The notes: a model not told the origin generated them from the letters alone. A stretch of DNA of 64,000 bases from Cyanophora paradoxa CCMP329 (GCA_004431415.1 QPMI01000182.1:92235-156234), one strand, 5' to 3'. Counted from the stretch's first letter, positions 1 to 64,000 are shown. A program made the numbers and translations.

Positions 1-3000
1 CGTCAATCGACTCGCCGAGCTGGCCGCTCTTGAGGTGCTGCAGGACGGCGTAAAGCTCGTCGCCGTCAGCGGAACGTGCATGGGCCCCAGCTGCTGCCTC
101 GGCCGCGGAACGAGTGGCCGGGTCGGCGCGGTAGCAGGTGGACCACATGAACTCGTATATGGCCGTCGGCCCCACAATGTGCATTTGGGGGTTGAATCCC
201 TTGGTCGGCGCGGGCCGGGGCTGGTCGGGCAGCTCGTGCCCCAGCACCCAGGCAGCCATGCTGTTCACATACCCCGCAAGCAGGGATGCGACGAACTCCC
301 GGGGCGGCAACGGGGACCACGTGGGTCCGTGCTTCTGCACGCCCGGGCAGACAACCGGGTACTTCCGGTGCCCGCGGTCCTTCGGATCGACGAGCGGGCG
401 GGGCCGCTCGAATCCGAGCACGAACACGCGCCGAGGGAGGCGGTCGTACTGGCGACGCGCCTCGGAGGGCGGGGCGTGCTGCATGGCCACGTGGGCAGGA
501 CCAAGCGAGCAGCGCGTGGCATTCGTGCCGACGGGATCGCTCATGACATCGACGTTGTTCACGTCGAGCTCAGTGCTCACGTGCTTCTCGCCCGTCTGGA
601 TCGGGGTGCCTGGCAGGAGGCCGCGGACCCGGGCATCGGGCTGGGCGACGCCACGGATGCCGAAGCCCCTGCCGAAGCGGGGCTCGTGGAACACGACCAA
701 GCGCTGCCCACGCTTGGCGCGGTTGACCCGATGGGCGCCTCGAACGTGTGCGGGCGAGCGAGGTACGCAAACGCCTGGCGGCACGTGTGGTGCAGGGCGG
801 TGTTCAGCACCGAGTAGGCGCGCGTGATCGGCCCATCGAGGCGGTTTGCGGGAGTGGGCTCCGACGCGACCCACTGCATGATGGACTCGTCGAGCCCCAT
901 CATCGCCGCGACGTAGGGCAAGCCCTGAACGTCGGTGCCTTGCATGGACGTCGGTGCCGGTGGCACGGGCGGGCCATACAACATTACCGCGGCGGGGATG
1001 CCGCGGTTATGGCCCTCGACGTTTGCGATGAGCGTGGAGGCAAGGCAGTGCATGGCTGCATCAGCGTCGAGCGCGTTCGGGTGGAAACGCGTGACGACTG
1101 GGGCAGTCGCATTCACGCAGGGCGCGTCGGGCGGCCCGTTCTCGCCGAGGGTGAGCGGCACGAGCCGCGGAATAGCAGCCCACGGGTACTGCTCGGCCGT
1201 CGGATTGCGGGCCGGGCTACCGCCGAGCGGGTCGGGCAGCAGCACGCAGTACTTGTCGCAGTACCGGACGCGCTCGGGCGTGCCGTCGTACCACGTGCGG
1301 GCCCCAGCAGCAGGTGCCGCCGGCGTGGCCGTAGCAGTGGAGACCCCGGACGGTCCGGCGACAGGCGCAGCTGAGGAGCTGGCCATGGGCACGTCGCCCT
1401 CAGCGTCGCGATCGGCTTCGCTACGGCGGGCCTCGCCTTCCCAGTTGTCGAGCCACTGCACAAAGGGAAGGGAGCGAATTGGGGCGTTGCCGCCAATTCG
1501 GGCCTCGTGGATCTCGCCCAGCAGCCAATTAGCGCCTTCGACGACGGTGTCGTAGCAGCGGTAACTGGTGGCCAGCCACGAATCCGAGTCGTCCTTTGCG
1601 GCCTCGCGCTGGACGACCTCGGGAATTTCGAGGTTTGCCGGGTACGCCGGGGCGAGCGTACGGACGAGCTCCTCGCACCCCGGGTGCGAGGCGTTAACCA
1701 TGTCATAGAAATAGCTAACGTCGTCCGGCAGCTTCTGCTGCTCGCGCGGGACGAAGGGCGTGATGCCCGGTCCGGTGCGACCGCTGTCTAGGCAGGACAG
1801 CATCCAGCGCGCATGGCTGGGGACTGGGGCGACAACCTCAGAGAGGGTCGGGCCCGTGTTGGCGGAAGAGCGCCAGCGTCCCTCGACATAGTACGGGGGC
1901 AGGTGCGACACATGCAGCTCAAAGCGATCTATGAAGAACGCGTCCCAGTGAAGGGCATTCCACTGCGTGGTGTCGGCCGGCAGGTCCGGCAGCGGCACGA
2001 GCAAGCCGGCGCTGGAGGCGGCGAGCTCGAAGGAAGCGACAGCGCGCTTCAGCATGCGAATGTTCGCCGGGTGGCGGTTCGGCATGACGATTTCCAGCCG
2101 CTCCCACTGGGGCGGTCGGGGTTCTCATGAAACCAGGCGAAGCGGCGCCAGGGCGGCTGGGCCGCTTCAGCTTCGAGCCAGGAGGCGAGCTCCGGGTCGG
2201 GAGCGATGTGCAGCGTGACCGGTTTTGAGCCGGCTGCAGGCCGCTGTTGGCGAGCCACATGTGCTCGACCTGAGTCGGCCAACGGCTAGAGGGCTGGGGC
2301 AGCCGATGAGCTCGAAGAGGTGGGCGTCAATGCCCGCACGGACAAAGAGCGCGTGCCGCATCCTCTCGCGCGTGTCGTCGTCGACGCCAGCGCTCTCATC
2401 GGACTCCATGGGGTCAGGAGAGGGCGTGCCGGGGCCTCTTCCGCTTCCCCTTCGCCCTCGGCCTCGGCATTTGCCGGCTTGGCGGGGCGGGCCGGCGGCT
2501 GGTGCCGCGGGTGCGAGCGGGCTTGGCGGCAGAGGTCGTTTCGTCGACCTTGCCCTTGCCGCGGCCACGGCGGCCGGCGGCGGCCTCACGCTCGGCGACC
2601 TCGCGAGCCATGCGGTCGCTGGTCTGGAGGTCGTCATCGAACTCATCCCAGACCGGACGGTGCGAGCGCTTGGCCGTGAAGCGGCGGCGTACCTCGCCCA
2701 GCATCAAGCGCACGCGGTCGCGCGGCTTTTCGAGCAGAGCAACGGCGCGGACGCCGGACTGCGAGATGCAGTAGCAAACCCAGGTGAAAATGCTACGGTG
2801 CATTTCACCCCAGCGGTTCGCGGCAGAGAACTCGCCGTGGAGGGCGTTCACGAGCCATGAGTACTCGCTCGAGTCACGGACGCCGCCAGGGAGCGGGCCA
2901 CGGCCCTCACGGGGGACAGTGCGGGATGCCAGCAGCTCAATGACATCGTAGTCACAGCACCGCCCGCGGCGAGTGATCGGGTAGGAGCGATCGTAGAACG

Positions 3001-6000
3001 CTTCAACACTCGGTCCAAGCATGAGGGGGTCGGCATTCGGGAATTCCGGAACCGGAGCCCTTCGCCGGGGCCGACGGGCTGTCTACCACGACCGTGGGGG
3101 CGGCGTGATAGGTCCCCAGGCCCATGAGCCAGTCGGAGAACAGCAAGCTGCTGAACTCCGTGGGGCGGCGCAGGTCGAGGATCCTGGCCAGGCGGCGCAC
3201 GGCGACGCGGGGGAGCAACTTGATGGCCCGGAACCCTCAAGGTCTGAGCCGTGCTGCACCAGCTCGGACAGGTTCACGAGCGGCGGCTCCCCGGCCATGC
3301 AGCGAGCGCGGCGGCTGTTTTGCATGGCGATAACGCGCTCGGGGACGGTGCCCTTGGCGCGCGTGTCGAAGCACGTGGCTCCGGCAACCTCAGTCAGCCG
3401 CTCCGTGTATGTTTGGAACAGCGACAGTGGCGGGGCCACGTCCTTAGGGCTAATCCACGCGAAAAGGCTGCCCTTCTCGAATCCGAGTGCGCCCGGCAGC
3501 ACCGTAAGGGTCCGGAAACGGATTATGGCAAGCACAAGCTGCACGCAGTAAGCGTGGAAGTCGGAATCCTCGTCGAGGAGTTCGCGAGCCGCAGCGAGCG
3601 CTGTGCGCATGGCGTGGTAGCCCGTCACGGTACGGGAGACGTTCCCGTCGGGCGTAATGTCGAACCGCGGGTCGCCGTTTGGTTCGACCTGCAGGTGCTG
3701 GATCCCGGCCATTTCAGGCCGGCTGAGCGAGCAGGTACGCCGACGAAATGAGCAGGGATAGCAGCGGTAAACGCTCGCTGTCCGGCAGTGCGCTCGAGTC
3801 TGAGGCGAGGCCCCAGACGTTCGAGGCGGGCGCGTGCCGCTCCACGACAATAGCATGTCGTCCAAGCTTTCAGCGAGGCGACGTCGAGCTCATTGGGGTC
3901 GTCGGCCAAAGATCCTCAGGATCAGGGGCCGAGCCAATACCGAGCACTTGGTGACGGGGTGGCTGAGTTGGGCACCGCGGATTGCGAGCATCGCAATGCT
4001 CGAATCGGGGCCCTCCTGGAGGCGGTAATCGAGCTTGGCGATCGTCGCCGCAGCCTCGATCACGCAGGCGAGGGAGTGAGCCTCGGTGCGGTGAGCCAGG
4101 CGACCCAGCAGCAGGCGCTCGGGGCGCCGCAGGCCGCAGGCCCCAGGAACCGGTCAAGGGCTATGCTTTCGGGCCCTCCTGGGCGAGTTCGCGAACGAGC
4201 AGCGTCTGCTTCGCGTCGTCGAGGCCGTTCGTGAAGAGCAGCCCAATGGCGCGCTCTAGGTCACGGGGCTTGGCCGTCAAGTGGGCGTACCACTTTGTGA
4301 GCGGCATGAGCACCGGGCTCACGTAGCGGGGCAAGTAGGGCCCGCCTCGCGCTCGCCCTCTTTCTCCACGTCCGTGGCAGGCACGTGGTCATACGGCATG
4401 TAATCCAGTGCCCACGACTTCGTGGAGCACCGGGGTGGTGCCTGGGGCACGTCGCGGTCCGGAGAACCGAACGGCCCGAAATAGGCGGGCTTCGAGGTGT
4501 CGCTGGCGTAGGCGCGGAGCCCTGGCCAGGGTCGGAGCTCGGGGCGGACTCGGAGTCCGTGTCGAGCCGCTCGGCGTCGCTCTCCCCAAGCTCGGACTCC
4601 CCGGAGCCGTCCTCGCTGGCCGGGTTGGCGCAGCGGAGGTCCCGCTCGAACGCAGCCTCGCGAGTGGCATCGTCGAGGGCGCCAGCCGAGATGTCCGCCG
4701 CAGCGGCATCGAAGGCGGCCTGGTCGCGCGCCTTGGCGGCCATGGCGAGGGCGTCGGACGGCTGGCGGACCGCTGCAACGGCCGCAGCCTCGTCCGAGTC
4801 GGAATCCGTGCCCACGGGCATCACATGTACAGACAGCGACCGAATGGACGGGCCGCCCGGAGGGGCGCCGGCGTTCGGGTTGCCGCCTGCAGACGAGGAG
4901 CTGGCGCCACGCGCGCTCTCGTGCAGGGCGGCCTGCTGCTGCATCACTTGCAGGTGCTGGAAGAATGCAGCCATGGCGGCCGAGTTCGGCGAGTCAGAGC
5001 GGGGCTCGTTCTCGGCGCGAACTTGGTTGAACCGGGGCCGCTGCCCGCGGTTCATGTCCTGGCCGTAGCCCCGGCCGCGTCCGCCGCGGCCCTGTGACTC
5101 AGCGTCCGGGCAGTCCCGGCGGATGTGGTCCAGAGACCCGCAGGTCCAGCAGCCCGGCTCACGGTCGTCCTGGGCGCTCTTCTCCTTGCCCTTCCCAGCG
5201 GGCGCTGGTTCGGGCCGGAGGCAGGGGCGCGGGTGGCGCCGCCCGGCTGTAGCCGCCGCCGCGGTCCGGCCGAAGCCGCCGCGGTCGTTGCGGTAGCCGC
5301 CGCGGGCGTACGGCTCCTGGCGGTGCCCGCCGCGGTGCGAGAACCCGCCGCGGGTCGGGCCGGGCTCGCTGCGCTCATCGGCGGCATCCTCCTCGCGCGC
5401 CGGCCGATCGCGGCGCCGCGCGCGCTTATCCGCAATCCCTTTCACCCACTCGGAGTATGGGATATTGGGGAAGGGGGCCGTGCCCCACACGCAGTTCCAC
5501 GTAAAGTGGCAGCGGTCGAGGGCCGGCATCTCCACGTGCATGCACAGGGGGCATGGGGACGTGGTCGTGCTCGGGTACCCCAGGCGCTCCTCGTCGGGGT
5601 GCCGGCGACCCGCGACGGCGCGCCCTGCGGAGCCTTCGTGCCCGGGGCCGCATTGACGGACTTGACGGGCACGGCCTCGATGGGCTCGTCGCCGTCGTCG
5701 TCGCTGGCGGCGGCCGCTACCGGCGCCAGCTTGCGCACGCGGGCTTCTTAGCCTCCGGCGCCTCGAGTGCGGCCGTGGCCGTGGGGGGCAGCACGGTGCG
5801 GCAGCCGTGCGTCTTGCACGCTGCGACGAAGATTTCGTCGAGCTGGAGCGGCGACAGGGCGCCGTCCTGTGCAAGGATGCGCTGCTGCAGCGCGGCGAGG
5901 AACGCGCGCAGAGTGCGCTCGTTCGCCTGGGCGAACCCGGCCATCCGAACATCGAGGTTCTGATATTCCGGGTCCTCGCTCGTCGAGCGGGCCTCGAGCG

Positions 6001-6718
6001 CAGTGCGCAGACACTCCGCATAGTACACGGCGAGGCGCTGGCCCTGGGGCAGCGTGTGCTGCACTAGGGGCATGAACCAGTCATGCCATGAGCGCGGGTC
6101 CTCGCCCGTGTAGGGCTCAGTGAGAGCCCGGCGGGCCGCGTGCGGGCGCGTCTCATGAATCCATGCCGTGATCGTTGCGAGGAGCCCGGGGGCACGCAAG
6201 TACGAGTCACGCACGGCCACGATAGTGGCATGATCGCGCGCGCAGCTCTGCTGCAGCGCCAAGATTGCAGCCTCATCCTCGGCAGTCCGCAGATCAGCCG
6301 GGACAAGTCCGAGACGAGCGAGCAGGGCGCGGTCACGCTCCAGGCCAGCAATAGAGGCCTCATAGAGGTCGCGCTTACGCTCAATCTCGGCGCGGAGGGC
6401 GCCGGGGCGGATGCGCCCGACGATCACTCCGGCAAGCGCCTCAGACTTAGTATACTCCTGGCCGCCGGCAGTGTCCGGGCCAAAGAGATACTTCGTCGGC
6501 TGAGCCGACTGGAAGTTCCGGACATCCTTCCGGAACCGGTCACCGTCGGCGAGGCGCGGCTTCGCGGGGAGGAAGGCGATCCGCGCGGGATCATCCTCCG
6601 CCGCAGCGGCGGTGCCAGCGAGCTGCACAGCAAGTTCGGCCTTCGCAGGCTCAACGTGCGCAAGTGCGGACAGCTGGCTACGGACTTCAGAACTGATCAG
6701 TTCAGAAGTGTTCGACAT
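1..6718 (-). pseudogene. gag: Gag-like polyprotein, >2,000 codons, broken by multiple frameshifts
   Basis: Minus-strand ORF pieces 5717-6841, 5442-5738, 4261-6021, 3083-3865, 2414-3022 and 577-2085, plus an open frame from ~720 to base 1, join by single frame changes into one protein-like reading. It has a canonical zinc knuckle near 5110-5150, an elongated CPLC-x11-H-x4-C knuckle upstream, and RGG-rich stretches. Frameshifts may be decay or assembly indels. Confidence 0.65.
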
Positions 6719-7169
6719 ATTGCTCTCTTTGCAGCGTATAGCCACGAGAACAGAATGCCAGGGCACAAGATTTGAGCTGCAGCGCACTGCAGATCCGGGA
6801 CACGGTCTTCTCGTGGCGTGCGAGAACCGACTCAGGGACACTCAGAGAACTGCCGCTGGCAGACTCCGGGGCACAGTGTGCGACGCGAAGCGTGCAACCG
6901 GCGAAGGGACACAGACAATGATTGAGACTCTCGCGAGAGCTCGTGCGTGCGCTTCGGTCTGGGGATGCACCGAAGCCCGCGAGGGACACTAGAGTCACTT
7001 CCGAAGCACAATCAGCCCGCCCAGAGGCGACGCGGCCGAAGTGTGCAGCGTAGCACGCCACAAGTGGCGGTCGCCCGGAAAGCTCGTCCCAGATCTCTTT
7101 AAGCTTATGCGAGGCGGCGCGGCGAGGCGCGCGGCGCGGGCAGAGCCTGGAAGTCCAGCGACCCTTGAA

Positions 7170-7194
7170 GGTTCGATTCCGGCAGAATGGCGCC
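7170..7194 (-). other. Primer-binding-site candidate
   Basis: GGCGCCATTCTGCCGGAATCGAACC directly follows the LTR's CA end on the minus strand. Its complement reads like a tRNA T-loop plus 3' arm (GGTTCGATTCC...GGCGCC). Confidence 0.55.
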
Positions 7195-7477
7195 TGTCGC
7201 GTGCGAGATTAGTGTGTCTAATCGTGCGCGCGGGAAGCCCGTGCGGAGTGCAAGCTCGGCAGGGCGGGGTTTGGCGAGTGCTGCTGCTGTTAGCCACCGG
7301 GATGGTAGACTGAGGGTGTACCCGTCCAGCTACGGCGTACCCCGACACACGCATACAAGTGACCGCGGCGCTCTAACTAGCCTAGGCGCCGTCGATCTAG
7401 CAGCACGAAGGCTGCGCACATCATCTAGAACCCTAGCGGCTCACAAACGAGCATCCGCTATAATGTCGGATGCGACA
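7195..7477 (-). repeat. 5' LTR, 283 bp
   Basis: Starts TGTCGCGTGCGA and ends TCGGATGCGACA (10/12 inverted match). Same length, same ATGCGACA end and same TGGCGCC|TG junction as the paired LTRs at 31980 and 42059. Confidence 0.75.
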
Positions 7478-7768
7478 ATGTGTTCAACGGTTCGACGTTT
7501 ATGCACGAACTTGTAATTAAGTTGTAATTATATATTTTTTTTTGGTGAATTACCGGCCACAGTTTCTCGCCTCCGGCGGCGCTCACTTTGCGTACCCCCC
7601 CGCCGCCCTCTCGCTACCCCCCAAATCCCATTGGAGGCGATGGGCCCGGGGGACCGCATCGCCGAATGGGGCCCGCGGGGACCCAGAGGGTTGCGGGGGT
7701 TGCGGGGGGGCGCGGGGACGAGGGCCGGCCCGCGGGGGGGCGGAGGGGGGGAGAGGGGGCGGGCGGGT

Positions 7769-7892
7769 CCCTCTCGTCAGCGGGGCCGGGGGCGGGCCCT
7801 TGTGCTGAGCGAGGCCGGGGGGCGGCCCTTGTGCGTACCCGGGCCGGGAGGGGGCCCTTCTCGTCAGCGGGGCCGGGGGCGGTCCTTCTGGG
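7769..7892. repeat. Subterminal tandem array, ~29-bp unit, about 4 copies
   Basis: Units of the form CCCT(T)-variable ~11 nt-GGCCGGG(G/A)G at about 7769, 7797, 7826 and 7855. Confidence 0.7.
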
Positions 7893-8060
7893 CCCTTCTG
7901 GGGGTTTCCGCGCTTACAACCCCGTCCGTCGTACCCAGCGGTGTCAGCGGCGTGCGTGCGGCCCTGCTGGAGCCCTTCTAGAGCCCGAGCCCACCCCCTG
8001 CCGCCGCCGGGGTGCGAGAGAGGGGGGAGGGGGGCAATTTGTATTCAGACAGAGGAGCAA

Positions 8061-8354
8061 TCACAGGTCGCTAAAGTCGCCGCCCCGAGCATCCACCCGG
8101 CCTGACATCAGAGAGATAGGGAGCCGCTCGGCATACCAGGTGCCTAGCATAGCATCGATCAGGGGCAGTATCTCCTGTGAGAGGTTCGAGTAGACGTACT
8201 GTAGGTTCTGGTGGACGCTCCTGCCCACCGGATCCTTAGCCCATGCGATCGGGGCCGCTGCATTCCATACACTCGTGACCAGCAGATCCAGGCGCTCCAG
8301 CAAGTGCCGGTGCTCGGCGTCCGTCAGTTGGCGCGGGGCATGGATGGGAGGCAT
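8061..8354 (-). CDS. Orphan 97-aa helical protein of the HNH element
   Basis: ATG-to-stop ORF with natural amino-acid composition (unlike the R/G/P/A-rich shadow ORFs), followed by the element's repeated 3' motif. Confidence 0.6.
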   Translation of the reverse strand: MPPIHAPRQLTDAEHRHLLERLDLLVTSVWNAAAPIAWAKDPVGRSVHQNLQYVYSNLSQEILPLIDAMLGTWYAERLPISLMSGRVDARGGDFSDL

Positions 8355-8562
8355 TGGCTCACACGAAATGGGGCGTATTACGTAGCGCGCAGGGGGAACG
8401 CACTTAAGGTCGGGCGGGCCCCTTTCCGGACTTGGCGGGTCGCGGCGGTCTTCCGGAGCCCCCCTCCTTGACCTGAGCCCTACCCCCTAGGCCCGAGCCC
8501 ACCCCCTGCCGCCGACGAAGTGCGAGAGAAAGGGGCGCAAAAGGGCTCTGAATTCGATACAT

Positions 8563-9225
8563 CTACAGGCGGCGGCGGCGGAGGCGGCTGCCCTCTACGG
8601 AGAGCGAGTCGGGGGTGCCAGCGGGGAAGGTGACGGAGGCCTTCCGCTTCTGCGACCACCAGCCCTTGAGCGCGCTCTTGGTGGGCGACGACTCCTTGAG
8701 CGCCTTCTTGCCCGCCTTGGCCGCCTTCCTGGCCACCTTCTTCGCCGCCTTCTCGTCCTCCGACTCGGGCTCCGAGTTCTCCGACTCGGGCTCCGACTCG
8801 GGCTCGGGCTCGGGCTCGGGCGACTCGATCTGTAGGGGTACGGGCTCAGAGGGGGGCACGAGGGTAGAGGCAAAGGGGCTCACCTCAGGGTCGGCCATGG
8901 GGGCGGGGGGCGAAGCGGGCGAAGCGGGCGGGCTGAGCTCCTTCTCCATCTTGACGACGATCGAGGCGGCCTCGGCGGCGGTCACGATGGCCTCGACCTC
9001 CTCGACGAGGGCGGGGCGCCTCCCGTCGACGAAGGCAAAGGTGGCCTGCCGCGCCTCCTCGGTCATCTCGCCGAGCTCCTTCCTGACCGCTTCGATCGTC
9101 GCGGCCCGGTGGGGGCAGCGGAACTGGAGCCAGGCCATGTAGAGCTGTGCAGGGGCTCGCGTGAGATGGAGGCAAGGGCTTGCGTGAGACAGAGGGAAAC
9201 GGCGGACCTCGGCGTTCTCCTTCAT
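8563..9225 (-). CDS. Orphan ~200-aa protein of the HNH element: helical N-terminus, acidic PE/SE repeats, basic tail with NLS-like end (RLRRRRL)
   Basis: Clean ORF with GC3 bias; probable in-frame 63-nt intron 9145-9207 (GAG|GTCCGC...CTCAC...GCACAG|CTC). Confidence 0.65.
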   Translation of the reverse strand: MKENAEVRRFPLSHASPCLHLTRAPAQLYMAWLQFRCPHRAATIEAVRKELGEMTEEARQATFAFVDGRRPALVEEVEAIVTAAEAASIVVKMEKELSPPASPASPPAPMADPEVSPFASTLVPPSEPVPLQIESPEPEPEPESEPESENSEPESEDEKAAKKVARKAAKAGKKALKESSPTKSALKGWWSQKRKASVTFPAGTPDSLSVEGSRLRRRRL

Positions 9226-9392
9226 GTCGCAGGGCGGCTCCTTCTCGAAGGGAAACTCCGGATCGATTCCGGGGCCGGAGGGGATAAGGGAGGCAGAGGA
9301 GGCAGAGGTCTTTCCGGGGTTCTGACCTATCTAAATAATCACGTACCCCCCTGCACGTGACTCACCTGCACGTGACCGTCCTTTTTCGGTCT

Positions 9393-9779
9393 CCGCCGGT
9401 TCGCGCGGGTCGGTGCGTGACGTCACTCCCCGTCACCGATCGGCAACCGGGGTACCGCTGCTGCTACTTCGACGGGTCCGGTGGCGGTGTGCGGCACGAA
9501 CCGTGACGGGGTGCGAGTTCGGCAGCCGTGACGCACGCGAGACCCTGCAAAATCGCGGGCGGTTAGTCTGTAGGGTGCGCGCGGCAGGGTAGCGACCTGT
9601 GCCGACCCCCCAACGTCAGTGCGGACCCGTACCCCCCCGGGTAATGGGGGGGCGTGAATGCGGAATTCACCCACCCCGAGCCGCGAATCGCAAACCCTGG
9701 CCCTGTAGCGGGTGGTGCTCGCGAGCCTAATCCCGCTCGAATGTCGGCGGCGGCACGTGGTCAGGCAGGGGGTGCGATT
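9393..9779 (+). ncRNA. Candidate structured RNA (or ssDNA structure) inside the HNH element
   Basis: Nested stems found by eye: 9398-9405/9682-9689, 9407-9414/9601-9608, 9415-9422/9527-9534, 9428-9436/9503-9511, 9454-9461/9481-9488, 9542-9549/9569-9576, 9632-9638/9646-9652, 9654-9659/9665-9670, 9686-9692/9773-9779. Non-canonical pairs are mostly G-U on the + strand. Confidence 0.5.
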
Positions 9780-9810
9780 GAATGGTGTACAGGCGACCTA
9801 CCTAGGCGGC

Positions 9811-10884
9811 CTACTTGCCTACGAGCTCGAGGTTGAGCCACTGCGACGGTGGGTCCGCCTCCCTGTGCTCGCCTGGGATGATGCCGCCCGTCATCTCGTA
9901 CCGCCCGCGGACCTTGGTCACCTCCTTGGCGGTCTCGGAGTTGCAGCCCTTGCAGAGGATCCGCAGCGTCTTCGGGTACGCCCGGTGGTAGTCCGCGAAG
10001 AGGGACGTAAGGAAGGGCGGGTCCGTTTCGACCACGACGGGCAGGAGCGGGTGCCACGTCTTCTCGCCGGGGCCGGGCGGGCGGGCGCGGATGCCGACGA
10101 CCGCGCGCTCCCCCGTCGCCTCCTTGCGGGTCAGGCAGCGGCTACGGCAGAAGGCGAAGAGGATATCCGTGAAGTACGCCGGGCCCATGTGGTCGACGTG
10201 GAAGGTCTCCTCGCCCTCCGCGGCACCGCAGCCCTCGCAGGTCAGGCGCGCCGCCGCGGACTTGCGGGCCCGGTAGAAGGCGCTGGTCTCGGGCTCGATG
10301 GCCTCCCGCATGAGCGCGTTCCAGCAGGCGGAGAGGATGGTCGGGTAGCGCGCCTCCGAGGCGTTCCAGTCGTTCCAGAAGTGGCACGTGCCGTCCTTGA
10401 GCTCGAACGCCAGCCGCACCGGCCCGTCTCCCTCCTCCCACTGCGGCCGCCTCGGGTTGCGGGGCGCGTCGCTGATCTGCCTCGCCGCCCACTTGGGGAG
10501 GCGGAAGGCCAGCAGGCGCTCGATCTCGCCCGCCCGGAGCCGCCGCGGGGCCGGGCCGTGGAACTCCGCGTAGACCGCCAGCGCCGTCCGCAGCGCCTCC
10601 GGGGGCATCCGCACCACCCTCACGGGCCGCTCCGTCCCCGCAAACGTCACCGTCACGAGGGGGCAGCGCTCGTCCCGCAGCATCCGCTCGCCCTCCGCGC
10701 GGACCTCGGCCAGCATCTCGCCCATCCGCTTGAGTGTCGGTCGCTCCGGCGGGTCGCGCATGGCGATCTTGACCGGCACGCCCGGCAGGTGGCTCGTGCT
10801 GCGTCGCTTGGGCGGCGATTCGTCGTCGCTGAGGTCGATCGCCAGGCGCGCCGGGTGCCGCTTCGGGTCGGCGCCGCGCTTCAT
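9811..10884 (-). CDS. HNH endonuclease with probable N-terminal DCL/DUF3223-like domain
   Basis: Motifs CEGCG...FHVDH.GP..F...FADYH....LRILCKGCN (Zn-binding HNH with a long insertion). Upstream RLAFELKDGT...SAC and ALMREAIEP resemble DUF3223-HNH proteins as I recall them. Intronless; likely start MKRGADPK at 10884 with TAAATA ~50 nt upstream (the ORF track start is 10953). Confidence 0.8.
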   Translation of the reverse strand: MKRGADPKRHPARLAIDLSDDESPPKRRSTSHLPGVPVKIAMRDPPERPTLKRMGEMLAEVRAEGERMLRDERCPLVTVTFAGTERPVRVVRMPPEALRTALAVYAEFHGPAPRRLRAGEIERLLAFRLPKWAARQISDAPRNPRRPQWEEGDGPVRLAFELKDGTCHFWNDWNASEARYPTILSACWNALMREAIEPETSAFYRARKSAAARLTCEGCGAAEGEETFHVDHMGPAYFTDILFAFCRSRCLTRKEATGERAVVGIRARPPGPGEKTWHPLLPVVVETDPPFLTSLFADYHRAYPKTLRILCKGCNSETAKEVTKVRGRYEMTGGIIPGEHREADPPSQWLNLELVGK

Positions 10885-11445
10885 TTTGGGTCTCGCCGAG
10901 TCCTCGGAGTGCCGCGAATGGGCCCGCGAACCCCTATTTATGCTGCCGTCCATCCTCCCAGGACCCTCGGGCCGGGGCTCCTAGTACCCTCGGAATCCGA
11001 TGTTAGGATCCCAACGCGTTTTTTTCGGATCCGAGCCCAATCCTCCTCGCACCTCGGCGGCGGCAGGGGGTACCCCCCAATCAGCCCGGCCCCGCTCCAG
11101 ACAGCGGCCGTACCCCCCCCCCCCAGGCCGCCGCGCCCCCCGTGACCTCCGTGAATCCGTGACGCGTGTGCCCCCTCGCTGCCCTTCCGGAGTCGACCGC
11201 CGCCCGTACCCATCCGCGCGGGCGAAAGGGGGTACGCGCCGACCTAGGGGGGTACGCCGGCCTCGCTGCAGCCCTACCCCCCGCCCCCCGCCCTCCCATC
11301 GGGTCTCCGCGGGGTCCATTCGCGAGAGGGGGGGTACGGGCCATCGCCGCCAATGGGGGCCTAGCGGGGGGGAAGAGGGGCGGGGGGGTACACGCAAAGT
11401 GACCCGCCCGCGAGGGCAGAAGTCTCTAGAAGTTGTAATTATATA

Positions 11446-12111
11446 AGTTGACGATGACTTAACGTTCAACCGTTGTAAGTTAACTTGTAATTATAAGTTG
11501 TAACTTGTAACCCGGTACTGGACTGAGTGACCGTCTGGACCTACTGGCCATGGTGTACCGTTGAAGACTACTACTGGCTACTCAGTGACTACTAAAAGTA
11601 CAGTACGGTATAACTTGGCATTAAGTTGGCAACTGCCAGGCTGGCAAGTTGATGTACTGTACCGTAGAACAACGTTAACGTTAACGGCGCGCATGCGCAT
11701 GCGGCTGCCCGGTGCCATGCGCTGCGTGATGCGCAACGCCCGCGGCCCCGGGCCCCGACGTCGACGTGTACGAATCGGCGACGATCGGCGACGATTCGGC
11801 GTCGATTTAAGCTGCAATTGACAATTCGGCGTTCATGATCACGCATATGCGCGTCGACGTCCGACGGTCGCGATCGACCGTCGACTCGGCGTCGAGTTAC
11901 TGAGTCGGCCGCGGGCGTCGAGTCGCCGTCCGACGGTCGACTCCCGGTCCGGACTCCGGAGTCCGGACTCCGGAGTCCCGGAGTCCAGAGTCCAGAGTCA
12001 GAGTCGAGTCGGAGACTCGGAGTCGCCGAGTCGAGTCGGAGACTACTGTCACTAAGTACTACCGGTCCAGTAGTAGTACCGGACCAGTACCGGTAAGTAG
12101 TACTCTAGCTA
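11446..12111. repeat. Low-complexity palindromic tract
   Basis: Short words recur in both orientations (AACGTT/GTTAAC, GAGTC/GACTC, TCCGGA, GTAC/TAGTA). Confidence 0.7.
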
Positions 12112-12113
12112 TA

Positions 12114-12371
12114 CCGTGTAACACTTAATTAATGCGCCAGTAATTAATGCGTTTTTGGACCCCGACCCCGATTATGGCTATTAATGCGGCACCGAATTAA
12201 TGCGTTTTGCAGCTTTTTGGCTGCGTCAGGGGGGTACGTATGTGTACAAACCGCAGTTTTCTTAGCGTATCAATATTAATGCGGTTCCAAATTAATGCGT
12301 TTTGTCACCAAAAAACGCATTAATTTGGGACCGCATTACTTAAGTGCGCGCATTACTTAAGTGTTACACGG
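12114..12371. mobile_element. MITE, Tc1/mariner-pogo type, 258 bp
   Basis: ~24-bp TIR CCGTGTAACACTTAA(T/G)TAATGCGC, TA on both sides (12112-13, 12372-73), many internal TTAATGCG/CGCATTA motifs. Confidence 0.88.
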
Positions 12372-12874
12372 TAGTCGGAGTCGAGTCGTGCTGACTGAGC
12401 CTGACTCCTGCTGCCGCAGTGCAGACTCTCACTGCAGAGTCCACGGTCCTGCACCGTGCAGCGGCGTGCACGTGGTCCGTGGATGCCGACGATCATGCCG
12501 TCAATAATTGCAATATCATACTTCCTGTCCGTGGCAATCCTGTCCACTATCATTACCACCAATGAAGTCATCATGGCATAATAGTATCATCATATTATTA
12601 GTATGTCCACTATCATGGCGTCACGCCGTCAGCTGCAGCCTGCAGGCTGCAGCCTGCTGCCAGCTGCAGGCTGCAGGCTGCAGCTGCAGGCTGCAGCGCT
12701 AGCGTCCGACGGACTCCGGGACCGGCGACCGTCGGACGGTCCAGTATTTTCCTGTTACCGTAGTACGCAGTGGCACCCCGCTTTATATGTACAACACGCC
12801 GGCCCGTCGCCGGGCCCCGTAGTACACGGCCCGGCGGTATCGAACATATATATTATGATATAACGTACTTTAGC

Positions 12875-13095
12875 TACGGTTAAACACGTACTTATATTTT
12901 TATTAATGCGCAAGAAATTAATGCGTTTTTGGACCCGAACCCCTTATGGACCGAATTAATGCGTTACAGGGATATACTGTCATATACAGCATTTTCTTAG
13001 CGTTTCGATATTATAATATAATGCGGTCCCAAATCAATGCGTTTGATCGACAGCAAAAACCGCATATGCATTAATTTTGGACCGCATAACTTCAA
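12875..13095. mobile_element. Degenerate second copy of the same MITE
   Basis: Collinear blocks ATTAATGCGTTTTTGGACCC, CCGAATTAATGCGTT, TTTTCTTAGCGT and GGACCGCAT shared with 12114-12371; TIRs eroded. Confidence 0.75.
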
Positions 13096-13402
13096 GGCTT
13101 AGCTTATCTTAAGCGGCGGCTAATTATAAGCTTGAACTTCAACAGCCTTGATCATGAAGGCGAGTTGCCAAGTTGAAGCCTTGAACTTCGGAATCTGGAA
13201 GTTCGGGTTCTGAGTTCGGAATTCGAAGCCGGCGCCAACCGTTGAGCCGCGGCAAGGTTAACTGGAGTCTGGAGCTAGCGCTGGGCAAGCCCGCGCCGCG
13301 GACCGGAGGCCGATCGCGAGAGCTTTAAATTTGTGCGCATACATTTACCGTAATTTACGTAGCTACTTACACACGCGGCACGCGCGCCGGCGCCGCAGCA
13401 GG

Positions 13403-14846
13403 ATGTCCGTGCCATCGGAAGCCGAGCTCTTCAGCGGCTATGTTCTCCCAAATTTCAAGGATGCCTTGTACACATTTGGCGGCGCCAGGGCGGGCTTCAG
13501 CGGCGGCCTGTCGACCCGACAATCAGGGACGTTAGCAGGGGTCGGGTTCGCCGCGTCGACGACAATGGATCTTCTCGACTGCAAATATCCAGGGATCCTT
13601 GCATGCGGCTACGGGGTGCGTTGCGCGCGATCGGTTGCAATTACTCATGATAATGGCAATTCCACTGCGCGTTGCAAGCTTAGAATCAATATATATATTT
13701 ATAGATTACGATCAACGCATACGATGTATACTCCTGCGTGCGCAGGACCACACTTGCACTGGTGCTGGAAACGTGGACTTCAAAAAGTACTTCGGATTTG
13801 TTCCTGGCCGACCCGGGGTCGCGGACAGAGAGTGCGCGCAACCATGATTGCCCCCCCCCTCCCCGCGATATGTACTGATCATGGCCATGATTTTGACCAC
13901 GGACAGTGCCTGCTTTTATGATCCATGGTGCAACAGCTTCCAGCATCAAGTTGGCACGTGCAGCTCCCGTTTGAAGAAAGGAGAGTGCGCCCGCTTGCAA
14001 TTGGAAAGCTTGTATTCTTTATCCATTCTCCGTTGCAATGGATCGTGCATGCGAGCATGCGCTGGCGCGCCATTAACATTCGAAACGCAGTTGCTACAAA
14101 GGAGTAAAGCCGGATGGCACGGGGAAGGATTTTCTGGGCACCACCGACGACATCATGCAGTGCGTTCAGAGGGGCGGCAAGTACATGTGGTGCGCATGCA
14201 TCCAATTATATTATATAGCCTCGCCGGCTCGGTTTAACGCGTTCCGGTCACCAGGTTCTGGCACGATTGGTTTTGGATCAACAAGTCGCACCCTGACTGG
14301 CTGAAGGTCTATCCTGTCAAGGCCCGGGAGTTCGAGATACGCGTGCACAACGACGGGGCTTATCACAAGGTCCAGAAGTGGGGATTCGACTGGTTCGATG
14401 TCAAGCGCGACAAGCCGAAAACGTGGGGTTCCTCCCACAAGAACTACAAGGCTCTGCGGCAGGTGGACTCGGAAGTGCAGGTTCGCGCTTGCCTTTTTTA
14501 GTTCTCTGCTAGTGCTCGATATCGGCATGCTCTGACCTCAATGGCCAATCGCGATGCCAGCTGCAGGCGAGCGACGTCGACGGCACGGCCAGCGCGGCGG
14601 GCGGTCGCGATCTCGAGGAGCTCCCTGATGGCCTCTTCGAAGTGGAGAGGGGCCAGCTGGCCGCGGACGCCGGCGCCGGCGCTGGGCCGGCCTTCTTCGA
14701 CGAGGCCGACTTGGTCTTCGACGCCTACGCCGACGCCGACCGCGACGTGCGCTCGCTCGCGATCGGGCCCGGCCCGCGCTCTAGATCTCGTCCCCAGCCA
14801 AACTGAGCTTCGCTGGTCACAGGGCGCCGAGGACTGGCAGCTCTGA
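13403..14846 (+). CDS. Multi-exon hypothetical protein, Cys/Trp-rich, with a possible PAN/apple-like motif and acidic tail
   Basis: Exon readings MSVPSEAELF..., HTCTGAGNVDFKKYFGF...ECA, ACFYDPWCNSFQHQVGTC, CYKGVKPDG..., FWHDWFWINK...KWGFDWFD, ending GAEDWQL*, separated by short introns ending in CAG. Confidence 0.6.
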
Positions 14847-15029
14847 TCGCTCCGCTCGAGTCCGAAGCCTCAAGCTTCGAATTCAGGCTAGGCCCAGGCT
14901 TAGATCTAGACCTAGACCTAGACAACGTTCTTACAATATTTTCTCAATGCAAGCAGATCTAGAGGGCCAGGCCTCGTTTTGCTCGCTGTAGTAGTCAACG
15001 GGGAGGGGGGGAGGGGGAGTCAACGTTTT

Positions 15030-17460
15030 AGGTAAGAGGTGGGCCCGCGGGCCGTCGCGGCCCCATGAGCTGGCCATGGGCCGGGGCCGGGGCCGGGGAC
15101 CTGGTCGGGGCTAGGGTTCTAGGAGCGCGCGGCAGCTCAGCGGAGGGCCCCGGGCGCGGGGGGGGGGGGGGGGAAGGGGGGGGATACTGGTAGACGAGGA
15201 GGCAGAGGCGGTCGACGCGGAGCCCGCTCCCGCACCGGTACCCCCGAAGACGCCCTGCCCGGGCCGGCGTCTGGGGGCAGCGGGAGTTCCGGGGCGGGCA
15301 GGTCGGCCCGCGTGACGTCCAGCGCCGCTTTCGATGCAGGAGCAGCGGCAGTGCGTGTGGTCGCCGCCTCGAGCCCCCGCCGCCTCTGCCCGCCGCCCCC
15401 GTCAGCGCGCTGGGGGTACGGCGATCGAAAGCAGGGGGGTACCTTGAAGAAGCCATCCTCGCGATCGGGGGGGGGGGGGGAGCGGAAGGTGCGGTCGGGG
15501 GCGGAGGGTTGCCGGCGCGTCAGGGGTGGGGGAGGAGGGGGCGGGGGGTACTGACGCGGAAGAGGCGACCGGCGCGGCTGCAGAGGGCGACGTCCGTCCG
15601 GCGCGGGCGGATCGGCTCACGGGGGCCCTCGCCCCCGCCCCGCCCCTGCCGCCCCTGCCGCGTCTCCGAGTCGCCTCCTCGCCGCCCGCCGCGCCCTCGC
15701 CCCGCAGCCGAAGTTCTGGAAGACGAACGGCACGTACGCCGTCTCCCGCGCGTGCACAAGCAGCAGCGGAAGCTACGGGGGAGGAAGCGGGGCGGGGCTA
15801 CCTCGTTGCGCTCGGAGCCGCGCGATCAGGGATGAGGCCGACGACCTCGAGCGGCGTCGCAAGCCCGCCGCTCCCAATTGTAAGCGTCCCGCACGATCCT
15901 GCACCCCTCGGGTAAGGGGTACCCCCGCACCGGAGGTCGAGGTCGTCGAAGGAGAGGATGACGCAGTCGTCGTGGGGGTACGTGTTTACGAATGCGACCT
16001 CGAAGAAGCTGAGCGGAGGGGGTACGGCGATCGCTTCGCGGCGCGGGGGCGCACCAGGTGCGGCCGAAGGAGGGGTAGAAGGAGCGGTCGGTGGTGGGCT
16101 CTGCGTGAGCATGCCTTGAATCGCCTGCTTCTTCCGCCTCTGCCCCGCTCCGCCGCACCGCTCAGCCGCGGTTGCGCCCCGCGCGCAGAGTCGAGCGGGC
16201 CGCTGCGGGGCCCGGGCCCGTCGGCGTCGGGGGGTAGCGGGGCACCGGGAGGGGCGGGCGCACGTCTGGGTACCGGTCTCCTCCAGATCGGCCTTGCGGG
16301 CGGGCAGGAGCGGCCACTTCTGATGATTGCTGGCGCCGGCGCAGCGGCCGGCGCGGCGAGGGGCTTGCTGAGGTGCGCGGGCAGCTGCGGGGCCAGCGGG
16401 GCCTGGAGGCGGGGAGGGAGGCGTGGCGGGCTTGGCGACGCGCTTCGGGGGGGAGTGTGCCTCCGGAGGCGCGGCTTGGCGGCCGGCGGCCGGTGCTGGG
16501 GTGAGGGTCTTGACGGCCTTCGCGGGGGTAGGCGCCCTCGCCTGGGGCCGGGGCGGCGCCACAGCCTTCGGCGGCTCGGGCTGCGGCGCCAGCTGCAGGG
16601 CCGGCGGCGGCGTCGCCTGCCCCCTGCCCCCGCTCCCGCGCCGCCTCTTCTCCACCGACCCGGCGTGACCTGCGCTGCGGCCGCGGCCGCCCCTCAGACT
16701 CCGCCGGCCCGCGTCCGTACCCCCCTCCGGGATCGGCGCACCCCTCCGAGTCGGCGTAGCGCGACCCCCCGCGGATTGTGTCGGCCAGCTCCCGAGGTGG
16801 GAGAGGATAGGGGGCGGACAGCGGACACGCCTTGATCATGACGGGGCACCGGCGCGCAGGATGCGCACGGACGCGCCCCGGCTCCGTGGGGACCTCCGTT
16901 CGATGGTGCGGGGGATGCGGGGGTACTCGGACCTGCGAGAGGGGGCGAGGTGAGGGGCGGCGGGGAGGGGGCCGGGGGCGCGGGGCGCGCATCACGCGGA
17001 GGGCGGCGATGGAGCGAAGGGCGCAGGCGCTGGCGCCCTCCTCGTCCTCGGGGGGCGCCTCCCCCGCGTCGGCTCGGCCGGCCTTCAACGGGCGCGCCCG
17101 GCCCGCCCGCGTCATCACGAGGGCCCCCTCCTGGCCCCCGGCCGGCGCGCCTGCCCCCGCCCGCCCTCAGAGCGGGCCGCGGGGGGGCGCGGGCCCGGGG
17201 ACGGGTAGAGCGCACGGTCGAAGACGAAGGCGGCCTCGGGGATCGAAGCCGTCAGCTCCGTCTCCTCGGGATCCCTGTGCCGCCGTCGGGCCCGGCGGAG
17301 CGGCAGGCGAGGCCCTGAGGCGGGCGCACGTTTGGGTGCCGGTTTCCTCCAGATCCGCCTTCCGGGCCGCGTGAGCAATTGCAAGAGCGGCCACATCGCC
17401 TCCGCCCGCACCGGCACAGGCCGCGGGCGCTCGCTGGCAGCTGCGCGCATGCAGGGAGAT
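15030..17460 (-). CDS. Multi-exon hypothetical protein, Pro/Ala-rich, with a duplicated WPLL..ARKADLEETGTQT motif
   Basis: Protein-like exons (SFFEVAFVNTYPHDDCVILSFDDLDLR; LLLVHARETAYVPFVFQNF; RVDRLCLLVYQY) between G/C-run introns. The motif occurs at ~16260-16320 and ~17325-17395. Ends uncertain. Confidence 0.45.
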
Positions 17461-18229
17461 CGGCGCGGTCTTGGGCGGACCGGTGAGGCCATCCCCGCGC
17501 CGCGAGCCGTTGCCTAGAGCCCGCGGCCGGGTCAGCGAGCTCGAGCCGAGAACGTATACGCGCACGTTAACCTCGGCAACTTGTCGCACCGTCAGGAGCG
17601 CGACCCAGGCTCGTCAGGCTCGAATCGAAGCTGCTTGGCAGATCTAGAGCAGCCGAGCGCGAACGACGCGCGGACGATCGGTAGCGCTCAAAAGAATCGC
17701 AGTTGAATGAGCTTTTGCGCATTGCCGCTGCAGGGCGATTTGCTGCAACTAGACGCGAGAGCTGCAACTAGACGCGAGAGCTGCGCGCGGCAGGCGCTGC
17801 ATGGCAGCTCTGCTCTCCGAGCCTGTACCCCCTCGAAAGCGAACTGTGAACTCTGCTCTCCGCGCTGCGGCGGTGCCCGGCGATCCTCGGGCATTATTAC
17901 TCCACGCGCTGACCGAAACCGTAACCGTTCTCGTGAAACCCACGACTGTTAGACTCACTCAGCGGCCGCGGCGAGGCACGTCCAGTCGGCCAATGCTTTG
18001 CATCGTACCGACGGGTGCGTGATGCTCGCTCTCCGTCCGCTCCGCCGCCTCTTCGAGTGCTGACCAACCGACCTTAAGGCCGCCTCCAACCCCGCGACTG
18101 GACCGCCCTGGGCACATCGCGCATTTATGAAGTTTCAGAACGCGTCCACTGTCTCGCAGCCGCGCGCCTCAGCCATAACGCGAGCTCGGCGCCCGGCGCG
18201 TGGTTTCCGCGGCGCGTGGTTTCCGCGGC

Positions 18230-19242
18230 CCCCGCGGCCGCCGCGTGCAACCCGATCCGGGCTCAGCTGCAGCTCATCGCACACGGTCTGGTGTGTGGAG
18301 CCGTAGCGCGCGCGAACCGCTGGCCCCGGCGCGCCTCGGGCGCCGCCTCCAAGCCCGAGGTCCGGTGCGAGCCGCCGTATTACTACGGTACCTTACGCTT
18401 CCGAGCCGCTGTGCCGGCGCGCGCCTCGCAGCCGCCGCGGCGCGCGCTTGGAGCACTAATCATGCGTCCGGGCAGGCGGCAGGGCGCGCGGGAGGGGCTG
18501 GAGCGCGCCGGCGCCAGCGGGCGGGCGCTCCGGCGGCTCGGGGAGGCGCAGAGGCGGCGCGGGCTCCGTCCGGCCCCGCGCGATCGCAGCGGACTCTTCT
18601 CTTGTCCTTTTCGCTAGCGAGTGTGCTCTGGACCCGCGCCGCCACCTCAGGGCCGTCTAGATCTCCCGCCCCTCTCACACCCCGGCCGAACAGTATTTTC
18701 AATGTACCCATCCGCCACGGCGCCGCCAGGTCCCATCGAGCGCACCACTGGAGTACCCTTCTCATTCCCGATCGAACCGTGTGCGGCACGCAGTGGGGGT
18801 GAGTCCGAAGTACCCGTACCCCCCCTGCCCCCTCCGGACCCGACCTTCGCCCCAGGACCCCGTTGGACTTTTGCCCGCCCCTCTCGAGCGCGGCGGATCC
18901 GATGGTGCGCGCCTCGCCGCCCGTAGCTGCAGCCCCGAGGCGCTGGAACCGAGGCCGGCCCTCCGACCAGGTACCCCGGCGCCCCTGGGGCCGGCCCGGG
19001 GGGCGGAAGGCCCCGGAAGGGGGCGGGGGGCGGGACGATGCGCCGGAGCGGAGCCGGAGAAGGGCGAAAGGGCGGGCGGCGGCGCGCTGGAGCCAAGCCG
19101 GCGCCGCGGTCGGACGGTGCGAGCGCCCTCGCGCCCCGCCGCTCGCGCGCGCCGCCCTCTGAAGCGGGCTCCCAGAGGGCCCGGAACCGTCGCAGCTGGG
19201 CGAGGAAGTCTGGCCGAGACGCGCGCAGACCGCGGAGCCCTC
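18230..19242. repeat. Dispersed ~1-kb direct repeat, copy 1
   Basis: Collinear and highly similar to 26635-27568, with scattered substitutions and indels. Confidence 0.9.
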
Positions 19243-21589
19243 GACCCGCCTCGCGATCGGGCTGCAGCGGGCCCCTCCCGGCCCCTCCCCGGGGCGCCCC
19301 GGCGCGGCGGGGAGGCGAGGCCGGCGCCGCTGCCGGTGAGGCGGCCGCCTCGCCCTCCCCGTCCCGCTCCGCCTCGAGCGCCGCCGTCGCCCACGCCTCC
19401 GCCGCCGGAGGCGACGGAGTCGCCGGGCCCGCGGCCTCCTGCGGGCTCCAAGCGGCCCTCCCCCCCCCCCCCGTCCCCCCCCCGTCCCCCGCCCCCCTGC
19501 CCGCGGACTCCGGCGGGCTCCCAAGCGGCGCCCCTCAACCCGCCCTCCTCTCCTCGCCGCCCCGCAGACGGGCGCGCGGGCGCGGGGCCCTCCCCTCCGG
19601 CCCGCGGCCCCGCAAGGGGGCGGGCGGCCCTCCGCCCCCGCGGCCCCCGCGGCCGGTGGCGCTGGCAAGCCAGCCGAGAAGCCAGGGCCGCCAAGCGGCT
19701 TGGGCCAGCCCCGGTGCAAGCTTTCGGAATTTTGGGCCAGCCCCGCCGGGCCGGTGCAAGCTTCTATAGCTAGCCCCGCCAGCCAGTGCCCTACGGCCCC
19801 TACCCCGGTCCCCGGCGCGGCGGCGCCGGCGCCGGCGCCCATCCGCCGCATCCGGATTCCGGATTCGATGATCCAGGAGGGGACCCCGCGGGGGTCGATT
19901 GCGATTGCAAGCACACCTCTATCGATTGCAAGCGATTGTAGAGCTGGCGCCCCTAACGGGCACCATCTTCTCGTCTCCGGAATGCTATAGCGAGCGAGGA
20001 AAACTACTGAGAATGAACTCGTAGCGGGGCAGGATCTCGAGAAGGTTCGAGAGCCTAGTCAGGTCTAGTAAGGGAGGGGAAGGCCCGACCGGCCGGCCGC
20101 AGGGGCCGTCTCCACTAGTGTTCGCCGTCGTCAAGGTGGGAGGCCCACCCCGTGGCCGCCGCCGGCGCGGCCGCGGGTTGCGCTGCCACACGCCGCGGGC
20201 GCGGGGATCGGGAGGGTCGGGAGGGCGGAGGCCGCGGACGTGGCCACGGGCGCGCCGGCGGGGGGCCGGGGGTGGTCGCCGCATGCGCAGGGCCCGAGCT
20301 CGAGAGGAGGTGGAACGCAAAGCCCGGGTCGCCGCCTGGCAGGGAAGGCGGGGCCGGGGGGCGGGGGCAGGCGGGGGCGGGGGTGGATCGATGGAGAAAG
20401 AACCTGAGGTCTGGGGCGCGGAAAGTGAGGCGCGCGCCATGGCGGTCCGGTCCGGCGCCGGCGGAAAAGCGATAAACGGTGGCGCAGGCATGCTGCTAGT
20501 GCAGCAATGCTAGAAAGCGCCATGTCTCTTCCTGGCCGCTCGACGGGCCGCCCGGGACGGCAATATGCACAGCGCCTCGCGATCGCGAAGGCAGGCCTAG
20601 GCCGAGCGCCGTCGGGGCAGGCCACGTCGTCGCATGCGCAGACATGGGACGGCGAGCGGTATTCTTGGCTTAAAAAGGAGCGATGTCGATGCACTCTTGC
20701 AGCTATGAGGGCGTACTCGGCTGCGCGCCGAGGGCCTAAGCGCTAGCGCCGTCTCCAGTCTCTAACCGGCGGCCGGCGCCGCGGTCGCTAGTGCGGACAT
20801 GTACAGGGCGGTGCCGCGGGGCGGCGGGGCAGCGCGCGCGCGGCGCGCGCGGTCAGCGCAGGCGGCTCCCTGGCGATATCGAAGTCCGGTGTCGATGTTC
20901 GCCCTCGCGTACGCCTGCGTGCGCCCGCGTATACGTACACGAATTCGAAGCTGCCGATCGCGAGTGGAAAGCGTGAGCACGAGCCCGTGATCGATGGAGC
21001 GCAGAGCATCGGTGGCTATGGAGAGCAGAGTTAAATGGTAACATCCTAATGGCGACCCTTGCCCGGTTCGCATACGCGAGGGACCGGGCGTACGTGTACA
21101 TGTATACGTACGCGTACGTGCACGGGCGCGCGCGCGCCCTATCGGGCGGGCGGGGCCGGCTGGAAGGCTGTTCTATCGCACACTGAGCTACCTGCGACTA
21201 GGGCTGAAGGCCGGCAGCGACTGCTGGCGCGCGGACCGGATTGCGAGAACCGATACGCTTGCTCGAGCTCGAGCTCGCTGGGAGGCGTGGCGGCTTGGGG
21301 AGGTTTTCGGACACGCTTCGGAGTCTCTGCGGGGGCCCACCGGTCGCCGCTATCCCGCGCGCCCTACTCTAGATCTACGCTCCCGGCGTGCTCCCAGCTG
21401 CAGGGGGGTACTCTAGTTATTCGGTATGCATATGATTGCATGATGATTGTCGAGTCATTGATAGGCTTGCGGCTCGAGCCTACTAGGCTAGCCGGCTTGC
21501 TAGCCGGCAAGGCCCGGCCGCGGGCGCCGGCGCCGGCGTGCCGGCAGTGCCCGCCGCTGCCCGGCACTGCCGGGCATGCGCAGCCCTAA

Positions 21590-21810
21590 CTTACCGGCGT
21601 ACTACGGACCAGTCTACGGTACGTACTACCGCCGCCCCAGTCTACCGGTACCGCACTAGTAGGCTAGTACTACGGTAGTAGCGGCACTACTACGGCGTAC
21701 AAACCGTACCGTAGAGGCGCGTACGTACTACGTAGTACCGTACTACGGTACTACGGAGTCTACGGTACTGTAATACCGTAGTTACGGCGTAGTACCTACG
21801 GTTACGGGCC
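21590..21810. repeat. Palindromic low-complexity tract (TAC/GTA/CGG/CCG words)
   Basis: For example GTACGTACTACGTAGTACCGTACTACGGTACTACGG. Confidence 0.75.
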
Positions 21811-21888
21811 GGGGTAGCCGACGAGCCGTCGGTGGGATTCCCGAGTACGGCCGCGGGCCGGGAGCTCGAGAAATCGCGCCGCGGCGGC

Positions 21889-24800
21889 ATGGATTTTGAG
21901 GCCGCGTTGTCGATAGCAGAGCGAGCGCTCCCGTCCCTCGAGGCCGGCGGCGCGCGAGCCGTCGAGATCCGGGACAGCGTCGCCGCGCAGCTGCAGCACG
22001 CGAAGCTCGCACTCGCCGTCCTCGACCGCTTTGACAAGGCGACGGACCTACTGCACGGCTCCCAGTCCACAGCGAAACGGATCCGAAATGATGCATACGA
22101 TGTGCGTGTTCATATGTGTGTGTATATATACCGCCGGCGCGGGCGCGGCATGTCTATCACTGTACATGTAAATCTTATATATGCATTGCGTCATATATGC
22201 ATGTGAAGCTCCTCGGCATCGCACGGCGGTTGGCGCACGTGGAGCGTCGCATGTGCGGCCTCCGGGCGCTCTGCTCGGCGGATGTCAAGGCACAGGACGC
22301 CTTCGCGGCCGCCGTCGCCCCGCTTGCTTCGGTGCGTACGTATGATATCCGGGCCGATTGCGATGCGCTAGCTACAGCCTGGCAGCCCGGCGGGGTCCCG
22401 GGGCCCTGTACATGTTATATACTATGATATGATTGCATTTACGTACCGTATACTAATCAGGCCCGCGATATCACAGTGTTGCCGTCACTGACTCCGTGGC
22501 ACGCGCCGCGGCGCGCACTTGCGCAGCGGGTGCGAGACGCGGCCGACCGCGAACTCAAAGCGCTGGAGGCCGTTGCGAGCAAGATCGAAGCCAAAGGCCT
22601 AGGGGACGCGTACGGCTATGGATTGCGCAAATCAGGTGCACGTGCCTTCAAGTTCCTTCTCAAGCTTCATGGAGAACTGCAACTGGTGTGCCCGCGGCCG
22701 CTTCTTAACTTGTAATTTAGATATTTCTACTAGATAATACATGCATATGTTTGGGCCGTTACAGTCGCTTTGAATTCGTGCGTACGCAGCTCAATCGTGA
22801 GATGCGCAGATTCTCGAGGTGGAAGCAATCGAGGATATGTACAAGAAGAAGTGGCTCGTTTTTGGCGAGGACAAGAAAGCGAAGATGCAGAAGTTCAAGG
22901 CGCGTTCCGCGCATGCTCGTGATCAACTGCAATTGTATTCAATGATTGAACTAATCGGACGCATATGATCGGGTATACAGGACGCGTTCTTGCGCTACTG
23001 TGCTCTCTCTGCTACTACTCTGGTCTCATCGTTTCTGAATAAGGCAACGGGAAGCATTGAGGACCTAGGCATCGAGGAGCAATCAGTCTTCCACGGAAAG
23101 TCTGAAGAAGAGGTGCGCTGATCAATATATAGATATACCTTAATTTAAATCTATCAGCTTGCATGAAAGCCTGCTCACGTGCGAAGCCGCAATCCTGCGT
23201 GTTCATGAGACCAGATCGAAGAGAAGGTCACGGTCCGTAATTATAACGTAGTAAAGCCTGCATGATATTACATTAGTCTGTTTTGTGAATCGTTGATCGC
23301 ACACATTGCATGCGTGCAGACGGCCATTAGAGACGTACGGTCGAGGGCTCTCGAGGAGATCCGGCGCATGCGTTCCGACCTCGCCGCGAGGATCGACGCC
23401 GGCGAGTCCTTCACTCGCGTTGTTGAAGGAGAGGTGATCATCGGATCTGAATGACCCCGCGATTACTTCCCTCGAGTTCCCAGCGATCAGGGCTTTAATC
23501 GGTCACGCGCAGAGGAAGAAGAAAGAGGAGCTCGAGGAGCAGAACCAGCAAGCAGTCGCTCAAATGAGGTCTGAGCAGGAGAAGATGGTGAAGGACGCGC
23601 ACGTTCAGGCGACGATCCCCGAGCTGCATGGCGCCGTGCACGCCCTCTGGCAGCGCGTGCGCCTCGAGCCATTTGCCCAGCCGGATCAGGAGTTCCCCAC
23701 CCTCCTTGAGAAAGTCCGAGGTTCGTCTCTATCGATATCTCGTTATCGATATCTCCACTCTCCCCCCTTTCCCGCGGGCAGCAAGACTCCCCACTTGACG
23801 AACCCGTCTAATTCGTGACTCGGTGCAGAGGCTTTGGACGCGCCCGAGAGGGAAGAGAGAAATGCCCTCAAGCGCCAGCGAGAGCAGGAGAAAGCAGAAA
23901 AGGACAACAGGCGTCACCTCGTGCGTGTACTGTATTGTATTGTATACGTACATATGTGTTTATATGTGCATACTAATACGTGCATCTGTTCCGATTCGCT
24001 GATCATGATCATGTGCGTTTCCGGTTGCGGATTGCTTTCAGTTTGGAGCGGCGGCTGGAGCACTGTCTTCAATTGTGTTTGGGGGTAGCTCCACGGTTCG
24101 GAGTGCTGTTTCAGCTGTTGTCCGAATCGGCTCATCTGCCGGGTACTACCTCAGCATTGGTGAGCCTTTTCACGCTTTGACGGGAGGGGGGGGGGGGGGG
24201 GGGGGGGGTGCCTTTTTCCAATTAATATTGCAAGTTTGGTTTCGCGTGGGGTCCCGATTTTGAATACGCTCGATCGCGAGTGCAGCGGGTGCCGTGGTGG
24301 GACTTGGATTCGCGGCGAAGTTCGCGCACGAGACTCACTCAGCGAGTAAGGAGGCCGACGCGTACATCGACCCCAGCAAGCCGATTGGGGTCCAAATTGC
24401 GGAGTGCTTCTTCAGAGCTCTGTTCCGCCCCGTTGGGCTCTTCCTGGGGGCTATGTCCACCGGGGTCGCGGTCCTCTTCGCGTGCGGCTGCGCCGGGCTC
24501 GCCGTCTTCTTCCACCTCGTGGGGAGCAGCGCGCCGGAGACGTCTCCGGCTGTTAAAGCGCTGAGCTTTGGCTTTATGTTTGCATGCGGTTTCGCAATCC
24601 CCCAAACGTTTATGGCCCCATCTCCGGATCCGGACACCAACGCCGTTCCAGAGAGCACGATTGCGAAACGCGCCATCGCAGAGAAACGAGTGCGCTCTCT
24701 CCTTATCGCATTTATATTCAAAATAACTCAAACTCGAAGACCACACGATGCAGCGGGTCTATATATAACTACTTGCACTCATTTTCTCGGTTGTTTTTAA

Positions 24801-25027
24801 TTTGCACATGTACACAGATTTCGATACTGGAACAAAAGGCGGAGGCCATGAAGAGCTCAGCAGAGGCGGACAGTCGTGAAGATGCTGTGTGTTCGGCCGA
24901 CTTCGCTCCCGAGGCCTTGGCCGAGTCGAGCGCCGACGTCGGAGATCTCTTCCCCGCTTCCTCTTTCGATGCAGAGCTGCACACACAGTACACGGAGCTC
25001 CTTCGGCGCCTGGGCGTTCGCGTCTGA
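21889..25027 (+). CDS. Multi-exon coiled-coil protein with C-terminal transmembrane segments
   Basis: Starts MDFEAALSIAERAL; helical and charged exons at 22-24 kb; hydrophobic exon 24285-24690 (LFLGAMSTGVAVLFACGCAGLAVFFHLVG; LSFGFMFACGFAIP); last exon ends RRLGVRV* at 25027. Introns are AT-rich. Confidence 0.6.
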
Positions 25028-26634
25028 TTTCTTTCCGGATATCTATCGGATATGAGTCTTGCAAATGAAATCTCAAGTCCATCTATTCATTAATTTCAAT
25101 TTATTCCAGGTGCAGGAAGGGGGGGGAAGGGGGGGGGGGGGGGGAGGGATTGCGGGGGAGGGCGCGGAATGCCCAGATGCACATCTCGTCTCGTCCGTTG
25201 CTAAGCAGGCCGGGCTGATTGGCGCTGGTGCGGGGTGGGTGCGAAGCTCGTCGAGTCGGTCGCTCCCGTCCCGATCGCTTCGGGCTGACTGGAGGCACAG
25301 GCCTAGGATCCTCTCTTGCAATTGCGCCTGGCGGCGGCGCGCGTGCCAGCGGTGCGGGGCGGCGGGATGGCTGTGCTGCACGGGCGCTCTGTCGCAGGAG
25401 TCGCTTCCGGGCGCCGCCCCGCAGAGCGCGCTCCGTTCCGATGCAATGCGAGCCGCCCCGCTCCTCTGCGGCACGTGCGCGCCGCGCGCGATCGAGCGCA
25501 TCCAATCGATTTCGCAGGTCACTTGCAGATCCTTTCTTTGCAGAAAGCTATCTTGTCGGGGCGGCACGGGTGCGCTCTGCTCGCGGCGTGGCGGTGCGCA
25601 GTTCTGACGGGACCCCCAGCAGTTTTCCAGGTGTACCCCTCCGCCGCGGGCCAATCATGCGGAGCGGACGTCATCGCAGGATCCGGACTCACGGCGTCGC
25701 GCCCTTTCGAACGATGTCCGGCACGCCCGGCCGTGTACCCCCCTTCAGCGACCCCGCGATATGGCGGTCGTTTGAAAGCTGGCGATCGCGACGGGCTCTG
25801 CGCGAATCTGACATCGCGGCAGCACGGCGCGGCACCGCTCCGCCCTTGATTGAGAGGAAAAGCTTTAGCCCGGCTGGAGTTTCTCGCTGTAACCCTCCCA
25901 CCTCGGGGTGCCAGCGTAGTTTCTTTTATCCCCGCTACCCAATTGCAAATCGAACCTGAAAGGCGCCCTCACAGCTCGGCGACCCGAGGGCTCGCCGCTG
26001 ACTACTGCTGCCTCGGCCTTTCGTGCCCTCGCCGCGGCCACGAGGCCCGAGGAACTTTAGGGCGGCGCCCTGCTCGGAGCTCCCGCGCCTAGCTATAGGC
26101 ATCCTCGCCCCCCCCCCCCCCCCCCCCCTCCCCCCTCTCCCTCCACCGCGGGCCTCCCGGCCCGCGCCTCATGATCAGCCGCGGGCGCCCCGGCGCACAC
26201 TCTGTGCGCACCCGTCGCACGTCGCCCCCCGCCCCGCCGCCCCTCGGAAACTGATCCCATCGCAGCCGACGCGGCGCCCGCCGTTTGCCTCCAGGAGGCG
26301 AGTGCGGCGAGAGCGCGTTGGTACCCCTCCGCTCTGGCTCGCAGCTCTTCACAAATAATTGCCGTGGTCTTCTGCGGACAATGCCTGCCCGCGCGGCGCT
26401 CCCTGCCACTGAGCTCCCGCCGTGCAGCGCGTCATGGCTGAGAGGGCGACGCAAGCAAACGCAAACGCAAGCAGGCGTCCGCGGCCAGCTCACTGCGGCG
26501 CTGCTGAAGAAGAACGACGAGGGAGAACGGCAAGCTTTCCTTCTTTTGCTAAGCTTTGCTACGTCTTTCTAGCCTGATACGTCCTTCCTCAGGTGATCCT
26601 GGCCTGCGCGGGCCTGGCCAGAAGGGCACCGGCA

Positions 26635-27568
26635 ATCCGCGGCGCCCCGCCCGACCCAATCCGCGCTCAGGTACAGCTAGCGCTCCGACCGCACACAATT
26701 TGGAAAGCCAAGCTGTACGTACCGCGCGCGAGCCGCTGGCCCCGGCGCGCCTCGGGCGCCGCTGCCAAGTCCGACGGCCTCTTGCGAGCCGCCGTGCCTT
26801 CCGAGCCGCTGTGCCGGCGTGCGCCTCGCAGCCGCCGCGGCTCGCGCCTGGAGCACTTCTCATGCGTCCGGGCAGGCGGCAGGGCGCGCGGGAGGGGCTG
26901 GAGCGCGCCAGCGGGCGGACGGTCCAGCGGTTCGGGGAGGCACAGAGACGGCGCGGGCTTGTCCGGCCCCGCGCGATTGCAGCGGACTCTTCTCTTGCCC
27001 TTTTCGCTAGCAAGTGTGCTCTGGACCCGCGCCGCCACCTCAGGGCCGTCTAGATCTCCCGCCCCTCTCACACCCCGGCCGAACAGTACTTTCAATGTAC
27101 CCATCCGCCACGGCGCCGCCAGGTCCCATCGAGCGCACCACTGGAGTCCCCTTCTCATTCCCGATCGAACCGTGTGCGGCACGCAGTGGGGGTGCGTCCG
27201 AAGTACCCGTACCCCCCCTACCCCCTCCGGACCCGACCTTCGCCCCAGGACCCCGTTGAACTTTTGCCCGCCCCTCTCGAGCGCGGCGGATCCGATGGTG
27301 CGCGCCTCGCCGCCCGTAGCTGCAGCCCCGAGGCGCTGGAACCGAGGCCTGCCCTCCGAGCATGTACCCCGGCGCCCCCGGGGCCCGCCTTGCGGCCGGA
27401 GGCGAACGCGGCGGAGGCCCCTCGCCGCGCCGCGGTCGGACGGTGCGAGCGCCCTCGCGCCCCGCCACTCGCGCGCGCCGCCCTCTGAAGCGGGCTTCCA
27501 GAGGGCTCGGAACCGTCGCAGCTGGGCGAGGAAGTCTGGACGAGACGCGTGCAGACCGCGGAGCCCCT
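26635..27568. repeat. Dispersed ~1-kb direct repeat, copy 2
   Basis: Matches 18230-19242. Confidence 0.9.
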
Positions 27569-27916
27569 CTCCCCTGCGTGCGAGACGCGAGACGCGTGCA
27601 GACCGCTTCAGCGGGCCAATCCACCGGCGGCGGTCCTTGCCCCCTGTCCTCCCGCCCTATCCCGGCCGCCGGCCGCCTCAAGCGCCGCCGCCCCCCAAGC
27701 CTCCCTCCATCTTTCCCCGGGGCCCTCCATGGCCATCGGCGCCTTCCTCTTCGCTTGGGATCGACGTTGCCCGCGCCTCAGCGGCACCCGCCCGCGCCTC
27801 CGACGTTGCGGCCCGCGCCTCCGCCTCTCCAGCCCGCGCCTCTGCAGCCACCGCTTGCGCCTCGGCCGCCTCGGCCCGCGATCGCAGCGCCGCCAGTTGC
27901 TCCGCCCCCTGCGCCG

Positions 27917-27918
<2 letters not shown>

Positions 27919-27999
<81 letters not shown>
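27919..27999. repeat. (TA)n microsatellite, ~40 units
   Basis: Seen directly. Confidence 0.98.
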
Positions 28000-28001
<2 letters not shown>

Positions 28002-28035
28002 AGACACCCGCTCACGCGGGGAAGGCCCCCCCCTA

Positions 28036-28394
28036 TGGTTGCACATTATGTTACTCGCGAGAGTGTCGACAGAATCTCGCGAGAATTCCTTCGACCCTTG
28101 GTCGCAGGAATTCTCGCGAGACTCCTGCGTCCGAATCCGGCGACCCTTGGTCGCAGGAATTCTCGCGAGACTCCTGCGTCCGAATCCGGCGACCCTTGGT
28201 CGCAGGAATTCTCGCGAGACTCCTGCGTCCGAATCCGGCGACCCTTGGTCGCAGGAATTCTCGCGAGATTCCTGCGTCCGAATCCGGAGACCCTTGGTCG
28301 CCAGAATTCTCGCGAGAATCCGTCGACGGATTCCGGCGACCCTTGGTCGCAGGAATCTTGCGAGAATTCTCGCGAGAAACATAATGTGCAACCA
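28036..28394. mobile_element. MITE with TA TSD filled by a 49-bp tandem repeat
   Basis: TIR TGGTTGCACATTATGTT(A/T)CTCGCGAGA; TA at 28034-35 and 28395-96 within a C-run; ~6 units starting at 28092, 28141, 28190, 28239, 28288 and 28337, mostly carrying the palindrome TCTCGCGAGA also present in the TIR. Confidence 0.88.
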
Positions 28395-28789
28395 TACCCC
28401 CCCCCTCCCCTCCTCCCTCCGTCCCCCGTCCCCCGTACCCGTCCCCCGAGCCCTGTCCTGTCCTATCATAGTCATACTTATATAAATTTTGATATGACTT
28501 AATATATTATTTAGCTGCGCATGCATGCACTGCGCCATACTAGGCTTCCCGCTCTTCCCAATAACGTAGATGTAGATCTTTTCGCCCAGCTTAAGCTTTA
28601 ATTTAAGCAGATCGCTCTTGATATGTGACCATCGATATCGAAATCACTGCTCATATGGCGTGGAAATCAGTCGTAGCTCCGATCCAATGGATATGTAGTA
28701 TTCGAAGAGTCGACTGGAACCGGGTGTCTGTGCACGTGGTAGAATATATGTGAGTATATATATACGTGTACGCATGATATATGTAGCCA

Positions 28790-31750
28790 TGTGTACCGTG
28801 GAGGCATGTGACAGATCTTGGGACCTAGATATCGATGGTCGAATTCGTGAGCATGCTCGGCCTGTGGTGATGTCGATGAAGATCTTTCCGATGTAAGCTG
28901 ATCCTGCGCTGCTGCTGTCCGCTCTTTGAGCTTCTTGAGTCGCCGGCGAGCTGCAGCAGTCCGAATGTGACTCTGGACATCAACATGACCGTCTGTGTAC
29001 CATCTTCGCAACGGTCCGCCTTGGCGAAAAGCTGAACATTCAGAGCAGAAGCAAAAAATATCGGAGGGGCCGTCTTTGTGGTTCTGGAGGGGAACGGGCA
29101 CTCGACCAAGCCAGAAATGCGGTCCGTATTCGTGGTCCTGAGATCCAATGTCGTGTGGTGGTCGGCCACGTGCATTGGTGCCATGAAGCGGAAGTCCTCC
29201 GGATCGACATGCTGGTGCAAACAACAGATGACGCATTGAATGGTGCAGCGCAGTTCCAGTGAGCTGTATGGCATGGGCGCCATTAGACTTTAGGATCGAG
29301 ACAATTTCGTTGTCTGAGACACGAATGTCGACAGCAAGTCCATTAATTGTAATGACATGTCCAGGCGTCGGCCAGCTCTTCTGGAGAGACAATAACTCAG
29401 ACATGGAGCTCTGTGGACCGTGGTCGACGCCAAGAGAATTATTGTACTGCGATGGTCGAATCACAACTGCTCTTGAAAAATCTTGCAGGCTGTCAAGAAC
29501 TGAGTAGAATTCAGCTGGGGTCCAAAAATGGAGCACATGGTGACGGATTTCATATTTTGACTGATCCTGCTTCGAAACAATCCAAGTAGCTGTGTATGGC
29601 TCTATCTCCGACGAAGTAGGCGCATAGTATCCGTGTTCCAGCACAAAGACGCCACCATCGAAATAAGTTCCAACGAGTCTACGCAAAACAGTGAGCTTTC
29701 CAGCACTTGTCACAGTAGCCCAGATTGCGCTGGATGTTTCCTGGGCTGCTGCTTTCTCGGTCTGAAAACGGGAGACATCCCGCAGAGCATTCTCAACTAC
29801 TGCATCAATCGTCCCTACGCCGGATATCGATCCGGAGATGCAGAAGTTAACGGAAATGAATTATATAGATCAGATAATTGCATGCACCACTGGTCATGTG
29901 CTTGAGGGCTTTGTAATGTGGGAGCATGACAGTTGCATCCTGAACAATGTAGTAGCCGCCAAAGCAAACACCATGAAGCGTTTGTGATTGGATCGGGCGC
30001 AGATGTAGCAGTTGAGAAAAGTTCTCAGTGACATGCAGTTCGGTGTTTGCGCCAGACGTACGAGTGTGTTTCAACCATGACATTGCGCCCGCGACAAGCA
30101 GAATAATCGAGTCTGCAGTCGATTCCTGTGCAGTGACACGGTAGATTATGACATCGAGCTCATCGAGCGCACAAACATCATTGGCTCGTGCTGTGAAGAA
30201 CTCGTCAATTGCCTGCGCATCCAAAAGACAATGCATATGAGTTCACATGGTGCTTATAATTATAATTATGTATATACATAAACAGATTGAATGGCAAACA
30301 TTTTGAGTGCACAAAATGACGTTGTCGTGCAGATGCGCTCGTGGGCAAGGCTGGGTGCATGGCACAGTGTTGGAGATGCGTGTGTAGATGCTGTCGCTGC
30401 GATACATGAGGCCCATGCATTCGGGATATCGCTGAAAGATATCGTAGTATTTCTGGACAATATAATCGAAGTGTGCTGAATTTTTAGGGCAGGATGTTTG
30501 AAGGCCAACGAGCGGGGCCTGAAATGCTGGCAAGAAAAAAGGAGATTGATTTCCATAAATATCTGGGAAGAGTGCTCTCCGTCCAGGCGGTAAACGAAGA
30601 GGCTTCGTCGATCTGGATCTGGCGACCTCGGAATTGAGTGGCAATCCAGTCGCGATTGCAACACTAGTGTCGTCGGTGATGAATTGATCTAATCGGTCGA
30701 TGTTATCATCCCATGCGCGTCGAAAGGCTTGCCCTGAATGGCAAATAGCCGTCAAAATATCAGGATTCAATTGTTAATGAAAGGAGGCAATTATAATATT
30801 AATGTTAATTAGACATACCCACAGTGCCCGGAGTCAATTCTTCTGAATTAAAGACCGCTGCAAGTCGATCGTCATGGATTGATCAGATGATTGCATGCCA
30901 CATGCTCACCATGCGCTATTCGTGCCCGAGATCTTTGCTGGCGTAGCGCAGGGCTCGTTGGGACTGGAGTATGCATATGATGCTGTTCACGTGCATGCAA
31001 CACATCCTCTAACAAATGGTCGGCATGTCCTGAGAAATTGTGGTCGCCAGTGATGCAAACATCTTGCATCATGCAAACTGCGAGACAAATCGCAGACCTT
31101 CCGTATGCACTAGCGCTTTGAATGGCGACTGTACTGACAGCAGGTGCCCGTATGGGGCATGGAAAGGAGCTGCCTGGTCGGGAGGGACCATTGGGGTCAC
31201 GGTACCTGAGTCATGGTTTAGCAGGAGCTTATGTAGGCCACTGGAAGCTCGAGCTCAAGCGCGCTAGCTCACTTTGATTGACTGGAGAATGTGTCGGCCA
31301 TGAAAATTTCGGTGATTTGCTTGCGATTGGAATTGCATCTTCGTTGATGCTGTGCTCGACACGTCGACCAGTCTTTCTAGTTTCTGAGCTGGAGCTCGCG
31401 ATCGAGTGCGATCGGGAGGCTGGAACGGGAGTGAGGATGATTTCCTGGGCCGAATTTGGGATGCGCGTATTCCACAGTTTGCGCGCCCGCTCTAGATATA
31501 TATGCACGAACACTCGATCAGTTTGAGCATCAGCGTGAATGTTGCATGCACTCTGTAATTGCTTACGGCGGCATCGATATCTCTGAATGGACTTGAATTC
31601 GAAAGACGTCGACGGCGGGTGCACACCGGCACCACGCACAGGAACGAGGGCCGGTGGGTGCACTTCTGGATCTTCGGGCCGTGAAGCGTCCGGCGCTGCG
31701 CGCGGTCGCGAGAAGCCCTTCGAAATCGGTTTCCGCCAGACGCTTGGCAT
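28790..31750 (-). CDS. Multi-exon hypothetical protein of lower GC, with a C-terminal CxCxxC...H...H putative zinc finger
   Basis: Long natural-composition exons 28667-29845, 29890-30230, 30300-30770 and 31270-31750; motif IFCFCSEC...GHVDVQSHIR followed by basic RRRLKKLKER. Confidence 0.6.
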
Positions 31751-31979
31751 GCATACCATGCATATGCATATGGTCAAAATCGATGCAAGAATTTCGAATT
31801 CTGCGATGCACGCATCTGACATGATTCCGCGCGCGCGACATGATTCCCTCGCCCGAGCGTAGGCGCAGCGCACCAGCAATCGCATACATACATGTCGGCG
31901 CAGCGGCCCTGGCCGTAAGGTAGCTAATATCGCACGGCGCAGCTGCAGCGCGTGCGTGCGACGTCGATGTCGACCTGCT

Positions 31980-32262
31980 TGTCGGATAGGAGGATTCCCA
32001 CCCGATTGGGCGCCCGCGCGGTCCAGCGCGGGGCCGGCTCCCTGTGCTGGAGCAGCTGTAGATGCAGGCTGGTGTATTCTCTGTGTACCCGGAAGACTAC
32101 TGACACTGTACCCCTAGGATAGGTAGAGGCAGGCCAGCGTAGGCTACCGCGAGGTAAACCTACAGGAAGAGAGACTATGCTAAGGCACCGTAGACTGCGT
32201 CAGGCACCAACTAGCTCTAGTCACTAAGTCACCGCAAGGCCAGGGAATCGAGCCATGCGACA
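31980..32262 (-). repeat. 3' LTR, 283 bp
   Basis: TGTCGGATAGG...CCATGCGACA, identical to 42059-42341. Confidence 0.95.
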
Positions 32263-32278
32263 ACTCCTCTTCCGCTGA
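32263..32278 (-). other. Polypurine tract
   Basis: TCAGCGGAAGAGGAGT immediately before the 3' LTR on the minus strand. Confidence 0.8.
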
Positions 32279-35200
32279 CGTCGCGTCCGCGCGACGTAGC
32301 CAGTCAAACCGTGACTCGGGTCGGCATAACCGCAAGAGAGCGTCCCCAACACCGCCAATGGGTGCGCCGCTCGAGGGCACCGACAGGCCCCAAGACGAGG
32401 AACCTGAGCCACAGCCCGGGGGCAGGAATGCAGACAGCTGCAGGCCAGGGAGAAGGCCAGGTAGATCCCGTCCAGGTCGATCCCGTCCAGGTCGTCCAGG
32501 TCGTGTGCAAGGCAAGGCAGGGTGAGGATGAGCATGCATATGCGTGCGTGCGTGCGATAAGCTCGGAAAGGGCAGAAAAGCATAAAAATCGCAGAAAGTG
32601 ATACTGGCCCGAAACTCGCTCCGTACGGCGAGCACCGCAGGAGAGGGGCACGGATGGGAAGTTTCACCGCCTCGGAAGAAAACAACGAGGAGGTATCCGG
32701 GCCACCCATCAGGCCCAACGAAAGAGCGGGGCACGATAGAGTGAGCCGCCGACTACACGCCTTTCTGGGGCCGTGCACCAACGAAGCCCCACTCTACCAC
32801 TCCTCTGAGCTCTAGGGCCCACGCTCCAGAAAAGGGAACGAAAGTCGTCAAGGAGCCAACACGCCACCGACCCACACTTGGCCCGACAAGACAGCGCAAG
32901 TGTGATCGGCCGACGTCTCCGAGAGAGGACAAGGCTGAGGCAAAGCTGGCAAAGAAATCTGCCCCCGCACCACATCTCACCACGATCACAGCGTCGCCCT
33001 CGGCATCCCTCCTGGGATCCTCGGCGCCGACAGTAGGGGCGAAGTATGGGTTTTGTTCAGGATGGTTGGTAGAGGTTCGCCCGTACCTCCGAGTACTCCA
33101 GTCCTCCGTCTTGACTCGCAATTGTTGACTTGAGCCTCCGATCTCGATCGCGATCCAAGGGCGGCCAGTTGTCGAGCGGCGACCGTACGCGTGGCCACGG
33201 GTGCACGCTCAGACGGCCGACCCTTGAGCCGCGCGGCGGTTAAGGGTAGCAACGTCAACGCTTCAACAATATCGATCCCGTGGCTTCACGCGCGCTAGCG
33301 TTAACGTTCCCATAGGGAATTGCGTAAGAAGCGCAGGGAGCGTAGGGAATGCATATATCTATGGCCTTGGACGAGATGGGGCGAGGACCCGAGACCGAGC
33401 CCTCGTTCTCGCGGTGTGCATGGCAGCGCTTGCGCTCGGCTGCTGGCGATGAAGCCAGACGACGATGCTCAAGATGGACGTGGCCATCGTCAAGACATGG
33501 CACGCGTGCTGGCCGCGAAACCCATCGGTCGTTCCTTAGGCCTGGTCTTCCTGTGATCTGGCTCTAGCCAGGCTCGTTGACGAGCTTGACGGACCATGAT
33601 CGCAGGAAGGGGTGCTGCAGCGATCCGTGAGACTGCATGTTCACGGTGCCGAGACCCTCGAGATATTGGGAGTCCTGTTTGCGCATAGCCGCATCGTTAC
33701 ACGGCATGCAGTCGGCCGCTGAGATCCGATTCCGTTCCTTAAAATGCCGCATCAGTGAGTAGTGAGAACGGTGCACTGGCCGTAGCTGGGCTCTCAAGCT
33801 CTGTCGAAACAGCACTTGCCAGTCCGTTCCGGACACGGTCACCGGCAGTGCGCGTGACAACAGGGCCTGAGGGCCGTCAGCCCCAGTAGCACCGCCACCG
33901 ATGGGTTTCTGAGGCGGAGGGTGGTCCGCCAAGGGCGAGACCCGGATCCCGGCAAGCCGCCGTGTGAGAAGGCCTCAGGGCGGTTGCAGTTTGGCTAGGT
34001 TCAGTCGACGTCGCTCAGCCTACGCTCAGCCTACGGACCGCAGCTCCAATCCGTAGCCGGCGCGACTGTGCATGCACACTCGAGTCTGACTCAGTGATCC
34101 CGACTCCTCTTCCGCTGAAGAGGGAAAGTCGGGGCGTGCCATGGTGGCAGGCACACGCCAATCGGGGAGGTGCTCTGGCGTCTGGCCAGGGGCAGCCTTC
34201 TGCTGGGGCGCCGGTGTACGTACTCCTCTTCCGCTGAAGAGCGGAAGCGGGTGTCTGTGCACGTACACGTACTCCTCTTCCGCTGAAGAGCGGAAGCCGT
34301 AGCACAGCGAACTGCTCTCGATACCACCCCCCTTCGGTGAAGCACCGTCCCGGTGCTCCACCTTCGAGGTTTCATTTGGATTTGCGAAAACTCTGGCCCT
34401 CTGGAGCCACGAGGGCCCGTGCGCGTGAATGGATCGGGGCGGCGTTATTCGCCGAAGAAATTCGCGAATGCAGCTCGAAAGTACGGTGCCATGGCGTGGC
34501 AATGCACAACCACGACCGTCTCTCTTTCCCGATCGCGAGCTGCAGCTGCTTTCTAGCTTTTAAGCTCTTCGCGATCCAAGCTCACGTGACCCGCGGATAC
34601 GGGGTCTTCGGTTTGAATTGGGCCCAGGGTGTGGCCGATCGCGATTGCGGAGGCCGGTTACGTATATGTATATGTATACGTACTACGGTAAACGCCAGGC
34701 GCATCGAAGGGCTCGTCGTTTCGCCAAGTTGCGATTAAATCGAGTGCCGCTCTGTCGGGCTCAAACACGTCGAGCGTCGAGCTCGAGGGGATCGAGGCTT
34801 GAGTGCACGCACGTCAGTCAAGCTTTCAGAACACGGCGCCGGCTTTGCATAGCATAGCGCTTGCAATCGGCTGCATGTGCCAGTGTGCCTGCGGCTTGTG
34901 GCGTTGGTCATGACCCGTGCCAGAGACAGCGCTTCCACGTTTCGCGGCTGCGGGCCAGGCGTTGCGGGCTAAACCTTCAGGGGCGCGCCACTGCCGGGAA
35001 TAAGATCCTGGGTCGCCGCCGTCGGGTGCGAAATCGATAACTGTATCGAGTTCGGTCCCACGCTTATTTGTGTGCGCAAATGGCTGAGCTGCGGGGCAGA
35101 ATTTAAGGTCCGCCGCGCCACTGCCGGGAATAAGATCCCGGGCCGGCCGCAGGAGCGAAATCGCTCAGTAGCGTATCGAACTCAAGGATCACGTGCACCG

Positions 35201-38200
35201 AGACGGGTCCCGGGCCTGTCCGCGCGACACTGTGACGGGGCATGCACAGGCGCCGCGTCTGCGCCACGGCGCGAAACTGCGTGCGCCGAGGCACCGGGCA
35301 GAATGCGAGCTTCACCGCCACCCGAGCACGAAATTTACGGTCGAGCTTGTAGCCTATACTGTGTAGGCTATAGCTACACCTCGTTTCCATGCCGCGGCGT
35401 TGTAGTGTGATCGCGAGATTGGATCGCAGGATCGCCGTAGCGCGATCGCGAGATTGGGCCGCAGCCACGTACGCGTGCACTTCGCGTCAGAGCCACACTT
35501 CGCTGAAGGCACACGTGGTGCATTGCCGAACTTGGGGGCCGTGCAGGGCTGCTGGCCATGGCCCCGAGGGCAGGCTGGACATGGTCGCGAAATCGCCACG
35601 CTCAAGCTCTGCGAAATTCGCCGCGCTCTGCTTGCAGGCAATGCGAGGCGAATCGCGGCTCGACACGGTCGAGGTCCGTCGGTCGCTGGGCCTGCGGCCG
35701 CGCCGGCGTGCACGCGTGCTTTCGAGTTCAACGATTCGAATTCGAATTCGAATTCGAATTCGAATTTCGGAATCCTTTGAACGCAGTCGGCCGGCCGCGG
35801 GCCTAGGCCGGAGCAGGCTTGAGTTTTGACCCGCGATCGCTCGGTATGAGTAGCGAGTTTCCGAGCCTCGCTGCGAAAACCACGTGCGTTCAATTTTCGC
35901 GCACGTACGCGTGGACCATGATCGGTGTGATGGCATGCGCGTGCCGCAGTGCCACGGCACGTGAACGCCAGCTCAAGGCGGGTTGGACCCCATGCTGGCT
36001 GCTTCATAATCATGATCATGGCATGCGCCGGTCTACCGCCTCGCCACAGTGCGATCGCGTTTCGCGGGCCGCTGGGCAGGCTGCCAGGGCCATGTCGTGG
36101 TGCGAAAATCTAACTTTCGGCACTGCGGCAAGGCTAGCGCCACAGCTGGCGCTAGTGCAGCGAGGCCGGGCGCTGGGAGCCGCTGAGTTTGCCGCGGCCG
36201 GGCGAGCCGGTGCTCAGGGTTCCAATCGGAACGGCAGCACTGCTCTTGCAATGGACGGGCTATAGCTATAGCGCTGCCAGCGCCGCTCAGCCACCCTCGC
36301 CGCAGCGTTGCAGTGCGCCGCGGCGCGCGGCTCGGCGCGGATGCGTATGCCTGTCTCGGTGCTTTCGAATTCGACGGGTATCCAAGTGCCATGCGCGGTT
36401 CTGCACCTGTCCGACGGTCGTCCCGAATTCGAACCCCGGTCCGGTGGCTTCGAATTCGCCAGTCACCGTCCCGCGAATTGTGTGGCTACAGCTGACGGGC
36501 CGGGCCGTCGATGCATCGATCGAGGCTTGTCCGACGGTCCGTGCCACAGCTGGCCAGGGTCCGGGCTCGAGGCTCAGGGCTGCGGCGCAGCCTCGGAGGG
36601 GACTGCAGGCACGGGCATCGAAGTCCCGTTGCTCCGCAGTGTCATCATCTGATATTGATGAAGCGGGCCGGGGCGAGGCTCGAGCTCGCGCTGCGGCCCG
36701 ACGTTTTCGCGGTGCTCATGACCAAGGCCCGAACTCACGGCCGCGCTGCGTGCGCCTTCCGGCCCGCGGGGCCAGATGCTCAATCAGTGAGAGCGGTACT
36801 AGTGTCTCGGCGGGCTCAGCGAGCTCGCGGCCGGGGCGGTTTTCGCCGCTTTTAGCCCGTAGCTTCGCCAACCTAGAGCGCCAGCCTCGAGTTCGGGCAC
36901 GGCCCGGCGGCGAAGCTGAAGTTGCTGAACTCGAGCTTAGGCTTTGAGAGACAAGCTCAGAGCAGAACTCGCCGAGTCGGCATCGGCCGTGACCAGATCT
37001 AGGGCCTTAAAGCTCGACGGTCTCATCGCGATCGTCTGCCCGGCCGCGGGCCGGCGACGGGTTTTCGCGAGGCCGAGGCTCGCCGCGAATTCGCTGAGCT
37101 CCGGCGACTCGGCGAGACGCCAGCTCAGCGGCTGACAGGCGAGCTATGACCGCCGAGCCGGCGCCCAGGCCCAGGCCTAGGCCGCCTCGGGGCTCGCGGG
37201 GCCCGGCCCGGGGCCGTACGCCCAGGACGCCCATATGCTTCAGGTGAAGGCGTGCGCAATCAGACATCGATTATCGCCGAGTCGGCTCGGACTCTCGGCT
37301 GCAGGCTCTCGGATATCGATTCGCCATATCGCCGAGCCGATTGTCTTGGATGCACGCAAAAATTGGACGCGGATCCGCTACGTATACGCCCTTAACAGCT
37401 TGCTGGCGCTGGCCGAGGCCTTCGGGCAGCCTTCGGGCAAGCCTTCAGGCTGGCCGAGGCCTTCGGGCATCCGCTACGCCTTTGTCATCGGCAAGCCTTC
37501 GGGCAGCCTAGGCCTGGCACCACCGTGGCACGGAGGCGCCAGCTCGAGAGAGCCTCGGGGCCGCAGTTGCAATCGCATTTGAGGCGCCGCGGCGAGCGGT
37601 TTCATCTGCTTGCCGCAGTGCGCAGCCTCTCGCATCCGGCGTCCGCTGGGCCACTATAGCTAGCAGCGCCCGCGGCCAAACACCGATCGGATCCGAGCTC
37701 GGAATTTCGAGGCTAGGTGGCGCTCATGATCAGGCCTGCAGCTGGGACTGGGGCCACCAGCTGCAGGCTGGGCCGCAAGGCCTATGATCATGATCAGCTG
37801 GCCCGTACGCGTGGCCAGTGCACGTGGGGCCGCGGATTCACTGGGTCCCGCGGGCCGGCCCGGAGCGCCGGGCCTCATGATTGAGACCGTGCGCGTGACC
37901 GTGGCTAACGAGTGCCGAGGTGCCGCAGTGCTAGGCGTCGGCGGGCTGAATCAGGGCCACGGTTTGAGTTCGAAACGGCACTCGCGTGGCCGCGTGATCG
38001 CGACTTTCGGCGCCCGCCGGCCACGGGTTGGGAGTCTTGGGACCTAGTTTCGCGCTCGGTCGCGAAAATATGCCGCTAGCGCTGGGGCGGCGGGCGCAGG
38101 CTTAAGAGGACGGCTGCAGCGGGGTTGCGTTCGAGGAGGCTCAGGGCGCCGGCGCCGGCGGTTACGTCCGGCGGTCGGCTTGTGCAGCCTCGCGCGTCCC

Positions 38201-40739
38201 GAGTCCGGCGGCCACTCAGCGGCCAGGTCGCCAGCACCGCCGTGGTGCTCGCAGCCAAGCGCGCGCCTATTCGGCGAGGGTGATGCGCCCGGCGGCCGGG
38301 CCTCGAGCTCGCCGATCGATATTGCGAGTCGATCGTGGCCGCGGCTGCGCACGCGATCGCGAGGTTCCGGCGCTGTACATGCGCCCGGGCTCGCAGGGCA
38401 TTCGCTAGATCTCCGAGGCTCATGACCAGCCGCTGAGCCCCAGGCCGCGCTACTGGGCCAGGGCCGCGGGTTGCAGGAGCTCAAGCGGCAGCTTGGGGGG
38501 CCGAGGAGGCTTTTCGCTTCGAATTAGCTGCCACGGGCCGGGTGCCACGGCGCGGGGTAGTCAGCGCTAGCTGCAGTTGCGATCTGAGTCCGTGCCCAGC
38601 TGCCGCAGTCACTGAGTGCAGCTGCAGCTGCAGCCGAGTTCGGTTTGCGAATGCAAAGCGATTTGCAGCCCGCGAAGCGCGTGGCCGCTGGGTTGTGGGG
38701 CCCTGGCCAGGAATCGAAGCCGCAGGGGACAGGCTTGGCGCGCGAGGCGCCGCCAGCGGCTGGGCCTTAAGCTTGTAGGGATCCGTGCTTGGACCCGTGC
38801 TTGCTGGGCGTTGCAATTGGATCCGTGCTTGCAACGCCGATCGGCAGCTGCAGCTGTGCACGCAGCGGCAGGCGACGCCAGCACGGCGCCGTCGGAGTCA
38901 TTCGAATTTCGCATGCTTCACCGCAAGAAAACTCGTAGGGGTCGAAGGCAAGGGGCCTCCGCGGCCGAGCTCGAGGCTCGTGCGGGGTGAATTTCCCGGT
39001 TTCGCGGGCCGGATCATCGGATCCCCGAAGGGCCCTGCTGCGAAAACGGTATACCATGATAGCCCGGCGGATAAGCAGTACGCTGGCAGCTCGCGCTACG
39101 GCGGCACTGCGAAAAGCGATTTGAAGTGCACCGTACGCGTGGCACGCCGAGGGCGAGCCATGGGCCTCGCTATAGACCCTGGCGGCGGCTGCTGCCCAGC
39201 CGTGGGTACAATTCGACGGCCGTGCGGGGCACTGGCGTAATGATCGGCCCGGCGGCACTTGGCGGCATGCACGCCCAACTTGGCGATCATCGGATCGCGA
39301 GCCACGGAGCCCAAGTTCAAGGCTATGAGTGCGAGAGGGGCGTCTTGTGTGCGACCTCTAGATCTAGATCCGATGATCTGAGACTCGAGATCCGGGCCGG
39401 TCACAGGCTCAGCTGTAACGCGGCTTGCAGCCTCAAGGCTTCATGGCCTATAGCTAGGCTTGGTGGCTGAACCTGGGCCGCAGCGGCGACTCTCCCAGCG
39501 AGCTCGAGCTTGAGCCGGCCGGCTTCCCCGCGGCCGGCGCTGACGCTCGTGGCCAGAAGCTTGAGCGAGCCCGGGCTGGTGTTTGAGCCCACGAGAAAGC
39601 AGCGGCAGCCTGCAGGCAGGTACCCGGTGATGTCCCGGAGCGAGAACCGGAGCTTCTGAAAAGCCTTTGAAGCTCAGCGGCTCGTGCGAACAGCAAGCTC
39701 AGATGGGCTTCATGATCAGGCTAGGGTCCGCTCTCCGAGGGCCCAGGCCCTGAGGGCTCGGGGACTGAGCTGTGCCTACAGTAGCATGTGCAGTGTAATT
39801 AAGGCTAGCGCTGGAGCCGGGGTCGCCCCGTAGCTAGAGCCTTGAATTCGAAGGCACGTCGCTGGGCCGCGCGCGCAGCCGGGCCACGAGCTCGAGCTCG
39901 CAATCGAGCCTTTGATTTTGCGGCTTGCCCTGTTTGCCCTCACGGCGTCCACTCCCCCTTCTTGCTAGCACCGTCCGCGGTGCTTGCAATAGAATCTTGG
40001 AGAGAATTCAAGGCGGTGATGCCACTTTTAGCGCGCAGCCTGGCAGCGTGAGGCCTAGGGCCGGCTGCCGCGGCTCATGATCAGCAGCTGGTGGTCGCGG
40101 CCGGGCCGCGGGATTCACGCCTAGTAGGCCTTGGGCTGGAGCCGGAGCTAGCGCTCGAGCTTGCAATTGGGCCTCGATCGATCGCGAGCTCTGTCGACGT
40201 CTCCAGGCTTTTGTTTTGCAGCCTTGCCATGCATATGGCAGTACTGGTTGTACATGTGTTCCTGAGCAGCTAGCCGTGGAGCCTGCCAGGCTGCAGCGGC
40301 ATGCACGCAGCTCATGATCAGCGGCTGGCATGCATATGCTCCGGATCTGGATCAGAGCTAGGCTCATGCATATGATCAGTGATCAGGGCCGAACTGATCA
40401 TGAGTCACCGGTGTACCAGGCGCCGGATAGCTCAGAAATTGCAATTGCAATTGGGCGAGGCCTGCATGCGCAGCTGATCATCTCGCGCGGCGCGGTCACC
40501 GGGTCACGAGCGCTGCGCGCTGGTCGGCGTGAATTCGAAAAAGCCTCGAGCTCGGAGCTCGAGCTCGTGATCTCAGTGTTCTGGCCAAGAGTCTGCACTA
40601 GCTATAGAGTACAGAGGACATTCTTCACACAAAATTCCGGGGGACATTCTTCACACGAAAAGCTCGCAGCGTAAAGCCAAGCTTATCGCGCAGAATGTCC
40701 ACGCTCGGATTCCAGCGTCCTCGCCGTCCACGGTCGAGC

Positions 40740-40990
40740 ACACCCTTTCAAGAAGACAGGCTCACTACGCAGTAGTAGAGCGCTGCTTCGGGTGGCTAGC
40801 GATGCAGCGGTGACTCGAGCAGTCTGCCTCGGTCCCGGTTCGCTTTCTCTCATCTCCATCGTCGGCTGATCAAGCACGCCCTTTCAAGAAGACAGGCTCA
40901 CTACGCAGTAGTAGAGCGCTGCTTCGGGCGGCTAGCGATGCAGCGGTGACTCGAGCAGTCTGCCTCGGTCCCGGTTCGCTTTCTCTCCGG
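40740..40990. repeat. Tandem duplication, ~135-bp period, in the LTR element leader
   Basis: CCCTTTCAAGAAGACAGGCTCACTACGCAGTAG...GGTTCGCTTTCTCT occurs twice. Confidence 0.85.
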
Positions 40991-41259
40991 CCGTCGCTCG
41001 GTGCCGCAGGCAGCCGAGGTGAGCAAGCTCACATCGCACGAAACCGGAGCAATCTGCCCCCGGATCGTGTTTGCGCTTTATTTGCGAGAGCAGCACGCCC
41101 CAGTCGTAACCGCGCTGAGCCAGAACCTCAGCCCGCGGCCGTGGGCGCCAGGCTAAGCCACGCGGCTGCCCCACGTCTCCTCCGCTGAAAGATCTGCGTG
41201 CGAGCGGCTCGCCGGGCTCTATAGGTGGCCGGCGGCCGCCCGCGCTTAGTGCCGCGCGG

Positions 41260-41548
41260 CGCGAGCGAGGTCCGCGGCCGACCCCAGCAGATCAAATCTG
41301 CCGACCCCAGCAGATCAAATCTCACGGGCGAGGCGCGGCGCGCACCCCGGGAGGCCGAGCGCGTGCGCAGCGACAGCACGGGCCATGATGAACTCGGGCG
41401 CGGAGCGAGCGAGGTCCGCGGCCGACCCAGCAGATCAAATCTGCCGACCCCAGCAGATCAAATCTCACGGGCGAGGCGCGGCGCGCACCCCGGGAGGCCG
41501 TGCGCGTGCGCAGCGACAGCACAGGCCATGATGAACTCGGGCGCGGAG
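41260..41548. repeat. Tandem duplication, ~143-bp period, with nested CCGACCCCAGCAGATCAAATCT repeats
   Basis: Seen directly. Confidence 0.85.
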
Positions 41549-42058
41549 CGCCGGGCTCGGGTGCAAGGCTCGCGAGGGCCAGCACGGCCGATCGACCAGG
41601 CTCGATGTACGCCTCGGTCTTGGGCGAGGCTCGCGGGTCGCCGGTCATCGTACAGGTCTTCTTTCGTCTGCGCGAGGCCGTGCGCGCGGCGCGGCGCCGC
41701 AGGGGGCGCGTACTAGCATGGGCATCGAGGTTGTCCCTCCGAGATCCGGACAAGATCTGCGACGTCCGTCGGCGAGGGCGACGGGAGGGCGCGTCCGACC
41801 GCATTTAGCAGTTCTCAAGAGCTAGTTCTACGTTTTCGGTGAGCTGACGGAGAGCCTGCCGGCTCGCTGTGGCTGATCGCTGTGTGCGTCCCGATCGCAT
41901 GCCGATCCGGGCTCGCCGGTGCGCGGGGGTCGCCGATCGACGCTGAAATGATGTTCTAGAGCTACTGTCGATGCGCCCGCATCGCTGCTGGTCGCCGATC
42001 GTGCCGGGCTGATGTTGACGATGAACTGCCCACGGGTTGCTCCGTAGGCAGTGGCGCC

Positions 42059-42341
42059 TGTCGGATAGGAGGATTCCCACCCGATTGGGCGCCCGCGCGG
42101 TCCAGCGCGGGGCCGGCTCCCTGTGCTGGAGCAGCTGTAGATGCAGGCTGGTGTATTCTCTGTGTACCCGGAAGACTACTGACACTGTACCCCTAGGATA
42201 GGTAGAGGCAGGCCAGCGTAGGCTACCGCGAGGTAAACCTACAGGAAGAGAGACTATGCTAAGGCACCGTAGACTGCGTCAGGCACCAACTAGCTCTAGT
42301 CACTAAGTCACCGCAAGGCCAGGGAATCGAGCCATGCGACA
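42059..42341 (-). repeat. 5' LTR, 283 bp
   Basis: Identical to 31980-32262. Confidence 0.95.
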
Positions 42342-43084
42342 CTGCTGTAAAATTCGATATATATGCGCATGCGGATTTTCCTTTCGAATTCTCTCATATA
42401 TATGCATATATATATATATATACGCATTTCGAATTCTCTCAATTTCGGGGTTCTACAGAGAATGAATATTGAGAGGAGAGCCTGAAATTAAAGAGACGGC
42501 CAGGGTTGTTGCGGTCAGGCGCTAAAAAGGATCGAATTCGACTGCAGCCCCGGTTCCCGGGGTCCGGCGCGTGCCAGAAGCATGCAAAACGCTTAATTTA
42601 CATCCAACATGCATACTGTATCGATGCGCGCGCGCGCCGCCGCGTGCGCGCACGGAAAGGTCGATGGGAGAGTGCACAATCGCATTTTTCTGGAGTTCAC
42701 CGTCTCGCGCTGCGCCGGCGCTCAAAGCCGGATTTCGGGGCGGCGCAGGCTTTGTTTAGTCTATGCGCATCTCAGAGTCTGTGTGTATTGCTCTCGCGTG
42801 CCACGGTGTTGGGGGACAGGAATCGACTGGCCTATGCCTGTGGATCAAATTTTCGAATGACTCCGCCGCGGATCGACTCCAAATTTTCGGGGTGACGGCG
42901 AGCTTGAATTCGACCTTTCCAGCGCTAGAGTAACGTTTTCGAGCATGCGCTGCATCGCTCGCAGTGCTCGCTGCGGCGCCGGGTTGCGTCGCGGGGCGGC
43001 TTGAAATTTTCCAGGGTCCCACCTTCGTTGCCAGTCGAGGGTGGAGGCGGTTCAAATACCCGCCTGAGAACTTCCGATTGCGGT

Positions 43085-43146
43085 GGCAATTTTAGCCTAG
43101 CGGTTAGTGTTCTCGGTTCCTGAGCCGAAGACCCGGGTTCGACTTA
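43085..43146 (+). pseudogene. tRNA-derived sequence (Pol III A/B boxes; SINE-head-like)
   Basis: A box TAGCCTAGCGG at 43093, anticodon-like arm TCGGT-TCCTGA-GCCGA, B box GGTTCGACT at 43136. The 3' T-stem and acceptor stem do not pair. Confidence 0.6.
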
Positions 43147-43504
43147 GGGGAGGAGGATTCCTTCCTGAGGGCACGCGCGCGACACGGACAGGGCGCCGTG
43201 CGGGCACCGCGGCCGATAGGCCTAGGACTGAATGTGTCATCCTCGTGGTGGATCGCGAGAGGGGAACAGTTAGGGCTCGAGGGCTTAACTCGTGCGATTG
43301 CGTCGAGGCACCAATAGGACCGAACGTGCGCTAGTCATCGAGGTGGGGGAGGTATATATATATATATGATTTCTTGGAAATAGGCCATGGATGTGACACA
43401 GGTGGAAGCTTGAGTGGTGGATGGGAATTTGAGAGAAATGGGTGTCGCGATTTCGAATCCCGGCGGGAACCGTTTTCCTGAGACCGAAAATTTATGGGGG
43501 GGGC

Positions 43505-43646
<142 letters not shown>

Positions 43647-43829
43647 TCGCACGTACTCGTGATCATATGATCAGTTTGAGTGCATGTTCCAGGTCTGCAT
43701 GCAGCTGGCGCCGGCTGCGCGATCGCGAGCGCACTGGAATTTGACGCTAGCGCTATAGCTATCATAGTGTACGTACAGCTATGGGCCGATGGCCGATGCG
43801 AAGGAAGCTATTGGAAAAGAGACGAATTA

Positions 43830-46573
43830 CAGAAGCAGATTCGAATTTGCTAGCACGAAACGAGGTCGCCGTCCCTGAGGGCCCAGACGTCGCGGTCCGA
43901 GTCGAGGGCGGCCCCGCACGGGCCCCGCAGCCGCAGCCCCGCCGCCGGCGCGCCCACCCGCCCCGCCGCCGCCTCCCGCAGCGCCCGCAGCGGCTCCGCC
44001 CCGCGCTCCACCCGCAGGGTCCACGCAGTCGTACCCCGTCGCCACCGGCGTCCAGGCGGAGGGTGATGGCGAGGGGGGAAGGAGAAGGGCCGCTCCAGGC
44101 CCTCGGGGGTACCACGAGCCCGGGAGCGGCGGCGGGGTCGACGCGGAGGCGGTAGGGGCGGCCGACGGCGAAGGGCGCGAGGGGCGCGCAGCGGACGGCG
44201 ACGGCGGCGCCCAGGAGGTGCTCGGCGGGGCGGCGCTGCAGAGCGCCGGCACCGTCCGACCCTCCCCGTCCACCACCTGCATTACAAGATTAATCAATTG
44301 AAATTAAGGCGGGGCGGGCGGGGCCGTCGCACGGTGACGAGGCGGTCGGGGTCGACGCGGGGGCCGCGGGGGCGCCGACGGCGAGGAGGAGGGCGCCGTA
44401 GGCCCCGATGGGCGAGGCCGGCAGGGCCACGCCTTCCAGCCGCGGCCGCCCGTCCCGCGCGAACCTGCCCGCCGGCGCCCCCGTCAAGGAGGCGCGGCGG
44501 GGGGCGAGGACGGGAGGGGCGAGGGGGGGGGGGGGGGGGGAGGGAAGGGGGTGCGGGACGCACCGGGCGGGGATGGAGGGCGGGGCGGGGCCAGCGGGGG
44601 CCTCCAATACGAGCTCGTCCAGCGTCCCGCCCTGCACCGGCGTCGGCGGCGGCGGCGCTGGGGGGAGGGGGGGGAGGGGAGGTTGGGAGAGGAGGGGTCG
44701 GTTAGAGTGGAAGTGAGGAGGGAAGGTAGAGAGGGGGGGAGAGGAAGGTGGGGTGGGGGGAGGAGAGGAGCGGGGGGAGCAGATGAGGGGAGGGGAGGAC
44801 GGGGGAGGGGGCGTGACAAGGGGGGGGTACCGGGGGTACGAGGGGAGGGGGATGGGGGAGCGGGTAGGAGGGGGGAGGGGCGGAGCGGGGGGGGGGGGTA
44901 GGATAGGGGAGCGGGTGGGAGGGGGGTATCGGGGGGGGGGGGGGCGGGGCGCGGGGGGGGGGAAGGAGGGGATGTTTAGGGGATGGCTCGCCTGCAGCGC
45001 CTCGACAGCGGCCGCCAGCGCGCGGCGCGCCTCCGCCGCAGAGGGCCGCGCCGCCGCCTCCCCCGCCCACATCCGCTGCACCAGCGCCTGCACCGCCGCC
45101 GGCACCCCTGCGGCAGATGTGAGCCTCCGCACCAGACAGGCGGGCCACACGGGCGCACCCTCCGTCGCGGGCTCCGGCCGCTGGCCCGCCGCCACCCGCT
45201 GCATCACCTGCCGCCCGCCCGTGAGACGCGGCGGGGCGGGGCGGGGCGGCGGGCGGGGCGGGGGCCTGGAAGGGGTGGACGCCGGGGAAGGGCAGGCGCC
45301 CCGCGAGCGCCTCGTTCAGCACCACCGCCGCCCCGTACACGTCCCCCGCAAAGTCCGCCCTGCCCCCGCCCCGTCAGCTTCGAAATCGGCTCGCAGCGGC
45401 TTGGGGCCTGGGGTCGCTGCGCACGGGCCCTCGCCCCGCAGCGCCTCCGGCGCGGCGTACGCGACTGTTCCCATCGCGGCGGCTCCAGTCGACACGGCGC
45501 CCGACAGCTTGTACTGCAGCCGCCCGCCCTCACCGCGGAACACCTGCCCCGGCCCCTCGTCAGCAGCGGCTCGACCCCGGGCGGCCACCGGCCCGGCAGC
45601 GCGCACGAGGACGTTGCCGGGCTTGACGTCGCGGTGGACGATGTTGCGCGCGTGCAGGTGCGCCAGCGCCCCCAGCACCTGCACCCCTGCGCCCCTCCGC
45701 CCCCTCAGCGCCGGCTGCGCATGCGGCGGACCGCGTGCGCGGGCGCACCGAGGTCGAGGCACTCGGCGAGGCTCAGGCGCCGCTCCGCCAGCAGCGCCCG
45801 CAGGCTCGTCTCCGCCCGCTCCGTCACCAGCGTCGCCCCGCCGCCCGCCTCGTTCACCACTCCGTAGAGCTGCACCACTCCAGGGTGCCGCACCATGCTG
45901 CCCGACGAGTCAGGGGCTGCGAGATCGAACTCGGACCCGGCCGCCGCACCTCAGGATCGCCGCCTCGCGCAGCAGCCGCCGCGCGGCCGCCTCGCGCTCG
46001 CCCGCCGCGCCGAGCGCCGCCGCGTCGATGACCTTCAGCGCGACCGGCCGCTCGCCCCACGTCCCCGCGAAGACCATCCCCGTCGCCCCGCGACCGATTT
46101 CTGCGCCCGCGAAATGAACTCTCCCGTCCGCGCGCGGCCGGCGAATCGGGACACCGGGCACCGGCGCTGCGGACGACCTCAGACGCGGGAATCTCATGAT
46201 CGGCAGCTCCGTTGCCTTGCTCCGCCTCGAGCTCTGCGCCCACGGCCCGCGGGAGAGCGGGTTCGGATCGGCTCACAAAAGAACGGCGCGAGAGAGGCGA
46301 ACAAGAAGCGGAATGCGCACGGGCGAGCTGCTCCAGTATCTCTTGAATGACAGGGTTCACGGGCACCTCGCGCGGCACGCCGACCTGGCGCCGACACGCA
46401 GGACACGCCGCTGGCGCTTCCTCGCCTCGTCCGACTGCCTCGCGCACGCCGGGAAGCGCCAGGATGCAGTCGCGGCAAAAGGTGTGGTTGCAGGAGAGCG
46501 TGGACGGCTGCCGAAGCTGCTCGAGGCAGAGGGCGCAATCGAGCGAGCTACAGCTGGGCGCGGGGGCAGCCAT
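43830..46573 (-). CDS. RING-HC (C3HC4) finger fused to a TKL-like protein kinase domain lacking DFG
   Basis: CALC...CNHTFCRDC...CPAC; IGRGATGMV, VALK, RHPGVVQLYG, IVHRDVKPGNVL, GTVAYAAPE, DVYGAAVVLNE, RPS. 3' end approximate. Confidence 0.85.
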
Positions 46574-47215
46574 ATCGACAAAGGTGGCCGAGCCGCTGCG
46601 AATACGTCGATCCGCTCCGCCGATCGCCTGACGCGGTCAACTCATGAACGCTCGATGCCGGCGCGCTTCCAGTGAACCTCCACGTCGAATGAGCTGCAGC
46701 AAAGTAACCTCCCTGCGCCACAGGGACCGTCACATGCACAGAGATGCGCGGTCGACTGACCCGCGTATCAGCTGCACGTACCCCGGTGACGCTCAGATGA
46801 GGTAAGCCAGCAAGCCGGGCTGGCCAGCCTGGCTTGCTAGCGGCTTGGGCCAGCCCCTGGTACAAGGTTAAGACGCCGACAGCCTGCCAGATCACAGATC
46901 GGAGCAGCTTCAGCCCGGCAGGTCGCCGAAGCCGTCTTTAATTTATAACAGCAGGGGCTTGCCGAGTGCTGCAGCTGGCCAAGTGCGCGGCGAGTGCCCA
47001 ACCGCGACAACCGCGTATCCGCGGACCGGAGACCACGCGCTCGCGCGAATTCTCGGCGCCGGCGGCACGTGCACGACGTTGCTTGAGAAGACGGCGGCCA
47101 TAAGAAACGTTTGCAACGCGGCGCGCGCGCGCCGCTCGTGCCGGCCGCGGTCGCAGCCCGCCGACAGCTGCACCTGCAGCTGCAGCCATGGCCAACAGCG
47201 CATGATCGGCTCGCC

Positions 47216-49287
47216 ATGGCGGTGAGATTCGACAGCAGCGCAATCGGCCGGCTCTTAACTCGACGATTCGGCAGGAGAGCTCGAGCGCCGCGGCGGATAT
47301 CGACGTGGATGCCGACGCCGACGCGCAGTCTCTGAGCTCGAGCCCGTCCTCGACATCGGTCGCGACCTCGAGCTCGCAATCGGAGGCAGAAGATGAAGAT
47401 CTGAATGTAGATGATATCGATCGACCTGCGGCCTCGAGCTCGACGGAGAACCTCGACCGCAGGCCTAGGCCTAGGCCTAGGCTAGACGGGCCCTCTCTAG
47501 ACGATCTGCCGGATGAGATTCTGTGGTGCGCACATGCTTGCTCATTTCTCCCACGTCGACTCGAATCGGATATCGATGATCCTTTCGAGTTAAGTTTCGC
47601 CAACGCCCTGCGCAGCCGCGTCTTCCTCTTCGTAGGGCCTTTCGATGCGGCGGGCCTGTGCCGGTCCTTCCTCCCATCCCTTCCCCGCCCCGCCCCTCCG
47701 ATCCCCCGGCCCGACCGATCGCGCCACGCTCACAACGGCCCCGTCGGCCCCTGCAGGCTGGACTCTCTCTCCCGCCGGGCCCGCCGCGTGGTGTGGGAGC
47801 TGGCGGAGTGGTCCGGGAGCCTCGACCTCTGGCCGCCGACGGCCGAGGTGCACCTGTCCGCCGCGCGGGCCCGCGGCGCGCTCGCGGACACGGCGCGCCT
47901 CCACCTCGCGGCCGCCCGCCGGCTGCTGCTCTGGGCCACCGCCGGCCGCCTCCGCGGCCTCCGCTCCCTGCGCCTCGCCGTCGCCGGGCGGACCCACGCC
48001 CAGGCCCGCCCCGCCCCGCCTCCCCCCCCCTCCTCCTCCCCCCCCCTTCCCGCCCCCTCCCATCCCCCACCCTCCGCTGGACTCGAGCCCGCGCCCCCGC
48101 AGGCCCTGGTGGAGCTCCTGGCGATGCTTCAGCAGAGCTCGCCGGGCATCCAGCGGCTCGAGGTGCGCCCCCCCTCGTACACCCCTTCGCCCCTTCCTCA
48201 TCCCCCTTCGCCCCTTCCTCGTACCCCTTCGCCCCTCATCCCCGCCCCTCCCCCCCTCCCCACCCCCTCCGACTGCAGCTTTGCCTGACGCGCGGCCGGC
48301 GGCTCAGATACGCCTGTGCCCCCTCTCGGTGCTCCCCCTGGGGGAGCTGGGCCCCGCCGCGCCCCTCCTGCGGGCCGCGCAGTCCCTCCCGAGCCTCTCC
48401 GAGCTCATCCTCCACGAGCCCGAGCTCCAGGCCCGTGCCGCGCGTGCTAGATCTTGACGCGATCTCGAGCTCGAGGCCGGCCCTGCCGCCCCAAGCTTAA
48501 GTGACCCCGCGCGCGCGCCTCCGGGTCCGCAGGCGGATCCGGAGCGGGAGCCGCTCGTGAGCCTGCCCCTGCGCCCCTCCCCCCTGGGCGCCCTGGACTG
48601 GGCGGATCCGGACCGCGTTTCTTCGTCCCTCGAAGTCCTCTCCGTGCCCGAGCGGCTCCTGGACGCGGGCGAGGTCCCCGCCATCGCCCGTGGGGCCCCC
48701 GCCCTCCGCTCGCTCCGCTGCAGGGCCGACCAGGCCGGCCTCTTCGAGATCGCCACGTGGCTCAGAGGCCTTCGAAGCCTCCGCTGCCGCCTCCAGCGCG
48801 CCCCCCGGCGGTGCGCGCCTCGCGCCTCGCGCCTCGGGCGCGTTCTGAACGTATACCGACCCGTGGGCGCAGGGACGAGCTGCAGAGCTTCGGGCCGGGG
48901 CTGGGGCGGCTGGGGGAGACGTGCCCGGAGCTGGCGGTGCTGCGGGTGGGGGGGCGCCGCTCGGCGGCCCTCTCGGACGCCGAGGTGGAGCAGGCCGCCC
49001 GCGTCTCCGCCCTCCGCGAGCTCTCCCTCCGCGTGCGACATTGCTGCCTCGAGACCCCCCCCCCCCCCCCCCCCCCCCCTCATTGCTGCCCCGGCGCCGG
49101 CGCCTTAGCGCTATTGCCGCGGCGCTCCGCCCATGGCCAGCTGCAGGCTGCAGCCCCTGTTCTAGGAGCTGACCACGCGCGGCCGGCGGGGCCTGGGCGC
49201 AGGTGGACGACCGCCACGTGCGCGCCGCGCGCTCCCTCGAGCGCCTCGCCGCCCTCCCCGCCCTCCGCGCCCTCAAGGCCCGCCCCG

Positions 49288-49333
<46 letters not shown>

Positions 49334-50456
49334 TTCTCGCTCGCCCTGCCCCGCCCCGACCCGACCCGCCCGGCCTGGCCCCGCGGAGGCCCAGCCCCGG
49401 CGTTTATAATTAGATTTGGGCCGGGGGGACAGGTGGGGGCGGACTTCAGGGCGGGGCTCCACGGGGCTCCACGGGGCGAGCTCGCCGACTCGCTCGCCGG
49501 CGACGCGGCCGCCCTCCTCCGCCGCCTCCGCCGCCTCGTCGCGGGGGCCCCGGAGGAGGAGGGCGGGGCCCCGCCCCCGCTCCACGAGGTGCGCTGGCTT
49601 TGATTTGATTTCAGTCCTAGGCCTCGCGTTTCCGAGCGATTCGAGATTCTCCAGCGAAGGTGTATTCTCCATTTGAATTAATATTCCTCAACGGTCGCAG
49701 CTGAAAGTGGACCTCGGTTTCGAACTGAATCGCGACACGGAAGAGGTACGCTGAAATCGAATCTAGTCCGCTCTAGATCTGTTTGACGCCGCTCCCTCAG
49801 GAGGCTGTGGCGCTCCTTTCGGCCTGCGCGGCGCAGGGCTGCCTGGTCTCCTGGCGCAGGCGCGACGCCGTAGCTCCCGCCGCGCCCCGACCGCGCCCCG
49901 ACCGCGCCCGCAGCGTCCACGCGCGGACGCCGCACGCGGCGGCGGCGGCGTGGGAGTTCAAGGCCCTCGCGCGGGGGCTGGCCGTCCGCCCGCAGACGGG
50001 GCGCCTGGGCCAGGCCCTCGCCGAGGCCGCCGGGCCCCGCACCCGCCGCGTCCACGTCACCGTAGAGGTCCGGTACCCCCCTCGCCCCGCCCCGCCCCGC
50101 CTTCCGGTCAGATCATATGATTTGATCCGAGGGCGCCCGCCTGAGCGCGCCCGCGCGTGCGCAGGTCCCTCTGAGCGACTCGGCCGTCGACTTTCTGCTC
50201 CCATTCGCCGCCCTCCACGCGCGCGAGGTGCGCCCGGGCGCGGTTGAAATCAATCAGCGGAATACCTATATATATTCAGCTAGAATCGAATTTTAGCTTC
50301 CTTAATTCCGCGCCGACGTCTCCCTCTCTCGCAGGGGGGTCTCGGGCCGCGGCCGCAGCTGGCGGTGCGCGTCCTGCCCAAGCCCGGCATGCCCGAGGAG
50401 GACGTCGAGGCCCTCCGCCAGGTGCGCGTGCGCCCGGGCAGACGCTTAAGCTTTAG
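47216..50456 (+). CDS. F-box / leucine-rich-repeat protein
   Basis: SLDDLPDEILW...RVFLFV F-box; repeated LRxLxL and CPELAVLRV units in short exons. Start ATG 47216 with first intron 47222-47274; 3' end uncertain. Confidence 0.75.
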
Positions 50457-52059
50457 CTAGGCGGTCGCCCGCGGCCGGCGCCGGCGCCGGCGGCCCCCGC
50501 GAGATCTAGATCTAAGGATATTAGGGATCTAAGGATAGGCTGGGCGGCCGCCCACGGCCGGCGCCGGCGCCAGAGCCGCCGGCGCCCGCGATCGATATCG
50601 ATATCGGTATCGGTATCGGTATCGACGCCTGCGCCGTCAGATGCCGGCGGCGTTCCCCTTCGCGTCCGTCGGCCCCCCCGTCGTCGGCCCCCCGGACTTC
50701 GGGCGGCACCTCCTCGCCCTCCCCCCGGCCCCCAACGCCCCCGGCGTCCCCAGCGCCCCAGCCCAGCCCCAGCCGCAGAGCTCCGGATCCGGACCCGCAC
50801 CCGCTCGACCCGCGATCGGCATCGGCGCCTGGCTCGCGGCTTCCAGCCCGTACGACTTTCCGCAGCTCTGATCACGAATCAAGTCCCGGCAATCGCAGGA
50901 GAGCTAGCCCAGCGATTTACAGCGGTTTGCAGCAGAAATGGACTCTTTGGACTGCCATTATCATGATCAGACACCGGAATTCTAGATCTGAATGAAATGC
51001 ACTCTATATCATAGTATCTAAATCTATATATATATATATAGCTACTCCAATTCTTCGAACTCTGCTTCTCGCCTTCGCCTTCTCCTTCCTTGTCGTTCCT
51101 TTCCGAAGTTCCGAGGCTCTTCAGCATCTTGTTAACACAGTCGGAGCTCTTATATATTCGTGGTTGATATTAGCTTCTCCTCGTAATTTGCGCCCTTGGA
51201 CAGCCCCCCGGCTTTAATTTATCGCATTAATTAGCATTATGACGATCTTTGAGGACGATGATGCTTTATAATTACGTGTTTCGGCTTGCTAGATCTTAAG
51301 CCCGAGCTCGCCGAGCTCGCGCTTCTTTTCCTTTCGTTCGACGCAGTGCTGACGAAGCCGGAGCTAGCTTAGTAGGTGGTGCTTTCTTTGCAGTCACTGA
51401 GTACTATCACTAGCGGCTGCTCCGCCTAGTTCGAATTCGCGGAACTGAACCTCGGGCTTCGAATCCCCAAGAGCCCGAAAATCGATCATGAGAGGCCGAG
51501 GTTGGGATAATGCATATGAAAACGAGCTACTGTCTTTTATTGCCATCGCAAACCAAACAGAAAATAAGCCACCAGACTATCACTTTTGCCAGACAGGCTT
51601 TATTTCGCAGCTGGATCTGAAGTGATGTTCGAAGAAAGAACGCGAAACAGTATTAATATGATCCTCTACTCAAGGTCTAGAGCGGGCGGGCGTCTATACA
51701 TCTGCTGTTTATCAAAGCGTCCCACTAACGCTCCTCGACAAGAAACAGGAAATCGCAATTCGGAATCGGAACAGTGAGCTCTTGGCGTCCTGCCGTTCAG
51801 AAATCTTGCGCATGCGAATATTTCATCGGAGGAGGGGGCGTTTGACGAATAAAAGCGTCCCGTTTCCTGCAAAGGCTGCCGAAGAAGAATAATTCAAATC
51901 ACGCTACGTATGTACACTAGTACTGCGGCACGCTTCGAGTTTATATTTGTTCTTGGGGTCGAAGCTAGCGGAAGTGCCGAGAGTCCTAAATCGAAGGCAA
52001 TTATTTACAGCGCCTCGAGATGTAAATGTAGAGAAACGAAGCTCGACGACCCAAACATC

Positions 52060-55000
52060 CTACTCCTCGCGGCCCGGCGGGCAGCTGCCGGGGCGCTCCA
52101 GATCGCCGGCGAGCGACGCCGACGGGCGGCGCTGTGCGGCGAGCGAGGGGCCCCCGGGCCCGGCGGCGAGCGCGCCCACCAGTCCCCGCCCCGGCCCCGG
52201 CTCCACCCCGTGCACCTGCGCAGGCCGTCCCCGCCGCGGTCAGCTCTCGGAACGGATCGAAACCATACGAACGTCAACGCCCAACTATACTTCACAGGGC
52301 CCAACGCTAGCTCACGATATAAGAGAACGCTGGATGCATATGTCGCTCGCGATTTGGACGTATATCTCCGTTTACTCGCCCGACCAATTCAAGTAGACGC
52401 ACCAGCATGGTTCCCTGCCCGCATTCCGCCTCCATTTCCGCCGCGACCGCCCCCAGCTCGGCCTCCGCCGCCGCCGCCTCGGCCCCGGCCCCGGCCGGGG
52501 CCGCGAGCTCGGTGCTGCGGCGGCGGCGGCGGCGGGCGAGGCGCTCGGCCGCCGTCACGAGCGCCGCCTCCAGCTCCGCCGCCCGCACCGGCTTCTGCGC
52601 CCGGCAACGAGACGGGGGAGCGCTCAGAGGGCGGGAAGGCTTAAGGTGCGCCGGGGCGGGCGGGCGGACGGCGAGGAAGGCGTCGAAGCCGGCGTCCGCG
52701 CACTCGATCCGGTCCCGCGCCCCCACGTTCGCTGCCCCGCGCGTGAGCGGAGGGGGCGGGCGGGCGGGCCCCGAGCAGGGGGATGGGCGCGCCGGAGAGG
52801 GCGATGGCGTAGGGGAGGCGGGCCGGAGGCAGCTCGGCGCGCATCCGCCGCAGCGACTCCAGCCCGTCCATCCGCGGCATCATGATGTCTGCCCCCGCGA
52901 TGCCAACGAAGTTGAGGCCGTCAGATAAATTCGGGAGCGTCTTTAGTATCGAGCTCGATTAATATTTGATTTGGGGCGGGATGAAGGGCGGCACCGGAGA
53001 GGAGGAGGTCGAAGGGCTCGCCGCGGGCCTCGGCCGCCCGCGCCGCCTCCAGCGCCTCCCGCCCGTCCCCCGCGTGCACGACCCGCGCGTAGCCCAGCTT
53101 CCGCAGCTGCACCATCACGATCTTCGCGTTCGTCTGCGCATGCGCGCCCCGCCGCGTGAGGCGCCGGCGAGGCCGGGGGGGGGAAGGGGCCCGGGCCGGG
53201 CGCGCCGGCGTGTCCTCTGAGAAGAGGATGCGGAGCTGCGCGCGGTCCGTGGCTGCCGGGGCTGGTGGCAGCACCGGTACCACAGCCGGCGCCGGCGCCG
53301 CCGCCAATTGCAAGGCCATCGATGGCTCCACCGATCGCGACTCTGCGCCCTCCGCCACGCCGGACCCCGCCTGCGAAATTCGGAAACGAGCGCGAAAACC
53401 GGTCGGCCCGACGTTGAAGTCGGGCGCGGAGCGGGGGCGCACGGCGGGGGCGGGGCAGGGCGGGGGCGGCTCGAGCTCGAGGGCACGGGGGAGCTCCTCG
53501 TCGAAGGCGGGCGCCAGCGTGTCCGCCTGCCGGAAGACCTGCCCCGGCCCGGGCCCGGCCCGGCCCCGGGTCAGCGCGCGGGAGCCCGGGCCCGGCGCCG
53601 GGGCCGGGGGCCGGGCACCTCGGTCTCGCTGTGGCTGCGCGGGATGGAGCGCGGCACGCTCGCGTCCCGCCGCGCCCGGAACCCCTGCACCAGGCACCTG
53701 CAAGGCACGCCCCGGTCGCTCAAGGACGGCGGGGCGGGCCGGGTGGGGCGGGGCGGACTCGTGGAGGTTGTGCTCGGAGACGGGGAGACGCAGCGAGTAC
53801 ACGTTCTCCCGCCGCGCCCCTGCGCCCCCGCAGCGGTCAATGTAGGGCCGCTCGGAATGGGGCGGCGCGCTGCGCACAGGGGGCGAGGGGGACGTGGATG
53901 CGGAGGGGAATGACGGGGGCCGGCGCGAGGTCGCCCGCGCTCTTCGCCCGCTGCAGCTCCTCGCACAGGCTGTCCACCTGCGAGGCGACCGCGAGCTCGG
54001 CACGCAAGCTCGCAATACACGAGCGTGAACTCGATGTTTAATACGAGCTTCTGGCAGCTAGCAGCTAGCTTCACAGAGCGTAGACTTGAGCTTTCGACCG
54101 CTAAACTGCATCTGTAGGCCTAGGGGCGGGATCTAGACCGCGGGCTCGCGCACGACGTCGGCCATCTGGTCCTTGGAGACGAGGGAGGGCATGTAGAAGA
54201 GGACGCCCCCGATCTCGCCCCCGCGCCCCGCCCCCACCTCCGCTTGAATCGCCTGCGGGGGGAACCGTTCCGAGCCTCAAATCTCATGCGGCCGCCGTGC
54301 GAAAAGGCGCGAAAACGGCGAAGCCGCGCGAAAACGCGCAAAACCAGCGGTCGGACGCACCGCGAAAGTGTCTTCGACGCTCCGGACCTGTCGACGCACT
54401 TATATCAGAGACCTGTTCCCTTTACGTGTTGGCTTTGATTTACTAGCACTTCCGGTGCCGTAAAGCTATATCGTCCGATTTGATTTCCGAATGAATGAAA
54501 CGAACCTCGATGAGGCGCATGCCCCAGCGGGCGGTGTCGACGGCGATGGTGCCCGCCCACACGGGCTCGTCCACCGCGATGATAAAGGCCTTGCCCCGCA
54601 GCACCGCGTCCCCCTGCCCGCCCGCCCCAGCGCACGCGTGAGCCGAGAAATTGATTCGAGCGTCAGCGGGCGGGCCTCGAGGACGGCGGCGGCCTTGAGG
54701 AGGGGCAGCAGCGGGTCGTCGTGCTGCACGGCCGCCGCGCGGAACGTGAACGAGAACGTGCTGCGAGCGCGCGGCCCAAGGATAATGTAAGGCGAGCGGC
54801 GAAAGGAATTCGAGGGGGCGCGGGCGCGCCTGCCGGTGCCGGGCGTGGATACCACCTCCAGGCCCCCGCCGAGCGCCTCCGCGATGTGCAGCTGCCCGAC
54901 CCCATAGATGTCGGAACTCGGATGGAGACGTTTACGCGATATCGATCTGTGGGCCGGGTCGATTACCGAGATGAAAAGTCCGAGGCCCGTCCCTGCCGCG

Positions 55001-58000
55001 TCGATATCACATGCATGAATTCGAAAACGTATGTTCGATTTTATAATTAATACAAATCTGCCACGGCTGCGGACCGCGGTGCTGGCGGCTCTTGCGGGGG
55101 TCGAGCTGCGTGAAGAACTTGAAGAGTCGCCGCTGGTCCGCCTCCGAGATCCCCAGCCCCGCGTCTGCCGGCGAGGCGCATGAGGATCAGTTGGGAAGCT
55201 TGAGGGTCACATGCGCATGCGAAGCGGGCGGGCCGGTGACGGTGATGCGGAAGAGGGTGCGGCCGTCGGCGTCGGGCGACCCCTCCGCCTCCACCTGCGC
55301 CCGTCAAGGGGCCTCGCGCCCGGCCCGGCGCGAGCGGGCGGGCCCGGCCTGAGTAGCGGCGCGCACCTCCAAAATGACGCGCCCCTCTTCGGAGAACTTC
55401 GTCCCGTCTGCGGCCCACTTGTGAGTTGCGATGTCGATGGAAATTCGGACACGGTTTGTGTGCGCGCGCACTGCCGACGAGGTTGATGGCCACCTGATCC
55501 GGTGGAGGGCGCCGGCGTTAGCGGCCGCGAGATCCGCCACAAAAACCAGAAGTTTAAACCGGGCGGCACGGAGCGCATGAGGCACCTGGCGGATGCGGCT
55601 CTTGTCGCTGACGATGAAGCGCGGCACGCCGGCCTTCATCTGCAATGCGTCGCGGGCCGCGCGTTGGTGATTTATCGAGCCGGAGATCGAGAGCAGGAGA
55701 GGCGGACGCGGAGCTGGAGGGCGAGGTTGCTCCGCGAGGCCACGGGCCACCTGCGCGCGCCCCCGAGTCCGTCAGAGGCGCGCAAGCGCTGCTGGCCATG
55801 GGGCGCCAGGTACGGGCCGGGGCGCACAGCATGTCCATGACCTCCTCGGCGGCGGAGCGGAGGTCCATGGGGGCGACGGCGATACGGAGCTGGTTGCCGC
55901 GCTCCACGGCGCTCGCGTCCAGCACCTCGCTCACCAGGTCCACCAGCCTGCCCGGCGCGTGAGCGCGCGGGATCCGAACCTAGATAGAGGGAGGGGGCGG
56001 ACGCTTGGCCGCAGGAGCGGATGACGGAGAGGTACTCGCGCTGCTCGATGGAGGGCTTCATGTCGAGCAGCAGGTCTGTGATCCCGATCACCGCCTGCAT
56101 CGGCGTCCGCATCTCGTGCGTGATCACTGCCCCCCGCGAGCGTTAGGACGAGCGTTAGGACGCAGGCGCGAAAATCTGCAATCGAGGCGCGAAAATCGCA
56201 AGCGAGGCGCGAAAATCGCGCGGACCGGAGAGGAAGTCGGCCTTGGCGCGGGCGTCCTGCTGGGCCTGGAGGAGAATTCGAACGATGCGCGCGTGATTAG
56301 CTGCAGGTAAAGGCGTACAATTTCCGATCTTGGAGCGTACCTGTTGGGCCAGGGCGGCGTGCGCCAGCGCCACACCGACGACCTGCAAGGGGATGCAGCT
56401 CATGATCAGGAGCGATTGTCCGTGCGCATGAAGCTGCGTGCATGAAGCGATTTGGAGCTGATAGATAGATAGATTCTTGATATTTATTTAGAGCATAGAT
56501 TGCAACCGTTGCGCTTTGGCGCGCCTCGCAGGCGTCCTCGAAGAGGGCGAGCTCGGCCGGCTTGAAAGTCCGCCCCGCCTCGTTCCACTTCACCTGCGCA
56601 AATGCGTGCCGCGCGGTAAGGGCTCGAGGCCGGGGGCGGCCGCGGGGGCGCGCGGGGCGCTGCGGAGTGCTCGGGCGCGCGGAGCACAGCCTACAACTGC
56701 GGCTGCGGATCGACGTCCGGGAGTTCAAACGCGAACACAGATTGTAAAATTCTCCAAGTCTTAACTCCACCAAAAGTGAATTTCGAATGTCGTTCGCGTT
56801 GCGAAATACCAGAAACGAACGGAACGGCGGCGCACCGTGAATATTCCGTTGATCTGCGAGCAGACTCGTACATTCAGCATAAAGCGCGCGGGCAAGAGGC
56901 GCACGGCGCATGCATAATAAGCTGCCGGACCGTACCTGGCCGTCGGCGGTGGATGTGATGCGGGCCAGCATGGAGCGGACGCCGAGCTTCCGGACGGCGG
57001 CCACAGTGGTCTCGTCCGCCAGGCCCTCGGGGCCGTGCGGCTCCTCGCCCGCCCAGTCCTGATCATCGCGTGCCGCGGTGCCATGGGTAGCGTTTGAATT
57101 CAGAGAAACCGAACTCTAGAAAGCTTGATTCACACTCGCCTGCGCCTTGAGCATGTCTTCGATCTGGACCGTCTCGTGCGGCCGCGACTTCGCCAGCGCC
57201 TGCGCGAAGTTAGACGTCGCAAAACGGCTTACTTTGCTTCGAATTCGATCCCGCGCGGCACCTCGAAGCGGCGGCGGAAGACGGGCCAGATGGAGGGGTC
57301 GGCCTCGTTCGGCCCGCCCTCGGGGCAGATGGCGACGTCCGTCACGCAGATCTCCCCCTCCCCGCCGACGGCGGCCGCCGCCCCACGACCGGGCCCACGC
57401 CCGCGGCCCTCGCGCTCCGGATCGGGACACGCCCCGCTGGGCTGCCTGCTGACCGTCATAATCTCGACGACGTCGGCCCCGTACGCCTCCCGCAGCAGCT
57501 TCGCCGTCGTCTCGATCACCCTGCGCGCCCAGGCTCGCACGTCAACAGCAGCGCAGCAACCGCTAAGCAGAGAGCACGGGCACCTCCTGCTCTCGAGCGT
57601 CGAGCGGATGTCCTTCGTCATAGACCGCAGCAGCTCCGCCCGCGAGAGCTGCGCCGAACCTTCAGGATGCGCCTTCGGAATTCGACGCAAAATGAAGCGT
57701 AATAGTCAGTCACCTCGCTCTGCAGGAGGCGGTTGCGCGATTCCAGCCTTCGAATCAAGCTGTCCTGTCCGATCTGCGCGCGGGACCAGTTCATTGTTCT
57801 TAATTTCACTCATATCCAGACATAGCAAACTCATGATCACCGCGTGGCCGATCTGATCTCTGCGAGTGGACACACCAATTCAGAGATCGGCGGCGGGCAT
57901 CGCGTGCATTTGGCTAAATTCAAATCGAGAAACAACGCACGTGAGGCACTGGAAGATGGAGAGCTCGTGCTTGGAGAGGGCCCGCGGCCTCAGCCAGCCG

Positions 58001-60676
58001 ATCGTCACCAGGCCCGTCGCCTGTCAGCCCGGATGGAGCTGCGTGAGGGCCCGCGCGCGCAGGCGCCAACAACGTTGACGCAGGGCGTGCACCTGCTCGG
58101 CGAGCTCGAGGGCGCGCTCGATGGCGCAGTGGACGCCGAGGGGCTCGGCCCACGCGACGATGCTCGCGAAGTCCTCCGCGGGGACCTGGCGAGAGACAGG
58201 AGACGATCATGCATCCGAGTACGAGTGCGGATCCGGACTCCGGGTTCGGATGCGGAGTCGCGCGCGCGGCGGGCAGAATTCGAAGCGCGCCTCTTCCGCC
58301 ATGTTTCGGTAAAACGACGTGTGCCCGTCCATCGTAAGCGTGCGCTGCGGACCGTAGGGTCGGATCGCGCGTGCACGCGCTCCGATCCTCATGATCACGC
58401 TTCGATATCGATTCTCGCGAACGCGCACCGCGAGTCGGCGGAGGACGGCGGGGGAGTGTGGCGTAAGGACAGATTCTTCCACCTCCGTTGTGCCAGAGCG
58501 CAAAAGATACTGCGCAGAGCTCGTGATCAGCAGGCCGGTCGAGCCGGAGGCAGGACCGAAGGCGGGCCGCTGGGGCGCACGTAGCGCTCAACGGGGCTGC
58601 TGTTCGCCTCCTCGCCCTCCGAGACCGAGTGGATGGCAACGACGTCGGCCTTAATAAGCATTGTCAGTGCTGGATACGAATGCGAAGTTGAGGTGCGAAA
58701 CCTTAAAGCAGAAATTTCGCACCTGGAAGAGGTCCCGGATGCGCCCTGCCACGTCGCGGAGAATTTCGCGCAGGCCCAGCTGCCTGCGCCGTTGCGAGAT
58801 TGGCTCGTTCGAATCGCGCAGCAGCGCGATCCGCGGCCGGGCACGGGCCAGAGCGCACGCTCGCATGCCACGGGCGATGTCCCGCAGAAGGGCCTCGCTC
58901 AGGAGCCAGCTCTCCAGCCGCGTCGTCCGATCCGCCAGCTGGAGACTCATTTCAGAGCACAGCAGCGCGAACCGCGATCCAGAGCGAGCAGTATACGTAG
59001 CGGAAGGTCTAGATCTAGACAGCCGTGATTTTTTACCTGGCCCTGCAGCGTCTGCGCCCGCGAAGACAGCTCTTCGAGCGTTGCCCAGGCGACCGCCTGC
59101 GCGTGCGCGTGCGACATGCGAAGTCAAAGTAAGAGAGTCGTCGTCCTGATCAAGCCCTCCCCGGGCCCTCCGGCGATGCGCGCACCCGGGTCGGGTCTTG
59201 CGATTGCTTTCCAGATACGACTAAGGAGAGCTCGACTGCCGGGAAAGTGCATAATGATTAAAATACAGCTTCGCTTCGCTGAGGCGCGAATTTGATCATG
59301 ATCCGAGCCTTGCGATCGGCGCGCGCACTCTCGGCGGCAAGGGAGGCGAGGGCGGTCCGGTCGATAGCGGCGCAGTCGCAGCCGAGGTCCTCGAGGACGC
59401 GGAGGAGGCCCTCCATCGGCCCCGCCCCCGCCACCGCGTCCCTGCCCCCACGGGCACCGGCCCGGTTAACGTTCACATCAGCGACTCTGACAGGGCACGA
59501 CGGGGCCGGGGGCCGAGAGCTTCGGACCGTAGGGAGGGGCGCTTGCGCGGCTTCGGGGCCCCCGGCCACGCCACCGGCGAAGTCGACGCCGAATCGCGAG
59601 GGGCGGGCTCCGAGGCCCACACGAGCGCAAGCGACATGCCAACTGCACGCGCACGGCGCGAAAGCGTCAGTTGGGGTGCACTCGCGAGTCGACGCGCGCG
59701 CGAAACTGCGCATGCGCGCGCACCGCAGTCTCCGACGGCTCCGAGGACGGCGCGATTCTCTGCAGTGAAGGGCCGGCCGGGAGCGCGCGAGTGGACGGCG
59801 ACGAGGGCCCACGGCTGCGGCAGAAAGTCGAACGTGCGGCGCGAATTCGAAGCCTCAAGCTTTAAGTCAAATATATGTATATATAGCTACTCACCGTGCC
59901 GAAGGCGGAGCACAGGCGCCAGATGCAGGGCCCGGCGCCCACCTTCTCTGCGATGCTCGCCGCGCGCCCCGGCTCGAGCTCTCGGCCCGCGAGCGCCGCT
60001 CCTCCGTCGGGCACTTCGTAGATCGGATCGCGCTCGGAAAGGTTCGCCAGGGCCAGCTGCACCAGCTCTTCCGGATACTCGTCGCTGCGATGCCGCGCGA
60101 GGGGGCAGATGAGCAGCGCCGATCGCGACACAATGCGAAGTCGAGGAGGGCCTCGCTTTCGTACGCGTGTGATATGCGTACCAAATGACGTGCGGATCCG
60201 GAGATCTCGAGCCCGCGGTGGCGACGTGGGCGCCAATGCCCACTTCAGCGGGATCGCAGTGCGGCGCCGGCGTAAGGTGCACGACGAAGGCGCTGTCTGC
60301 GTTCAGAGTCTCTTTCAGCAGCTCCGCCATCAGCCCGAGCTTGCATCTGAGGGCCGCAAGTTGCGCCAGCCGCGCGAATCAAAACTGTGATGCGCCGAGC
60401 CGGCGGCGCGGCCCGATTTTGCGCAAAAACGATCATTTATTGTCAATAAAGAGTAATTCCGGCGTCGTTCTTCCCCGTCCGGCATCGGGCGCACCCGAAC
60501 GACGGCGCGCCCTGCTCCTCGCCGAATGCAACCTGCGCCTCTCCCTGCCACCCCGCGCTCGGCGCTTTGTACTTGTGCATCGCGACGTTGCAGACTGTTG
60601 AAGAGAGACCGAGAAGCGCCGAGGCTCTTCGGGCGGCGTGGCGCGCGGCGCCGTTAACGTTGACGCCCGACTCCAT
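52060..60676 (-). CDS. Hybrid sensor histidine kinase: several GAF-like domains, HisKA, HATPase_c, C-terminal receiver
   Basis: H-box ITHEMRTPMQAVIG; N-box RQVAINLVG; GISEADQRRLFKFFTQLD; STFSFTF; receiver LRILFSED...DIMMPRMDG...AGFDAFLA.KPV. GAF-like segments LLREAYGADVV, LGVRSML and ELALFEDA..VVGVALAHA. More than 25 exons. Confidence 0.9.
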
Positions 60677-61974
60677 CTTCGCGCTGCGAATTCGAAGCCG
60701 TGCGCGCGATGCTTAAAGAGAAAGGCCCGGCTCCGGAATCCGGCGCGCCGGGCGGGACAGCACCGACGAGAAATTCAACCGGCCGCTCTCTCTCGGTACC
60801 CCAGTGCTTGAGGAGCTTGAGTCGATCTAGGCCTCCAACCCTGTACGAGAGTCGACGTCTAGCTCGAGCTCCTCTAGATCTATGCTAGCTTAGCTAGCTT
60901 GCGAGCTCGATCCTCTATATAGCTACCGCTCATCTCCTCTATATTATGATTATTTCTTCTATTTTTTTAGGTCTTCGAATTCCTCCTCTTCTAGATCTCC
61001 TGCATGCATATGTGAGTCCAGCTAGCCTAGTAGCGCTAGCTAGCGCTCGAGCCCCTCCTCTAGCTCTAGCTAGCGCTAGCTCATTTCGCATGCATTATAT
61101 ATATGGACCTAGGCCTGCCAGCTCATGCCGGTATATATATAATAAAGCGAGCTAGCTTCATGCACTGCGGCATGTATACGTATACGTACAGCATGCAGCG
61201 CTTGCGAGATCTGACTTTGCACCGTACAGCCGTGGCCATGGCACATTTCCATCGGACCTGATCCGCGGGGCCGATGATAATGATCGGTAAATAGCAGGCG
61301 TGGTCGTGCCGCTCGTGCGCCGGCGCCACCGATCGCGAGCTCGAGCAGCACGGTCAGGGCGAAGGTACGGTCCGCCGGGTCCGGTCCGTCGCGCGGCGCT
61401 TAGAATATATAAATGCGCGATTTTAGAATGCTCGAGCAGCCAGAGACACTGAGAGTCAAGCTCCGATCGCGATGCTCTCTCATCTCATAGTTGATAATAT
61501 TCTAAGGCCGCTAGCTGACGTCGCGCCCCGGCCCGCGCGGGCCGCGCCGCCGCAGGCCCTGAGGCCGGGCAGCAGGCCCGGCCGCCCGGGCTCCCTTCTG
61601 CGGGCCCCCCTCCTCATGCCATGATGTGATCATGATCTGGACTCAGGAGGTCTCCCACCGCCTCGCGTACTAGTAACACACTGATGATGACGAAATCGTC
61701 ATTCTTACTACTGTAAGTTACTACGGTTAGTATTAAATTAAAGTGACTGTCACAGTGTCGAGTCACTACTACTCACTAGCAGTGTAGCACTAGTACTGTC
61801 GACGTTGAACCGTAACTTGCACATTGAACGTTAACGTACGGTCGCCGACTCGCCGTTAACGTTGCCGTTGCAGTCTTGCAAATTGCAATTTGCAAGTTGC
61901 AACTCTTTTTTTTTAGAGTTGCAAGTTGCAACTTGCAACTCTTGCATTTGCAAGTTTTTTGCGGCCCTAATTTT

Positions 61975-62260
61975 ATAATATTCCATCCCAAACTTAGCCG
62001 GGCCTATCGGAGCAGATTGTTTTCCCGAGGTTTATACCCGATTCACTCCAATAATATTCCATCCATATCTTAATTAGCCGGGCCTATCAGAGCAGACTGT
62101 TTTTCCAAGGTCTACCCGAGTGGTAGGCGACTCTAAGGCGAGTACGTATGAAGAAAAAAGCCTCCCATAAAAAAACGCGAAAATAAGCGAGCCAATGCCG
62201 GAGCCATGGTCGGTTTAATTTGTACCCGGTAAAGTTAGTCCTCGGTTCGAATCCGGAGAC
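61975..62260. repeat. Probable transposon remnant: ~75-bp tandem duplication plus a B-box-like GGTTCGAATCC
   Basis: ATAATATTCCATCC...TTAGCCGGGCCTATC.GAGCAGA.TGTTTT at ~61975 and ~62050; B box at ~62245. Confidence 0.5.
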
Positions 62261-62772
62261 GGACCGGACCCGCTGCAATTGTGCAGAGGCCTCAGCGGCA
62301 TTGGCGGGCGCGCGGCGCGGGGCCCCGGCAGCAACAGCAACGCTTAGCTAGCAAGCTTCGAATCCCTTCCATGCAGGATATCGATCATGCAGGCGTCGAT
62401 GCACGATGAGCAGCGCGCTAGCAGCCCTGGCAGTGAGCAGTAAGCACCCCCGGGCCCGGACCCGCGGAACTAGCTAGGTTGCATCGGGACGCCTAGCCGC
62501 CCTCCGCAGCTTGCCGCGCGCGCGGCACGCCCGGGCCGGCCTTTAAAGAGCTTAGATCAACGTTGGCGTTACCGCTTCTTTCCTCGCGAGGCAGTCAGCG
62601 CCCCTCAGCTGCAGCGCCTTCCCCAGCGGCTATCCCTGAAACGCCGCGCCGATGGTAGCGGAGCTCGCGGAGAGCTCTAGATCTGGAAGTTGACCGCCGC
62701 GCTGGTGCGGCACCACTGGCCCGCACCTCGGTAGCTCTGCAGCGCTAGCGAGCCGTAGGTGCGCTAGAAGCG

Positions 62773-64000
62773 ATGGGCCCTGTGCGCGTCGCGCCCGTCG
62801 CGGCGGATCCGTCTTCGGAACCCGCGACGGGGCCGGAGGCGCGGCATTCAGCTGGGGCGGTGCCGTTGCCGCGGCCTGGGCCATCGGGGGCCGTGCTGGC
62901 GTCCGAGGTGCTGAGCCTCGATGGCGCAATCGATGGCGCAACGGTGGAGCAGCGCCCCGCGGTGCTCCGGTCGCCCGGGCGGCTGCCGCCAGTGGTCTCG
63001 CGGGCCCACGAGCTCGAGCACCCGCCCCACGTGCACCCGGGCGCGACGGGACCCGCGGAGGAAGACCTGCCTCCGATTCGCGTGCTCTCCATCGGTGCGC
63101 CCCCGCGCGCCCGACCCGAGCCGGTCCGCGCTGACCCGAGCCGGCACGCGCACGCGCGCAGACGGCGGGGCAGGTTCGAGCCCAAACGCCCCCGCCAGCC
63201 CGCGCTCGCGCCGCGCTGGTCCCGCTCTGACGCCCCTCGGGCAGCGGAGGGTCTTGCAGCAGCCAAAATACTGCAGTGCGCCCCGCCCGCCTCCCCGCCC
63301 CGCCCCGCCCCGCCCCGCACCCGCGTTAAGCGCGCCCCCTCCCCGCAGGCACGTAGCGGCTCAAAGCGGCCGGGTACGACCCTCCTCGCTTGCAGGGCGA
63401 CCCTCCCCCGCCCCGCCGCTCACCGCTCGCCCCCCCTCCCCCACCCCCCGCAGGCCGTCCACGAGCTGTTCGACGTCGTGACAGGTCGGAGTCGCCGCAA
63501 TGCCGGTCCCGCGGGCCGGGGGGCGGGGCTGAGCTGGGGCGCGCGCAGGGACTGGCATGGGATCGCTGGTCGTGTGCGTCGTGTTCGGAATCCGCCCCGA
63601 CGGGCGCCCCCTCGTCCCCGCCGCCCACCTCGTCTCCACCCTCCTCACCAGGCGCCCCCGCCCCCCGCCCCGCCGCCCCCGCCTCCCTCTGACCCCGCCC
63701 CGCAGCCTGCCCCTCGTCTTCTCCAAGAAGAAGCGGTACCTTCCCCCCCGCGCCTGCCTTGGCGCCCCCGTCTCTCGCCGACAGGACGCGTCATCACAGG
63801 GCACCCGCTGCGCTCTCCGGCGCGGCGCCCGCGGCGCCACGCTTCAACGAGGCGCGCCCCCCGTACCCCCCGCGCCGTCCCCTCCGATACCCCCCCAGGG
63901 CCCGCTGGAGGGGGTACTGCGGGAGGCGGTGGGGGACCTGCGGCTCAGCGACCTCGGCGCCTTCGTGCGCATCTTCCACCCTCCTCTACCCCCCTCCTCT
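62773..64000 (+). CDS. Patatin-like phospholipase-domain protein, 5' part (GxGxG type)
   Basis: Spliced reading IRVLSI-DGGA-AEGLAAAKILQ...VHELFDVVT-GTGMGSLV; continues past the window edge. Confidence 0.8.
   Translation, partial: MGPVRVAPVAADPSSEPATGPEARHSAGAVPLPRPGPSGAVLASEVLSLDGAIDGATVEQRPAVLRSPGRLPPVVSRAHELEHPPHVHPGATGPAEEDLPPIRVLSIGAPPRARPEPVRADPSRHAHARRRRGRFEPKRPRQPALAPRWSRSDAPRAAEGLAAAKILQCAPPASPPRPAPPRTRVKRAPSPQARSGSKRPGTTLLACRATLPRPAAHRSPPLPHPPQAVHELFDVVTGRSRRNAGPAGRGAGLSWGARRDWHGIAGRVRRVRNPPRRAPPRPRRPPRLHPPHQAPPPPAPPPPPPSDPAPQPAPRLLQEEAVPSPPRLPWRPRLSPTGRVITGHPLRSPARRPRRHASTRRAPRTPRAVPSDTPPGPAGGGTAGGGGGPAAQRPRRLRAHLPPSSTPLL

Follow-up and report, generated by a model that had tools for sequence, protein, structure and literature searches.

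What kind of mobile element, if any, lies at positions 7519–11445 of the 64,000-nt stretch of Cyanophora paradoxa CCMP329 DNA analysed here (the window), and how would it move? A reading made from the sequence alone had proposed a new class with an HNH nuclease as its only recognisable enzyme or, as another option, a satellite of a larger element. For the public genome of this glaucophyte, PMC6704402 gives 11.5% unclassified repeat. Eukaryotic transposons are classified by a few pairs of enzyme and end signature, and Helitron-like ends combined with a long target-site duplication (TSD) and an HNH nuclease of viral type would be a new pairing.

The insertion and its ends

The segment is very probably a real mobile insertion. 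An exact 16-bp repeat, AAGTTGTAATTATATA, stands as a putative TSD at 7519–7534 and 11430–11445 and bounds 3,895 bp; these are its only two copies on both strands of the whole 64-kb window. In 2000 dinucleotide shuffles of the junction regions, the longest common word did not exceed 13 nt (0/2000 reached 14), so the repeat seen in the sequence-only reading lies above the shuffle background. The GC content changes sharply at the repeat, from 32% and 43% in the flanks to 70% within the element. One read contig bridges the right junction with 0–1 differences in four of four runs. Plus-strand TTGTAA words are grouped at both junctions (7 of the 12 in the window), and the flanks alone have 11 nt in common; these local repeats lift the background, yet do not explain the 16-nt match.

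The T9 run proposed for one end was found at 7535–7543 on the plus strand (A9 in gene sense). It is one of only two T runs of at least 9 in the 64 kb, and A runs of at least 9 are absent from the window. Neither AATAAA nor TGTAA occurs within 370 nt upstream of A9 in gene sense. A terminal segment of 20 nt (7544–7563) lies between T9 and the left subterminal inverted arm (7564–7709, plus strand), which aligns with the right arm (11277–11421, minus strand) at 115 of 156 columns (74%). The alignment scores 80; 300 shuffles gave 20.9 ± 2.8, and none of 566 real window segments scored above 40. The diverged inverted repeats of the sequence-only reading are thus significant, with a length of about 150 nt instead of about 170 bp; they are offset from the ends by 29 nt (left) and 8 nt (right).

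The GCCC-GCGA-GGGC hairpin suggested earlier is present at 11406–11417, 8 nt before the terminal CTAG (11426–11429), but another fold is preferred, a 32-nt stem-loop at 11380–11411 (plus strand, z −3.7), 18 nt from the right end, which ranked first among 770 element windows. The element holds 8 CTAG words, the window 181. The right-junction contig begins at 11392–11393 in 4/4 runs, a start that would fit divergence near 11422–11423, and CTAG may not be a terminus common to relatives.

Within the element, a repeat search found four imperfect 29-nt tandem units (7763–7878). An internal motif occurs on the minus strand as m1 (7983–8027, core 7993–8018) and m2 (8491–8535, core 8501–8526), each followed in gene sense by CTAG (at 7978 and 8487, respectively), and on the plus strand as m4 (11032–11071, core 11046–11071), inverted relative to m1/m2, and the degenerate m3 (9722–9761, 80% to m4). 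We dropped m1 and m2 as candidate extra Helitron ends because folding of m1–m4 was no better than in shuffles; the same was found for the left end.

The genes of the element and their relatives

Three co-oriented genes had been proposed, the HNH nuclease being the sole enzyme. Three minus-strand ORFs were indeed found; GC3 and homologues give good support for the nuclease and ORF2, but ORF3 is weak. The nuclease gene (9811–10953, minus strand, GC3 0.95) encodes 380 aa from the ATG at 10953 or 357 aa from the ATG at 10884. In the 357-aa numbering, C216/C219, H229-x-D231-H232 and C311/C314/N315 match the His-Me finger (HNH/endonuclease VII-like) signature CxxC..H-x-D-H..CxxC-N, and the catalytic residues and zinc ligands persist over 32–47% identity, the active site being kept in six full-length homologues with 31–69% identity.

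The protein (P0001) gave no direct Pfam match, and Endonuclease_7 matches three of the eight aligned proteins (best E 0.003). A profile search ties it to two DUF3223 proteins (E 1.5e-4 and 7.2e-4), its Atlas score is 0.90, and its identity with the two closest proteins that bear DUF3223 is 23–25%. Its nearest Atlas clusters consist of 47–86% viruses, and proteins of the cyanophages S-CBWM1 and S-TIM5 match it with E 5e-5 and 2e-4. PHROGs gave weak HNH matches only (E 0.12–0.27), the sequence search of solved structures gave four weak unrelated matches, and Foldseek found no PDB match at E ≤ 0.001. For the fold comparison, a second model was used (pLDDT 73.4), the first (3 sequences, pLDDT 44.9) being set aside. 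The top match was 2k0m (Z 6.3, rmsd 4.8, 97 aligned), presumably a DUF3223 structure, and the neighbours, with modest Z-scores, included the nicking HNH enzymes phage T5 SciA (Z 5.7, rmsd 3.9, 100 aligned) and GVE2 HNH (Z 5.7, rmsd 4.3, 81 aligned).

Judged by its residues and matches, the enzyme is probably a DUF3223(DCL)+HNH nuclease of the phage/giant-virus type, with intact metal ligands and predicted activity. As in DUF3223(DCL)+HNH proteins encoded by phages or giant viruses, and in phage T5 SciA and T4 endonuclease VII, a predicted DUF3223-like fold stands N-terminally to a zinc-binding His-Me finger. Unlike the phage and giant-virus proteins, the nuclease has about 350 aa with an added N-terminal basic/acidic segment, and its gene sits in a eukaryotic TSD-flanked element, which offers a setting where the role of DUF3223+HNH proteins could be tested. 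In a tree of nine proteins, the nuclease family was monophyletic with respect to the DUF3223 proteins, with an open internal order and flagged long branches. A weak search for longer fused forms found none among 7994 scored candidates.

ORF2 (8563–9309, minus strand, GC3 0.90) encodes an acidic/basic low-complexity protein with no Pfam family and no Atlas match. Its ATG is at 9225, and homology to the paralogue P0005 extends to 9309, where P0005 aligns from residue 53 only; its residues 1–52 are missing in the element. A unique contig begins at 9279, near the limit of this alignment, and the segment 9310–9720, covered by a single contig at single-copy depth, may hold the joint left by an internal deletion or by a rearrangement. 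Since the element copy looks internally deleted, ORF2 being short of about 52 N-terminal residues, the satellite option of the sequence-only reading is favoured. Two in-frame GT..AG introns are predicted in ORF2 (minus strand). The 63-nt intron at 9145–9207, recognised earlier, is removed in two database gene models (predicted splicing), and a related contig has 1–2 extra letters inside it; the 54-nt intron at 8830–8883 is missing from the P0005 model. ORF3 (8061–8354, minus strand, 97 aa, GC3 0.74) has weak gene support and gave no family and no exact database entry.

The sequence-only reading had named a single copy as evidence against its proposal; both reads and proteins show relatives. 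The C. paradoxa proteome contains two further nuclease genes and one further ORF2 gene, and three more full-length nucleases (32–37% identity) lie on other contigs. The nuclease P0002 and the ORF2 homologue P0005 are the models g1135 and g1151 of contig tig00000459; their distance of 16 gene models could reflect a nested insertion or the presence of two distinct copies. Over the first 39 aligned residues, P0001 and P0002 have 95% identity, and beyond these 41%, a mosaic pattern in which the nuclease body appears exchanged between near-identical flanks.

Read depth in run X1 was 199 at 11359, 125 at 8550–8754 and 66–76 for long unique pieces; these sums were taken at 85% likeness, include chance GC-rich matches and are not copy numbers. 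A diverged right arm in the reads (214 nt) has 23 differences and 9 gaps. Among the results from 15 of the 37 joints listed, with sides of 21–35 letters, 7975>8550 and 7950>8459 bypass ORF3 in 4/4 runs, and some relatives apparently lack ORF3. Two joints with short sides place the left end in other contexts from 7533 and 7538, without the 16-mer. The joints 8752>11213 (side 28, low-complexity) and 7131>7533 (side 21) were too weak to be taken as deletion copies. In one run, eight contigs had loose ends behind 7567 (agreement 0.63), and several sequences may share the left terminal segment behind this point. No second element copy was found in the 64-kb window, and no relatives were found in the viral contigs scanned with A1, P0009, P0010 and the left-end motif, the metagenome contigs scanned with A1 and P0006, or the phage records scanned. 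The element likely belongs to an undescribed low-copy modular mobile family.

Proposed movement in trans and Helitron-like ends

In line with the sequence-only reading, none of the known classes tested combines all of these features, each falling short in at least one that defines it. The explanation we favour, tentatively, is that of a non-autonomous DNA element with an internal deletion, which is mobilised in trans, has ends resembling those of Helitron2/proto-Helentron and owes its TSD to staggered nicks. It is quite probable that the element is non-autonomous, and movement at the DNA level is fairly likely; given a mobile, non-autonomous element moving as DNA, HUH chemistry has slightly better than an even chance. 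The DNA-level reading is based on the two retained GT..AG introns, the extra letters in one of them and the lack of a polyadenylation hexamer near the A-run. That a retained intron argues against an RNA intermediate, as was supposed earlier, is too strict a premise, since Penelope-like elements keep introns (PMC8557442).

We suggest the following pathway. Two nicks 16 nt apart would be made in the target by the element's own DUF3223+HNH nuclease, which would then not be passive cargo, and repair would duplicate the 16 bp. An HUH/rolling-circle (Helitron2-like) enzyme supplied in trans probably copies the element, the stem-loop with CTAG and the T-tract end serving as its putative cis signals. 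A larger parent element would exist, perhaps the copy with the nuclease and ORF2 homologues 16 gene models apart. No RepHel transposase was found among the element ORFs, and a scan that also covered 18 other ORFs of the window showed no Rep/helicase gene.

The assignment of HUH-like ends rests on the termini of proto-Helentron and HINEs, the nuclease in an HLE2 family and the variable TSDs of Replitron-1. The 5′ TT and 3′ CTAG described for proto-Helentron (PMC4067079) are found, in the single copy read, as TT at 7535–7536 and CTAG at 11426–11429. HINEs are reported with subterminal repeats set off from the ends, a palindrome at the 3′ end and a varying number of Ts (PMC4067079), and an HLE2 family with a GIY-YIG nuclease (PMC11417382). 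With proto-Helentron, HINE, DINE-1 and HLE2 taken together, the element shares a T-run at one end, CTAG at the other, offset subterminal inverted repeats and a stem-loop, as well as deletion derivatives, captured genes and, as in one HLE2 family, a nuclease (PMC4067079, PMC11417382). The sequence-only reading had linked hairpin and CTAG with Helitrons, which it held to make no TSD. The T..CTAG pair of ends has a precedent in proto-Helentron (PMC4067079). The premise on TSDs is too strict, the HUH element Replitron-1 being described with variable TSDs (PMC10288648).

Helitrons, proto-Helentron and HINEs are nevertheless described without a TSD (PMC4067079, PMC11417382). Compared with Helitron HLE1 (5′ TC, 3′ hairpin and CTRR), the element has hairpin and CTAG on the right, but its other end starts with T9-GGTG. 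HLE1 and proto-Helentron insert between A and T without a TSD, and HLE2/Helentron at T|T without target modification; here, neither the A|T nor the T|T rule holds: A follows CTAG, the TSD has 16 bp and the inferred empty site contains no T-run, which speaks against the Helitron2-like reading. HLE2/Helentron subterminal inverted repeats of 11–18 nt with a stem-loop contrast with offset arms of about 150 nt at 74%, likewise with a stem-loop. Replitron-1 resembles the element in size (3–4 kb), algal host, hairpin near one end and variable TSD, but the element has long inverted arms and no HUH Rep family among its ORFs (PMC10288648); short direct terminal repeats of the Replitron type were not evident on inspecting the ends of one copy. 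It should also be noted against the favoured reading that neither an empty site nor a second TSD was observed, and an autonomous partner was not seen either.

DIRS-like retrotransposons have an internal region complementary to both termini. No such complement was detected, the terminal segments scoring 17–23 against the interior and shuffles 18–19 (max 24–30).

Other explanations

When a long TSD goes together with a 3′ A-run in gene sense, target-primed reverse transcription is normally indicated. It is conceivable, though doubtful, that a non-autonomous retroelement was inserted in this way by a reverse transcriptase (RT) acting in trans, from a Penelope-like element or a LINE, and that the HNH enzyme nicked the target. 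The 16-bp TSD and A9, in the sense of all three ORFs, agree with a LINE-mobilised retrocopy or SINE, but introns would have been removed from such a copy and two predicted GT..AG introns stand in the DNA. LINEs make up 2.47% of the genome (PMC6704402). Penelope-like elements of the Naiad/Chlamys type are described with retained introns, flanking inverted repeats, often a 30–40-bp extension at one end, and non-autonomous members, those of Chlamys having 3′ ends in common with their partners (PMC8557442). The left end of the element runs 29 nt beyond its arm, and the eight loose-ended contigs may mean a common terminal segment. On the other hand, repeats from one retrotransposition event should be near-identical, and the arms are 74% alike. 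The element also differs from Naiad/Chlamys in having no RT or GIY-YIG domain, no pLTR tandem and an A-run (PMC8557442). A hammerhead core, mostly absent from Naiad/Chlamys too, was not found, nor was an Rfam match at E ≤ 1 or AATAAA/TGTAA near the A-run, and a single transcript would need read-through of three gene units.

Unlikely as well is descent by deletion from a large element with terminal inverted repeats, either a polinton-like virus or a giant transposon of the DDE/tyrosine-recombinase kind, with the arms and terminal genes retained and the nuclease as viral cargo. The viral nearest families of the nuclease (Atlas clusters, S-CBWM1, S-TIM5), the distance of 16 gene models from P0002 to P0005 and the P0001/P0002 mosaic are consistent with it, as is the supplement figure of 366 for C. 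paradoxa, which we read as capsid-gene matches (PMC10120064, Tables S1/S4). Tyrosine-recombinase polinton-like viruses have long inverted arms, a viral-type HNH, presence in the species and occasional flanking repeats, TSD-like flanks of 7–23 bp being given for 10 of 232, in one cryptophyte cluster (PMC12220804). However, polinton-like viruses have 14–40 kb with capsid, packaging ATPase, polymerase/helicase and integrase, whereas the element has 3.9 kb and none of these. Its GC (70%) and codon use (GC3 0.9–0.95) are host-like, it has spliceosomal introns, and its arms are diverged and short of the ends although the TSD is exact. The T9 and CTAG ends would be left unexplained, and the viral contigs and phage records scanned held no relative. 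DDE transposons have terminal inverted repeats and a fixed short TSD of 2–11 bp (9–11 bp in Mutator); here, the arms end 29 and 8 nt short of the termini and the TSD of 16 bp is outside this range.

It is quite improbable that the element represents a self-sufficient class in which the DCL-HNH enzyme nicks the target at staggered points and a copy of the element, linear or single-stranded, is captured there through host repair, with neither transposase nor RT. In its favour are the nuclease as sole enzyme with an active site kept in all six homologues, the apparent swapping of its body, the weak search without longer fused forms and the failure of every known class tested. However, a nuclease by itself supplies neither strand transfer nor a copying step, and the copy looks truncated, with hints of a larger parent. 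Fanzor nucleases, cargo of eukaryotic elements, are accessory. Nuclease cargo is likewise accessory in KolobokP, a DNA element of eukaryotes that also carries a nuclease of the His-Me finger type and whose DDD/E transposase and long terminal direct repeats are absent here (PMC9587614). Of the sequence-only reading, a mobile insertion, probably moving as DNA, with an intact HNH nuclease as sole enzyme and a combination of ends outside each class tested, is supported; a self-contained new class is not supported.

Very improbable, finally, is the absence of any transposition unit, with DNA captured in a single repair event or AT-rich repeats paired by chance about a mixture of repeat fragments: the TTGTAA words, the 11 nt common to the flanks and the unseen empty allele would fit, but the shuffles, the coincidence of the repeat with the GC step, T9 and significant inverted arms, and the arms and genes common to relatives argue against it.

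More broadly, the element might, with low probability, found a new eukaryotic mobile DNA class in which a DCL-HNH nickase of viral origin serves as integration nuclease. It would cut the target at two points 16 nt apart, with host repair as its only help or together with a rolling-circle enzyme, and its body would be swapped among members of the family like a specificity cassette. The six divergent nucleases may differ in target.

Boundaries and ends of the insertion

The 3.9-kb element (7535–11429, genes on the minus strand) is enclosed by two exact copies of the 16-mer AAGTTGTAATTATATA (7519–7534 and 11430–11445), which has no further copy within the window. The junction regions are AT-rich, with repeated TTGTAA words (7 of the window's 12 plus-strand copies) clustering at 7511–7527 and 11433–11510, and the flanks by themselves have 11 nt in common. 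The longest shared word did not exceed 13 nt in 2000 dinucleotide shuffles of these regions, against 16 nt in the real sequence, which bears out the flanking repeat described in the sequence-only reading. The 3,895 bp enclosed have a GC content of 70%; the two flanks reach 32% and 43%. For a duplication of 16 bp, the nicks must be staggered. TGTAA is an algal polyadenylation signal, so the insertion site may be a transcript-end region. Two read joints, starting at 7533 and 7538, connect the left end to other contexts without the 16-mer, which weakly favours a target-site duplication (TSD) over a terminal repeat. The read runs, themselves selected for carrying the element, showed no empty site.

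On the left the element begins with T9, a run of which 64 kb contain only two, and on the right it ends with CTAG, a word common in the window (181 copies); both had been recognized previously. The subterminal inverted arms (7564–7709 and 11277–11421) are identical in 115 of 156 columns. Their alignment score of 80, against 20.9 ± 2.8 for shuffles and at most 40 for 566 real window segments, confirms that these diverged repeats are significant. The small hairpin reported before CTAG does exist, but it is not the favoured fold, a 32-nt stem-loop at 11380–11411 (top of 770 windows) being preferred.

Repeat analysis revealed three copies of a 26-nt motif in the window (7993 and 8501 on the minus strand, 11046 on the plus strand), where none is expected, and a degenerate fourth at 9722–9761. 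ORF3, a weak 97-aa reading frame (8061–8354, minus), and the nuclease gene are each bracketed by a direct motif pair, and the two pairs are mutually inverted.

The predicted nuclease

The nuclease P0001 (9811–10953, minus strand; 380 or 357 aa depending on the start codon, with residues numbered on the 357-aa form) is encoded with a GC3 of 0.95. When 1.84 billion representatives were searched with a profile, six matches emerged: P0001 itself, three full-length nuclease relatives (32–37%) and two shorter proteins (E 1.5e-4 and 7.2e-4), both with DUF3223. Residues C216, C219, H232, C311, C314 and N315 were unchanged in all eight aligned proteins, and D231 was present in seven of the eight. The Atlas placed the nuclease with viral DUF3223/HNH clusters (score 0.90). 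In a structure model built from eight sequences (pLDDT 73.4), residues 42–188 match 2k0m (Z 6.3), which we take to be a DUF3223 structure, and residues 177–329 match the HNH nucleases T5 SciA and GVE2 (both Z 5.7); T4 endonuclease VII gave Z 3.9, and two cyanophage proteins match the model at E ≤ 0.001. These Z-scores are modest, but the fold points to a putative DUF3223+HNH nuclease, as do the motif, the profile search and the language model. The N-terminal words IDLSDDE and PPKRR of the nuclease (10800–10845, minus) and IIDLT..SDDE in residues 14–27 of P0005, a longer ORF2 paralogue, resemble SUMO-interacting and nuclear-localisation motifs.

The two nearest nuclease homologues and both ORF2 matches are EukProt proteins of Cyanophora paradoxa; P0004 is the window's ORF2 minus a 63-nt intron. 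This genome is reported to be haploid, with 99.94 Mb, 25,831 genes, short introns and 11.5% unknown repeats (PMC6704402).

Relatives in the reads and a possible longer form

Contigs from 4 of 20 runs carrying the element were aligned at 85% likeness. The right junction is bridged by a contig in all four runs and is therefore not an assembly artefact; among the pieces listed, none bridges the left junction or the entire element. The start of this contig at 11392–11393 would fit relatives diverging immediately before CTAG. In one run (X1), long difference-free pieces, 11393–11954 among them, have a depth of 66–76, and depth reaches 199 at 11359 and 125 at 8550–8754, values distinct from copy number. 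A contig of 705 nt matches 214 nt of the right arm, with 23 differences and 9 gaps, and stops at 11402; this suggests closer sharing of the final 50 nt, which include the stem-loop. Among the joints listed, 7975>8550 and 7950>8459 omit ORF3 in all four runs. Another contig has deletions at 10885–10900, fitting the shorter linker of P0002, a related nuclease. Given the nature of read depth, joint sides of 21–35 letters and 15 of 37 joints listed, the reads point to only a handful of modular relatives. At 8620, 8661, 11167 and 11359, the window letter differs from every aligned contig of the four runs, and at 8661 the contig letter replaces W189 of ORF2 with the R found in P0005. Errors in the assembly, differences between strains or the filtering out of a contig could account for this.

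Over the initial 39 aligned residues P0001 and P0002 share 95% identity, which falls to 41% over the following 299, while P0002 and a third relative, P0003, share 69% across the same 299-residue body. Thus, judging from these sequences, the nuclease body appears to have been swapped between relatives.

P0005 is longer than the window's ORF2 by 52 N-terminal residues. Its homology with the window ends at 9309, at the start of a unique contig (from 9279). P0002 and P0005 correspond to gene models g1135 and g1151 on a single contig (tig00000459), arranged in the window's order. From this we infer an internal deletion in the window copy and, possibly, the existence of a longer form; the same picture would result from a nested insertion or from two copies side by side. 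The unique segment includes an intron-like stretch (9546–9597, minus) with an ACTAAC branch word, a TTTTGCAG acceptor and no upstream ATG, which may be what is left of a deleted gene.

Mode of movement and genomic neighbourhood

Predicted introns of the GT..AG type (9145–9207 and 8830–8883) are retained in the element, and a related contig carries 1–2 extra letters inside one of them. Movement at the DNA level is favoured by this retention, by the long arms, by the internal deletion and by the 370 nt before the A-run (in gene sense), which contain neither AATAAA nor TGTAA. Since a nuclease by itself neither copies nor joins strands, the element likely depends on a partner. Tentatively, we suggest that a HUH-type enzyme supplied in trans would copy the element and that a nickase would assist integration, a possible scheme chosen because the ends resemble those of rolling-circle elements. 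The proto-Helentron has 5′TT, 3′CTAG and no TSD, and HINEs combine a 3′ palindrome and a variable T number with subterminal repeats offset from the ends, again with no TSD (PMC4067079); HLE2 arms measure 11–18 nt and one HLE2 family carries a GIY-YIG nuclease (PMC11417382), and Replitron-1 TSDs are variable (PMC10288648).

Penelope-like retrotransposition, rather unlikely in our estimate, would account for the TSD with its A-run, the retained introns and the extension at one end (PMC8557442), but leaves arms just 74% alike unexplained. A large TIR-bearing parent, polinton-like or otherwise, which we consider unlikely, would explain the viral type of the nuclease, the mosaic pattern and the gap between gene models g1135 and g1151; polinton-like viruses are known from Cyanophora paradoxa (PMC10120064; PMC8502044), and some bear 7–23-bp flanking repeats (PMC12220804), but the introns, codon use and ends do not fit. 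A self-sufficient class is improbable, as this copy looks internally deleted and probably dependent, and chance is very improbable.

The element behaves most like a non-autonomous nuclease-carrying element. The tested features place it outside HLE1, HLE2, Replitrons, PLEs, PLVs and KolobokP (PMC9587614); for these groups, the statement that no known class combines its features stands. Full-text searches, covering few subscription journals and not Repbase, found no publication about this element, nor any about a transposon with DUF3223+HNH. Hence, of the proposed "new mobile element class", the element is real and, as far as searched, undescribed, but it is probably dependent rather than self-sufficient, and its standing as a new class is doubtful.

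An LTR at 7189–7478 lies 40 nt from the element, and a small inverted-repeat element lies ~670 nt away. This LTR (290 nt, TG..CA) belongs to a retrotransposon at 4261–7478 (minus), with gag-like ORFs carrying a zinc knuckle (E 1.8e-4), an interior read depth of ~20x single copy, a tRNA-like stretch (7155–7188) that precedes the LTR and forms a long primer-binding site, and no second LTR in the window. A second LTR element of ~10.4 kb has identical 283-nt LTRs (31980–32262 and 42059–42341) and a 5-bp TSD (CTGCT); a Pfam scan of two internal ORFs gave no match. GGCGCC precedes the LTR in both. The window also has a direct repeat of ~1 kb (18232–19240 and 26637–27566, 83% identity). Finally, a high-copy MITE-like element of 262 nt (12112–12373) is bounded by inverted ends of 26 nt (96%) and contains a palindrome; the stretch 12899–13092 is related to this MITE-like element, and read joints connect the latter, in other contexts, with the left end of the 3.9-kb element.
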